The notes below the pieces were generated by a model. It was not told the DNA's origin. It was given only the letters and a program-made list of their open reading frames with translations, and did no database searches. This document shows positions 1 through 64,000 of a DNA stretch of 64,000 bases, one piece after another; within the stretch, counting starts at the first letter, position 1, and every line of letters begins with the position of its first letter. This stretch comes from Octopus sinensis (taxonomy: Eukaryota): positions 38,564,001 to 38,628,000 of the forward strand of contig NC_043012.1 in assembly GCF_006345805.1 (NCBI RefSeq), given 5' to 3'. The position numbers and the translations under genes are program-made.

Positions 1-12
1 ATGTTACCTTTC

Positions 13-274
13 GTGGAGGCGCGTGGCTTAGTGGTTAGGGTGTCAGCATCATTGTCGTTAGATTGTGGTTTCGATTCCTGGACCGGTCGATATGTTGTGC
101 TCTTGAGCAAGACACTTTATTTCACGTTGTTCCAGTCCACTCAGCTGGCAAAAATGAGTAACGCTGCGATGGACTGGCGTCCGTCCATCTGGGGAACATA
201 TACGCCATAGAAACCGGGAAACCGGGCCCGTGAGACTGGTTAGGCTTTAAAAGGGCGCTTTTTATTATTTTTCT
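13..274 (+). mobile_element. tRNA-derived SINE, full length, with 12-bp target-site duplication
   Basis: A-box-like TGGCTTAGTGG (24-34) and B-box-like GGTTTCGATTCC (67-78); T-rich tail; ATGTTACCTTTC repeated at 1-12 and 275-286. It interrupts the mariner remnant at 287-640. Confidence 0.85.
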
Positions 275-286
275 ATGTTACCTTTC

Positions 287-640
287 ATTGTCCTGGTGCA
301 TTGGACGTTTGCGACGAAATCTCTTCTTGAACTACCGCAACTCTTCGCCACAAATTACTCCGTTAACCATCCGGCTGGAGCGAAACCAGTGGATATAGTG
401 GTTATTACTGCTGTCGAAAAAGGATGGTGGTGAGGAGTCATCTCGGTGGACTTGCTTTGCCTGGATTCTTGTACAAGCGAAAACCAGAGTCTCGGTTCAT
501 GCAAGGTAATCCTTGAGAGGTCTGGAGTATTTAATAAATTTCGACATCATTTCTGTCCAGTTTAACACTAAACTTTATTGCATATCGAGCTTTCATTTGT
601 CTTAACCGTCGCAGCTGCATTCTGCAAACTGGTCAGATTT
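287..640 (-). pseudogene. Mariner transposase remnant with internal deletion
   Basis: Minus-strand translation gives the N-terminal 'KARYAIKFSVKLDRNDVEIY' joined to the catalytic-region 'RQSKST...PFFDS...IHW...FKKRFRRKRP-MHQDN'. Same family as 26310-27425. Confidence 0.75.
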
Positions 641-962
641 GACGAGCAGCGATTTGTAGGATGTTTTCAAAGTGTCGTTTCCTTCAATCTACAATTAAAA
701 AATTACAATAATATGGGACAGTTATAATCGTTTCCCTTTAAAAAAAAATCTGAAATGTTCTGTAACTCACCTCATTTATACACATATGCATATTAAATAC
801 ATAAATTAACTAACTAACTAACACACACACACACATATATATATATGCGTACGAACTCTAAGGTATACAATATATTTACATATTTCTAAATATATTCATA
901 TATATATATATATATATATACATATACATGTATATATATATATATACATATACACACACACA

Positions 963-1025
<63 letters not shown>

Positions 1026-1740
1026 GTATAAAAATACAAACTGGGACAAGAACACAAAACATTTAGGAGACGATACAAAATACACGATGGGACATTCGAA
1101 GTCTTCAATCTTCAGTCAAGAACCGGATCATCCTCGTAATTTCGGTTGATTAATCTTGAGATTGCTCCGATCTGGCCAGCCCCAAAGGAAAATCTAAGCT
1201 AAGCGCATTAGATTCCTTGGAAGAAAGCTTCGAATGTATACAAAACAAGGACGGAAAAACGGACGATGTTACACGAATAAGAATACAAAAATAATACGTA
1301 AAAACAATAATAATGCGTAGAAACAATAATAAAAATAAAATAACAATAACAGGACATCACAAACAGGCGTCTTTCGACTAGACGAATTAAACTAAGCTGG
1401 CGTGTTAGGAATGTGCCTTGGGGCAGAGAGAAAAAATGTTGGTTTTACCGCTACCGCTGCAAAACCCCAAATGGCCAGCAGTCGGTCAGTCAGTCAGTCA
1501 GTCAGAGAAGAGAGTGGAAAAGAGGAACAGATGAATTAAGGAGGGGGAGAAGAGAGAGAAAAAGAGGAACAAGGAATTAAGGAGGAGGAGCAGAGAGAGA
1601 GAGAGAGAGAGAGCGAGAAAAAGAGACAGGGGCAGAGTGAAGTGCAAAGTAAGAAAGCGAAGAAATGTAGGAGAGGGGGGAGAGAGACAGAATCGTACCA
1701 AGTTTAGAGAAATGTGTACATACATATAAGAGAGAGGGTA
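1026..1740 (-). mobile_element. Non-autonomous repeat, copy A of the family carrying a permuted hammerhead-like motif; 3' end abuts a (TA)n array
   Basis: 1030-1165 matches 12745-12870 in inverted orientation and 4730-4860 in the same orientation. Upstream blocks (AGCTGGCGT, ATGTTGGT, GACAGAATC..ACCAAG) are shared with 4687-5350. The 5' boundary is approximate. Confidence 0.7.
1105..1165 (-). ncRNA. Candidate pseudoknotted (strand-permuted) hammerhead-like motif, copy A
   Basis: Minus strand: GCAAU-C-UCAAGA / UCAA-CC-GAA-AUUAC / UCUUGA-CUGAAGA-UUGA. Helix I is 6 bp; helix III is 5 bp with one mismatch. Confidence 0.5.
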
Positions 1741-3102
1741 CATACACCGTATATATATACGCACACATATGTAGACAGATATACTACTTGTCTCTAATAC
1801 ATGACATGTTACTAAACGTATTGGGGCTCAGCATTCCAACCACGTTAAACTGCCATTTTCGTATAATGCATTCTGGAAAATGTCATAAATTTGGATTCAG
1901 GTTTTAACGAAGCAACAGGAACCATAGAGTGGAAACATTCACAGAAAACAGAGTTATTGAAATTCCGATTCTTCATTGATTTTTACCAAACGATTCCTCT
2001 GGGTGTGTGTGTGTGCATATATATATACATTAATATATATATAAATATAAATATATATATATGTATATATGTGTGTGTATGTGAGTGTGCTTGGAAGGTA
2101 AGATTACATTTTAATGTATTGCATATCTGTACATACATTCCAGATTCTATAACCGAATATTATTGCCATTCTACTTTATCGAACTGGTGGTATATTGGTG
2201 TGAAAAAGTACACGTATGTATGTAGATTAAAGATATTTGTCAATGATTCTTGAAATCAATGCGATGCCATTTTAACCGTTGCTGTTGATGAGAGTTTCTG
2301 CCGATTCTCCTGTCAAACCGTTAATCCTCCAAGTCATGCCAGAACGCCATGTTGGTATCGAAGTTTCTCACACATATTGACAGCTCCAACCACGAAAAGA
2401 ACTTTTTTTTAGCTTAAACTCAAAAATAACATAATATACAGTAAAAAACAATAAAACTGATTATAAAAACAAAATATACAAAAATTTTTCACGATATTTT
2501 TATAGATTTTTGTTCTTCATTATATTTCTTGTTTTCATTTTTCTGTCCTTTTTTTTTGTCTATTTCTCAAAGATTTATTGCTATATTAAACATAAATAAA
2601 GCCGAGAAAAATATATTAAAAACAAATAGATAAATAAATATAAATAAGTGTAAAGCAACAGTAATAATAATAATAACAACAACAACAACAACAAGAACAA
2701 GCATGAATAACAGCGATGCCATCAGCTTCAAAACAACAACTTGTGCGTACATTTATTTTTATCATTTTCAGAAAATCGCATTATGGGTGTATTTAATTCC
2801 ATTATTTATTTATTCATGTTTTGCGAAACGTTTATATGCATATATATGTGTACACAAACACCTACCCGCACACACACACACACACGCACACACGCAAGCA
2901 CACACACGCACACACAACACACGTATGTATATACGGAGGGTGTCTGTTTTGTCTTCTTAGCCATCAAAGTTTGTAGGAAACTAAGATACGGCATTAAAAT
3001 GTTATTAGTTACTAACCAATACACTTCATCACCCCACTCCACCCCCTTATACAATTTGTAGTATGACTAACAAAACTCGCTGATCACTAGAACCAAGTGC
3101 AG

Positions 3103-3211
<109 letters not shown>

Positions 3212-3530
3212 TTATGTATATCGTTTGTGATTATACAAACGTGAATAGTTCGAATGAAGCAAAGCTCCAATAAAATCTCATATTTTGTTTCATCAGTTTC
3301 AAAATATGAACGATAAAAGGAGATGCTGTGATATTCAATACTTAATGACACGTTGCTAGAACAAAGCAAATTGTCCTCGAAATCAACGTGCAGATGTTAA
3401 CTTTTCTGGGTTACTTGCGATGAAGTGATTTATTACTTTTCATGTTTTGTTTTAAAATTGATTTCTAAATACGCTACAACGGTAAAATCTGAAGAATTCG
3501 TTGTGAATGGGGTATTTGACATGATTAACT

Positions 3531-3660
3531 AGGCGTAGTTGTGTGCTTAAGAATCATGGTTCCCAAAGTTGTCGTGTTAGGGACACCTTCCCTGCGCGGA
3601 AAACTAGGGCAAGTGTCTTCTGCTATAGTCCAGGGTCAACCAAATATTTCTAAGTAGATT
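3531..3660 (+). mobile_element. Degenerate 5' fragment of the CORE-like composite SINE
   Basis: TAGGCGTAG..GTGTG head and CTAGGGCAAGTGTCTTCTGCTATAG, matching the 5' half of the copies at 9716 and 53390. Confidence 0.55.
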
Positions 3661-4219
3661 TTGTAGATATAAAGTTATGTATACATACATACTTAACTAC
3701 CAACCTACCAACCTACCTACCTACCCACCTACCTATCTACCTACCTACCTACCTACCTACCTACATACATACATACATAAATACATACACACATACATAC
3801 ATACATGCATGCATACATAGACACATATACGTACATACATACATACATACATACATACATACATACATACAAAATACCCTGTTGTTGATGTTGAAATTCC
3901 AATTAAGGAGACTTGGATCTAGGTGAGAAACCGGTTCTTTCTCTATTGGCAAGAAACCTTGAAATAAAACTGAATGAGGTCCATAACCACACTGACACGG
4001 ACGGAAAGGGGACACTTGTCACTTATACATATTCGTTGCTCATTCATATTTTACTCACCTCCCTTCAAACCTGCCCGTCGTAAATATTGTGGGAAGTGTC
4101 TTTATATAAAGTATTTGAACATCGGGTAGAAAAAAATAGCATCTAAATTTTGATACTCAGCGTATGATTGTTTGTGCGTGCAAATAAGTTCGTTGAATTG
4201 AATCAAAATTGTATATATG

Positions 4220-4387
4220 TTCTTTTATTCTTTTACTTGTTTCAGCCATTTAACTGAGACCATGCTGGGGCACAGACTTTAGTCGAGAAAATCGACCCCA
4301 GGACTTGTTCTTTGTAAGCCAGTACTTATTCTATCGGTCTCTATTGTCGGACCGCTACAATGCGGGGACTTAAACACACCAATACAT

Positions 4388-4461
<74 letters not shown>

Positions 4462-4616
4462 ATACAACGGGCTTCTTTCAGTTTCCGTCTACCAGATCCA
4501 CTCACAAGGCTTGGGTCAGCTCGAGATGCACTCGCCCAAGTTGCCACGGGGTGACACTGATCCCGGAACAATGTGGTTGGGAAGCAAGCTTCTTACCACA
4601 CTGACACTGCTACGCC
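4220..4616 (-). mobile_element. Composite tRNA-derived SINE (CORE-like head, internal microsatellite, second domain)
   Basis: Colinear with 9716-10104, 10686-11157 and 53390-53798. Confidence 0.85.
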
Positions 4617-4686
4617 GCTCTCTCTCTCTCTTTTGATATATCTATCTATATATATATATAAGAATGAATGTTTTTATATATAATGA

Positions 4687-5350
4687 ACGTGAAATACAGG
4701 AAGGGACGAACACGGAACACAGACAAATCATTCGAAGCCTTCAATCTTCAGTCAGACACCGAATCATCATAGCAAATTTCGGCTGTTCAATTCTGATATT
4801 TGCTCCAACTCGGCCAGCCCCAAGAAAAAAAAACTAAGCATTAGATTTCTTGGTAGAAGACAGGAATGTGAACGCACAAGACGGATGTGAATACAAGAGA
4901 CGAAAACGAAATTGAAAACAGTAATGAATAAACAAAATATATATAACGGTGGTTGTCATACGACTTTAGACCAAATGAGACAAAAACAACAACAACAACA
5001 TAGCTGGCGTAGAAATAATTACCGTTTCGGTAGCGGGGACACATGTTGGTCGATATACGAAGGCCAACAGAATGGTTTAAGAAGCAGCAGGTCGCAGGAG
5101 AGAGAGAAAGAGAGACAGAGAGAGAGGGAATCAAAGAGGGTGGAAGGCAGGGGACAGAATCAGTGACCAAGAGAAAAGGAGAAAGAAGGGATTAAGGAGG
5201 ATGGGAGGAAGAGAGGGGAAGAATCGGAGGGCGCCAAAAAGTTTGGTGAAGAAGCAATGGCGGGTAGGAAAGACAGTGTGTATAGAAGTCGTGCAGGGTT
5301 TAAAATTGGACAAACAAACGGGGGGGGGGTGCACGTAACGCCGCAATAAT
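4687..5350 (-). mobile_element. Non-autonomous repeat, copy B of the permuted-hammerhead family, flanked by 29-bp direct repeats
   Basis: ATAAGAATGAATGTTTTTA(T/C)ATATAATGA at 4658-4686 and 5351-5379; homology to 1026-1740. Confidence 0.7.
4741..4803 (-). ncRNA. Candidate pseudoknotted (strand-permuted) hammerhead-like motif, copy B (best preserved)
   Basis: Minus strand: GCAAAU-A-UCAGA / CAG-CC-GAA-AUUUGC / UCUGA-CUGAAGA-UUG. Helices I and III are perfect. Confidence 0.55.
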
Positions 5351-5789
5351 ATAAGAATGAATGTTTTTACATATAATGATATATATCAGGTATAAACATT
5401 TTAACTGGCTTCATGTAAGAATTGTGGTGCAATCAGACGTCTTCATTTGGCGGTGCAGTGAAGGTATTAGATCGTCTTGCTGATGATGACGAGGTTACAT
5501 CAATAATGATGTCATTGTTTGTCATTTCAACGATCTGTCGTTGACGATTGTCGAAGTGGTAACGGTGTCGATGCTGATAACATTGATCTTCGTTACGTTA
5601 AAGATATCTCCCGAATATTCTGGTTCTATCCACCTTTCCTTTCCTCTTTGGCCTTGCTTTTCCTCCTCCTTATTGTTCTTTCCTTTTTCTCATCACATCA
5701 CTTGTGCATTTTGTTCTTGAACGAAAATGTGTATTCGGCCCTTCTTTCTTGACGGCTTTCTTCCGTTTCTTTCATTCTTGTTTACACGT

Positions 5790-5790
5790 T

Positions 5791-5861
<71 letters not shown>

Positions 5862-5984
5862 CTTAAAGCATTTCATTCCTCAGAACATCTGTCGTTCGGT
5901 TCTCATTTATTTATGGCTTCCACCTATTATTTTTCATTTACTTATCTGTCTGTCTTGCCATCTTCCTATCTGTCTATCTATCTA

Positions 5985-6059
<75 letters not shown>

Positions 6060-6072
6060 GTCTATCTATCTA

Positions 6073-6131
<59 letters not shown>

Positions 6132-6147
6132 GTCTATCTATCTATCT
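5790..6147. repeat. (TTTC)n and (TCTG/TCTA)n microsatellites
   Basis: Directly visible; these explain ORFs 5704-6450 and 5727-6362. Confidence 0.95.
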
Positions 6148-6731
6148 ATTATATACGTGTTTCTTCATTTCATTCCTCGTTTAATTCTCCAATCTCCGTC
6201 TGTCTTTCTTCCACCAATCCACTGCGCTTCATTTTTCGTTTCCTCCTTTCTTTTACAAACCATCCTCTCCCCACCAAATATCCTCTCCTCCTCCCACTAC
6301 CACAAACACCCCTATCACCAGAACCAAGGCCAGCATCCCTTCCAACACTGGGAACATTCTAGAATTCTTTACGATTTTCAACACTTGGTTATATTTAGAT
6401 TCTTTCATATAGGTTGGTGTTCTTGTTGTTATTGCGCTCACGACCGTTGATATATTTGTTGTTGGAAATGGAAATACCGTTGTTTTAGTTGGTGTATATA
6501 TGTAAGTGTGAGTATGCTTGTGTGTATATGCTAGTGTACGTTTTATTTTCTAATTTACAGCATTTATCTGACAGATTTCAGATATTTCCTCAAAAATTTG
6601 ACAGTAGTACGTAAACATGTAGACACGCATACGTAACCCCTACATGCCTAGATACATTTATGCATTCAGATACCTCCATACAAATATATATGCATACACA
6701 CACCACATATATATGTATATACATACATATA

Positions 6732-6772
<41 letters not shown>

Positions 6773-6847
6773 GCATACATATATACATATTGATCATACA
6801 CATACACAAACATGCATACATATATGTGTATATATATGTATATGTGT

Positions 6848-6894
<47 letters not shown>

Positions 6895-7431
6895 ATGTAT
6901 ATATACATATATCCTTTTACTTTCTATATATAGGCATATCTATGAGAAACCTCTGTATATAGACATATGTGAAATGTATGCTTGTGTTTATGCCTCTGTG
7001 AATGCATATTTCTGCACATTCGGCTGGGGTGTCTGTGTATGCACACACTCACACACACACACACACACATAGATATTTTTATGTAAATATGATTTGAGTG
7101 TCTTTTTACACACACACACACATATATATATAAATATATGTGTGTATGTGTGTGTGTGTGTAAATATATATATATATACATATATTTATATATATACACA
7201 TATACATAGATATATATACATATATATGTATATATATATGTATGTTTGTGTGTGTGTGCATATATATATATATACATGTGACTCACGTGGTAAAAATTCT
7301 GGAGTGAAATACGAATTCACTTGTCTATATAAATGTTGATATGCTGATTAGCTTCTGTATGTTCTGATGTCGCTTGGTCGGAAATATAGGAGGTAAGATT
7401 TCCTAGCATTTCTAGATTTATTTATCGGAAT

Positions 7432-7491
7432 ATTATGTTGATGAAGGAAATGAATCTTTGATTCTAATCCAGAAACGTATGCGTCCATAAT
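7432..7491 (+). ncRNA. Type I hammerhead motif with a U3 substitution (PLE-type)
   Basis: AUUAUG-UUGAUGA-[aGGAaauGAAUCuuuGAUUCuaaUCCa]-GAA-ACGUAUGCGU-C-CAUAAU: 6-bp helix I and a GUC triplet. Confidence 0.65.
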
Positions 7492-7796
7492 TGACCGGAG
7501 ACTGTTTGATTTCGTTACATTTCTTCTTTTTTTTTTGCCACATGTGAGTTACAAATATTGTTGTCTGTGGAGACATATTTTTGTAGTAAAAGGAAATAGC
7601 AGTCCTCTGGCTGCTATTTCTAAAATTTTAGGTATGTGGTCAAGCAACTTGTGTAAAGACCCTTATTGTTATAATTATATAAACTTTTACCGAATATGGT
7701 CCTTTTCCATATCGAAGTGCTACTAGGTGAAATTTGTTGATTTTATTAAGTTATACTTCACCCTTTATTTGTAATGTATATATATTATATATATAT

Positions 7797-8437
7797 GTCG
7801 TTGGCATCCTTTTTGTCTCGGGAGACAATGCAGTTGCGCATAAAGTAGTCTAGTCCGGCTTTTACATTTCATGTCCTGATACATTTCCTGCTGTGGCAGT
7901 GTAGTCCTATCCTGGACAAACACTCCCTCTGGCAGGTACCGCAAATGTAGCGAAGACTGTTCCTGGCTGGTTGTAGTGTCATAGTCTCTTGTTTACGTCT
8001 CTTCCTTTCTTTCCATTTCTCCTCTCTCTCTCTCTGTCACTCCTTTGTATTTCCTCTTTTACGGTACGTCGCCATTCTCCACGGTTGCCGGCAACTGCCT
8101 CCCAACCGCTAATATTGATGTTGCAGGCCTTCATGTCCCTTTTGCAAACATCCTTGTAACGTAAGTCGGTCTACCCACAGACCTAGTACTCCTAGCAAGC
8201 TCTCCGTAGAGTATGTCCTTGGGGATTCTGCCATCTTTCATACGGCTAACATGCCCAAGCCATCTCATACATCTTTGTGTGAGAAGTGCAAACATGCTTG
8301 GTATTCCTGCTTGCTTGAGGACATCTTTGTTGGGGACATGATTCTGCCATTTGATGCGGAGGATTTTCCGGAGGCAGCGCAGGGGAAAGATGTTTAGGCG
8401 ACGCTCTTGGCGTGTGTATAGCGTCCAAGTCTCACTT

Positions 8438-8440
<3 letters not shown>
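7797..8440 (-). mobile_element. 5'-truncated RTE-clade (BovB-like) LINE: RT C-terminal region plus 3' UTR
   Basis: 'GSETWTL..RQERRLNIF.LRCLRKILRIKWQ..VPN.DVL..AGIPS...L.QR.MRWLGHVSRM.DGRIPKDILYGEL....R.VGRP' is the characteristic RTE post-RT segment. Confidence 0.9.
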
Positions 8441-8491
<51 letters not shown>

Positions 8492-8682
8492 GAAAATGAG
8501 AGGGGAGGAGATAGATAGACAGATAGGTAATGTATGTATATATGAGTGGATATATGTGAAAGGAAGAGAGACAGGCAGACAATCAGACAGAAGAAAGTTT
8601 TTAACTCATAAAAAGCAAATATCAATTTACATAGACGAACAAACATCTTCGTGTGTACATTTGACACGTACACTCTACATTA

Positions 8683-8718
<36 letters not shown>

Positions 8719-8721
<3 letters not shown>

Positions 8722-9411
8722 GGTCCCGGGTTGATTCGGGGTTAACCACAGTAAATAAGGTACTCAATAATAGTAGAGTAAAATTAATTTATTATATAGA
8801 AGGCTTCTACAGACTAGAACTGTTTCATTCAAGAGAAATCTTCAGGAAGCTAGTTAACAAGAATTGTATTGGCATTTATACATTTAGGCAGGTTTAAAGG
8901 GGTGTTGGTGGGGGACTTTTTGGGGGTAGGCATAGCGCAAAATATCATACTTGGGGGAGTGGTCAAGGAGTCAGTGTTAAATTAGATAGAAGAATAAATA
9001 AAAAAATAAAAAAATAAAAAAATATATAAAAAAAATATATAAAAATATATATAAAAAAAGGGAATAGAGTTTTAGGTAAATAAGGAGATTCTCACTTATA
9101 CCTATGCACATATGTATACACACATATGTGCATAGGTATAGTGAGAATCTCCTTATTTACCTAAAACTCTATTCCCTTTTTTTTATATATTTTTATATAT
9201 TTTTTTTATATATATTTTTTTATTTTTTTATTTTTTTATTTATTCTTCTATCTAATTTAACACTGACTCCTTGACCACTCCCCCAAGTATGATATTTTGC
9301 GCTATGCCTACCCCCAAAAAGTCCCCCACCAACACCCCTTTAAACCTGCCTAAATGTATATGCCAATACAATTCTTGTTAACTAGCTTCCTGTAGAAGCT
9401 CCTTCTATATA

Positions 9412-9416
<5 letters not shown>
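8719..9416 (-). mobile_element. Fold-back PLE-type terminal fragment (about 270-bp inverted arms, 6-nt spacer) between (TA)n arrays
   Basis: 8844-9115 is the reverse complement of 9122-9393 apart from a few indels. The 3' tail ...CAACCCGGGACCTACA is shared with 16090-16137 and 54076-54158. Confidence 0.8.
8803..8850 (-). ncRNA. Type I hammerhead ribozyme motif
   Basis: GCUUC-CUGAAGA-uUUCucuuGAAu-GAA-ACAG-uucuagu-CUGU-A-GAAGC: complete core and a GUA triplet. Confidence 0.75.
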
Positions 9417-9460
<44 letters not shown>

Positions 9461-9484
9461 TATATATATATATGTATATATATC

Positions 9485-9518
<34 letters not shown>

Positions 9519-9526
9519 TATAATAT

Positions 9527-9567
<41 letters not shown>

Positions 9568-9572
9568 TCTAT

Positions 9573-9606
<34 letters not shown>

Positions 9607-9631
9607 ATATGTGTATATATATATATATATA

Positions 9632-9712
9632 TCACCGTGATCACCGTGACCGACCAGTCTATCAGCTACACATCGCTGGTCACAATGCGCTTCGCATTGT
9701 TTTATCTAATAT
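9632..9712 (-). repeat. Short structured repeat ending in a (TA)n array
   Basis: Reverse complement of 53880-53962; conserved hairpin ACAATGC..GCATTGT. Confidence 0.7.
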
Positions 9713-9715
9713 ATA

Positions 9716-10104
9716 TACTCTTACTCTTTACTCTTTTACTCGTTTCAGTCATTTGACAGCGGCTTTAGTCGAGCAAATCGACCCCGGGACTAATCCTTTG
9801 TAAGCCCATTACTTATTCTATCGGTCTCTTTTGCCGAACCGCTAAGTGACGGGGACGTAAACACACCAGCAATGCTAGGGTGACAAACACAGACACACAA
9901 ACACGCACACACATACATATATATATATATACATATATACGACAGGCTTCTTTCAGATTCCGTCTACCAAATCCACTCACAAGGCATTGGTTGGCCCGGG
10001 GCTATAGCAGAAGACACTTGCCCAAGATGTCACGCAGTGGGACTGAACCCGGAACCATGTGGTTGGTTAGCAAACTACTTACCACACAGCCACTCCTGTG
10101 CCTA
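9716..10104 (-). mobile_element. Composite tRNA-derived SINE, full length
   Basis: Minus-strand head TAGGCACAGGAGTGGCTGTGTGG...GGTTCAGTCCC; CORE-like CTTGGGCAAGTGTCTT; internal (TA/TG)n; (AGTAA[A]AG)n tail. Confidence 0.9.
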
Positions 10105-10685
10105 TATATATATATATATATAAACCTCTCTGCCTCCCTGCGTCATTTTAGATCTCTTGACTCCCTCCAACTTCAGTCTGACATGGAACAAATAAACACA
10201 CATTGTTTCGGAAATCCGTTTATGTTTCTGTCCTTTAACCATCCTCCCCATTCTCTGTATCTATGAGAAGTACTTCAACGCGAAACGTTAAAATGTTTAC
10301 AGTTGGATAGATAGACAAAATGATAAAATAATTTGATAAAAAAATGTGAATTTTTAATTATTTTCTGAGATGTTACCAAAACAACAAAATTTTTTTTTAT
10401 TAACAGATTCCAGATAATCTTTCCGTTCAGCGTTATGCTCAGACTTCCACTTTGATTTCCTGTTCCTAAAATTAGTTCCTCGTAAAAGTTAATCAAGTAT
10501 CCATCTCCTCACGCGCAGACGTATGTATAGTATGTGACATCTGTGAGTATATAAGAACATGTGTGAAGATATGTATACTATATAAGTTTATGTGGTGATT
10601 TTTAAGGCAGAGGCACGTGACCAAGGCTGTTGTTTTTCTTCTTTGCTCTGATCAGTCCGTCAACCAGCATTTTCCTATAATGGCA

Positions 10686-10922
10686 TACTCTCTCTTACTC
10701 TCTTTTACTTCTTTCAGTCATGTGACTGCGGTCATGCTGGAGCACCCCTTTAGTCGAGCAAATCGGCCCCAGAACTTATTCTTTGTAAGCAAGTACTTAT
10801 TGTATCGGTATGTTTTGCCGAACCGCTAACTTACAGGGACGTAAACACACCAGCATCGGTTGTCAAGCGACGTGGGGGAATAAACACAGACACATAAATA
10901 TTTACACACACACAGATACACA

Positions 10923-10987
<65 letters not shown>

Positions 10988-11157
10988 TATACGACGGGCT
11001 TCTTTTCAGTTTCTGTCTACCAAATCCACTCACAAGGCTCTGGTCGGTTGGAGGCTATAGTAGAAGACACATGCCCAAGGTGCAACGCGGTGGGACTGAT
11101 CCCAGAACTATGTGGTCAGTAAGCAACCTACTTACCACCCAGCCACTCCTGCGCCTA
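10686..11157 (-). mobile_element. Composite tRNA-derived SINE, full length
   Basis: Colinear with 9716-10104. Confidence 0.9.
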
Positions 11158-11456
11158 TGTTGACATTAGAGAAATTCTTGATTCGTGACGTTTCAGATAC
11201 AGCTGGTATCGCTTGCTATTTGGTAATTGTAGCACATCTTCTTGAAGATAATTCGAGTAAATGCAGAGTTTAGTTCGTATGCTTTCCGATGTGCTCCTAT
11301 TCGGTAATGTCCGAGGATGTCTTAGAAGTTCCAACTTGTTCACTTTTAACAAACTTAGAAGTTACTCTCAACCTTTTCACCATAATAGCTAATAAATATA
11401 CATACTTAACTAAAATATATTCAGGAATTCTTTAGTTTAATGCAAAGTTGTTTCTA

Positions 11457-11600
11457 TACGTGGGGGTGCTGCAAAATTTCTGGTTTTAAGGGTAACGCGG
11501 AAGGCCTGGCTGGAGGACCGACATTCCGAGTTCTTTTACGGGGCTTAGAAAAACTGAGGGACAGCTGCAATAAATGTATGAATCTGAGAGGGGAATATGG
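11457..11600 (+). mobile_element. Partial mariner-derived MITE
   Basis: Left TIR and 'GLEKLRDSCNKCMNLRGEY' (mariner C-terminus-like), homologous to 22831-23024. Confidence 0.65.
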
Positions 11601-11674
11601 TTTTCTTTTTATTTCATCTAGTTTCAGCTCACGAGCTGTGGCCATGCTGGGGCACCACCATTTAAAATAATTAA

Positions 11675-11756
11675 CGCTGCGAACAGGATTCGAACCTGTG
11701 AGGGCATCGCACATTGGATTTCGAGTCCAACGCCTTAACTACTCGGCCATCGCAGC
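11675..11756 (-). tRNA. tRNA-Ser-CGA: tRNA-Ser, anticodon CGA (82 nt, long variable arm); D-loop G18>A, possibly impaired
   Basis: GCTGCGA/TCGCAGC acceptor stem; TTGGA-CTCGAAA-TCCAA anticodon arm; ACAGG-TTCGAAT-CCTGT T arm; GCC/GGC D stem; TTTT terminator a few nt downstream. Confidence 0.9.
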
Positions 11757-12642
11757 ATCATAATAAATCGTAATAAACTGCTCCGCCGGTATTTTATTTT
11801 ACTCAAAGCCAGGAACTTTTCATCCCCCGCCCCCTCGTATTATTCGAAACTCTAGGATAGATCACTCCCAGAAATGATACCTCCATATGCATAATCTGCA
11901 TTTACACAACTGATTAGCCTGAGCGACTGCGTGTGAATATATATATAATATATATATATATATGTATATATATATATTATCTGTGTGTGCACATAAACGT
12001 AATGAAATATCTTCCGAATAGTTCTGGATCTCGTTAGCATTTAAGCATTTTATAATCAATCCTTATTTGTTTTCATTCAGAAATCTACATACTACTACTA
12101 CTACTACTACACACACACACACACAATCGACCTAGTGAAATACATTTATACAAGTGTGTACGTGTGTGTAAGTGTGTATGTGTGTGTGTGTGTGTTTGTG
12201 AGGATTTCTATATTTGTATTGGCTTCTTGTTGTTCGTTGCTCCTGTTTTTAGCCCAACCTGTCATTACCGTGTGTGTCGCTAATTGAAGAACTCATAACC
12301 GATCGACGCAAAATATCATATTCTGTTTTAAATAATCTATTTCCATCATATTTTCTCTGTCTTTTTATACTATTTCTGGGTGAGCTCCACATCCTCACAC
12401 ATTCTCTGTCTCCCTGTCTTTGTTCTCCACGTATATGCGTATGGATGTGTGTGCGTGTATGTGTTTGCGTGTGTGTTAGTGTTTATGTGTGTGTGTGTGT
12501 GTGATATACACTCATAGATCGTCGTCGCTATATATTGATATACATGGCAAATTAAAACTACAAACTACGAAGAAATTGAGAGCAACACAATATCTGGCAT
12601 GATCATGTATCGGTTCAGTGTGTGCATATTTACATCTATCTA

Positions 12643-12870
<228 letters not shown>

Positions 12871-12875
12871 ATAAT

Positions 12876-12907
<32 letters not shown>

Positions 12908-12912
12908 TATAG

Positions 12913-12984
<72 letters not shown>

Positions 12985-13557
12985 CTTTCTGTCTGTCTGT
13001 CTACCTATCTATTCATATATCTATCGTCTGCTTTACGTTTGTGTCGACTCTAATGATCTGCTGCATTTCTCTCAATTCAATAAAGTTTTCTCGTCACTTG
13101 CCTCGTCGGTCAAATTCTATCTCAGCAAAGAAATCTGGTTTGTTTATGTTGCTGTTTGCCGTTATTCATCGGAGGAGAATTGGTTATCTTTCCTGTTGTT
13201 TAAGCGTTTCCTCGCTAATTTCTGTTGTTTAAGCGTTTTCCTCGCTAATTTCTTCGACAGACATATCTGAGTAGCATTTATCCCAGCCTCCACAAGGGAC
13301 CATTTCTACAACGGTTCTCTGCCACTTAGTGTTTCGTATTAACTGTTGCCCTCACGACACAAATTCTGCAGTTTGTCTGTGTGCGGAGGAATTGGCAGTA
13401 GATTCACAAATATAAAAGACCGCCTGATTTTCTCATTTCAGATTTAGATTTTTGTCAAACAACATAAATACTTCAGTTTTTTTTTATTGTATTAGGAAAA
13501 ACTTATTTTAATATTAACAGCAATGAGAATGTTCAATTTTGTGAGGACAGTAGCGTG

Positions 13558-13950
13558 TGTATGTATGTATGTATGTATGTATGTATGTATGTATGTATGT
13601 ATGTATGTATGTATGTATGTATGTATGTATGTATGCATGTATGTATGTATGTATGTATGCATGCATATATGTATGTATGTATGTGTGTATGTATGTATGT
13701 GTGTGTATGTATGTATGTATGTGTGTGTGTATGTATGTATTCATGTATGTATGTATGTATGTATATATGTATGTATGTATGTAAGTATGTAAGTATGTAT
13801 GTATGTATGTATGTATGTGAGTGTGTATGTATGTATGTGTGTATGTATGTATGTGTATGTATGTATGTATGTATGTGTGTGTGTATGTATGTATGTATGT
13901 ATGTATGTATGTATGTATTGTATGTATGGTATGTATGTGTGCATGTATGT
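13558..13950. repeat. (TATG)n compound microsatellite
   Basis: Directly visible. Confidence 0.95.
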
Positions 13951-14971
13951 AGGTATACACACATACGTAACATATATTATGTAGCACACATATGCTTACA
14001 CCCATTCACTTTCGTTATGTCTTGCTCAATGGTTGTCTTCTCTTCCTGTTTCACTTCAAATATATTTCTCACATTCTTAATCATTCCTTCTATCCGGTTA
14101 TTTACATTTTCTCCTAAATTTTATTTACTTTTTCGATTTTCTTGATGCTACGTTTCTTTCTGGAAAACTCTTTTTCGATCATCCATCCCTCCGTCCATTC
14201 CTTCATTCTTCCTCATTTTCTTAATTCTCATGCAGTACAAGATCTCTCGTTCTTAATGTCTAACTCTCAACCTTCTACCATTATGAATATTGTGTAAATC
14301 TATTTCTTTGTAAATTTGCTATAACAACAACCATGATACTTATCTTCAACAGTATGGGAATCGGGGTTAGCCATCTTTGGGCCTTTAATTAGAGACGAAA
14401 CTAGTTGCTTCAATCTTCATTTGAACTAGGACCGTCGCTTTTATAGAACTTGTCTATTTTCAAACAAAAATGAAATACAGGTGTGTAAATAATAATCTAT
14501 TTCCGCAACAGCCACGCAGCAGGATCGATCCCAGCGCTCTTACCGTAAATACCTCCAACTATTGGGAACATTTCTATCTCCGGACTTGTACAGAAAAATT
14601 GGCTGATGGAAGATGTACAGGCTTGTCGTTTATATATATCGTATTTGCCAGTCGTGGTACAATCGGTGCATTAACAAAAGCGCTGCCATCAATTATTCCC
14701 GTTTTCTTCAGGCGTAATTTTCCTCTCATCTGTTTTGCGAGATTAAAAATAAAAAATTAAAGGGCCTTAGATTTGATATAAGTAAAACTGTTTAAAGCGG
14801 TGCCTGAAGCAGTGTATGTATGTATGTATGTACATATACAAACACAAAGATGTATATTATATACACATCCATACACACACAAACACAAACAACATAAATA
14901 TATGTGCATATGTGTATGTATAAATATATATGTATGTATCTGTATATATGTGTGTGTATTATATATATTAT

Positions 14972-15004
<33 letters not shown>

Positions 15005-15030
15005 ATATATATGTTATATATATTATATAG

Positions 15031-15063
<33 letters not shown>

Positions 15064-15204
15064 ATATATATATACATACATACATACATATATATATGTA
15101 TATATATATATAAACTCTGCATTTTAGAATTTCTCCGTTCACATTCCTTTTATTAATGTACTTATGTACTTACAGGTCTTCAAGCGAACTACAACGCCCA
15201 TCTT

Positions 15205-15278
<74 letters not shown>

Positions 15279-15399
15279 TATACATATATGCATATGATGT
15301 GTGAGGTTTCTGAGGATAACTCGTTGAAAGTTTCTGACTTGCTTATTTTTGTTCGCCTTATTTTTCAGATAAAGGATGTCAGGTATCAGGTTGACTCAG

Positions 15400-15985
15400 C
15401 AAAAGAAAATCGCACAGTGTCGTCATTCCTTTAAAATCGCGGCATAGTGATACACGCACATTTCACTTCCTTCGTATTCAAAGTTTGAAAAGTGCCTGGA
15501 AGTTGCCGATTTAGAGACTAGCAACAGTTTAACGTAAAATGCATGGAGAGGCTACGAATACCACCAGAACAGAAAGCTTTGTAGAAAAAGTACGAAAAAT
15601 AATCGATAAAAATTACAAAACCTTAATCAGAGACTTTACAAAGAAACTGATGTTTTCAAAATGCACCATGAAAAAGAGTTATATACAAGATCATCGGAAA
15701 TAACTTGTATGTAAAGCGGATATATCAGGTTATGTTGGGTGTGACAAGAGAAATTCGTTCGATCCGAGAAAAACGCTTTCCAAATAAGATAAACTACCAA
15801 AAGTTTTCTCCGATGACAAAAACATCTACCTGGACCAAAAATTCTGCCTGGACCAAAATATAAAGCAAATGAAAGACGTGTTTACCAAATGTAAATCAAA
15901 TGAAAGACCCGAATAAGACTTCAATAGCTAAGTTCTCAGCAACTGTGATTGTTCTGGAAGTCGTCAGCAACGAGAGAGGTGATAT
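15400..15985 (+). pseudogene. Degraded Tc1/mariner-superfamily transposase remnant
   Basis: 'KFSATVIVLEVVSNERGD' near the 3' end resembles the KFPA.VMVLGVVS..G motif of Tc1/mariner transposases; many stops and frameshifts. Confidence 0.5.
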
Positions 15986-15996
15986 ATATATACATA

Positions 15997-16040
<44 letters not shown>

Positions 16041-16064
16041 TATATATATATATTATATATATTT

Positions 16065-16133
16065 ATTATATAGAGTACCTTATTATATTGAGTACCTTAT
16101 TTACTGTGGTTAACCCCGAATCAACCCGGGACC

Positions 16134-16137
<4 letters not shown>
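16065..16137 (+). mobile_element. 3'-terminal fragment of the 8719/54000 PLE-type family, ending in (TA)n
   Basis: GAGTACCTTATTTACTGTGGTTAACCCCGAATCAACCCGGGACCTACA, with a 12-bp duplication of GAGTACCTTATT upstream. Confidence 0.8.
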
Positions 16138-16187
<50 letters not shown>

Positions 16188-16192
<5 letters not shown>

Positions 16193-16582
16193 TTGCGTAA
16201 TGAGATAAATAACCAAGGTTGTGTAGATATTAGAACATTTATAGATATGTCTTACAGCTGTTTCCAGGATATTTATTAATTAATTCCGTTCATCGGAGAG
16301 GGTGTGGGAGGATGATTAAGTCATAGTTAGTTTAGATGTGGTACAAAATAGAGAGTGAGGTAGAGGAAAGAAAATAGATGTAAGATATGTATGGATATTG
16401 AAGTTGTAAATCCATTTTTTTTAGGCAGAATGGTATATATGCAATATTCCAATATCTTATGAATAAAGTCCAAAAGTCCAACAGAGTTTAAAATGGGTCC
16501 TTCCAAATATAGAGTTTATACACAATGTAAGATTCCCTTATGAGTGGGATCCAGCAGTTTTTAAACTTGGTCATTCCAAGTT
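16188..16582 (-). mobile_element. PLE-type terminal remnant with a degenerate type I hammerhead at 16250-16299
   Basis: UCU-CCGAUGA-[II]-GAA-ACAGCUGU-A-AGA: U4>C, palindromic helix III; tail ends in (TA)n. Confidence 0.55.
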
Positions 16583-16603
16583 TTATATATATATATATAT
16601 ATA

Positions 16604-17030
16604 CAAAGGTTGTCGTCGACTTACGACCACAATTTGGTTCCGACTGACTGGTCGTAAGTCGATTTGGTCGTATGTCGGCCCACAAGCCTACATAGCTTTA
16701 ATTTTATATTTTTACATTCTTGAGGTACATTCTCAGTAACACACAGAACACACAGCATTCTGCATTATACTATTATACTGGCGTTAGTCAAGAATTTTGG
16801 AGTCTCAAGCAGTCGTCTTATAAACAAATGCGAACTTGCCTCGCTGTCCCCTTAAAAGAATAGTCATCCAACACAAAGGCGATCGATAACACTTTAGGGG
16901 AAGCGTTTGTTAGGTGACATCATTAGATTCCAGTTGGATTATTTATTATTGATGCCGGGAGCTGGCGCGCCAATCGTTGTATATTCGATCGGTCGGAAGT
17001 CGCATAAGGTCGGAAGTCGACGACGACCTG
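16604..17030. mobile_element. pogo/Tigger-type MITE with TA target duplication
   Basis: TA-CAAAGGTTGTCGTCGACTTACGACC ... GGTCGGAAGTCGACGACGACCTG-TA terminal inverted repeats, plus internal repeats of the CGACTTACGACC motif. Confidence 0.8.
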
Positions 17031-17063
17031 TATGTGTATATATATATATGCATACATACATGC

Positions 17064-17126
<63 letters not shown>

Positions 17127-17129
17127 CTC

Positions 17130-17290
17130 GACGGGTTTCTTCCAGCTTCCCGTCAGGCAAAGCCACTTAACATTGAATTATAGGCCCGAGAATATAGTAG
17201 TAGACGCTTGCCTAAGATACTACACTGTACGACTGAACCCGGAGCTATGTGGTTGCGATATACACGTCTTGCCATACACGCAGGCCTGCA
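17130..17290 (-). mobile_element. Degenerate 5' half of the composite SINE
   Basis: CGACGGGTTTCTTCCAG...AGTAGACGCTTGCCTAAG...GACTGAACCCGG...ATGTGGTTG. Confidence 0.65.
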
Positions 17291-17357
17291 CACACACCAC
17301 ACTCATAGATATATGTATGCATGTATGTATGTATGTATATATCTATCTATCTATCTA

Positions 17358-17407
<50 letters not shown>

Positions 17408-17497
17408 TATATGTATATATATATACATATATATATATAATATATATATATATATAATATATATATATACTTTATTTAAGCAGCAGAAAATTCAACA

Positions 17498-17537
17498 ATT
17501 GTTACTCTGAGTTTCTCGTTGCCGTTCATCAGACAGT
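17498..17537 (-). ncRNA. Minimal type I hammerhead motif (PLE-type terminus 17470-17555)
   Basis: AcUGU-CUGAUGA-aCGgcaaCGa-GAA-ACUCAGAGU-A-ACAaU; tail ends in (TA)n about 30 nt downstream. Confidence 0.7.
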
Positions 17538-17768
17538 TTTTGCTAGAATGGAACATATATATTAATTCAATCTATACTCTTACAACGCTACACTTTAAAA
17601 AGAAATGGACTTGTTTGATTGGCCCTTAGAAAAAACGGTCAATCTTCGAGCGATAAACAAAAAGGTCAAAAATATATGTATATATATATATATAATATAT
17701 ATATATATTATATATATATATATGCATACATACATGCGTATATATATATATATGCATACATACATGCG

Positions 17769-17931
<163 letters not shown>

Positions 17932-18201
17932 GTAAACAAACTAATGTTTGAAAATTACTATTTCTAAATCTCACACCGTGAGATATTCGGCAACAGTACT
18001 TTGTAGTAAAGATTGTTTGCCAAATTAACATGGCGTTCTTGGTTTAGGACTCATTTTGTTGTAATTTCACCCCAGGAGACAGCGTCTCGCTATACGAAAT
18101 CGTAATTTCCTAATTTATATATCAGTGACTAGTTGTTACTTTGAAAACTATATATTTCGAACGGGAATTTGGCAGCGCCACCTCTAACCGAACAATTATT
18201 T

Positions 18202-18242
18202 TGTGCTGATGAAGGGAAATAACGCAGAAATCGCGATACACA
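18202..18242 (+). ncRNA. Minimal type I hammerhead motif with a fully palindromic helix III
   Basis: UGUG-CUGAUGA-agggaaauaacgca-GAA-AUCGCGAU-A-CACA. Confidence 0.7.
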
Positions 18243-18615
18243 GATGATGTTTTGAGATGAGTGAGGGTGCTAGATCGGTTCCTATACACTGATCGTGTCG
18301 TAGCCAGCTGGAGGAGATGTTTCCTGGGACTAAATTACAGCAACATTAGTCCTAAACAAGGAATTCCACGTTATGTAATAATTTAGGTAATAATTTACTT
18401 TCAAACGCAGAAACGTTGATAGAACATCAGCGAGAGGATAAAATGTCAACGGGCAGTTTAGCTTAATTGCTAAAGTACTTGACCCATAATGAAAGGGATG
18501 GGATGTCGTGTTTCGTGGCTGGTTATTGACAAATGTTTCCGCTTTATATGGATATTTTATCTTGTCTCTGCTGTTCTATAAGCATTTCTGCTCTCGGAAA
18601 TAAATTACCATCTTG

Positions 18616-18680
<65 letters not shown>

Positions 18681-18743
18681 ATCTATCTATCTATCTACCT
18701 ATCTATCTATATAATTATGACAAACGCAAGTTCATATTTGTTC

Positions 18744-18843
18744 CCTCCTTACATTTCGCCATTGTGGCTATTTACAGCTTATTCCAAATTGGATGTCGCA
18801 AGTGCAATTGGAAGTTGCACCACAAACAGATCATCAGAGGAAG
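18744..18843 (-). ncRNA. Possible degenerate type I hammerhead with a long helix II insert
   Basis: CUUCCU-CUGAUGA-[73 nt containing UUGUGG/CCACAA and GUGCAA/UUGCAC]-GAA-AUGU-A-AGGAGG. Confidence 0.4.
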
Positions 18844-20107
18844 AATTCTTCATGCTACTTGAAGCGTATTGGATGATAATTCTCTGGGTTGAGGTCTGAA
18901 CTCAACAGTAGCAATTGTACACAATATGGCACATACAAGATAATCTGTCTGCCTGTCTATCTGTATATGCGTATTGCTGTATGTACGCCTATGTTTGTGT
19001 ATGTATATGTGTACGTACATGTGTAGGTATGTAAATATCTGTAGGTGTGTTTGTTAATATCTATATATATGTATGTGTGTGTATAGGCATATGTATAAAG
19101 ATGTATATGTGTGTATGTTTGTGTGTTTGCGTATATACTTTTAAGATTGCCCCTGCGTAGATAAAATAGCAGTTACATAATTCGGTTTTCTTCATTCTCT
19201 GACATCCTTCTCATGACATATTACCACCACATATCCAACATTAGCCACAATATCAAGCTTCTGCCCAAATCAATTATTATTCTTCCTACACTGGAGTAAA
19301 CATTTAGGAACAATACCTACAGAGAAAATTAGGAAGCATTATGCCAAATATAGAAGATGGCAGAGATATCGTTGACGAATTTATTAACACTTCTTTTTAA
19401 ATTGTAACTGTTTTACGTTTACTTGAAACTTCATTTTCCTTGCTACTCATCCTATTCACTTATATATATTTTCTTTAAAGATTTCCATTTCTATTTCTCT
19501 GAACACAAAAGGGAACGCATTGTAATTTCCTTAATAAAATATGAAAAAAATCCGTCAATATTTCATACTTGTAAAATATAGATACATTGTTCTTTAGTAT
19601 TATATAAAGCTCTTAAAATGTTTGTATGCCTTCCTGCATTGCACACACATTCAGTCCGTTACTCGCAAACTATACATTTGCTCAACAAACACACACACAC
19701 ATGCGCACAGTTTACTTAAGAGAATTTCTCTCTTGTTTCTTCCCTTTCACACTGTTTCACAACGTGTTTCTACGTATCTTTTTCTCTCGTTCATATTCTA
19801 ACATTTCTGTTTAAATGTTCTCTCCTTTTATCCAACCAATTATCTCTCCCCCTTTATCGCCCACTCTCTAACACTTTCTTCTCTCTTATTCTGTCACTCT
19901 TCACTCATTAGACTCCACATTATTTCTTCAACAATTTTCTTTTCTTTCGGTTTCAAAACAACTAAACAATTATTTCTACATTCACCTTTTCCTTCCATAT
20001 ATCATTCTATGCACACGTATAAACTTACAAATACACACATACCAGATACACACACGCACACTCACACACACTCACACCAGTGTGTAAATATGTATTTATA
20101 AATAAAT

Positions 20108-20176
<69 letters not shown>

Positions 20177-20180
20177 ATTA

Positions 20181-20409
20181 TTTCTTTATTGCCCACAGGG
20201 GGCTAAACATGGAGGGAACAAACAAGGACAGACAACGGGATTAAGTTGATTACATCCACCCTAGTACGTAACTGGTACTTATTTAATCGAGCCCGAAAGG
20301 ATGAAAGGCAAAGTCGACCTTGGTGGAATTAGAACTCAGAACGTCACAACAGACGAAATATCGCTAAACATTTCGCCTGGCGTGCTAACGATTCTGCCAG
20401 CTCGCCGCC
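20181..20409 (-). mobile_element. tRNA-derived SINE, family B (MetaSINE-like central domain)
   Basis: Minus strand GGCGGCGAGCTGGCAGAATCGTTAGCACGCC...CTGAGTTC...CTTTGCCTTTCATCCTTTCGGG.TCGATTAAATAAGTACCAG...AATAAAGAAAT. Confidence 0.85.
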
Positions 20410-20429
20410 CAATATATATGTGTATGTAT

Positions 20430-20488
<59 letters not shown>

Positions 20489-21395
20489 GTGTGTGTGTGT
20501 ATGTATATAGTATTTTAAATAACAGATTATCTTACGCAGACGAGTCAAAATTATATATATATATAAGAGAACATAAAGTTGGAGAATATGTTGGTATTAT
20601 TTATTAACCATCACACATGTTTCATTTGCTAACATGAATTACAGAGTTTAATAGTTAGAAATGTTTCAGAGAAATTAAATAATATACATACGTTAAGTAT
20701 CAAATTAGTAATGATTTTAATTTTGAGTTGCTTCTGTTGTATGATTCGAAATTTATCATACAATTAAACAAATTATTTGGAGATTTCTTCATAATTATCG
20801 CTCTAATGGAAAATGTAAATCGTGTGGCACGAGCAATATTCAAATAGAGAATATTATTCATTAATTTCGTTTCACAATAGATTCTGACGGGAATTCGACA
20901 TCATGCCTTCACTTCCAACTAATAGCTGCCCAAGAAGAACATATGAAGAACATAGATGAACTTTTCGATTTCAAATAATATTCAGTAAAATTACGTTCTT
21001 TCGTCTTAATTGGGAATATTTTCGCCACTCGCCTCTGTGACTTATTTCTCTTAGTTCAACTTTAAATAATACAAATTACATCGTGTTTGCAAAATTCAAG
21101 TTTGGATAACTGCTGTGCCAAGGAAGCCTACTGAGGGGAAAACACGTAACTACAATTATCGCTTTGTATTAAAGAATCAGCCCTTTCTTTAACAGTATGC
21201 TAATTTCGAAGAATTCTTGGTTCTTGAGATTCGATTTTTATTTTGGAGTTCATCGTTATTACAAGACATATAGTTTTCTCAGAGAGAGGTTACAGGGAAT
21301 TTGTTTGTTTATAGAAAGTTTATTTTGCACTTAATATACATTAATTCATCTTTATTGGGGCTTTCAGAGAGAGATAGATCGATCGATAGATAAAT

Positions 21396-21430
<35 letters not shown>

Positions 21431-22830
21431 GGGAGAGAGAGGGAGAGAGAGAGAGAGAGTTAGAGTGAGGGCATTGGGGCGACAGTGTTAGCCATCGAAG
21501 TTCAGAAGTCAAAAGGTAGCAGGTCGAAAGGGCGAAGTCACTGTCAGCCCCCTTCTTGTAAAAGTATAATAAATATAATGAAAATGTACTCTAGAAACAG
21601 TATTGAGTGATTCTTTAGTTAAATGTCAAAATGTTTGTATTACAGAGAAACATGTATATGTGTGCGTGTATACAAATATATATATGTATATCTATGTGTG
21701 TGTATATGTATTCGTGTATGTATATATGTATGTATTTATGTATGCGTGTGTGTGTTTATGTATATGTATGTGTGTGTATATGTATGTATGTGTATGTATG
21801 TGTATATGTATATATATGTATAGTATGTGTGTGTGCATGTATAATAGGCATCTAGAGGAAACTCGCTGCCTCGATCTTTAGTTAGATGGTTGCAAATTTC
21901 CAGGTATTTCTGTTTGTGAGTAGTTAGGGTACGTGCAGCATGATGAGTTATGTTCCAAAATAATTAAAATTCTTTTCGAAAAAAGATAAGAAAATTACGG
22001 AAGCGCATTGACGTTATCGTTAAAGCAATTGCCATGAGCTATTTCTTGAATTGGCTGTGTCAGTGAATATACCATCAAATATCCGAGATTATTTCATTAA
22101 CGACAGTCTATAATTAACGATAAGTCTAATGGGTTAATTTATTGAGTATAAATCCATGAGTATCTGTGGTTTGGAAGAGCAGGGGGGAACTCACGCGTTG
22201 ATCAAGAGCTCACAGTAAGAGAGCAGATTCCAAACAGCAAATGAATGCCATGTATTTCAACATCGCTACCGCATCAATGAGTTACCCCAAGGGTGGTTGT
22301 TCTGTTTACTAGAAATAGAAGCCAAATTTTCCTGAAATTGCTTCTTGTATTTAAAATTGGGAAAATTGCATATCATATTCATAGTTGCACTATCACAGGA
22401 AGAAAGCAACATTAAGAACGACTGTCCTTTACAGGTGACCTGGGGTTAAACAGCATCACCATCAATGCGGGTACATCTACGTTGTCAGCTATCTGCTTGA
22501 AATAGCAAGTGAATCGCTTACGTTACACAAAACTCTATTAAAAGTTTCACATTTGATAATACGAAACTACATTAAATATGGCGACATAAAAGACGGAAAG
22601 ATCACAGCAATGATTGCCTTGACTAAGTTCGTGTTTGATCAGGGCTCGACTAGATATAAAGAACAACACCAAGAACAGCACCGCCACAAACGAGTGGAAG
22701 CAAAAGCATTACTTTCTCAGACAAACGGCCACACAAAACAGCAGAGATATGAGAAGGGAAATACAACCAAGCAAAATGGATTGCTTCCCGATTTGCTAAA
22801 AACAACAGTCTAATGTAGACAAATGTATTA

Positions 22831-23023
22831 CGAGGGACGGCTGAAGTGTTCCTGGCTTTAAGGGTATCACTAAAGGATCAACCTTCCTAGTTCTTTTACA
22901 GTGCTTAAAAAACTGAAGGACCGCTGCAATAAGTGAATCCGAGAGGGGAATATGTTGAATGAAATCGTAATTAACTACTCCATCTGTATTCTCTTAAAGC
23001 CATGAACTTCTCAGCATCTCTTC

Positions 23024-23024
<1 letters not shown>
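22831..23024. mobile_element. Mariner-derived MITE (about 195 bp) with TA target duplication
   Basis: TA-CGAGGGACGGCTGAAGTGTTCCTGGCTTTAAG versus the reverse complement of the right end, TA-CGAAGAGATGCTGAGAAGTTCATGGCTTTAAG. Confidence 0.8.
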
Positions 23025-23106
<82 letters not shown>

Positions 23107-23733
23107 TGTCTGTATCGTACGATATTCATTCGACGTTTCTGAAAATCAAATGTAAGTTTGTTTATATACACTAACTTACATTTCCAAACGCTATGAATTT
23201 AGCGCTTAAAAAATGCGCAAGTGTTGTCAGTGGGCATTTTAGCTTAATAGTAAAGCAATCTACCAGCGTAAGGGTAACAATACCTAATTCTCCTGCTGTT
23301 GTAAAGGCGATTCTGCGTTCGAAATATCACTTTTCTTTTATCTCTATCGTACGATTGACGTTCGATGCTTCTAGAAAGCAAATGTAAGTTTGTTTATATA
23401 CACTCGTGGTTGTTATAGTCACAGTAGAATTTGATATTTGGGAACATTTTACGCATCATTCGTCTCCCCGGCACAATTCCAAGTTTCTATTTTTGTGAAC
23501 TTCCTACTGATAGCAGACTTTTAGATGCAGTACCAAAAACACTTGACAATTAAATACCATCACGTCCATATTTTCCTCGATAATGCAGCAAGCGAAAAAT
23601 TTATTATTAGGGGGACCGCTTATGGCTCTTTTCTCAACAACGTCAACATCATCCACTGAAGTGCCGTCGGTGAGTTCACGAGATGGAGTCTTAGTTTTGC
23701 CATGTCAGTGTATCATGGCATAATCATGATCTC

Positions 23734-23785
<52 letters not shown>

Positions 23786-23799
23786 TCTCTCTCTCTATC

Positions 23800-23842
<43 letters not shown>

Positions 23843-25071
23843 TTATCTATCTATTTATCTGTCTATCTCTCGATCGATCTAAGTGGCTGTGTTGTGCGTA
23901 AACCGGTATATTCCAATAGAAAAGACTGACAATTATATAAAATCTAAAGGTAATAAATTTGTCATGAAAAATTGTTCAATTTTAACGCATTCTTCAAAGA
24001 TGTAAATATTTATTTATGTAGTTATGATAAATGTTTCGTAACACAGAAGAAACACTTTAAAGTAGAACTTAAGAAATTAATATATCAAATATTCATCTGA
24101 CAGAAACACAATATTATGAGGAATGACCAATAAATTATATACACACACAGAGTACGCATAAGTGTATGTATGTGTATATTATGTATGCATGTATATCTAT
24201 GTATGGACGTATGTGTGTATGTATGTAAGTATATATATATATGCATACACATGTGTGTATGTTCTGTGATTATGTGACTTGAGGGTCCTCTATGCATTGT
24301 CATGCACAAGTGCCTGAGTATACGTGTGTGTAATATCGATCTATGAATATAATCTTACGCTCTGTATGTTTGTATGTATATATGTATATATGAGCGTAAT
24401 GTGTGCGTATATATGCATACACACACAACTCACAAACACAAACATATATATGCATTTTCACACACGAACATATCTGTATAGTTATATGAAAATAACGTGT
24501 TGATGAATATATATTATACACCTCGCATACGTATATATAACAGCATATACACATACGGTTATATATGTGAGATATTTATTTGCGAGCGAGTGATGTTTGC
24601 GCATGCGTGTCCTAACATAGATATCGTCGCCTCTCTTGCCACAATCTATATCAATATTTCTATCTCGGCAACTTGCACCGTGTTATATACACATTTCTCG
24701 ATATTCAAATCAGAAAAACAGATCATTTCACGAGTTTCTGTAAGTACAGAAATTCACACATTTTCTCTATGGACATATCTTAATAGTCGTTTCATTTAAT
24801 GTGGGCCTTTGACAACTGTTGGAATTTCGCTCTCCTCTTTTCTTCAAAGATGTGTTCAGATCATAAAAAGGATTAAACAGAGCTACGTGTTCGGGAGAGG
24901 GAGAGAGAATGTGTGCACATGTATGTGATTGTTTTCCATGCATGTATATAGACACACACGTTTATGTGTATATTTACACATACATATGAGTGTGTGATGT
25001 ATATGCACATAAATATATGCAATACATATTTGTATGAGCGCAAAATTCACGATACGTATATATATTTACGT

Positions 25072-25181
<110 letters not shown>

Positions 25182-25690
25182 AATCACACGTATTACTTTA
25201 CCAGGTAAGCCATATTTCGCTGTATTTATATCAGAGATTTTTTTCTATGATACATTTTTTTTATTTGTTATCTTCTCGCCCGCCCATTTATATCTCTATC
25301 TACTCATTTTATAAAAGTCTCCGCAGCGATTAAGAAAAAAGATTACAGAGATTACACATCAGTTTTCACACGATTCATTTAAATACATTAACAGATAAAG
25401 GTGTACACAGATAAAGGTGTACACAGATAAATACGTAGAATGATTTTCTCTCATATATATATAGATATATAGATATATCGGTAAGTATGAAAACCGTTTT
25501 ACATATGTTAGCTTCGATTGTTTGTGAAGATGGTGAAAATATTTCATTGGTAACTAAAATCTCATCCGATGAACATTCACAGTTCTGCTACTTAAAACGA
25601 ACGTTGAAAGTGCCTGCCCAACCATGTATATATACATCATGTACGTATCTCTAGATCTCTAAATGTATATATATATATATTATATATATA

Positions 25691-25728
<38 letters not shown>

Positions 25729-25893
25729 TATATATAATATACATACATATATAAATATATATATATATATTCTATCGATCAAATAATGTGTGTAGGAATA
25801 AATATATATGTATTTGTGTGTATATACGTACATACGTGTATACATACACACATACATACATATATATACATATATACATATATATATACATAC

Positions 25894-25924
<31 letters not shown>

Positions 25925-26309
25925 ATATATATATATATATACATAAATATACATATATAATTGTTTGTGTATATATGGGTAACACGCGCGCATAGGTGAA
26001 AACCAAGGTGACGAAATTAGTAGTGGAATATCAAAGATAGAGTTAAATATTTTATTGAAACTCAGAAAACACCAGAAACAGTTGCTCAAACATTGTTCTG
26101 AACAATAGCGATTCTCTTCTAAAAAGATGTGTGAAACTCAGAGTAAAACGTTTTCAATTGTTTTGTTCAGTTTCAGTGGTATGCTTGTTGCATCCCAGAA
26201 GGTTTGAAACCTTTGTTTAGGCATTTTTAACTGTGCTGGATTATTAGAATTTTAGTATATCATTACCATTCATATAATAAAGTAAACTGTTAAATTTCGT
26301 TATTCCAGA

Positions 26310-27425
26310 TTGAAGGACACATGTGTAAATTATATTTTGACCAGACCCTACTAAATACTGTTTGTCACAGTTGACTAATTAGCAGAATGCAGTCGGAATG
26401 TAAAAGATAATTTGGAAGCTCTCTAAGCAAGAAGGCTTTGTGTGAAACTGGGCAAAACTACTACAGAAATGTAGGAAATGCTGCCGATTCCTTATGGATT
26501 AAATTGTAGGAGCCGAGGATCTGCTTTTCGCTGGCAGTAGAGGTTCAATTACGTGAAAGGGAATGTTAGAAACGATGAGAGGTGTGAGAGGAAGAGGTAC
26601 GTTAGGACATCAGAGCTGACTGAGAAATTATGCAATTGTCTGGACTTCAGACTGTCGTGTATATAGATGGACAACAAGTGTACTGTTGATGTGGAAACTG
26701 TACACAAAATTAGTCATGGAGGCCTGAACCTGCGCAAAATTAGTGCAAAGTTTGTTTGTAGAGTGCTCGGTAACGGACAGAAAGATTGACGCGTGGGCAA
26801 CTGCAGATTCATCATTCCCACCACTCTAAGTGTACACATGTCACTCGTGTCGTTTGACGAAAGCTGTATCTACAGTTATATTCCAGACCTCAAGAGACAG
26901 AGTACCCAACGGAAGCAATACTAGCTCCCCCAGGTCTAAGAAGTCGAGGCAATGAAAATCCACCGTAAAGTTCTTGATAATAGCCATTTTCGACGAGAAG
27001 GGTACCATCTACATCTCGTGGATTTACTCTGGCCAGGCGGTCAAGAAAGAGTTCTTTCAGAAGGTTTTGAGGGACTTTAAGATGATCGTTCATCAAAAAA
27101 GTCCAGAACTCAACTTGAGGTGGTGGTATGAGAATCAAGACAATATACCCGCACACATTTCCATCCTTGTACCCGAGTACTTGTCAGAGATGGGAAATAG
27201 AATTGTTTGTCAACCACCAGCAGTACAGACCTTGCTTCCTGTGACTTGTGATTTTCTTCCTAGATAAAGAACCTCAAGAACTATCGTTTTGTTGGCATTA
27301 AGAAGACGAAGGAGGCTGTAAGTAGAGAGTTGGATACCGTCATTTTGGAGGATTTCCATCGGAGTGGAGCACTACAACAAATGAATTGAAGTTGGAAGAC
27401 CCCACTTTGAAGGAGATCAGAGTTT
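26310..27425 (+). pseudogene. Near full-length mariner (DD34D-type) transposase pseudogene
   Basis: 'CVKLGKTTTEM...RW..RF.....NVRNDERC', 'DESCIYSY.PDLKRQS', 'IAIFDEKG', 'QDNIPAH', ending '..FEGD'; multiple stops and frameshifts. Confidence 0.9.
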
Positions 27426-28028
27426 TGCATTTCTTTGAAAATGCTTCTATGTAATCGTATATATGTTGTTTATATCTATACCTCTTTCGGTGTGTGTACC
27501 ACATATTTATGACCAATCACGGTACATAGCATGTAATCAAAGTTTATTGGATAAGTCTGTCTTGAGGTAACGTTCGGAGTATGCACGACGCGAACTCTGC
27601 TCGGCTGTATAAAGAACATCATGACAATGAGAAAATTCGCCTATTTCGGCAGTAATCTTGCTGAAAATAGCAGCTATGTAATATAGAAATTAAAATTTCT
27701 ATGCATTAACAAACGGAAGACATATTAGGTAATGTGATAACATTCTGAGAGAGCTGATAATAGAACTATTACGCTGTTTCAACGCATTTGAACTCCTTAG
27801 AACAACCAGAAATTGTTTTCATATCCTGGCTTGGCAATCTATATTCCGCTAATTAAACTGATCTATTTGCGGATTAACGCTGTGACACCGGTCATCGCTT
27901 TAACGAGATACACGCTAGGGATACTCGGCTGCTTCTCAGATTCCATATTTATTCCGTATACATGAATGGCTCTGTACATTTTCATACGTTTGCATAGACA
28001 TAATTATCTCTGCACATTTGCATCCATC

Positions 28029-28102
<74 letters not shown>

Positions 28103-28127
28103 GTGTGTGTGTGTGTATATATATATG

Positions 28128-28161
<34 letters not shown>

Positions 28162-28541
28162 TTGTATATTTATAAATATCCGTTTATGTAGAGAAAGAGA
28201 GAAAAAAATCTGATATGCGTTTTCCGTTGCTAATCTTATGGACTTCCATACTTTAGGCAAATATTGCAGAACAAAGTAACTGAATGGAATGTCAGCATGC
28301 TGTGAATCTAAACGCGTACTATTTCAACAAACCTTTTTTTCGTTCCCTCTTACGTACATAAAAAGTGCATTGAAACACCTACACACCTAGATACACACAA
28401 ATATTCACGTATGCAAATAAAAATAATTATATATAATACTGGCTCAAAAATACTATCTTAAAAATGTATTGCGAACCAACATTGCACTTTTGCACTTTGC
28501 AAGGTATGTGTGCTTATGCATAATACATGGATAATGAATAC

Positions 28542-28612
<71 letters not shown>

Positions 28613-28614
<2 letters not shown>

Positions 28615-28890
28615 CAATTGCAGCGGTGTCAGGTGTTTATAAGCCATTTAATTTGTCAAAATATTTTCGTCGCTTTGAGACCGCGACCTGTTCCCTGACA
28701 AAATACCGTGCACCACGGACTTTTGTCAGTGAACAGGTCGCGGTCTCAAAGCGGCGAAAATATTTTGACAAATTAAATTTAAATGTTGAAGTGAATCTAA
28801 CGGTTTTGTGTGTTTTAAATGGCTTATGAACACCTTCCACGCTCCAATTGTTTTCATTCCAGTACACGATCTCAGATCAGGTCATCTCCG
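28613..28890 (+). mobile_element. Fold-back PLE-type terminal fragment between (TA)n arrays
   Basis: About 65-bp near-perfect hairpin centred on 28711-28713. The outer arms also match, but the left arm lacks about 45 nt internally and the last about 35 nt. The tail is shared with 62321-62443. Confidence 0.8.
28722..28772 (+). ncRNA. Type I hammerhead variant with a G3-C8 core (GUGAACA)
   Basis: UUUGUCA-GUGAACA-G[g]UCGC-ggucucaaa-GCGGC-GAA-AAUAUU-U-UGACAAA: 7-bp helix I, G10.1-C11.1, palindromic helix III. Confidence 0.65.
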
Positions 28891-28924
28891 AAATATATAT
28901 ATAATATATATATATATAATATAT

Positions 28925-28985
<61 letters not shown>

Positions 28986-28998
28986 TATATATATACAT

Positions 28999-29030
<32 letters not shown>

Positions 29031-29044
29031 ACATATATTTATAC

Positions 29045-29143
29045 ATACATCAGACACCTGCTCGAGCTGCCACTGATTGGGACTGACCCGGAGCAATTTA
29101 GATTGGAAGCAAGCTTCTAACTACAAAGCCACTCCTGTGCCTA
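29045..29143 (-). mobile_element. Head fragment of the composite SINE
   Basis: GGGACTGACCCGGAGC...AAGCAAGCTTCTAACTACAAAGCCACTCCTGTGCCTA. Confidence 0.65.
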
Positions 29144-29195
29144 TATCATTACAAACTGAGTACATTTATGTATGTATATACGTATGTATATATAC

Positions 29196-29247
<52 letters not shown>

Positions 29248-29498
29248 ATTCCAAATCCTTGTAAAGTTCGTGATCAGAAACTAAACAATTTTGTCAACCT
29301 GGGACATAACATTGTAACTGAAACCCTCTTAAGCTAGTTTTCTGCTTCTGCCAGTCAGCCTATCTCCCCCGAGGTACTTCCTGTTTTATGGAAATAACCG
29401 TCTATTTTGGACATTGGACATTACTAAATGTCAGGAAATCACTAATCGCTTTACCTCTAAGTCTAGCATCTCATACTACAATTGCAATTTATTAATTA

Positions 29499-29637
29499 CT
29501 AGCAGTAAAACCCGGCTTTGCCCGGGATTAAGTTAGGATTATTAAGCTGATCGAGTTCTTTATTTCAAACCAAACTAACATCGACGTCAAATTTGGGCGA
29601 AATTCGTTGAAATTGGTTTATATATAAAAGCTTCCCG

Positions 29638-29671
<34 letters not shown>

Positions 29672-30088
29672 GCAACACACACACACACACACGTACGTAC
29701 GTACACCTATTGCATACGTGTTTTTTGCAAGCATACATGTTCGTGTGTGTGTGTGTGTGTGTGTTGCCCGTATATCAAGAAAACATTTTTTCACGAGGGA
29801 AAAAAACCACGCAAATGTCTTAATAAAAACTTATTCGTCGCTAAAAGGGACTTAACTCTTGTTTGCAAACAATGGTGATTTCTCCTACTTGAAAATTGTT
29901 AAAAGTTTTGGTTAGTAATTTATTTTTACTGCTATTCGCTGGTGCCTCTGGTAAAAGGAAGTTGACGAAAATACAGCTAGGGTCATACAGAATGTCCTAG
30001 AATTGGTGCGACGTGCGTGCTAATTTCTGAACGTGCATAAATTACACTTACGTACATACACACACATCTTGCCTTTTATATATACTGA
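29499..30088 (-). mobile_element. Non-autonomous Helitron-like element
   Basis: Minus strand begins A|TC(AGTATATATAAAAG) and ends with the CCCGG-GCAAAG-CCGGG hairpin, 8 nt, then CTAG|T. These are the Helitron 5'-TC, 3' hairpin-CTAG and AT-target hallmarks. Confidence 0.75.
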
Positions 30089-30949
30089 TTTACTATATGA
30101 ACCCTCCCACCAATCTAAGTAATCGTCCGAAGATCGGAACTATAAAACACGAGGTGCCATCGATCATATATTCAGCGTACTCTCACCCTCTCTCTTTTCT
30201 CTCTCTTTTTCTCTCTCTCTTTCTGTCTATTTATCATTCTGCGTGTGAGTGTGCGCGTGTGTGTGCATGTGTGTGCGCGTCTGTGTGTGGGTCTTTGTGT
30301 GTATGTGTGTGCGTGTTTGTGCGTATGTATGTGTGCGTGCATGAAAACTTTAATCCCTGTACTTAGTATATATATATATATTCGAATAATGTGCGCTTGT
30401 ATACACACATACACGCTTGTATATAATGGGAAATATGCGTTCATCCTATCTGAATACTGATATGGCGGTAGCGATCATTTGCCTCTGAGCCAGCAAGATC
30501 GCCCTTCCGTCAACGTTTTCGAATGCATCACTTAACATACATTAGGGAAAAGCTTCTGCTAAACACCAACTGAATTCTCTCATATTCTGGAATTCTACCA
30601 AAACTCTTATCGATAGAATCCACCACAAATTTCCTGCTAAATTTAGACCTTCCATTTTTGTTTAATATATCAGGCTTTTGGCAGCTCAAATACAACGATG
30701 CTGTGTTGTGTGTAATTTATGGTGATAGGATATGGCAGGCACTAGACCCTTGGTCAGTGTGTTTGAAGCTCAATGCCAGATATGGCACACCATTGATTGA
30801 ATCAGTGATATTGTTGCTCTGTTTAGAAATAATAATCTAAAATATGTTTGATTTCTCTTGCGATACGTAGTTAAGTCTGGACATATTATCGCACAAACCA
30901 TAAAAACTACGTTTACGTTGGGATCAGGTTTCAATATCAATACTACGAG

Positions 30950-31027
30950 ATTTATTATTGTTATTGCTGTTGTTGTTATTATTATTATTATTGGTGTTGT
31001 TGCTGCTGTTGAAGTTGTCCTTACTGC

Positions 31028-31103
<76 letters not shown>

Positions 31104-31122
31104 ATTATTATTATTATTATTA

Positions 31123-31179
<57 letters not shown>

Positions 31180-31200
31180 CATTATTATTATTACTATTAT
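30950..31200. repeat. (TTA)n/(TTG)n microsatellite
   Basis: Directly visible. Confidence 0.95.
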
Positions 31201-31345
31201 TAAAATTCTGCCGAAGTCGACTTTGTCTTACATTTTTTCGGGGTCGATAAAATAAGTGCCAGGTACGCACTGGGGTCGATGTAATTGACTAGCCCTCTCC
31301 GCACCAAAAATTTTCAAGGCCTTGCGCTTAGAGTAGAAATAGTAA
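31201..31345 (+). mobile_element. 3' fragment of the family B SINE
   Basis: GCCGAAGTCGACTTTG...TCGGGGTCGATAAAATAAGTGCCAG...CACTGGGGTCGATGTAATTGACT. Confidence 0.7.
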
Positions 31346-31393
31346 TAAAAATAATAACAACAACAACAACAATAATAATATTAATAATGATAA

Positions 31394-31948
31394 TAATAAT
31401 AATAGTACCAGGCAGTGGCTCTCATGGCTTCTGATCTTAACTGATTGGAAGTGTTATCATGTACATTGTTTTGTCTTGGTATAAAAGATGGGCTACAGCA
31501 AATATTCTGCTCAATACCACAGATTTGTTTGTCAGTTGTTTGACCTTAACCAGTTGAGCATGTCCCTTAGTGGCTGACGATATGTGCATCTCTGATCACG
31601 AGCAGAAGTAGTGGGGGAGCATCATAGCCATGTGTTGAGAAGGATTCTTTGGGGTTTGAATAATTCACCTCTGGAAACATGGGTGTTTCGTTCAACGTCC
31701 TTAAACAACCCTTATTCAGGGACCTTTTGAGCGGGATGGGTTACTCGATCTGAAGAAAATTCTAACTGGGCTCCACCTGCAAGGTCATGTGCTGTTTATC
31801 TTGATATGAGATCACCATGTCGCGCATATATAGTTGTGATGCATGTGCCTGGTGTACCCTTATCAGACGGGTAGTCATGATGGGTATACTGGGCTTCGTA
31901 TATTTTACCCCAGTGTCACTTTGATGGCATGCTCTGCTCGCTCACTCA
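31394..31948. mobile_element. About 550-bp non-coding interspersed element embedded in (TAA)n arrays; orientation unresolved
   Basis: Flanked by (AAT)n on both sides; its first about 190 bp match 44811-45198 in inverted orientation. Confidence 0.7.
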
Positions 31949-32014
31949 ATAATAATAATACTACTAATAATAATAATAATAATATATAATAATAATAATA
32001 TATTATTATTATTA

Positions 32015-33625
32015 TTCTGTTTGACTTTTGCTTTATATTTGTACAAGTTGGCTCCAAGTCTCACCCAGAGACCTCAAGAGACAACAGGTTGGAAGTTCAC
32101 GTTGTTGTTATGCCTAGTGTGCCATATATCTGGTTGTTCTTTTTTTTGGTGTTGTACTAGTGGATGTCTAAAAAAAAATGTTTGTTTTAAACCTTGAGAT
32201 TACATAGAAAGTATTTTGCGTAGGATATGAGCCGTTCCCATGAACACTATCTTTTGAATTTCTGCCATTTTCGGGTTTCCTGGTATCTGAGTTAGGTAGC
32301 GATCAGCCCCTTTTGCTATCAGTCCCAGGGCACCTATGACAACAGGTATTGTTTTAGTCTTCAGGTTCCACATTTTGCTGATTTCTCTTTCAAGATCTTT
32401 ATATTTGCTCAGTTTCTGATAGGTCTTGACAGATACGTTTATATCGATTGGGACAGTCATATCAATGAGGAGGCATGTTCTTTGTCTGAAGTCTTTCAAT
32501 ATGATGTCTGGCCTGTTTGCATCTAACTTTCTGTCAGTTTGAATGGGGAAGTTCCAGAGGAGTGAGATGTGGTCATTTTCATGCACTGGAGGTGGTTTGT
32601 GTTCCCACCAGTTTTTTTCATGCGGCAAATCCAGGTTTTTGCAGATTACCCATTGAATATATTGTGCAGCTCTATCGTGCCTGTTGAGATACACTGTAGG
32701 CGCTAGAAGACTGCATTTGGAGACATCGTGATCAATGGTTTCATTTTGTTGTCGACATACACGACATGTGCTACTGCCGTTCTTTAATATGTTGGCCTGG
32801 TAGTTTTTTGTTGGTAGGCATTGATCATGGGCTGCTATGATAAACCCTTCTGTTTCAGATTTTAAGCCAGAGGCCATTAGCCATTGATGGATCAGGGCTT
32901 TGTCAACATCTGCATTATTCGCTCTCTTTGGGTATTTGCCATAGAGAGGGTTTTCTTGCCGTCTATCTCTAATTCCGAAATTTGTTGTATTCGGAATTCA
33001 CTTAGATATTCCTTTGCCTGTTTTGTTACTGAGTATGATGCTTTCTTATTTTCATGTTTTGAGACAAGTTTTAACATCCAGTTCTCCGAGTTTTTCAGGT
33101 AGGTGTCTAGGCCAATTGTAGCAATCTTCATTGTTATTGCCAGTTGTAAAAGTCCACGGCCTCCCTCTTTTCTTGGCAGATAAAGTCTTTCTGTATCTGC
33201 TTTAGGGTGGTGCATTCTATGCTTTGTCAACAGTTTTCGTATTTTCCTGTCAAGATTACATATTTCAGAAATTGACCAGTTAACGATATTGAAACTGTAA
33301 GTCACGACTGGTATGGCTAATGCATTGATCGCTTCGATACTGTTTCTCGCATTCAGCTCTGTCTTGAGTATTGCTCTTACTCTGCGATAACATTCTCTCC
33401 TGATCCTTTCCTTCATCTCTGAATACCTTATTCCGTCTCCTTCAATTACCCCTAGGTACTTGTAGTTCTCCGCTGGGTCTAATTCTTTTATGACATTCTG
33501 CTGGTCAAGGTTAACGTTAGATGTTTCTGTCATTTTTCCTTTGATAAAGGTAGCTTTTGCACATTTATCGAGGCTAAATTGCATTCTGATGTCGTCACTG
33601 AATTGTTTGACAATCGCTAGTAAGC
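32015..33625 (-). mobile_element. 5'-truncated R4/Dong-type non-LTR retrotransposon (RT C-terminus, CCHC knuckle, RLE endonuclease, 3' UTR, (AAT)n tail)
   Basis: 'FSLDKC', 'YKYLGV', 'LYLPRKEGGRGL', 'CRVC....ETIDH....C', 'RHD', 'ANRPDI..KD.....C.LIDMTVP', 'KY.DL..EI..MW', 'PVVIGALG'. A frameshift or deletion near 32930 splits the ORF. Confidence 0.9.
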
Positions 33626-34254
33626 CCTTTAGTCATTATTATTATCATTTTTATTATTATTATTATTGTTGTTGTTGTTGGTATTGTTATTGGTGTTGTT
33701 ATTGTTGTTATTACTATAACTGTTCAACATTTGGTAGTTTCAGCCAAATTTCTGCAGCATCGCCTCGTCCGCCTCCGTGTTGCTGCGGCGTGTGCAGCAT
33801 AATGCGTTCTTTTCTGTTGTTGGGAATGAGGAAACTGTTCCTGGTATTGCATTGCGTCAGTTTTTGAGGTGTGCTTCAGTTTTTTTTGCTGTATTAGCGT
33901 TTGTATTGTGTGTTGAGTATGTAATGTGTTGGTTACTGAGCTTGATGGTGGTAATTTATTTCATTGGATATTTGCGGTATAGCATGTGTCTTGCGCGTAG
34001 GTTGCATTATTGAAATGATAATGTCTGGCGTATGATGTGGGCTGTTCCTAGCAAGGTTATTTTTTTCAGATAGTGTATAGTATTGAGGATCGAGCTGTAT
34101 CTTCAACGTTTTTATATATATGGTATTTTTTTATCATGCCCAATGCTCCAATTATTGATATTTTTTCAACAGCATGACAATTTTTTCGTCTGTCCTTGTT
34201 TGTCCACTGTATGCTTAACCCCTTTTGAGCAATAATGAAATAAGAATATTTAGA

Positions 34255-34432
34255 ACGCCGGACTTAATGCTTAGTGGCATTTTGTCCGACTTTACGTTCT
34301 GAATTTCAATCCTACCGGGTTCGACTTTACCTTTCACCCTTTTATCCAAAGCTCCAGCTGGACAGCAAGGTCGATGTAATCGACTTGATCACTTCCAGAA
34401 ACTTGCTGGCCTTGTGCCAAAATTTGAAACCA
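34255..34432 (+). mobile_element. Degenerate family B SINE
   Basis: ATGCTTAGTGGCATTT...CGTTCTG...GGTCGATGTAATCGACTT...GGCCTTGTGCCAAAATTTGAAACC. Confidence 0.7.
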
Positions 34433-34520
34433 CTGGTATAACATTATCTTCGTGTTTTCAACAGTTTTACTCGAATTCTTATTGTAGCATCAATTTCATC
34501 CCTGTCTGTCTGTCTGTTAG

Positions 34521-34555
<35 letters not shown>

Positions 34556-34984
34556 TCCTCTCTACCTCTCTGTTCTTATAGTGAAAAGAGCATTGTGTTT
34601 CGAGAATGAACGAGTTGTGTTTTATTGTCACAGTTTTACTGTCTTCTCTCTTGTGTAGAATGTGTTTAATGATAGTTAAGCTATATTGTTACGTGTCCTT
34701 TATATCTCGAATGCACTGAGTGATCGGAGATTCGTATTTCAGTAAGAAACTCCGGTTATTCAGTTTACTGCTGCTTTACATACTCTTAATACGCCTCGTA
34801 ATGTAAGATGTGAGTGGAGTTTTATAGAGCCAGGTAAGCATTATGTACGGATATTTTGTGTTATTGCCTTAGGTTATCCATCTATACATCCATCCCTGTC
34901 CACTGTTTCCATATGGCCCTATGAGAAGGAACCGGAATTAGAATTTCTGGTTGTATTCCGAAGCGTGACCAATCAAGACTCTGG

Positions 34985-35403
34985 ATATTGGTTTCATATT
35001 TTGGCACAAGGTCAGCTGTTTCGGGGGAGGGCTACGTCGATTACATCGACCCCAGTGTACCACTGATACTTATTTTATCTACCCAGAAATGATCTAAGGC
35101 AAACTGGACCTCATCGGAATTTGAACTCAGAACGTAAAGACAGACAAAATACCTGTAAGCATTTCATCCGGCGGGCTGACACTTTTAAGGCGTCGAACTG
35201 GTAGAATCGTTATCATGCGGGGGAAATGCTTAGTGGCATTTCGTCTGCCCTTACGCGCTGAGTTCAAATGACGTCAAGATCAGCTTTGCCTTTCATCCCT
35301 TCGAGGTCCATAAAATATGTACCAGTTGAGCACTGGGGTCGAAAAAATTGACCTACACTTCCCTTAGAATTGCTGGCCTTGTGCCAAAATATGAAATCAA
35401 TAC
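34985..35403. mobile_element. Two family B SINEs head-to-head (34985-35181 minus; 35189-35403 plus)
   Basis: Both end in GCC/GACCTTGTGCCAAAATATGAAA(C/T)CAATA, in opposite orientations. Confidence 0.8.
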
Positions 35404-35989
35404 GTAATTTATTAATGGAAGTCATGGATCTGATGTTAATTAGTCTTTATAATTGTTAATTACTTTTACAATTGGCTTCATTTTTACGCAAAGTAACCTT
35501 GTCACAAGATGTTTCTTTCGCCTGAGACAATTTTCTACCGTTTACCTAATTAACTTATAGAAATGTTATTATTATAAAGACAGCAATGTTGACGGATGGA
35601 ACGTGTTTGATCTGATTTGCTTGGACAAGTTTCATTTTGCGTAAAAATTACGCAGAGTGAAGAATACCGATAAGGTTCATTCTAGTTCTAACAAAGAGTC
35701 TCCTGCAGTCAAACAACATTGAAGTTTTCTTCTAAGATAGTTTTGATCAGGATTTACCTAGGGCTAAACAACATCAACCACAGTGATGACAATCTTAAAG
35801 AAAACATTGGTAACACAAAAGAAATAACGAGCAATTAATCAACAGAGCACAGACAAAAGGAACTAAATTAAAATTAACGAGAGGATAATTAATGACAAAC
35901 CAATTATGTGTATAAATTTATCAAATATTCGCAAAATACCTCCGGCCCAGGATATGTGATGCCACAATGACAACAATACAGTAGTAATA

Positions 35990-36185
35990 TCAGTTTCAAA
36001 TTTTTCAGCAGAGTAAGTAGTTTACATCAACCCCCAGCATTCAGCTGGTACTTATTCTATCGACCCCGAAACGATGAAACGCAAAATCGATCCTGGCGGC
36101 TTTTGAACCCAGAACGAAAGGACGAACGCAATGCCAGCAAGTATTTTGCCCGATGTGCTAACGGTTTTGCCACCGCGCCGCCTTT
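35990..36185 (-). mobile_element. Degenerate family B SINE
   Basis: CTGGTACTTATTCTATCGACCCCGAAACGATGAAA...GTGCTAACGGTTTTGCCACCGCGCCGCC. Confidence 0.75.
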
Positions 36186-36279
36186 TTAGTGGCAGTAATA
36201 ATACCGTCAACACAAGCAGCAACAATGAGAGAAACCGGGGTTAAATAGGTAAATGATTTCAAAGACAATGTTTTTTTTT

Positions 36280-36845
36280 TGCATATGTTGAGGCCTTAGT
36301 CGGATGTCTGGTAGAATTTAAGAATTCCAGTTATTCGGTGACAGAGCAGGGTGCGGATATTGATCAACAGAATACAGCCTTTGGTTAACAGGTATCAGGG
36401 AATACAACTAATATACGACTCAATGAAAGTCTATTCCCTTGCTGGAAATAACAGTTTGTTGTCTGTGTCTTTATTTCACGATTGTTCTGCGTCATAAGTA
36501 ACGATTTCATAAATGAGCAACCATTTTTTATGAATAATTCTTCATAATATGGATGTGCTTTCTGCATATGTTCAGTTCTTAGTTTGACGCCTGGTAAAAT
36601 TTAAGAGCTACAATCATTCGCCGACAGGGCAGAGTGCGGAAATTGATCAAGAGAATACAGCCTTCGATTAGTAAGGATCCAAGAATACAACAATAATACG
36701 ACTCAATGAAGGTCTATCTCTTGCTGGAAATAACAGTTCGTTTTCTGTGTCTTTATTTTACGATTGTACTGCGTTATCAGTAACACTTTCGTAAATGAGC
36801 AACCATTTTTATGAATAATTCTTCATAATATGGATGTGTTTTCTT
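36280..36845. repeat. Diverged two-unit tandem duplication, period 283 bp
   Basis: The units start TGCATATGTT at 36280 and 36563 and are colinear to ATGGATGTG(C/T)TTTCT. Confidence 0.9.
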
Positions 36846-36959
36846 CTAAAGTTTTCTTTCGTGTCGGTGCGTTTTATGCTGTGGTGCGTGGCACGTTGCA
36901 AATACTGTTCCTTGTTTGTAATGCATAGCGAACATCGAGGGAATGTTGTACATGTATGG

Positions 36960-37790
36960 ACAGCCTAACAGAACTATATGCACCACAGTTAACACTACAG
37001 CCGTCACAACTACCGCAGCCATTACAAATATTACCACCGCAAACACAACCGCTGCAAATGGCAGCATCATTGCCATCTGCAGCACGAATAGCTTCACCAT
37101 CACCACATCAACCAACTCCATCAACGTTACAACGCTACAAATACCAACACAACCACTACAAATGCACCGACAGTCAGCACTGCAACAACCACGACAAAAT
37201 ATTTACCTGTTTTGACTATCACCACTACAACATGTACTACATTCAATACCGCCGCCACCACCACCACCACCGTCCCTAACTTAAGAACGAGAACCATTAT
37301 CGCTACATCCAAATTAACCATCATCAACATCACAAATCCCAGCGACCATCAGTAACTTCGTAAGCACCATCATCACTATCCGACACCACCACTGCCACCA
37401 CCACCACCGCCGCCACCACCATTACCACCATCACGATCACCACCAACACAACCAACACAACCACCACCACTACCACCATATCAAGCACTGCTTCAGTCTA
37501 CCACAACTATAAACATAGGCGTTAATACCACCGCCACAACCACCACTACTACTACCACCACTACTACTGCCACCACTACTACTACCACCACCACTACAAC
37601 TACTACCACCACCACAACCACCACCACCACCGCCACCAAAACAACAAACAACACCAATACAGCCCCCCCCCCCAGCATCCTTAATACAACTGTGAGGATG
37701 CCTACCAAACACAGCCGCCACATCCACAAATCTCATCTGCTGCAACCATTCCCATTTCCACTCCCACCACGACCATCGCCGTCAAAACAT
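36960..37790. repeat. Low-complexity (CAC/CAA/ACT)-rich tract
   Basis: Degenerate trinucleotide repeats; no frame stays open across the tract. Confidence 0.8.
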
Positions 37791-37894
37791 TACGTGCTCA
37801 TTAACTTACATTAGTAGATTAATTATTTTCTAATCCCAATAATACTCAATGTTATTTTCGAAGATGGTTCATAATTTATTTACCGTGTTTATGT

Positions 37895-37931
<37 letters not shown>

Positions 37932-38594
37932 GTTTGTGTGTGTGTGTGTGTCTGTGTGTGTGTGTGTGTGTGTGTGTTTGTGTGTGTGTGTGGTGTCTGT
38001 GTGTCTGTCTCTGTGTGCGTGTTCCAATTCATACATATAGAAACAGATATCTACATACATATGCACTTACGTTCATAATACATATATACACACACACACA
38101 CATATATATAAATATAAGAGTGAGTGTGTGTATATGTGTATATTATGCATGCGCATATATGTATTTGTATATATTTGTGTGTGTGTTTGTGAGTGTGTAT
38201 GCGTGTATGTATGTATGTTCACGCTTGTGTATATATATTTATGTGCATGTGTGTATGTCAGTTTATGTATGTTTATTATCTATGTCTGCATGTGTGTCTC
38301 TGTATAGGTGTGTGTATATATATGCGCTTGTGAGTGTGTATGTGTGTCTGTATTGTAGGCTTTATGCTACAGCAGGTGTGGATGTTTGTATACGTGCTCG
38401 CAGGTGTGTATATATGAAGATGTACCTTCATAAACATACATCTGACAACAAAGTCCAGCAATTGAACACGCATTGCAATGACTTTTCTCTCTTTCTACAC
38501 TCACACGCACATACACATATGCAGACACAGGCACACATGCATACATACATATAGATATATATATACATACATATATGTATATATGCATACGTAC

Positions 38595-38644
<50 letters not shown>

Positions 38645-38645
38645 T

Positions 38646-38687
<42 letters not shown>

Positions 38688-39159
38688 CGCATGCGCACAT
38701 GTATGTATATACCTGTGCGTATAAGTGTAAGTATATATATATGCATTGTGTGTGCGCGCGTGTGTGATTGCATAGATACACAAACCTACATATATTAATC
38801 TCTCCAGAGAATTCTTAATTTATCTGCAGAATTTAATGGAGGAATTCCAAGCGAGATTAAATTTTAAATTTTAAAATATCTACAAACACACACAAAACAC
38901 TCATACACGCACATGTATACACAAAGAAATACACTATACGTACACACACACACATATATATGTATATATATTTACATACATACACATAAACATATATATA
39001 TTTACATATGAGCATATATTATATATTATTTGTGTGTATATATATATATGTGTTGTATATATCTATATATTATAATATATATATATATATATATAACATA
39101 CATAATACAACACCACACCACATATATATATATATATATAAATATATATATATACATAT

Positions 39160-39209
<50 letters not shown>

Positions 39210-39216
39210 TATATAT

Positions 39217-39287
<71 letters not shown>

Positions 39288-39313
39288 AATATATATTATA
39301 TAGAAATAAATAA

Positions 39314-39365
<52 letters not shown>

Positions 39366-39618
39366 ATATATATATAATATAATATAATATAATATAATAT
39401 AATATTATATTATGATCAACCTAAAAAACTTAGGAGCGCATAGTGAAACTAAAACAACACGCAACCTGCCTCATGACTTAGGAAGATCTCTTCAACACGC
39501 ACGGCTTTCTAAGATGTTTACATATCTCCTTCTGCTGTTTACTATCGTGCCTCCCTTTTTAACCGTTTTAGCTGATTCACAGTTTAATATTTCGAAATAT
39601 ATATCCACATACACATGC

Positions 39619-39705
<87 letters not shown>

Positions 39706-39970
39706 CGTATATATATATTGCTTTTTCCGATGTCAATGATTGCAACAAGTATTGCTGAGAACTCTCGTTCAAAAGATTTATGCAATTATATTGACTGCAG
39801 AAATCACTTTGTCGCACACTTCATTGATTTAAACATACACACACACACATGCGTGTGTGTGAGTGTGAGCGTGTGTATGTGTGTGTGCACGGAGATATGT
39901 AACCTACCCAATCGCATGTGCTTTCCGCATGAATATCGGGAGTTGTGTGTGCGCGTACGTGCACGCTTAC

Positions 39971-40016
<46 letters not shown>

Positions 40017-40205
40017 ATGTAAGTATTTATGTATGTATGTTTGTATGTATGTAAGAATATGTCTGTGTATGTGCGTGTGTGTTTGTGTGACATTGTAAAT
40101 ATTTAAAGTTTTAATTTTATTTATCCCTTCCATTACAGTGCAAAGCTTATTAGAAGGTTTATCCATATACATTTATACCCTCGGCGGTATTGTCAATATG
40201 TATAG

Positions 40206-40243
<38 letters not shown>

Positions 40244-40535
40244 TGTTATAGGTCATAACATCATTCTACTATAAATTTCGTATTGTGGCATACAATATCC
40301 CTTCTTCTCCTGGTGTGTGTATGCAACATATGCAGTTTAGAAGTCTTACAGACTGGAGCCTGATATAGATTATGTTAATATCTTTTTACAAGCATTATGT
40401 TGCTTCTAGTATATTTAGATGTTTAACTCGGTCTGCATTTTAATTAAGTCTATCGCAAGATATCTGATGCTTTCATAACATTAATATTTATATAGGAACG
40501 ACTAATGTACATATTGCAACATATGTGTACGTATG

Positions 40536-40586
<51 letters not shown>

Positions 40587-40645
40587 ATATATACATTTAT
40601 ACATACATATAATAAATATAACATATATATATATATACATTCTTA

Positions 40646-40683
<38 letters not shown>

Positions 40684-42549
40684 ATATATATATATATATA
40701 ATATTTTATATCCTCTTATATAATAAATATATTTGCCGTGGAAAGAAAAGTTAATCAAACGATAAGTCGGGAGTGAGTGTAAGTGTGAGTGAGTGACAGT
40801 AGCATAACTAAAGTAGTATTGAGTAAGTGAAATTTCTCACTTCATAAACTGTGTACAATTAAGTCAGGAGTGATTTTATGCTGGTGACTTTTAAAAAGAA
40901 GGAAATAGTGCTATACATGTTTGCCACAATTTAAACATGTTAAGAGATTTCTAATAAGAAGGGAACATGAAATTAAATATGTGAATTTTATGCATCCTCT
41001 TTCTTATAATTCATTACCTTCCATTTCAATTTGCTCACCATCTTATGACGAAATGATTGTCCCCTTTGTATCGACTGCGAATCTCAGGAGGGCCACGTTC
41101 ATTTGCCATGATTTGTGAATGTCATCGTTGTTGCAAATTAAATTTTACATTATTAAAACATTTATCTGAGCAGTGAAATACAAAAGTGATGTCCTTTTTG
41201 AAGAGACAAATGTTAGTGTTCATAATACCATTGTGGTCTGCCAGTTTCAACGAGAAACATATAGTATCCCATTTAGGAATTATAGGGCTAAGGATCTTTG
41301 GTAAGATTAGAATACTTTACTAAAAATACAAAGCAAAACATTTTAAGATGAGAAATTTATCGACGCGTTCTCTTGTCGATTTGAAAGGGTGTCAAATCCG
41401 ACACCAGCGGAATGCATGTGTGTGTGTGTATGTATGCGGTCCAATATCTAGACGTATTTCATCTATTTCTACTATAAAACCTATTTAAAATAAGACATAC
41501 CAATCGTTTCTTGTCATCATAACACTGAGATTAGGCAGACTTATTTAACGTAGCTTTTGTCTCTCTGGCAAGAAACAATTAGCAGCTCTTATTTTAATAC
41601 CATTTACATTAACTGACATTTATCTCTCACTGGATGTAGTACTTATATTGTTGATCCTAACTTAACGGAACAATAATCTACATAATGTGTGTGTGTGTGT
41701 GTGTTTCACTTGTTGCGTCTGGCACATGCTTTAAATAGTAGGTAAATCTCCCTCAAACAACTTAATACTTACATATGTTGTAATAACAAGTGAAGTGGCC
41801 CCGATCTTCTGGAAATAGCAAACACATCTTCCTTTCCTCCATCCTACCATTTTAAAGATTTGTGTGATCACGTGTTTTTCAGATTCTGCCACATGAAAAT
41901 TGATGGGTGGTTATTACTGGCTTGCATCTGGCCATAGGTTTACGGTTCCAGGCTTCACCTGTGGAAAATTAAAAAATACAAATCAAAGAACACACTGGAT
42001 AATGTAATCTAGAATACATTAAAAAAAAATATCTGATTAACGAGTAGCGTGGTCACAACTGTAAATAGATTGACTTCATTCTGGTCTCTCCCAGCCGTTA
42101 AACAACAAAAACATCTGCAATATGACAAGCACAGGAAGACCGACATTCTCCCCTTCATTTTCTTGATGAAAATTAAAACTCTTTCTGTGACTCCGCCTCA
42201 AATTTCCTGTCACAAAGGCTGTGAACTTGATTTCTAAAATAACTTCGTTCCGAAGTACATTTACTAATCCGGTATTTATTTGCCATATTCTTGGAGAGAT
42301 TCCAGGCTTTTACACCTTGTCTTATTACTTGTAAGACCGACATTTCAACTGTAGCGGATATTGCCCTTAAAAATAGAATTTCTAACTTCCTCAAGCAAAA
42401 ATTCTTAGATTATATTTGTCAGTTTAGTTGGGAGTTTCGTTATTTATGTTGGTTAATATAATTTCTTTACATATTATACGCACTTACAGACATAAACATA
42501 AGCAAAATGAGTGTATTTGTGTGTATGTATGCATGCATGTATGTATATT

Positions 42550-42590
<41 letters not shown>

Positions 42591-42927
42591 TTGTGTATCC
42601 TATATATATATATATATGTATATATAAATACTCATACTACACTATACACAGATGCGTATATAATATAAAACTTTGTATGCACAAGTATATATAGGCATAA
42701 ACATAAGAATATAAAAATATATATCAATATCTATACTTTAGGACACGCACACCTTTATGTGTGTCCATGTATGCAGCCAAACTTGTAGACGACCATTACT
42801 TATGATTACATGGCTACGTAGGCACGAATTACTTCGGAATATAGCTTCCATACTTGTGTATTTATGTGTGCATCAGTGTTCCCATATATTTGGATGCATA
42901 CGCATAGTGACATTATTGGATATATAT

Positions 42928-42981
<54 letters not shown>

Positions 42982-43104
42982 TATATACAAAAGATATATA
43001 TATATATATACAAAGATTATATATATATATGTTTAAAAAAAAGAAAAAGAAAATGTAGATAAGGAAGTTAATATTGTTTATTATTAGCAAATTGGTCATC
43101 TTCG

Positions 43105-43202
43105 CTTCTTACAGCCGTTTCAATTAATACTTAATAATTTAATTACAAATTTTCACGTTAAATTTACATCTATGCGACATGAGTATAATTTCATCAGAGA
43201 AA
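43105..43202 (-). ncRNA. Type I hammerhead motif with an extended helix II (PLE-type terminus about 43030-43375)
   Basis: UUUCU-CUGAUGA-[AAUUAUACU...AGUAuUAAUU, 69 nt]-GAA-ACGGCUGU-A-AGAAG; tail runs into (TA)n. Confidence 0.7.
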
Positions 43203-43384
43203 AACCAACGTACCTTCGGATATGGACCTCAGCAGACTAAATGGATATAAACTATATGCTTAATATATAGCTGTTGTTTTAAGAGAATTTGATTCCTCCA
43301 AAATACTAGGTATTCAAACAGTATTTCCTTGGATGCAACCATTACTGCAAGAGATTAACATGCCCCCTAATTAAATATATATAT

Positions 43385-43607
43385 TCATTTTACTGTTTCA
43401 TTTGTTTCAGTCATTTGACAGCGGCCATGCTGTTGTACCGCGTTTAGTCGAAGAAATCGATCCCAGGACTTATAATTTGTAAGCCTAGTAATTATTCTAA
43501 CCAGTGTCTTTTGCCGACCCGCTACTGTTACGAGGACATAAACACACCAGCATCGGTTGTCAAACGATGGTGGGTGGACAAACGCATACACAAAGACACA
43601 CAGACAG
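43385..43607 (-). mobile_element. 3' half of the composite SINE
   Basis: TTTCAGTCATTTGACAGCGGCCATGCTG...AAACACACCAGCATCGGTTGTCAAACGATG. Confidence 0.8.
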
Positions 43608-43711
43608 AAATATATATATATATAAATATAGGTAAAACTTACTTGGAAATGGATGTGTGGCGTTCGATCATATAATAATATATATATACCACACACACAC
43701 ACACACACACA

Positions 43712-43754
<43 letters not shown>

Positions 43755-44273
43755 TATATATATATGTGCAAATATACATACATATATGTACATACCTACA
43801 TATGTATATACACATGTATATATGGGTGAGGACGTCAAAACGAGACCAAAAACAAAAACATGGAAAACGAAGTTTTTTCGAACAACGAAAGAAACAAATA
43901 GAGAAACGTGACAGGCAACGTAAAGAACAATCCCTTCATCAGTTGTCCCCTGTTTTATATATATATATAACAACAAAAACGAGGGGCAGGTAAAACGTGT
44001 ACCAACATTCACCTCTTCGGGTCCTCACTGTCACCATACTTCTCTGATGATGGAATTTCTATTCTTGAGCGAATCGCGTATACATAAACGCACCCAAACA
44101 TGCGCATGCGCGCGTTCACATACATGCGCACACACTACACACGAGCAGCCAACGCACATCTGCGAGTGCGTCTTGCATATATACCAAATATGTGCGTGTT
44201 GTGTACATATATATACATATACATACATACATACATACATATATATACATATACATACATACATACATATATA

Positions 44274-44331
<58 letters not shown>

Positions 44332-44810
44332 CATATATGAGGTAGTTTAAATGCATTACTCCATCAATCTAGAGGAGTAATATATTTATTAATAAATAAA
44401 TATTAGTCGGGCAGATACAAAAAGGCTATCCCTGTATGTGCCAATTACTTACGCATCGCCCCCATTCCATTTCCGCTATGTTCTGCTCCTTTTTCTCCTC
44501 TGCATCTTCTCCTATTTCTTTCTTATTTCATCTTTATTTCTACTATTTCCGTTCATTTTCTAAACTCTCCTTTTAGACAGGAAGAGCACGTTTGATAATA
44601 ACAACAGCACTAAATAAATAATATAAGCTGCTTTCGTTATCTTCAGTTTTGACTAATTTACCAAGTACTGCAGCTTTCGATATTTATTCGTTGCTACTAC
44701 TTACCTGCAGATGGTGTCCACAAGTATTTACGTCTGAATCGTGCAAGAAGAGTGGCTGTGCTGATTTTAAAGTATACACGCTTACATACATACATGCACA
44801 TATGTATCCA

Positions 44811-45198
44811 AATGGTTAAGGTCAAACAATTGACAAGCAAATATGTGGTATTGAGCAGAATATTTGCTGTAGTGGTAATTTGGTTGGATCGTTGCCACGC
44901 CGGGCGAAATGCTTAGCGGTATTTCGTCTGCCGCTACGTTCTGAGTTCAAATGCTGCCGAGGTCGACTTTGCCTTTCATCCTTTCGGGATCGCTAAATTA
45001 AGTACCAGTTACGCACTGGTGTCGATGTAATCAATTTAATACCTTTGTGTGTCCCCTCTATGTTTAACCCCTTGTGGGCAATAAAGAAATAAGAATATTT
45101 GCGGTAGCTCATCTTTTATACTAAGACAAAACAGGTACACTTCCAATCAGTTAAGATCAGAAGCAATGAGAGCCACTGGCTGGTACTGCATCAGGGCA
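44811..45198. mobile_element. Partial copy of the 550-bp (TAA)n-associated element, interrupted by a SINE
   Basis: Reverse complement of 31394-about 31560 once 44873-45107 is removed. Confidence 0.75.
44873..45091 (+). mobile_element. Family B SINE with a 16-bp target-site duplication
   Basis: AGAATATTTGC(T/G)GTAG at 44857-44872 and 45092-45107. Confidence 0.85.
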
Positions 45199-45217
45199 TT
45201 TATTATTATTATCATCA

Positions 45218-45267
<50 letters not shown>

Positions 45268-45268
45268 G

Positions 45269-45295
<27 letters not shown>

Positions 45296-45301
<6 letters not shown>

Positions 45302-46113
45302 TAGTTTTATTTTTATAGCGTGCTTTCACTTCACTACGAGCGAAGCTCTGTGTGCCTTGGTATGTGCTGTGATTTGTTGTGATGCTCTGATGGTTATTGT
45401 ATGGAAGTGTCTGCGTAGGATGTGTGCAGTGCCTAGTAGTGCAATTTTCTGTATGTTATATGTGTTTGTAAGTCCTGGTGTTTGTTAGTATTTGTCTGAA
45501 TATTTTTTTATCATGCCTAATGCACCTACTATGATAGGAATTGTTTCTGTTTTCAGATTCCACATTCTAGTTACCTCTATTTCCAGGTCTTTGTATTTTG
45601 AGAGTTTCTCCATTTCTTTTAGAGACACGTTGTCATCTGCCGGTATTGATACATCAATTAGAAAGCATTTTTTTTCTTCATGATCTCTGACAACTATATA
45701 TGGTCTGTTGCCTTAATTTCTCTATCTGTGTGTATCGGCATATCCCAGAGTATGGTTGCTTTCTCGTTTTCTGTGACCTTTTCTGGTGTGTGCCTATACC
45801 ATCTTTTTTCTGTTGTTATTCCATAATGTTGCATAGCTTCCAATGTATGTAGGTTCCAACTCTGTCATGTCTGTGAATTTCCTTCTTAGCCAGGACTGGC
45901 AGCTAGAGATAATATGATTTATTGTTTCTTGTCCATCTCCACATATTCTGCAGTTACTTGTAATATTTCTTTTCATTACATGTTTTTGGTAATTTCTGGT
46001 GGGGAGGCTTTGGTGCTTGTGCTGCAATTAAAAATCCCTCTGTCTCTGCTTTGAGTCCTGAGCTTCTCAACCATTGCTGGGATTTTTCTTTGTCTATTTC
46101 TTTTGCGTTTAGT
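45296..46113 (-). mobile_element. 5'-truncated R4/Dong-type LINE (CCHC knuckle, RLE endonuclease, 3' UTR) between (TTA)n arrays
   Basis: 'WLRSSGLKAETEGFLIAAQ', 'CRICG...ETINHIISSC', 'ILWDMPIHTD', 'CFLIDVSIP.D', 'KYKDLEIEVTRMW', 'IPIIVGALG'; frameshifted. Confidence 0.9.
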
Positions 46114-46125
46114 TTATTATTATTA

Positions 46126-46167
<42 letters not shown>

Positions 46168-46187
46168 CATTATTATTATCATCATCA

Positions 46188-46236
<49 letters not shown>

Positions 46237-46528
46237 CATCATCACATCATCATCATCATCATCATTATTATTATTTTTTTTTCTTCTTTCAAATTTGCTT
46301 CCATTTCTTGCGAGTGTCTTCCCGACTCCTAGGGCAAAGAAACTCATAGTATACATCGGTAGGCCATTACACCAAACTCAATAGTTCGTTAATTTTTATT
46401 TTTTTTTTATTTAAGTTAAATTAAAATACATGAGCAGCATCAACAATTCTCACATCGACAATCTCTTCTCGATGTGAGAATGTTGCTGCTCATGTATTTT
46501 AATTTAACTTTAAAAAAAAAAAAATTTA

Positions 46529-46576
<48 letters not shown>

Positions 46577-46602
46577 TATTATTATTGTTATTATTATTAT
46601 TA

Positions 46603-46686
46603 ACACGGTGAGCTGCCATAATTACTATCACGCCGGACAAAACGCTTAGCGGTATTTCGTCCACCTCTACTTTCTGAGTTCAAATC
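46603..46686 (+). mobile_element. 5' fragment of the family B SINE
   Basis: GGTGAGCTGCC...CACGCCGGACAAAACGCTTAGCGGTATTTCGTC...CTGAGTTCAAAT. Confidence 0.65.
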
Positions 46687-47828
46687 TCTTTTGCAGAAAA
46701 TATATATGAAAGCCATATATATGAAAGCCTCATTGAAATACGTCCGCATACTGGAGATATTTCCGTACTTCACTTTGAATTCAACTCATTTTGGAATGCC
46801 TTGATAACCTTTGTGTTAAACATGTATTTTGGGATATTTTGATTTGAATGATATTTGGCGGGGATCAAAATATGTTGATACAACAGAAACGACCGTCGGC
46901 ATTCTATGGTGAATTCCACAGCTAAAGATCTGATATTTTCTCTGCCCATGTTTAAATTGTCTCATACTCTGAATTATTCGAAATTCTTCTCAATCGTTTT
47001 CGTATTTACTTGTCATGCATAAGGAATTAGCTTGGATGTTTATTCGACTTGCTTTTATTGGTGTCTGATTGGTTGGATACAGTTAACGGAATCCGTTTAA
47101 AATTGAGTGCTTTATTGATATCTGCTCGGATGTTTTTTTATTCCTTTTGTGTGTTGGGGGTGCGGGGTGGGAGAGTGTGAGTGTGTGCAGGAGAGATACA
47201 GAAAGAGAACGACAGAGGGAATGAATGTAGATATCCACAGGTAGACAGGAGAATAAAAAATATTACTGCGAGACGAATTTGTTATTTCCACGTTCAAATT
47301 AGCCTTGTAAACATCGTAACCACTGGCAACTGAACGGAGCCGGATTTGTGCAATGACTAAAAGTTGCTTTTTTCTTTTTGTTAACTTTATTTCTTGCTAC
47401 CAATATTGTTTTGCGTGTATTTGTGAATGCAGTCTGGACGTAAAGACCTACCAGCCACGGACAATATGAAATGTCTCTGAACCATCACCAATTCATAATA
47501 TCTTGTAACCTTACCTGCGCTAATATATCCCATCAGCATAATATTCCCGTTCCACCGTTATTCCGTGTTCCGGACGACGACTCTACATTTGCGGCCTGTT
47601 TACTGCTTCACTTCATCGTACAAACACCGACTTGTGTCCGGTGATATTCATGTTTTATCGGATATGTTCATTTTTTGAGATATTCTTTGACCATTCAGCC
47701 TACGAGCACTGACGGACGGACGCGCAGCCGAGCGAAATTTCTCTCATTTATTTAGAGAAATACATTATTGAACACATAATCGACCATATCGTGCAAATAC
47801 GCATAAAAATAGGTGCGAGCACCCTATA

Positions 47829-47870
<42 letters not shown>

Positions 47871-47982
47871 TATATATAATATATTAATATATATGTGTAT
47901 ATATATATGTGTATATATATATGTGTGTATATATATATATATGTATTATTATATATATTATATGTATATATATATATATGTG

Positions 47983-48013
<31 letters not shown>

Positions 48014-48152
48014 TTGTATATATATATATATATATTATATGTAATGTGTATATAATATATATATATATATATAATATATATGTATATATATATATACATG
48101 CATACATATATATATAATATATACATACATTTATTTTTATTATATAGAGGGC

Positions 48153-48184
<32 letters not shown>

Positions 48185-48544
48185 GAATGTATATATATAC
48201 ACACACACATATATGGGCATATGTACTTGTATATGTGTGTGTCTAGGCATATGAATATGCGTGTGTATCTATGTACACACCCCCACACTTCTGAGCAAAC
48301 ATACAAATAGCGATATCAAAACCTACCACATATTCCGTGTGGGTGTGTATATACATATCCGTGAGTATATGAATATATATATATATATGCTTATATGTGC
48401 ATATATATGCATATGTATATGTGTATATGTATATATATATAGATGTGTGTGTGTGTGCATATGTATGCATGGATACATAGAAAGTACAAAGAGAGACACG
48501 CACAGGTTCACACAGACACACACACGCACACACACACACACACA

Positions 48545-48593
<49 letters not shown>

Positions 48594-48839
48594 ATCCATC
48601 CGATCATCTATCGCTCTGTAGACTCTACCAAAACACCATCAAAGCGTATCAAAGCTGTAGTCAGAGCGTCAATATAAATATTTATTCTCAATTATTTTCC
48701 AATGTGTGAATGTTTGCAGAATATTTCAACTCTGATTTAATCCCAAATGAACCATTTAGTAAATCTACTGATCTTTGCATTATACGATTGGAGATGATTG
48801 CTTATTATCGCATTAATTTGATTACTGTGGTTACCATCT

Positions 48840-48879
<40 letters not shown>

Positions 48880-50060
48880 CATTATTACAATGATTGCGTT
48901 GCTATTATCATTATTGCAGTGATTGGATTGCTATTATTATCATGGATATCGTTAGAAATATCAGTTCTATTATTGATGTTGTTATTGTTTTTGGTAAACG
49001 GATGCTAGTAACAGAACTCCGTATAGCTTGGATTTTACCAAATTAGTTTGAAAAAGAAAAAGAGTAAAATTTGGTATTGTTTTCCAATAATGAGTGTTTG
49101 AACAGAGCCTGGAGGAGAAAAGAAAATTAGCTCCCTTGCATTGCATACACTGCTTTCAGCAAAATCTAATTTCCTCGCCGCTTTACTAGTCGAATGTGGC
49201 CATGTTTAATTTGTCGTAGCGGTGTAGATTCTGTTCAAGAATGTGGTCGCAGCATTCATCCCCCACTGTCACCCATCCATCCATCCAGATAGCCGTCCAT
49301 TTACCTACTATTTATAGAACGATCGCGGAGGAAAAATCCTAAGGCACCTCCATCGTAGGGCCCTGTCAAAAGGGATCTCCATATATGTATATGTTGTAGT
49401 GTCTGTGTTTGACCCTCACCACTGCATGAAAACCGGTATTGGTGTGTGTACGTCCACGAATCTTAGTAGTTCTGGAAAAGGGAGCAGCGATAGAATAATT
49501 ACAGCTAGTGCAGGTCCCGACTAGAAACTTCCAGATTCCCCAAAACCTCCTCCTACCATGCTTACTCGATCGCCGTTGGGCTTTTGTAAAAAAAAACAGC
49601 AAAAAACAAAGGCGTGGTTTGGATTAAAAAGACGTGAATTTGTTTAGGACGAGATCCCCACCCACTCTGCCCTAAAATGCTTCTGCCGCGGCATTACCTG
49701 GAGTGACATGCGAGGTTCAGAAGAGAGGTTGCAACGGAATGTAGCCAGCACCACAGTCATTACAATTGTGCCTTTCTAGTTAGTCCGTCTGGCATCGCTA
49801 GCAATGGTGCTGAGGTCTCTTCCTGGAGACAACGGGTAACCATGTGCTCCCGCACCTTTCAGTCATGGTCGGGCGTTCGCCTCTAAACCTGCTCCCTCTT
49901 TGGTTCAGATTCCTGGATCTTTAAGGAGTGTGTCAGGGCACCCATCAGAACTAAATATAAGGTCTGTTCAAACAAGGGTACAAGTGCGCTGGACTTGTCT
50001 CTCACCACGTCAAATTAAGACTCTAACCGTGGGTAAATCGGAAGAAGCTAGATCTTTGAA

Positions 50061-50463
50061 CTCCTCCCCTCCTCCACTCCTTCCTTCTTCTTCCACCTTC
50101 TCCCCTCCTCCATCTCTCCTTCCCTCTTCTCCTCTTCTTCTTCTTCTTCTTCTTCTATTCCTCTTCTACTCCCTTCCTTCTCCGCCCTTCTTTCTCCTCC
50201 TCCACTCCTCTTCTCCCCCTCCTCACATTTCCCCTCTTCCTCATCCTCCCCCTCGTCAATCTCTCCTTCGTCTTCTTCCGTACACTTTCCTCTTCTTTCT
50301 TCCACCTTCCTCTTCCTCCTACCACCTTCCACTTCCTCTTCCTCACTTCTTCTTTCTTCTTCCCCTTCTCTTCCTCCTACCCTCTCCCTCGCCTTCCTCC
50401 TCCCCTTCCCTCCTGCTCCACTTCTGACTCCTCCTCCACCTCCTCCTCCTCCCCTCCTCCTCC
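50061..50463. repeat. About 400-bp polypyrimidine/polypurine tract followed by (CTA)n
   Basis: Almost exclusively C/T on the plus strand. Confidence 0.95.
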
Positions 50464-50474
50464 TACTACTACTA

Positions 50475-50521
<47 letters not shown>

Positions 50522-51221
50522 AACTAACTTATCCATGATGATGATGATGAGCATAATGCCAAAGGATTTTGTTGCTGTTACTATTTTCGTTGGATGCAAC
50601 AGATTCATGACAAAAGCGCTCCTGCCGTGAACGTCTAGGCTCTTTCAGACACAGTGTATCTAGGACTGCAGTATCAATTGTGTGTTATTTATTGAATAAA
50701 AGGAAAAATAAACTTGAACATATGAAAAAGAACACAATTTTTTTTTAAAACGAAGATAAAACAGAATGCTTTGATTTGAGGAATATTTAGTTACTATTTC
50801 TATCAGCTTTGAAGAGCAACGTAGAGGTTCGTTCCATTGTTGGGTTGTGATGAGGGGTGTTGTTGATGTTAGACACTATTTTCATTTTTCTCTCTTTATA
50901 CATCCTGCCTGTTCATTCATCCGTACGCTCGGCTGACAGTGGTTGTCCAAGCTTGCAGTTTTCAATATCTATGAGAGATAGAAAAAAAAACACACACAAA
51001 CAAACGCAAAATACACAAGAAGATTCAACATAAATAACAACACAAACAGAACAAAAAACAAATATGTAAACAAAGAAAAACCTGATAGAAAAAATTAGAA
51101 CTTAGAAAGATAAATAACTGGTATTTTACGCTCAATGTACGGTGAAAAAAGGACACAAACACACATTTTTCGATAACCTTTATATAGAAATAAAGCAATC
51201 ACAATACAGACATATGTAAGC

Positions 51222-51224
51222 TTG

Positions 51225-51290
<66 letters not shown>

Positions 51291-51503
51291 CCTATCTATT
51301 TCTATCTATCTATTTATCTATCTCTATCTACCTATCTTTCTATCTATCTATCATCTCTCTCTCTTTTTCTCTATATCTATCTATCTATCTATCCATCCAC
51401 CTATCTATCTATCTATCTATCTCATCTATCTTCTTCTCTATCTATCTATATCTATCATCTATCTATCTACTATCTATCTATCTATCTAGAAACTATCTAT
51501 CTG

Positions 51504-51540
<37 letters not shown>

Positions 51541-51559
51541 CTCTATCTATCTATCTAAA

Positions 51560-51590
<31 letters not shown>

Positions 51591-51600
51591 ACCATTTGTC
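51222..51600. repeat. Degenerate (TATC)n array; similar arrays at 12640-12740, 54790-55178 and 62529-62725
   Basis: Directly visible. Confidence 0.95.
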
Positions 51601-51620
51601 TATCTATCCATCTCTCTCTC

Positions 51621-51653
<33 letters not shown>

Positions 51654-52485
51654 ATTCATCTATTTGTGTACATGTATATATGTGTGTTTGCACTCACAGA
51701 TATGTTGTTAGTACATTAGTCTATTTGAGTTTGTTTATATGTTTTATACGATTGGATCAAATGCCTATATTTATTATACAATTACATATGCATTTGTATC
51801 CAAGTATATGCTGTGTAATGTGTAATGTGTGCGCATGTGCATGCGTTTCCTTCAATGATGGCGCGAAATGTATGCTCCACTACACAGGTACAATACACAC
51901 AAAAATTGTTTCGGTGTATTTATCGACAGAATGAATTTATATGCTTTAATACAATTATGCATCCATATTTGCGTTCATTCATACACAAACACGCTCATCC
52001 ACACACACATTGTATAACACAAGTGTTTGCGTTCTCTGTGTGTGTTTATGTGTATCTTATGAAGGGATCGAATATATAACGTGTAGTGATATATATGTGT
52101 GTCATTATATGTATGGATGTGTGTATACACACATACGCACACATACACACATATATAAATATTCGGATTTTTAGAAGAAAATAGTCTTCCCGCACCCATC
52201 TCACTCTCTCTCTCTGATTTCTCTCTCTCCCTCTCTCTTTCATTCTTTCTCCGTCTCTCTCTCTCTCTCTCTCTCCCTGCCTCTCTATACGTACATATAT
52301 ATGCGCGTGTGTGTGTATGTGTATATTACATATGTATGTACGTGTATATCTATCTATCTATCTAGCTAGCTATATATATATATATGTATGTATATATATA
52401 TATATATATATATATTATATTAATTATATATATAGATATATATATGTAGATATATATATATAAATATAAATATAATAAATATATT

Positions 52486-52518
<33 letters not shown>

Positions 52519-52547
52519 ATAATATATATATAGATAGATAGATCTAT

Positions 52548-52586
<39 letters not shown>

Positions 52587-52701
52587 CACACTCATATATG
52601 CATATTTGTGTGTGTGTGACAGTATTCATATGCATAGATAAATATATACAGACACATACACATACACATGTAGGTACAGAGAGCGAAGAGGATAAAAAGA
52701 G

Positions 52702-52750
<49 letters not shown>

Positions 52751-53359
52751 CGAGAGAGAGAGCGTGAGATGGGTGCGGGGAGAATTTTTTTTTTTTTTAA
52801 AGATCCGAAAATATAGGCATTCAGGAAAAACATGTCGGAAGTGACTTATGACCGTTTCCTGATGAGATTTGACGTTTGCTAAAAAACCTGATGTATATTT
52901 TCTTTTTATCATTTCTATTACACACACTGTATACTTTATGATTTATTCTAATGACATAGGCTTCATTTCAATTGCAAAAAAAAAAAGAAAAGAAATGAAA
53001 AAAAGAAAAGCTTCACCTTTGACTATTAACAATTATTTCGAAATATACGACTAAACCATCATGGCTGATAGACTGCATGGGTTGATGTGTTTGTGAAACT
53101 GTCTGTGCGAGTAGGCTCGCGTGTGCGTGTGTAACTTGTATCGGAGCAGCATTGTTTCTCTATTTTAGTATTGCAAAGATGAGCTGGGAGGTGAACTAAG
53201 GAAATTACATGATCCAGGAAATAAAATGAAACGCCTACACAATGACTTGTGATTTGGTTCGGTGGGCCAATGTTAGAAGCCCATCCTGGGTGATTGCAGA
53301 AAGAGGATGAAAAATCTTACTTAAGTTTCAATCTCCAGACATAAAAAAAAACAACACTG

Positions 53360-53389
<30 letters not shown>

Positions 53390-53393
<4 letters not shown>

Positions 53394-53794
53394 TTTTACT
53401 CTTTTACTTATTTCAGTCATTTGACTGTGGTCATGCTGGAGCACCGCCTTTAGTTGAGCAAATCCACCCCAGGACTTATCATTTGTAAGCCTAGTACTTA
53501 ATCTATCGGTTTCTTTTGCCGAACCGCTAAGTTACGGGGACGTAAACACACCTACATCGGTTGTCAAGCGATGTTGGGGGAACAAACACAGACACACAAA
53601 CATACACACACACACACACATATACATACATATATACGACAGGCTTCTTTCAGTTTCCGTCTACCAAATCCACTCACAAGGCCTTGGTCGGCCCGAAGCT
53701 ATAGAAGACACTTACCCAAGGTGCCATGCAGTGAGACTGAACCCGGAACCATGTGGTTGGAAAGCAAGCTACTTACCACACAGCCACTCTTACG

Positions 53795-53798
<4 letters not shown>
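53390..53798 (-). mobile_element. Composite tRNA-derived SINE, full length
   Basis: Colinear with 9716-10104. Confidence 0.9.
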
Positions 53799-53843
<45 letters not shown>

Positions 53844-53846
<3 letters not shown>

Positions 53847-53962
53847 CTGCTCGCTTAGCCAAGGGGGGGGGCGTAATTCGAAGGCTAAAACAATGCAAAC
53901 GCATTGTGACCAGCGATGTGTAGCAACATCTGATGGTCTGGTCGGTCACGTGATCACGTGAT
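53844..53962 (+). repeat. Short structured repeat between (TA)n arrays
   Basis: Matches 9632-9712 in inverted orientation; ends CACGTGATCACGTGA-TATA. Confidence 0.7.
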
Positions 53963-53990
53963 ATATAATATATATATATTATATATATAT

Positions 53991-54156
53991 TTTATTTTAT
54001 AGAAGAATCATCAGGAAGCTCATGAGCTTCCTGATGATTCTTTTGAATGAAACAGTTCTAGTCCTGTAGAAGCTCCTTCTATAAAATAAATTAATTTACT
54101 CTGCTATGTATTGAGTACCTTATTTACTGTGGTTAACCCCGACTCAACCCGGGACC

Positions 54157-54158
<2 letters not shown>
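53991..54158 (+). mobile_element. Miniature fold-back PLE-type terminus, same family as 8719-9416
   Basis: Perfect 40-bp palindrome at 54003-54042; 53991-54005 is the reverse complement of 54076-54090; the 3' tail GGGACCTACA runs into (TA)n. Confidence 0.85.
54024..54075 (+). ncRNA. Type I hammerhead ribozyme motif (cleanest in the window)
   Basis: GAGCUUC-CUGAUGA-UUCuuuuGAAu-GAA-ACAG-uucuaguc-CUGU-A-GAAGCUC: 7-bp helix I, 4-bp helix III, GUA triplet. Confidence 0.8.
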
Positions 54159-54226
<68 letters not shown>

Positions 54227-54796
54227 TGTCTGCTGCGTCGTCCATTAGAATAATTGCCGAAAAAGAAAACTGAATGGTCATAAGTTGAACGCGAAAATCG
54301 AACTTACATGAAACGATAGATAGAGGAGTATCTGCAACCACTGATAAAAAGGTACACTCATTATTATGTAAGTAGAATATGTGAAATAAGGAAATCATTT
54401 CTACAAAACTCACATGACGACATTAAGGAACGACTTAAGTGCAGCGATTGCCTCTCTTCTCACAAGGAGTGACAGAATAGCACTACAATTAAACTCCATT
54501 AGCATCGTAAACACTTTCTAGGAGAACATCTACAGATATATTTAAGTTAACTAAATCTTCTTCTGACTTGGCGTAAACGTTATTCAACCTAACAACAAAC
54601 ATAATCGAACTCTAAATATGCAAATGAAACATCCAAAATGGTGACAAACTCGAGAAAAGCACAAAGATAATACACCAACACCGCGCATAAAAATCAACAG
54701 AAAACTCACACCTCGAGTCATAATCAGAAAATTGCAAAGAAAATAAGCCAAGAGAAAAGTAAGAGAGAACTCGCATACATTGGATACTAGCATGCA

Positions 54797-54840
<44 letters not shown>

Positions 54841-54939
54841 ATCTACCTATCTATCTATCTTCTATCTTTCTGCTATCTATTATCTATCTATCTATCTATC
54901 TTCTATATATCTATATCTATCTATCTATCCTATCTATCA

Positions 54940-54972
<33 letters not shown>

Positions 54973-55010
54973 GCCTATCTATCTATCTATCTATCTAATC
55001 TATCTATCTA

Positions 55011-55046
<36 letters not shown>

Positions 55047-55072
55047 ATCTATCTATCTATCTATATCATCTA

Positions 55073-55179
<107 letters not shown>

Positions 55180-56472
55180 GGTGCACTTGTGTATATATAG
55201 GTGTGAGCACTCACAAATATTTTGTTGGTGTGTTCGTATATTTGTGTTTGTTTATATGTTTATACGATTGCCTAAAATGATTCACAGAGCCCTATTACAA
55301 GTGAACTTCTCACCAGAAAAGGATTCTTTTATATGTCACTCAACTCCTTTGAAATAGGGAAACACACCCCAATATTCATTTAGGAAAATAAACGGGATGG
55401 CCATGAACTGGATCGTAGGTCTGTCCAATGAAAGCAGTGTTGGGTTAAATAACTTAGAAATGTTGACTAAAGAAATAAAGTACCTCGCTGGTTGACTTGT
55501 GTCTATAACATACAACAACTACCTCACAGGTTAAGAAACATCTGTGGTGTACACCAAAAACCACCACACACTGGTTGACATGCCTATGCAGTATACATTA
55601 GTAAAGCATCGTTAATATGAGAATCCTTGAATAGAAGACCACAACGATTCCTTCTGTCGTAACTGATAGATAACCTGTATCAAGACAACATATCTAACCC
55701 TCTTCTAAACAGTCTTACATGGACACATGACAGCCACATCTTTACATCACAGCCTTGCAAAGCTTTGCGACTTTTCTGGACTTACATCATTCAAATAAAT
55801 ACGTAGTTCCATTAATAATTCATGTCCTGTGGCATCTGGTAAAAGCAAAATCTAACACGGCAACTTATACATGGCTTAGACACGAAGACGAATATACTTA
55901 GAATTACGTAAAAGTCCTTTCAGACAGTCACATCTCATATAAATTACATCTGGTCTTCCAAGGTCTGAACAACCGATTACAGTGCATAAAGAACAGAACA
56001 ACCTTTATGGGTTACACGCAAACCACAAAAAAGTAATATATCCGACCATTATAGAAGTCATACTGACGACGCAGTGGTAGATTTGCCGGCATTATAGAAC
56101 ACAGACTAACGAGATAAACAGATTTCGTGGCATTTAGTATCATTTGCAGGCGGGAAATATGTTGATTGGGCAACATTGCAGACAACAAGCAGATGACGGA
56201 GGGGATTTCACCGCATCCTAAACTATACAATATCTACTGTGTAACAGCAATAGGAATTTGGAAGATTATCTGGTTACACGGGGCACACCGTTTAGGTATA
56301 ACTTAACCCTTGACTGTTCAGAATATCACGCACAAACACCCAGATACATATGGAACACCTCAGACCTCTCCTTATCACTATGCACTACGAGTACTAACTT
56401 TTCACTACAGTTCAGGTAACAAATATAAACGGCAACAATATTTCACATCATTGCCGAGGTAACACGGCGAAT

Positions 56473-56850
56473 ATTGGTTTCAAGTTCTGGCACATGACCA
56501 TCAATTTCGGGCTAGGGGTTAAGTCGATTACATTGACCTTAGTACTCGACTAGTACTTATTTTATCGACCCCGAAAGATGACATTCCGGCGGAATTTGAA
56601 CTTAAGACGTGAAGACGGACGAAATGCAGTTAGGCATTTCGTCCGGTGTGATAGTAATTCTGCCATCTCGCCGCCGTAAAGACGACAAATATTCTTTTCT
56701 ACTCGAGGCACAAGGCCCGAAATTCTGAGGTGGGTGGCAGTTAATTAGATTGACCCCAGTACACAACTGGTACTTAATTTATCAAGCCCAAAAGGATGAA
56801 AGGCAAAGTCGACCTCGGCGGAATTTGAACTCAGAAAGACGGCAAATATT
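56473..56850 (-). mobile_element. Two tandem family B SINE copies (56473-56676 and 56690-56850)
   Basis: Each contains GTACTTA.TTTATC.A.CCC.AAAG.ATGA...GGCGGAATTTGAACT. Confidence 0.8.
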
Positions 56851-57392
56851 GTAATGGAAATACATGGCAGAAATCACAAGTTCAAGGCAAATGCCGTCTG
56901 GTAATGTTTCATACAGAATCAAATTGGATAATGGAGATAATATAACATCGTAAAGTGAAAACTCCTGTACATACAATTCATAACTCTATCTAAAAACATG
57001 CATCAGTGATGACGTCAACCAGATTGGTCAATCGTACGTCCTGTGGGTCTGCTCGTTATCCAGAGGTCGCACTTACTCGTTCTACCTACAAGCTTTAAGT
57101 CTGTTCCATTCTCTGTTAGGTCAACAGCTAAATCTCCATTAAGCTACACCGTAACGTCTTATAAAACAATGAATGCACATTTGATGACATAGTTTTAGGT
57201 TACTCTGCTTAGATAAAAGAAGGGAGGTCACATAGAGAGTAGCTGTCATCAGAATCTTCTCCGTCGCAATTGATCGAGATAGAAACAAGAACAACAGCAA
57301 CAGTTTATTACTACAGAGACAAAAAAACAAAACAACAAATATTGAAAAAGATATATATATATATATATATATAATATATATATAATATATAA

Positions 57393-57423
<31 letters not shown>

Positions 57424-58289
57424 CATTATACATACACATATATATATACATACATATATACATACATATATTACATACATACATATATATAATATTTATT
57501 TTATCTGTGTGTGAGTGTGTGTATTGATCTATATATACATGTGTGTGTATAAATATACGTATATGTATGTGTGTATACACAGACACACACGTATATATAA
57601 GTGTGTGTGTGTGTGTATGTTTGTGTGTGTGCGTGTGTGTGTGTGTGTATACAGACACAAGCGGGGTAACATTAATATCTTTCAGATTTGCTGTAAATGA
57701 AAATGGCAATACAAATATAGAAAAATAGTTTGTATAATGGAAAACAGTGGCGAGAAAATGCGAAGTCTAAATTTATTGATATTTTGAAGTTGTCACCTGT
57801 CAAAGACTTTACACGCCTCACATAATGATTACAATGTGCAAAAAAGTAAAAGAAAAAAAGGAAAATATAGGAGTTTGTAGTAAAAGCTTTGATTTGAAGG
57901 TAGATTTATTTTGTTTTATTTTTTTTTTACATGCCAACATCTCTCTTTAAATTAGCTTCAATAAACACCGCATGTGTCAGCTATTCAACGTTTCAGTCCT
58001 AAGAACAAATTGCACAAGTGCTGTGGATAGAAACGGAATAAAGATTAGATAGATAGATGGATGGATCGATCGATGACTACAAGGACAGAAAAGTAAAGAG
58101 TAACGTATATAGATAGATAGATATATAGATAAATATGTAGACAGAGAGATAGAGAGAGAGAGAAAGAGAGAGAGAGAGGGGAAGAGAGAGGAAGTTGCTA
58201 CTGCAGTTATATATAACTTTGGTGATGCAAACAGGAAAAATAGAACTCTAAATGTTGTTATATGTATATTATTTTATTACTTTTTAGCA

Positions 58290-58785
58290 GAAACAGCAGA
58301 CTGAGTTCCGTGCGTTGACGAAACTGTCGGCTCTTAAGCAACTCTGTTGCTTTTACTAAATATTAATATATATATATATATATATATGTATGTATATACG
58401 AGCAAAACGTCCCCCGTCCAATGGACGGTGCTGAGTTGTCAAACATTTAAACCAAATTTTTTTTGTTGGTCTCTTAAATATACTGCATTTTGTGGCATTA
58501 TTTCAAGCCAGCTGGCTTTTTTGCGCAAACTACACGTGCATTTTTCTCCCGTACGCGTAGTATCGATCGCAACAGCAGATGTACTTGTGCGTACAAATGC
58601 ACGTTCCCATGGCTTTATCGATCGCATTCTCACCTGGAATCGATTTTTGTAATTTTTTCAAGACTCATGCACGCCCTAATACCGTCGGTATCCTACATAT
58701 CAAATTTGAGCACAATCGGATGGCGGATGCCCGAGATCCTAGAAGACACACACACAAACAGACAGAACGGATTTTATATAATAGA
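58290..58785 (-). mobile_element. Helitron-like non-autonomous element; 5' end clear, 3' end degenerate
   Basis: Minus strand begins A|TCTATTATATAAAA..GTCTGTTTGTGTG, similar to the 5' end at 30088; left boundary approximate. Confidence 0.5.
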
Positions 58786-58807
58786 TGTGCGTGTGTATGG
58801 GTATAAC

Positions 58808-59127
58808 ATGGCACTCCGTCGGTTACGAAGACGAGGTTTCCAGCTGATCCGATCAACAGAACAGCCAGCTCGTGAAATTAATGTGCAAGTGACTGAGCAC
58901 TCCACAGACAGGTGTTCCCTTAACGTAGTTCTCGTGGTGATTAGAAACTGGAAGAAAGAGTGAGAGATAGTCGTGGTGAAAGAGTACAGCAGGGTTCGAC
59001 ACCGCATCCCTGCCGGAACCTCGTAGAGCTTTTTAGGTGATTTTGCTCAATGAAATCTCACGACGCCTGGTCCGGGAATCGAAACTGCGATTCCGCTGCC
59101 CTAACCACTGGGCCACTGCGTCTCCAC
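58808..59127 (-). mobile_element. tRNA-derived SINE with a head related to the 13-274 element but a different body
   Basis: Minus strand GTGGAGACGCAGTGGCCCAGTGGTTAGGGC...GTTTCGATTCCCGGACC versus GTGGAGGCGCGTGGCTTAGTGGTTAGGG...GTTTCGATTCCTGGACC. Confidence 0.8.
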
Positions 59128-59132
59128 ATGGT

Positions 59133-59185
<53 letters not shown>

Positions 59186-59811
59186 CTATTCATATTTTCA
59201 GCAATCCGCAGAATTAAGAAAGGCTGATGAGGTGAATACGCATCTAGATGGAGTATTTCCTAGTTTTATTTTTAACGTAATATAATCGACTTCCATTCTT
59301 CCTGCCTATTTAATTCCCCCGACACAAAATCATAATGTGGATTATATTACAAGACTTCTCATTTGTTGAATATCTCGCTTAGATGAACTAAAATTGTACT
59401 CCATAGATTCATATGAATCCATCACCCCTGATGCGGGTCCTAACTAATATTGAAGCATCAGAAGTGTCTCACAGCTTTTCTCAGTTTTAATTTCGAGGTT
59501 CTGTATCCGAGCGAACCTTTTATATTTTTTGTCCGTTACCAAAGCTCATGTCAGCATTTGTTATAAGTTCACTAACAAACCATTTCTAGTTCAACTGCGG
59601 CTATACAAAATGTAAAATCACTGAAATATCTTGATATTCCTTTGGTAACATGTAGTAAATATCTCGTAGTGTGTTCATGTGGTAGAGTTGATCCCTTTCT
59701 TTCATGTTTGTTTAAATCATTGAAATCAAATCACCCCATCTATATTTTGGTTAGATACGCAAATATTGTACTGTCTTAGTTCATGATAGTCTTATAGTTA
59801 CCTTCATACGA

Positions 59812-59917
<106 letters not shown>

Positions 59918-60082
59918 TTAATATCGAGACGATGAAATAAATGTAACAGATTGAGTTTCGAGCGGAATACGAAGTTCCGTCCAGTTTTGAGGTATTCTTG
60001 TAAATATCTGCCGATTAAAATAAAAACACGAACTCACATATTTAATAGGGTTTGCTGTTTGTTCTACCTAATCTCTCTCTCG

Positions 60083-60117
<35 letters not shown>

Positions 60118-60142
60118 ATATATAGTTATTCAATATGTGTAT

Positions 60143-60197
<55 letters not shown>

Positions 60198-60718
60198 CAC
60201 ACAGTATGTGTATGAATGCGTGTGTGTACATATAACAACCAGAGGAAAATATTTAGATAATTTCACTCTAGATAGACATAGATTTAAAGACAAGCGAATG
60301 GAGATATAGGGATATAACTGGAGGAAGGGCTTAAAATAATACGAAACGAGAGATGCTATCGCATTTTCCAGAGCCATGAAGAGATATTCTGAATTCAAAG
60401 GAACGTTATATAAGTGCGTGTTATAGCAAAAGTTAAATGACTTTATTCCATAATTCACGTGAAGTCTCTATAAAGATAACATTTCAATTTTCTACTTATC
60501 CGTGTATCTATGAACTTATGACAAGGCGTATCACTGTCTTTATCTGTGCGTACCTTTGCGTGTGCGTCTGTGTGTGTATATATGCGCACGTGTGTATGTA
60601 TATACATATATGCATGTGCAGGTGTGTGCATGCATTGATATGTAAAACCTGCTCAATTATGAGTAACTGAATGCGCCACTATTTATCAAAACGAATATAT
60701 ATAATGTACATACATACA

Positions 60719-60750
<32 letters not shown>

Positions 60751-60944
60751 CATATATATATATATATGTATATATATATTATGTATGTATGTATATATAT
60801 ATATATGTAGGGTATATATATGTATATATACATGCATATATATATATATCAATATGTATATATATATATATAAGTATATGTGTATGTGTATATATATACA
60901 TGTACATATATGCACATATATATATGATGCATATGTATATACCT

Positions 60945-61008
<64 letters not shown>

Positions 61009-61340
61009 TGTGTAAATGCTTATATTTCTATGCATGTATATATTCATGGACAACCTATACGTGATGATAAATTAAATGGTGGATTTTGTTTGGTGTTCTA
61101 ATGTGCAAAATGTAGCAAATCTGCTCGAATCTCTCCAGGCTGGAAATGCATCACGTAATATCAAAATATTCTATACCATCTAATGATCGCCCTAATCTTT
61201 GCAAAACATTGCATTTAGGGGATTCTAAGAGGATAATATCAGAAGTGCGGCGTGCATTTCATTCCGTTCTGCATTAGCCATAAAATACAGAGAAAAGGTG
61301 GAAAAAAAAAGAAGATAGAAGCAAAAAAGATACGCACACA

Positions 61341-61430
<90 letters not shown>

Positions 61431-61603
61431 ATATATGTATAAGCAAAGGATAGAAACGAGCGATTGAAAGGGCAAAATCATAAATAACAAAGATTCAAAC
61501 ATCGTAAACATCCTGCTTTTAGCAGTTATTCAACCTACTTGAGTAGAGATCGAACATGTTCTTGTGCACGCACACACACAAACACACATACACGCACACA
61601 CAC

Positions 61604-61656
<53 letters not shown>

Positions 61657-61674
61657 TATACGTATATACATACA

Positions 61675-61729
<55 letters not shown>

Positions 61730-61869
61730 ATATATATATATACATATGTATATATACATATATATGGATACACACATACACACACATTTATATATATATT
61801 TATATTCAGATATATTTAGATATATGGATATACATAAATATATATATATATATATATACATGTGTGTGT

Positions 61870-61902
<33 letters not shown>

Positions 61903-62320
61903 TTGTGTGTGTTTGTGTGCACTTATACTCGCAAAAATACATTTGGATATATCCATGAGCATATCTGTGCATATGCACGCATGATTATTTGTCTGTGTGT
62001 CGGAGAGTGTGCCGCTCTGTTTCTGTGTGCGTGCGTGTGTGAGTGTGTGTGTGTGTCTGTCTGTCTGTCTGTCTGTGCGTGTATAATATATTTTCCCGTA
62101 ATATAATATTTGAGAGTGTGTTATTGCGTGCGGGCGAGTCCATGCACGCAAGTCTATTTTTAGAGGAATTAAATGCAACTCTGTGTGTGTATTTCGGTTG
62201 TTCTATTACAAACCGAATGGCACTTGTTGTAGTTGTAATTGTTGTAGTTTTTGTCATTATGAACAGGCATTTACACAAATAGGCAGGTAAACATATCACC
62301 TCCCCACACATATATATATT

Positions 62321-62443
62321 ACGGAGATGTACTCGCATAGCAAGTAATTTGATCTGAGATCGTGTGCTGAAACGAAAACAATTGCAGCGTGGAAGGTGTT
62401 TATAAGCCATTTAAGAAACACACAAAAGCCGTTCGATTCACTT
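62321..62443 (-). mobile_element. 3'-tail fragment of the 28613-28890 family
   Basis: GATCTGAGATCGTGTGCTG...AAAACAATTGCAGCGTGGAAGGTGTTTATAAGCCATTTAA...CGTTCGATTCACTT; terminus at a TA run. Confidence 0.8.
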
Positions 62444-62528
62444 AAGTACTAGTCAATGGAAAGTTTCTCACACCTGTTCCATACCCAGTGTGGTACCACA
62501 GAGAAAATCAAACTGCAGGATACTTATG

Positions 62529-62588
<60 letters not shown>

Positions 62589-62603
62589 CCTATCAATCTA
62601 TCC

Positions 62604-62658
<55 letters not shown>

Positions 62659-62659
62659 C

Positions 62660-62725
<66 letters not shown>

Positions 62726-62949
62726 ATTCCTCTCTATCTATCTATTTGATTGTTTATCTGTCTGTCTGTCGGTTTTTCAGTCTATCTGTCTATCTACCTG
62801 AAGAGTTATACATCTTCAAAATTTATATATTAAATCATTATCCCAATCAAATTTCATTCCGACACGTGTTTCTTCTGGATATGTCTTTTGATATTGCACT
62901 CATGTGCACTTTGGTGATTTAAATTTAAATCAGATGCTGTACATATTAA

Positions 62950-63494
62950 TAAGTGACATTAACTTGCGATGGAAAGCGGATTCTGTACAATAATAAAGAA
63001 TGTTCTTTACAGTGGTTGGAAAAAAATGAAGCACCCAAAACCTTCTTTAAACCTGAGCTCTTCAAACAGAACTTCATGGTGACTGTTTAGTGGTTTATTG
63101 CTGGACTCATCCATTATAACTTCTTAAAACCCAGAAAAACATTACTGCAGAAACATATTGCCATGAAATTGGCAAAATGAATGAAAACCTGCTACTCCTT
63201 TGTCCCAGACTGGTCAACAGAAGAGGGCCAATCATTCTTCATGACAATGCTCGACCACACGTTTCACTAATGACGCTCCAGAAGTTAAGGGAACTTGGCT
63301 ACGAGATTCTTCCCCACTTAGCTTATTCCCCAGACCTTTCCCCTACCGACTACCACTCTTTCAAGCACCTTGATGGTTTCCTGCGAAAGAAGGAGTTCAA
63401 AAAGCAAACAGATGCTGAAGGTGCATTGAAAGAGTTGATCAATTCCAGGACACCAGAGTTTTGTGTTACTGGAATAAAATGTCCGCATTGTTGA
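62950..63494 (+). pseudogene. Mariner transposase catalytic-domain remnant (a different subfamily from 26310)
   Basis: 'LTCDGKRILYNN', 'GPIILHDNARPHV', 'YSPDLSPTDYH.FKHLD.FL'. Confidence 0.9.
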
Positions 63495-63547
63495 AGTATA
63501 TTGTGATGGATTTCATGTTTCTAAACGGTGCTTACATCTTACTAATA

Positions 63548-63633
<86 letters not shown>

Positions 63634-64000
63634 AATATATTATTTAATTACGATGTATTTAATGTTGTTTTCATAGCAGTGTTTATGTATATGAGATTGT
63701 GTGTGAGTTTTTAGTTGTATAATTTATTTATCTGTATGAGTGTGGGTGTGTAAATATTGTTTGTATATATCGAGTTTAGTGAGTATGTATACGTATATGT
63801 GAGGGAGTATATGTATCTGTTGTGTGTGTGTGTTTTGCGTGTGTGGTGTGTTTGTGTGTGAATGTGTATATGGGTTTGTTATTTAGGTTTTGGGATGTAT
63901 GTGTTAATTTGTCTGTGTGGGGAGGGAGTGGGTTTTGGTGTATATTGAGGTTTATAAGTAGTATAGGTATGTGTATAAGTCGTGGGTCTGTGGTTTACGT

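What the first reader, a model, noticed from the sequence alone, without database searches (positions are those of the whole stretch)
1093..1236. Second, diverged copy of the permuted hammerhead inside a larger conserved RNA fold
Seen: copy A has GCAAU-C-UCAAGA / UCAA-CC-GAA-AUUAC / UCUUGA-CUGAAGA-UUGA on the minus strand (1165-1105; AUC triplet; one helix III mismatch where copy C keeps AUUGC). The motif and an upstream hairpin (CCAAGGA..UCCUUUGG here, CCAAGAAA..UUUCUUGG in copy B) are enclosed by a 9-bp inverted repeat (1093-1101 / 1228-1236). Inference: the conserved unit is an about 140-nt structured RNA domain, not only the catalytic core. A competing stem (CCGAA/UUCGG in copy B, ACCG/CGGU in copy A) could sequester GAA and act as an off state.
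Basis: partly seen in the sequence, partly recalled or inferred. Interest (0 to 1): 0.75.

Follow-up and report, generated by a model that had tools for sequence, protein, structure and literature searches.

The report
Permuted hammerhead look-alike in retroelement tail
A repeated mobile-element sequence in what looks like an octopus-type genome carries the three pieces of a hammerhead self-cutting RNA in a shuffled order that was shown in 2023 to work elsewhere. One of the three required helices is nearly missing here, so the copies in this window probably do not cut themselves.

Summary
The strand order (cleavage-site block, GAAA block, CUGANGA block) is the published 'type-SGC' non-circular hammerhead permutation (Eckert et al. 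2023), which was shown to cleave but is known only from metatranscriptomes.

In favour:
- All 11 invariant core bases are identical in copies A and B, while 29% of neighbouring positions differ.
- Stem I keeps pairing through two double compensatory changes.
- Stem III keeps pairing through matched one-base insertions.
- A compact SGC match of this quality is expected 0.001-0.03 times per 64 kb.

Against:
- Stem II is four A-U-rich pairs (-0.4 kcal/mol), set two bases away from GAAA, without G10.1-C11.1, and uses a different register in copy B.
- Nested folds about 14 kcal/mol more stable sequester the core.
- No Rfam hammerhead model matches.
- Only three copies exist, one of them truncated, and no relatives could be fetched.

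The '140-nt unit' is really the best-kept 3' part of a roughly 750-nt interspersed repeat that ends in (TA)n and has a 5'-truncated copy, so it is probably an old retroelement.

Verdict: most likely a structured retroelement 3' domain that carries a decayed or coincidental type-SGC-like motif (0.45). A genuine permuted hammerhead is possible (about 0.3).

The parts
1011..1781 (-). Copy A of a roughly 750-nt interspersed repeat. The 5' part is CT-rich, the 3' domain is structured, and the 3' end runs into a (TA)n(TG)n microsatellite.
   Evidence: Local alignment of A with B covers 1781-1011 against 5375-4647. nhmmer finds only three copies in the window.
1228..1236 (-). 5' arm of the closing inverted repeat, CAUUCGAAG. 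It pairs with 1093-1101.
   Evidence: Read directly. Duplex energy is -10.2 kcal/mol. It is part of the minimum-energy fold. In B only CAUUC/GAAUG is kept.
1182..1220 (-). Hairpin P1 (CCAAGGA...UCCUUUGG; in B CCAAGAAA...UUUCUUGG).
   Evidence: One pair changes on both sides between A and B, G-C to A-U.
1160..1165 (-). Block S, first half: stem III 3' strand GCAAU (1165-1161) followed by C17 (1160). The predicted cleavage is between 1160 and 1159.
   Evidence: B has GCAAAU-A at the same place (4803-4797).
1154..1159 (-). Block S, second half: stem I 5' strand UCAAGA.
   Evidence: It pairs with 1116-1121 (-4.8 kcal/mol). Two pairs change on both sides in B.
1136..1149 (-). Block G: UCAA (proposed stem II 3' strand, 1149-1146), CC spacer (1145-1144), GAA (1143-1141), and AUUAC (stem III 5' strand, 1140-1136, with the A.C mismatch at 1137).
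   Evidence: Stem II is worth -0.4 kcal/mol. Stem III in A is +2.3 kcal/mol, against -2.9 for the AUUGC version in copy C.
1105..1121 (-). Block C: stem I 3' strand UCUUGA (1121-1116), CUGAAGA (1115-1109), and UUGA (proposed stem II 5' strand, 1108-1105).
   Evidence: The 17-mer is identical in copy C and differs at 3 bases in B.
1121..1147 (-). Competing hairpin P3: AACCG 1147-1143 pairs with CGGUU 1125-1121 and sequesters G12.
   Evidence: It can form in all three copies, with 100% of cells paired. It is in the minimum-energy fold and in the RNAalifold consensus. Energies are -4.2, -6.5 and -1.6 kcal/mol for A, B and C.
1093..1101 (-). 3' arm of the closing inverted repeat, CUUCGAAUG. It overlaps UCGAAU (1099-1094), which could instead pair with AUCCGG (1128-1123) as a bridging helix of the type-SGC kind. 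That alternative has one C.A mismatch in A and C and is perfect in B.
4647..5375 (-). Copy B of the repeat. Motif: GCAAAU 4803-4798, A17 at 4797, UCAGA 4796-4792, GAAA 4780-4777, AUUUGC 4777-4772, UCUGA 4756-4752, CUGAAGA 4751-4745.
12741..12885 (+). Copy C, 5'-truncated at a (CTAT)n run. It has GAAA 12751-12754, AUUGC 12754-12758, UCUUGA 12773-12778 and CUGAAGA 12779-12785. It has no block S.
   Evidence: The sequence upstream of the microsatellite is not homologous to the repeat.

Best explanation
The stretch 1093-1236 is the best-conserved 3' part of an old interspersed repeat of about 750 nt. The window holds two long copies and one 5'-truncated copy. All three end in TA-rich microsatellite, and the sense strand is the minus strand at copy A. 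It is most likely a non-autonomous retroelement in an octopod-like genome.

Its transcript would fold into a closed multi-hairpin domain. This consists of a closing stem, hairpin P1, and a two-tier hairpin made of stem I with P3 inside it. I infer that this domain serves, or once served, as the structured 3' end that the element's reverse transcriptase or endonuclease machinery recognises.

Inside the domain, the three hammerhead blocks lie in the order site-GAAA-CUGANGA, which is the type-SGC permutation. They have a complete conserved core and credible stems I and III. Stem II is almost absent and offset from the core, and the nested folds are far more stable. I therefore expect the copies in this window not to self-cleave at a meaningful rate. 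The hammerhead likeness is either a decayed relic or a coincidence.

Shown: the sequence features, the extent of the repeat, the covariation in stem I and P1, and the energetics. Inferred: retroelement identity, the role in retrotransposition, and the lack of catalysis.
For: - Repeat extent and truncation.
- Helices with changes on both sides: six of 24 conserved helices carry one, against 1.5 expected from column shuffles. Five of the six lie in 1220-1116.
- The RNAalifold consensus of A and B is fully nested. It keeps stem I and P1, with 3 pairs changed on both sides. It places G12 in P3 and the GAAG of CUGAAGA in a 3' hairpin.
- Energies. Stems I, II and III in copy A are -4.8, -0.4 and +2.3 kcal/mol, while the nested fold of the 83-nt core is -17.6. 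In the validated ribozyme SGC-3 the four helices are -2.9, -4.8, -2.9 and -6.6 kcal/mol.
- The stem II register differs between copies. UUGA/UCAA fits A and C, and GGCU/AGCC fits B.
- No hammerhead family of Rfam 15 matches at E<=10 on 1040-1300 or 4700-4900.
- The conserved 27-nt block GACUGAAGAUUGAAGRCUUCGAAUG extends well beyond the hammerhead core.
Against: - The 11 invariant hammerhead core bases show 0 of 11 differences between A and B, against 15 of 52 at other positions in the same span (P about 0.02).
- Stems I and III abut the core exactly as a hammerhead requires, and both keep pairing despite changes.
- Copy C starts only 6-10 nt downstream of the predicted cut.
- No autonomous partner element, reverse transcriptase binding data or transcript evidence is available. 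The retrotransposition role is inference only.
Confidence: 0.45

Rival explanations
1. It is a genuine type-SGC (non-circularly permuted) hammerhead ribozyme carried by a retroelement. It is either weakly active today or was active in the master copy. Stems I, II and III form as a double pseudoknot, C17 at 1160 is attacked, and the RNA is cut between 1160 and 1159. That would release a 3' fragment of about 150 nt that still carries the element's 3' end. P3 and the closing stem would be inactive alternative folds.
For: - The block order and the short stem I to stem II linker (UUAA, against typically 3 nt) match the published type-SGC architecture, which cleaves in vitro.
- The core shows 0 of 11 changes between A and B.
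- Stem I has two pairs changed on both sides. It is the only helix in the 828-column A/B alignment with two or more.
- Stem III is preserved by matched insertions, GCAAU/AUUGC becoming GCAAAU/AUUUGC.
- Chance expectation is 0.0013-0.033 per window.
- Among 115 chance S-G-C matches with stem III in viral contigs, none had a stem I of 6 bp or more.
- In B, a 6-bp helix AUUCGG/UCGAAU encloses block C like the fourth helix of type-SGC ribozymes.
- Copy C begins 6-10 nt after the predicted cut.
- Naiad Penelope-like elements insert in (TA)n and survive as remnants in Octopus. They lack canonical hammerheads, but some carry core motifs that fit no descriptor (PMC8557442).
Against: - Stem II is 4 A-U-rich pairs (-0.4 kcal/mol), with U10.1-A11.1 in place of G-C and two extra bases before G12. 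In B it is 3 pairs or uses another register.
- All 583 published type-SGC sequences have a 5-bp GC-rich stem II directly next to CGAAA, and disrupting any of the four helices stopped cleavage.
- Copy A has a stem III mismatch, and its bridging helix has a C.A mismatch.
- The nested folds are about 14 kcal/mol more stable.
- Stem I covariation is equally well explained by the nested hairpin of stem I plus P3.
- Helices with two compensatory pairs turn up in 10% of column-shuffled alignments.
- Only 2.5 copies are available.
Confidence: 0.3
2. The sequence is neutral, decaying repeat DNA with no RNA function. The helices and hammerhead boxes are chance complementarity in an A/U/G-rich, low-complexity sequence, and they appear three times only because the sequence was copied.
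For: - Hundreds of short helices that are 'conserved' between A and B can be drawn in this domain.
- The descriptor without stem II hits 14 places in the window, against 4.9 expected.
- With any block order allowed, a full match is expected 0.39 times per window.
- The folding z-scores are weak.
- The shuffle controls on three sequences are uninformative: 135 of 500 and 260 of 500 shuffles reach the observed value.
Against: - The 3' domain is 73% identical between A and B, against 59% over the whole element.
- Helices with changes on both sides are enriched fourfold and are concentrated in this domain.
- The core shows 0 of 11 changes.
Confidence: 0.2
3. It is some other known RNA or DNA element, either a C/D-box snoRNA-like RNA (AUGAUGA ... 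CUGA) or a miniature inverted-repeat transposon bounded by the 9-bp inverted repeat.
For: Weak sub-threshold C/D snoRNA matches on copy B (sR5 at 17.3 bits, E=0.05) and on copy A (sR48, E=4). A 9-bp terminal inverted repeat is present in copy A.
Against: - All scores are far below the gathering thresholds.
- The C and D boxes are only about 12 nt apart, and copy A lacks UGAUGA.
- Homology between A and B continues on both sides of the inverted repeat, and B lacks it. It therefore does not mark the ends of an inserted element.
Confidence: 0.03

Closest known systems
Type-SGC hammerhead ribozymes (HRIMA-1 motif and type-SGC variants; Eckert, Friedrich, Weinberg and Weinberg, Nucleic Acids Res 2023, PMC10085705)
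   Same: - The 5'-to-3' order of the three blocks is the same: site, GAAA, CUGANGA.
- A short linker joins the distal ends of stems I and II.
- All conserved core bases are present.
- Stem III of copies A and C (GCAAU/AUUGC) is identical to that of the validated ribozyme SGC-3. An A/C hybrid aligns to SGC-3 with z=5.2, mainly across the S-G half.
- Copy B has a possible fourth helix enclosing block C.
   Different: - Published members have a 5-bp GC-rich stem II directly next to CGAAA, with G10.1-C11.1 after one extra U. Here stem II is 3-4 weak pairs with a 2-nt spacer on the GAAA side.
- The bridging helix is imperfect in copies A and C.
- Published members come from plant-litter and soil metatranscriptomes, probably viroid-like RNA circles, and none from DNA of an animal genome.
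- No cleavage data exist for this sequence.
Type I hammerheads of Penelope-like elements and animal retrozymes (Cervera and de la Pena 2014; Craig et al. 2021, PMC8557442; PMC11167929)
   Same: - A hammerhead-like motif on the sense strand near the 3' end of a dispersed retroelement-like repeat.
- 5'-truncated copies.
- Ends in (TA)n.
- A 30-nt direct repeat flanking copy B resembles the 30-40-bp 'tail' of these elements.
- Naiad-clade elements lack canonical hammerheads, but some carry unclassifiable core motifs.
   Different: - Those ribozymes have the normal nested type I order, and Rfam models detect them. This one does not match.
- No Penelope-type reverse transcriptase or GIY-YIG reading frame is in the window.
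- No tandem or pseudo-LTR arrangement is seen.
Structured 3' ends of stringent-type LINE/SINE pairs, where a stem-loop is recognised by the partner reverse transcriptase and is followed by a short tandem repeat (my own knowledge, for example eel UnaL2/UnaSINE1)
   Same: A conserved hairpin-rich 3' domain followed by a microsatellite tail, 5'-truncated copies, and conservation that is highest at the 3' end.
   Different: No partner LINE with the same tail was found. The LINE remnants at 32200-33584 and 8131-8673 share no sequence with it. No tRNA-like head is present.
Discontinuous hammerheads in rodent Clec2 3' UTRs (Martick et al. 2008; my own knowledge)
   Same: Hammerhead blocks that standard descriptors miss because of unusual connectivity.
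   Different: Those keep the normal circular order with one very long loop. Here the order is non-circularly permuted, and all three stems cross one another.

Membership tests
Hammerhead ribozyme (any permutation) | CUGANGA box directly between stem I and stem II | tested here: met
   CUGAAGA at 1115-1109 is directly preceded by UCUUGA (stem I). It is identical in all three copies.
Hammerhead ribozyme (any permutation) | GAAA directly between stem II and stem III, with an A15.1-U16.1 pair | tested here: inconclusive
   GAAA at 1143-1140 abuts stem III, and A1140 pairs with U1161. Two bases (CC, 1145-1144) separate it from the only 4-bp candidate for stem II.
Hammerhead ribozyme (any permutation) | Cleavage site U16.1-H17 (H is not G) as a single base between stems III and I | tested here: met
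   U1161-C1160 in A and U4798-A4797 in B.
Hammerhead ribozyme (any permutation) | Stem I that is conserved as a helix | tested here: met
   6 bp in A (-4.8 kcal/mol) and 5 bp in B, with two pairs changed on both sides. A nested hairpin explains this equally well.
Hammerhead ribozyme (any permutation) | Stem III that is conserved as a helix | tested here: inconclusive
   5 bp with an A.C mismatch in A (+2.3 kcal/mol) and 6-7 perfect pairs in B (-5.4 kcal/mol), maintained by matched one-base insertions. Copy C lacks the partner strand.
Hammerhead ribozyme (any permutation) | Stable stem II closed by G10.1-C11.1 next to the core | tested here: not met
   UUGA/UCAA gives -0.4 kcal/mol with a U-A closing pair and a 2-nt spacer. 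In B only 3 pairs remain in that register, or GGCU/AGCC pairs after a 5-nt insertion. The register is not conserved.
Type-SGC hammerhead (Eckert et al. 2023) | Block order S-G-C with a short linker from stem I to stem II | tested here: met
   The order is confirmed. The linker is UUAA (4 nt), against typically 3 nt in the family.
Type-SGC hammerhead (Eckert et al. 2023) | Fourth helix joining the other sides of stems I and II, which is required for cleavage | tested here: inconclusive
   B has AUUCGG/UCGAAU with 6 pairs (-3.7 kcal/mol). A and C have a C.A mismatch (-1.3 kcal/mol), and there the stronger 9-bp closing stem competes for the same strand.
Type-SGC hammerhead (Eckert et al. 2023) | Site-specific self-cleavage that is abolished by mutating the G of CUGA | not testable with these tools
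   This needs an in vitro transcription and cleavage assay.
Hammerhead families of Rfam | Match to a curated covariance model | tested here: not met
   No hammerhead match at E<=10 on 1040-1300 or 4700-4900, and none at gathering score in the window. Nested models cannot represent the SGC topology, so this is weak evidence. I could not check whether Rfam 15 holds a type-SGC model.
Penelope-like element or its non-autonomous derivative | Pseudo-LTR or tandem structure, a 30-40-bp tail, insertion in (TA)n, and a partner reverse transcriptase plus GIY-YIG reading frame | tested here: inconclusive
   (TA)n ends are seen in A, B and C, and a 30-nt flanking direct repeat is seen in B. No pseudo-LTR and no Penelope-type reading frame are in the window.

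The most novel reading that the evidence does not exclude
An animal (octopod) retroelement family carries a non-circularly permuted type-SGC hammerhead ribozyme. It would be the first such ribozyme encoded in a eukaryotic genome. It could also explain the orphan 'hammerhead core' motifs reported in Naiad-type Penelope-like elements that lack canonical hammerheads. The copies in this window would be partly decayed descendants of an active master copy.
Probability: 0.25. Interest if true: 0.8.

Novelty: new member of a known kind. Interest (0 to 1): 0.5.

Why it matters
Non-circular permutations of a ribozyme are known from a single 2023 study, and only in environmental RNA of unknown hosts. A DNA-encoded example borne on a mobile element in an animal would matter in three ways:
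- It would show that this topology arises and persists in cellular genomes.
- It would give the permuted form a biological setting, namely the processing of retroelement transcripts.
- It would suggest that retroelement clades described as lacking hammerheads should be searched again with permuted descriptors.

If the motif is instead a coincidence or a relic, the finding is an ordinary, unannotated repeat family with a structured 3' end. It would also be a useful caution. Relaxed three-block hammerhead descriptors produce chance hits at about 0.03-0.4 per 64 kb in this kind of sequence.

Tried and rejected
1. Rfam scans of the whole window and of copies A and B found no hammerhead. They returned only microsatellite-driven miRNA noise, one tRNA, and weak C/D snoRNA-like hits.
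2. I looked for family members outside the window.
   - Exact-pattern scans of metagenome, viral and prokaryote genome contigs gave nothing or chance hits in bacterial coding sequence.
   - A chimeric query made of the repeat's spurious reading frames found no protein.
   - The LINE reverse transcriptase reading frame is not on record, and its best relatives are only about 60% identical.
   - A query translated from the SINE reached one Argonauta hians protein.
   - The two fetched loci, L007 and L008, contain no copy of the repeat.
   - The source genome appears to be absent from the collections, so no family-wide covariation test was possible.
3. No canonical readings (type I or type III) fit. 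There is no GAAA downstream of CUGAAGA, and UUGAAGRCUUC cannot form an adjacent stem II (read).
4. I tried to rescue stem II with alternative registers. GGCU/AGCC works only in B and needs a 5-nt insertion after A9.
5. The miniature inverted-repeat transposon reading of the 9-bp inverted repeat is rejected, because homology between A and B runs through it.
6. A second partial copy upstream of the (CTAT)n run at copy C is rejected, because the alignment scores fall within the shuffle range.
7. I did not build a covariance model from the published HRIMA-1 alignment. Its stem I is sequence-conserved and all its helices cross, so the score would not discriminate.
8. The supplementary files of the Naiad paper, which hold the consensus sequences, are not available as text.

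Full report
**What is in the sequence**

- GCAAU (1165-1161)
- C (1160)
- UCAAGA (1159-1154)
- UUAA (1153-1150)
- UCAA (1149-1146)
- CC (1145-1144)
- GAA (1143-1141)
- AUUAC (1140-1136)
- a 14-nt linker
- UCUUGA (1121-1116)
- CUGAAGA (1115-1109)
- UUGA (1108-1105)

The whole motif lies between CAUUCGAAG (1236-1228) and CUUCGAAUG (1101-1093). An upstream hairpin pairs CCAAGGA (1220-1214) with UCCUUUGG (1189-1182). The 17-mer UCUUGACUGAAGAUUGA recurs at 12773-12789 on the plus strand (copy C, no mismatch) and at 4757-4741 on the minus strand (copy B, 3 mismatches). Shuffles predict 0.18 such matches.

**What the repeat is**

- nhmmer and BLAST find only these three copies in the window.
- A and C are 90% identical from about 1149 to 1010.
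- A and B are 78% identical over 1225-1093 by BLAST, and 73% over the 153-column alignment of the domain.
- A and B remain alignable over about 770 nt, 1781-1011 against 5375-4647. Identity over the whole element is 59%.
- All three copies run into TA-rich microsatellite at the 3' end.
- Copy C is 5'-truncated at a (CTAT)n run, and the sequence upstream of that run is unrelated to the repeat.
- Copy B is flanked by a 30-nt direct repeat at 5376-5349 and 4684-4657.

These are the habits of a retroelement whose sense strand is the strand that carries the motif.

The window itself is eukaryotic and microsatellite-rich. It holds a tRNA-Ser(CGA) gene, LINE and mariner remnants, and SINE copies that are 84-91% identical to a locus of the octopod Argonauta hians. 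I infer an octopod genome.

**Is the topology meaningful?**

That is the reverse of the circular order shared by types I, II and III, so all three helices cross one another.

This arrangement has been described. Eckert, Friedrich, Weinberg and Weinberg (2023, PMC10085705) named it 'type SGC'. They found 583 examples in metatranscriptomes and showed cleavage at the predicted site. They also showed that stems I, II and III, plus a fourth helix joining the far sides of stems I and II, are each required.

The published sequences have three relevant features:
- a linker of about 3 nt between stems I and II
- a 5-bp GC-rich stem II directly next to CGAAA
- one extra U after CUGAUGA

**What fits**

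- All 11 invariant core bases are present and identical in A and B. In the same span, 15 of 52 other positions differ (P about 0.02).
- H17 is C in A and A in B.
- Stem I is 6 bp in A (-4.8 kcal/mol) and 5 bp in B. Two of its pairs change on both sides: A-U to G-C, and G-C to A-U.
- Stem I is the only helix in the 828-column A/B alignment with two or more such changes. Column-shuffled alignments produce such a helix in 10% of trials.
- Stem III keeps pairing through matched one-base insertions, GCAAU/AUUGC becoming GCAAAU/AUUUGC.
- A compact S-G-C match with stem I of at least 5 bp and stem III is expected 0.033 times per window. With stem I of at least 6 bp and stem II of at least 4 bp it is expected 0.0013 times.
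- Among 115 chance S-G-C matches with stem III in viral contigs, none had a stem I of 6 bp or more.
- In B, the helix AUUCGG/UCGAAU encloses block C in the same way as the fourth helix of type-SGC ribozymes.
- Copy C begins 6-10 nt downstream of the predicted cut.

**What does not fit**

- Stem II is the problem. UUGA/UCAA is worth -0.4 kcal/mol, is closed by U-A rather than G10.1-C11.1, and sits two bases away from G12.
- In B that register keeps only 3 pairs. The better alternative there, GGCU/AGCC, needs a 5-nt insertion after A9, and it fails in A.
- A helix that changes register between copies looks like chance complementarity rather than a conserved element.
- Copy A also has the A.C mismatch in stem III (+2.3 kcal/mol) and a C.A mismatch in the bridging helix.
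- The three hammerhead stems of copy A sum to about -3 kcal/mol, while the nested fold of the 83-nt core is -17.6. The four helices of the validated ribozyme SGC-3 sum to about -17.
- The RNAalifold consensus of A and B is fully nested. It comprises the closing stem, P1, stem I with the hairpin ACCG/CGGU (P3) inside it, and a GAAG/CUUC hairpin. This accounts for the stem I covariation without any hammerhead and buries G12 and part of CUGAAGA.
- P3 can form in all three copies.
- No Rfam hammerhead model matches. Nested models could not capture this topology in any case.
- If any block order is allowed within +-200 nt, a full match is expected 0.39 times per window. Even the strict compact descriptor would give dozens of chance hits in a genome of gigabase size.

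**Evidence that the domain is structured**

Six of the 24 helices conserved between A and B carry a pair changed on both sides, against 1.5 expected. Five of these lie between 1220 and 1116. The domain is also better conserved than the rest of the element. This favours a functional RNA structure of some kind at the 3' end of the repeat. With two and a half sequences the shuffle controls carry no weight.

**Context from the literature**

- Penelope-like elements carry type I hammerheads near their 3' ends.
- Their Naiad clade inserts in (TA)n, often shows a 30-40-bp 'tail', and survives only as remnants in Octopus.
- Naiads lack canonical hammerheads, yet some carry core motifs that fit no descriptor (PMC8557442; PMC11167929).

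The repeat described here shares the (TA)n ends and, in B, a 30-nt flanking repeat. The window holds no Penelope-type reading frame, and I could not obtain reference sequences. The link is a lead, not a result.

**Conclusion**

- Most likely (0.45): a structured 3' domain of an old retroelement, in which a type-SGC-shaped motif is either a relic or a coincidence, and which does not cleave in its present copies.
- Possible (0.3): a genuine permuted hammerhead, active now or in the master copy.
- Possible (0.2): neutral sequence with chance complementarity.
- Unlikely (0.03): a C/D snoRNA-like RNA or a miniature inverted-repeat transposon.

The decisive data are a genome-wide family alignment and a simple cleavage assay.

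Noticed in passing
window 12741-12760 (+), compared with 1149-1160 (-): The 5'-truncated copy C starts to match copy A only 6-10 nt downstream of the predicted hammerhead cleavage site (1160/1159). The exact junction is hidden by a (CTAT)n run. By chance, about 1-3% of truncation points in a 750-nt element would fall this close.
   Followed up: partly
window 5349-5376 and 4657-4684 (-): Copy B is flanked by a direct repeat of about 30 nt, CATTATAT[G/A]TAAAAACATTCATTCTTATAT. It is either a long target-site duplication or something like the 30-40-bp 'tail' of Penelope-like elements.
   Followed up: partly
window 4731-4765 (-): In copy B, AUUCGG (4765-4760) pairs with UCGAAU (4736-4731) and encloses the stem I 3' strand, CUGAAGA and UUGA as a loop. 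This is the position of the fourth 'bridging' helix of type-SGC hammerheads. A and C have a C.A mismatch in this helix.
   Followed up: partly
window 54014-54074 (+) and 8803-8850 (-): A hammerhead-like motif in the normal block order (GCUUC-CUGAUGA-...-GAAA-CAG...CUG-UA-GAAGC) lies in two repeat copies that are 93% identical. In the copy at 54014-54074 it sits next to a 19-bp perfect palindrome. Rfam Hammerhead_3 scores only 13.1 bits (E=4.1), which is chance level.
   Followed up: partly
window 11674-11757 (-): An intact-looking tRNA-Ser(CGA) gene with a long variable arm (Rfam 64.4 bits; also found by ARAGORN).
   Followed up: yes
window 4467-4525, 9940-10052, 10992-11088, 53637-53730: SINE copies that are 84-91% identical to a locus of the octopod Argonauta hians (L007). 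This is the only clue to the source organism.
   Followed up: partly
window 32200-33584 (-), 8131-8673 (-), 26974-27267 (+), 63177-63494 (+): Broken reverse transcriptase reading frames of non-LTR retrotransposons, whose best database relatives are about 60% identical, and mariner-type transposase remnants. None shares sequence with the repeat studied here.
   Followed up: partly
window 4745-4794 (-) and 1073-1138 (-): Weak, sub-threshold matches to archaeal C/D-box snoRNA models, caused by AUGAUGA ... CUGA in the linker and the CUGAAGA box (sR5 E=0.05 on copy B; sR48 E=4 on copy A). The boxes are too close together for a snoRNA.
   Followed up: yes
window 28646-28778, 46398-46525, 36276-36844: Two long near-perfect palindromes (92% and 85% self-complementary) and a tandem duplication of about 285 bp (84% identical), all seen in the self-comparison of the window.
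   Followed up: no
window 1136-1165 (-) and 12750-12759 (+): The stem III sequence (GCAAU/AUUGC) and its neighbours (AGCAAUCU, UCGAAAUUGCU) are identical to those of the validated type-SGC ribozyme SGC-3, which comes from a plant-litter metatranscriptome. An A/C hybrid aligns to SGC-3 with z=5.2 against shuffles. Given the different habitats this is probably convergence.
   Followed up: partly
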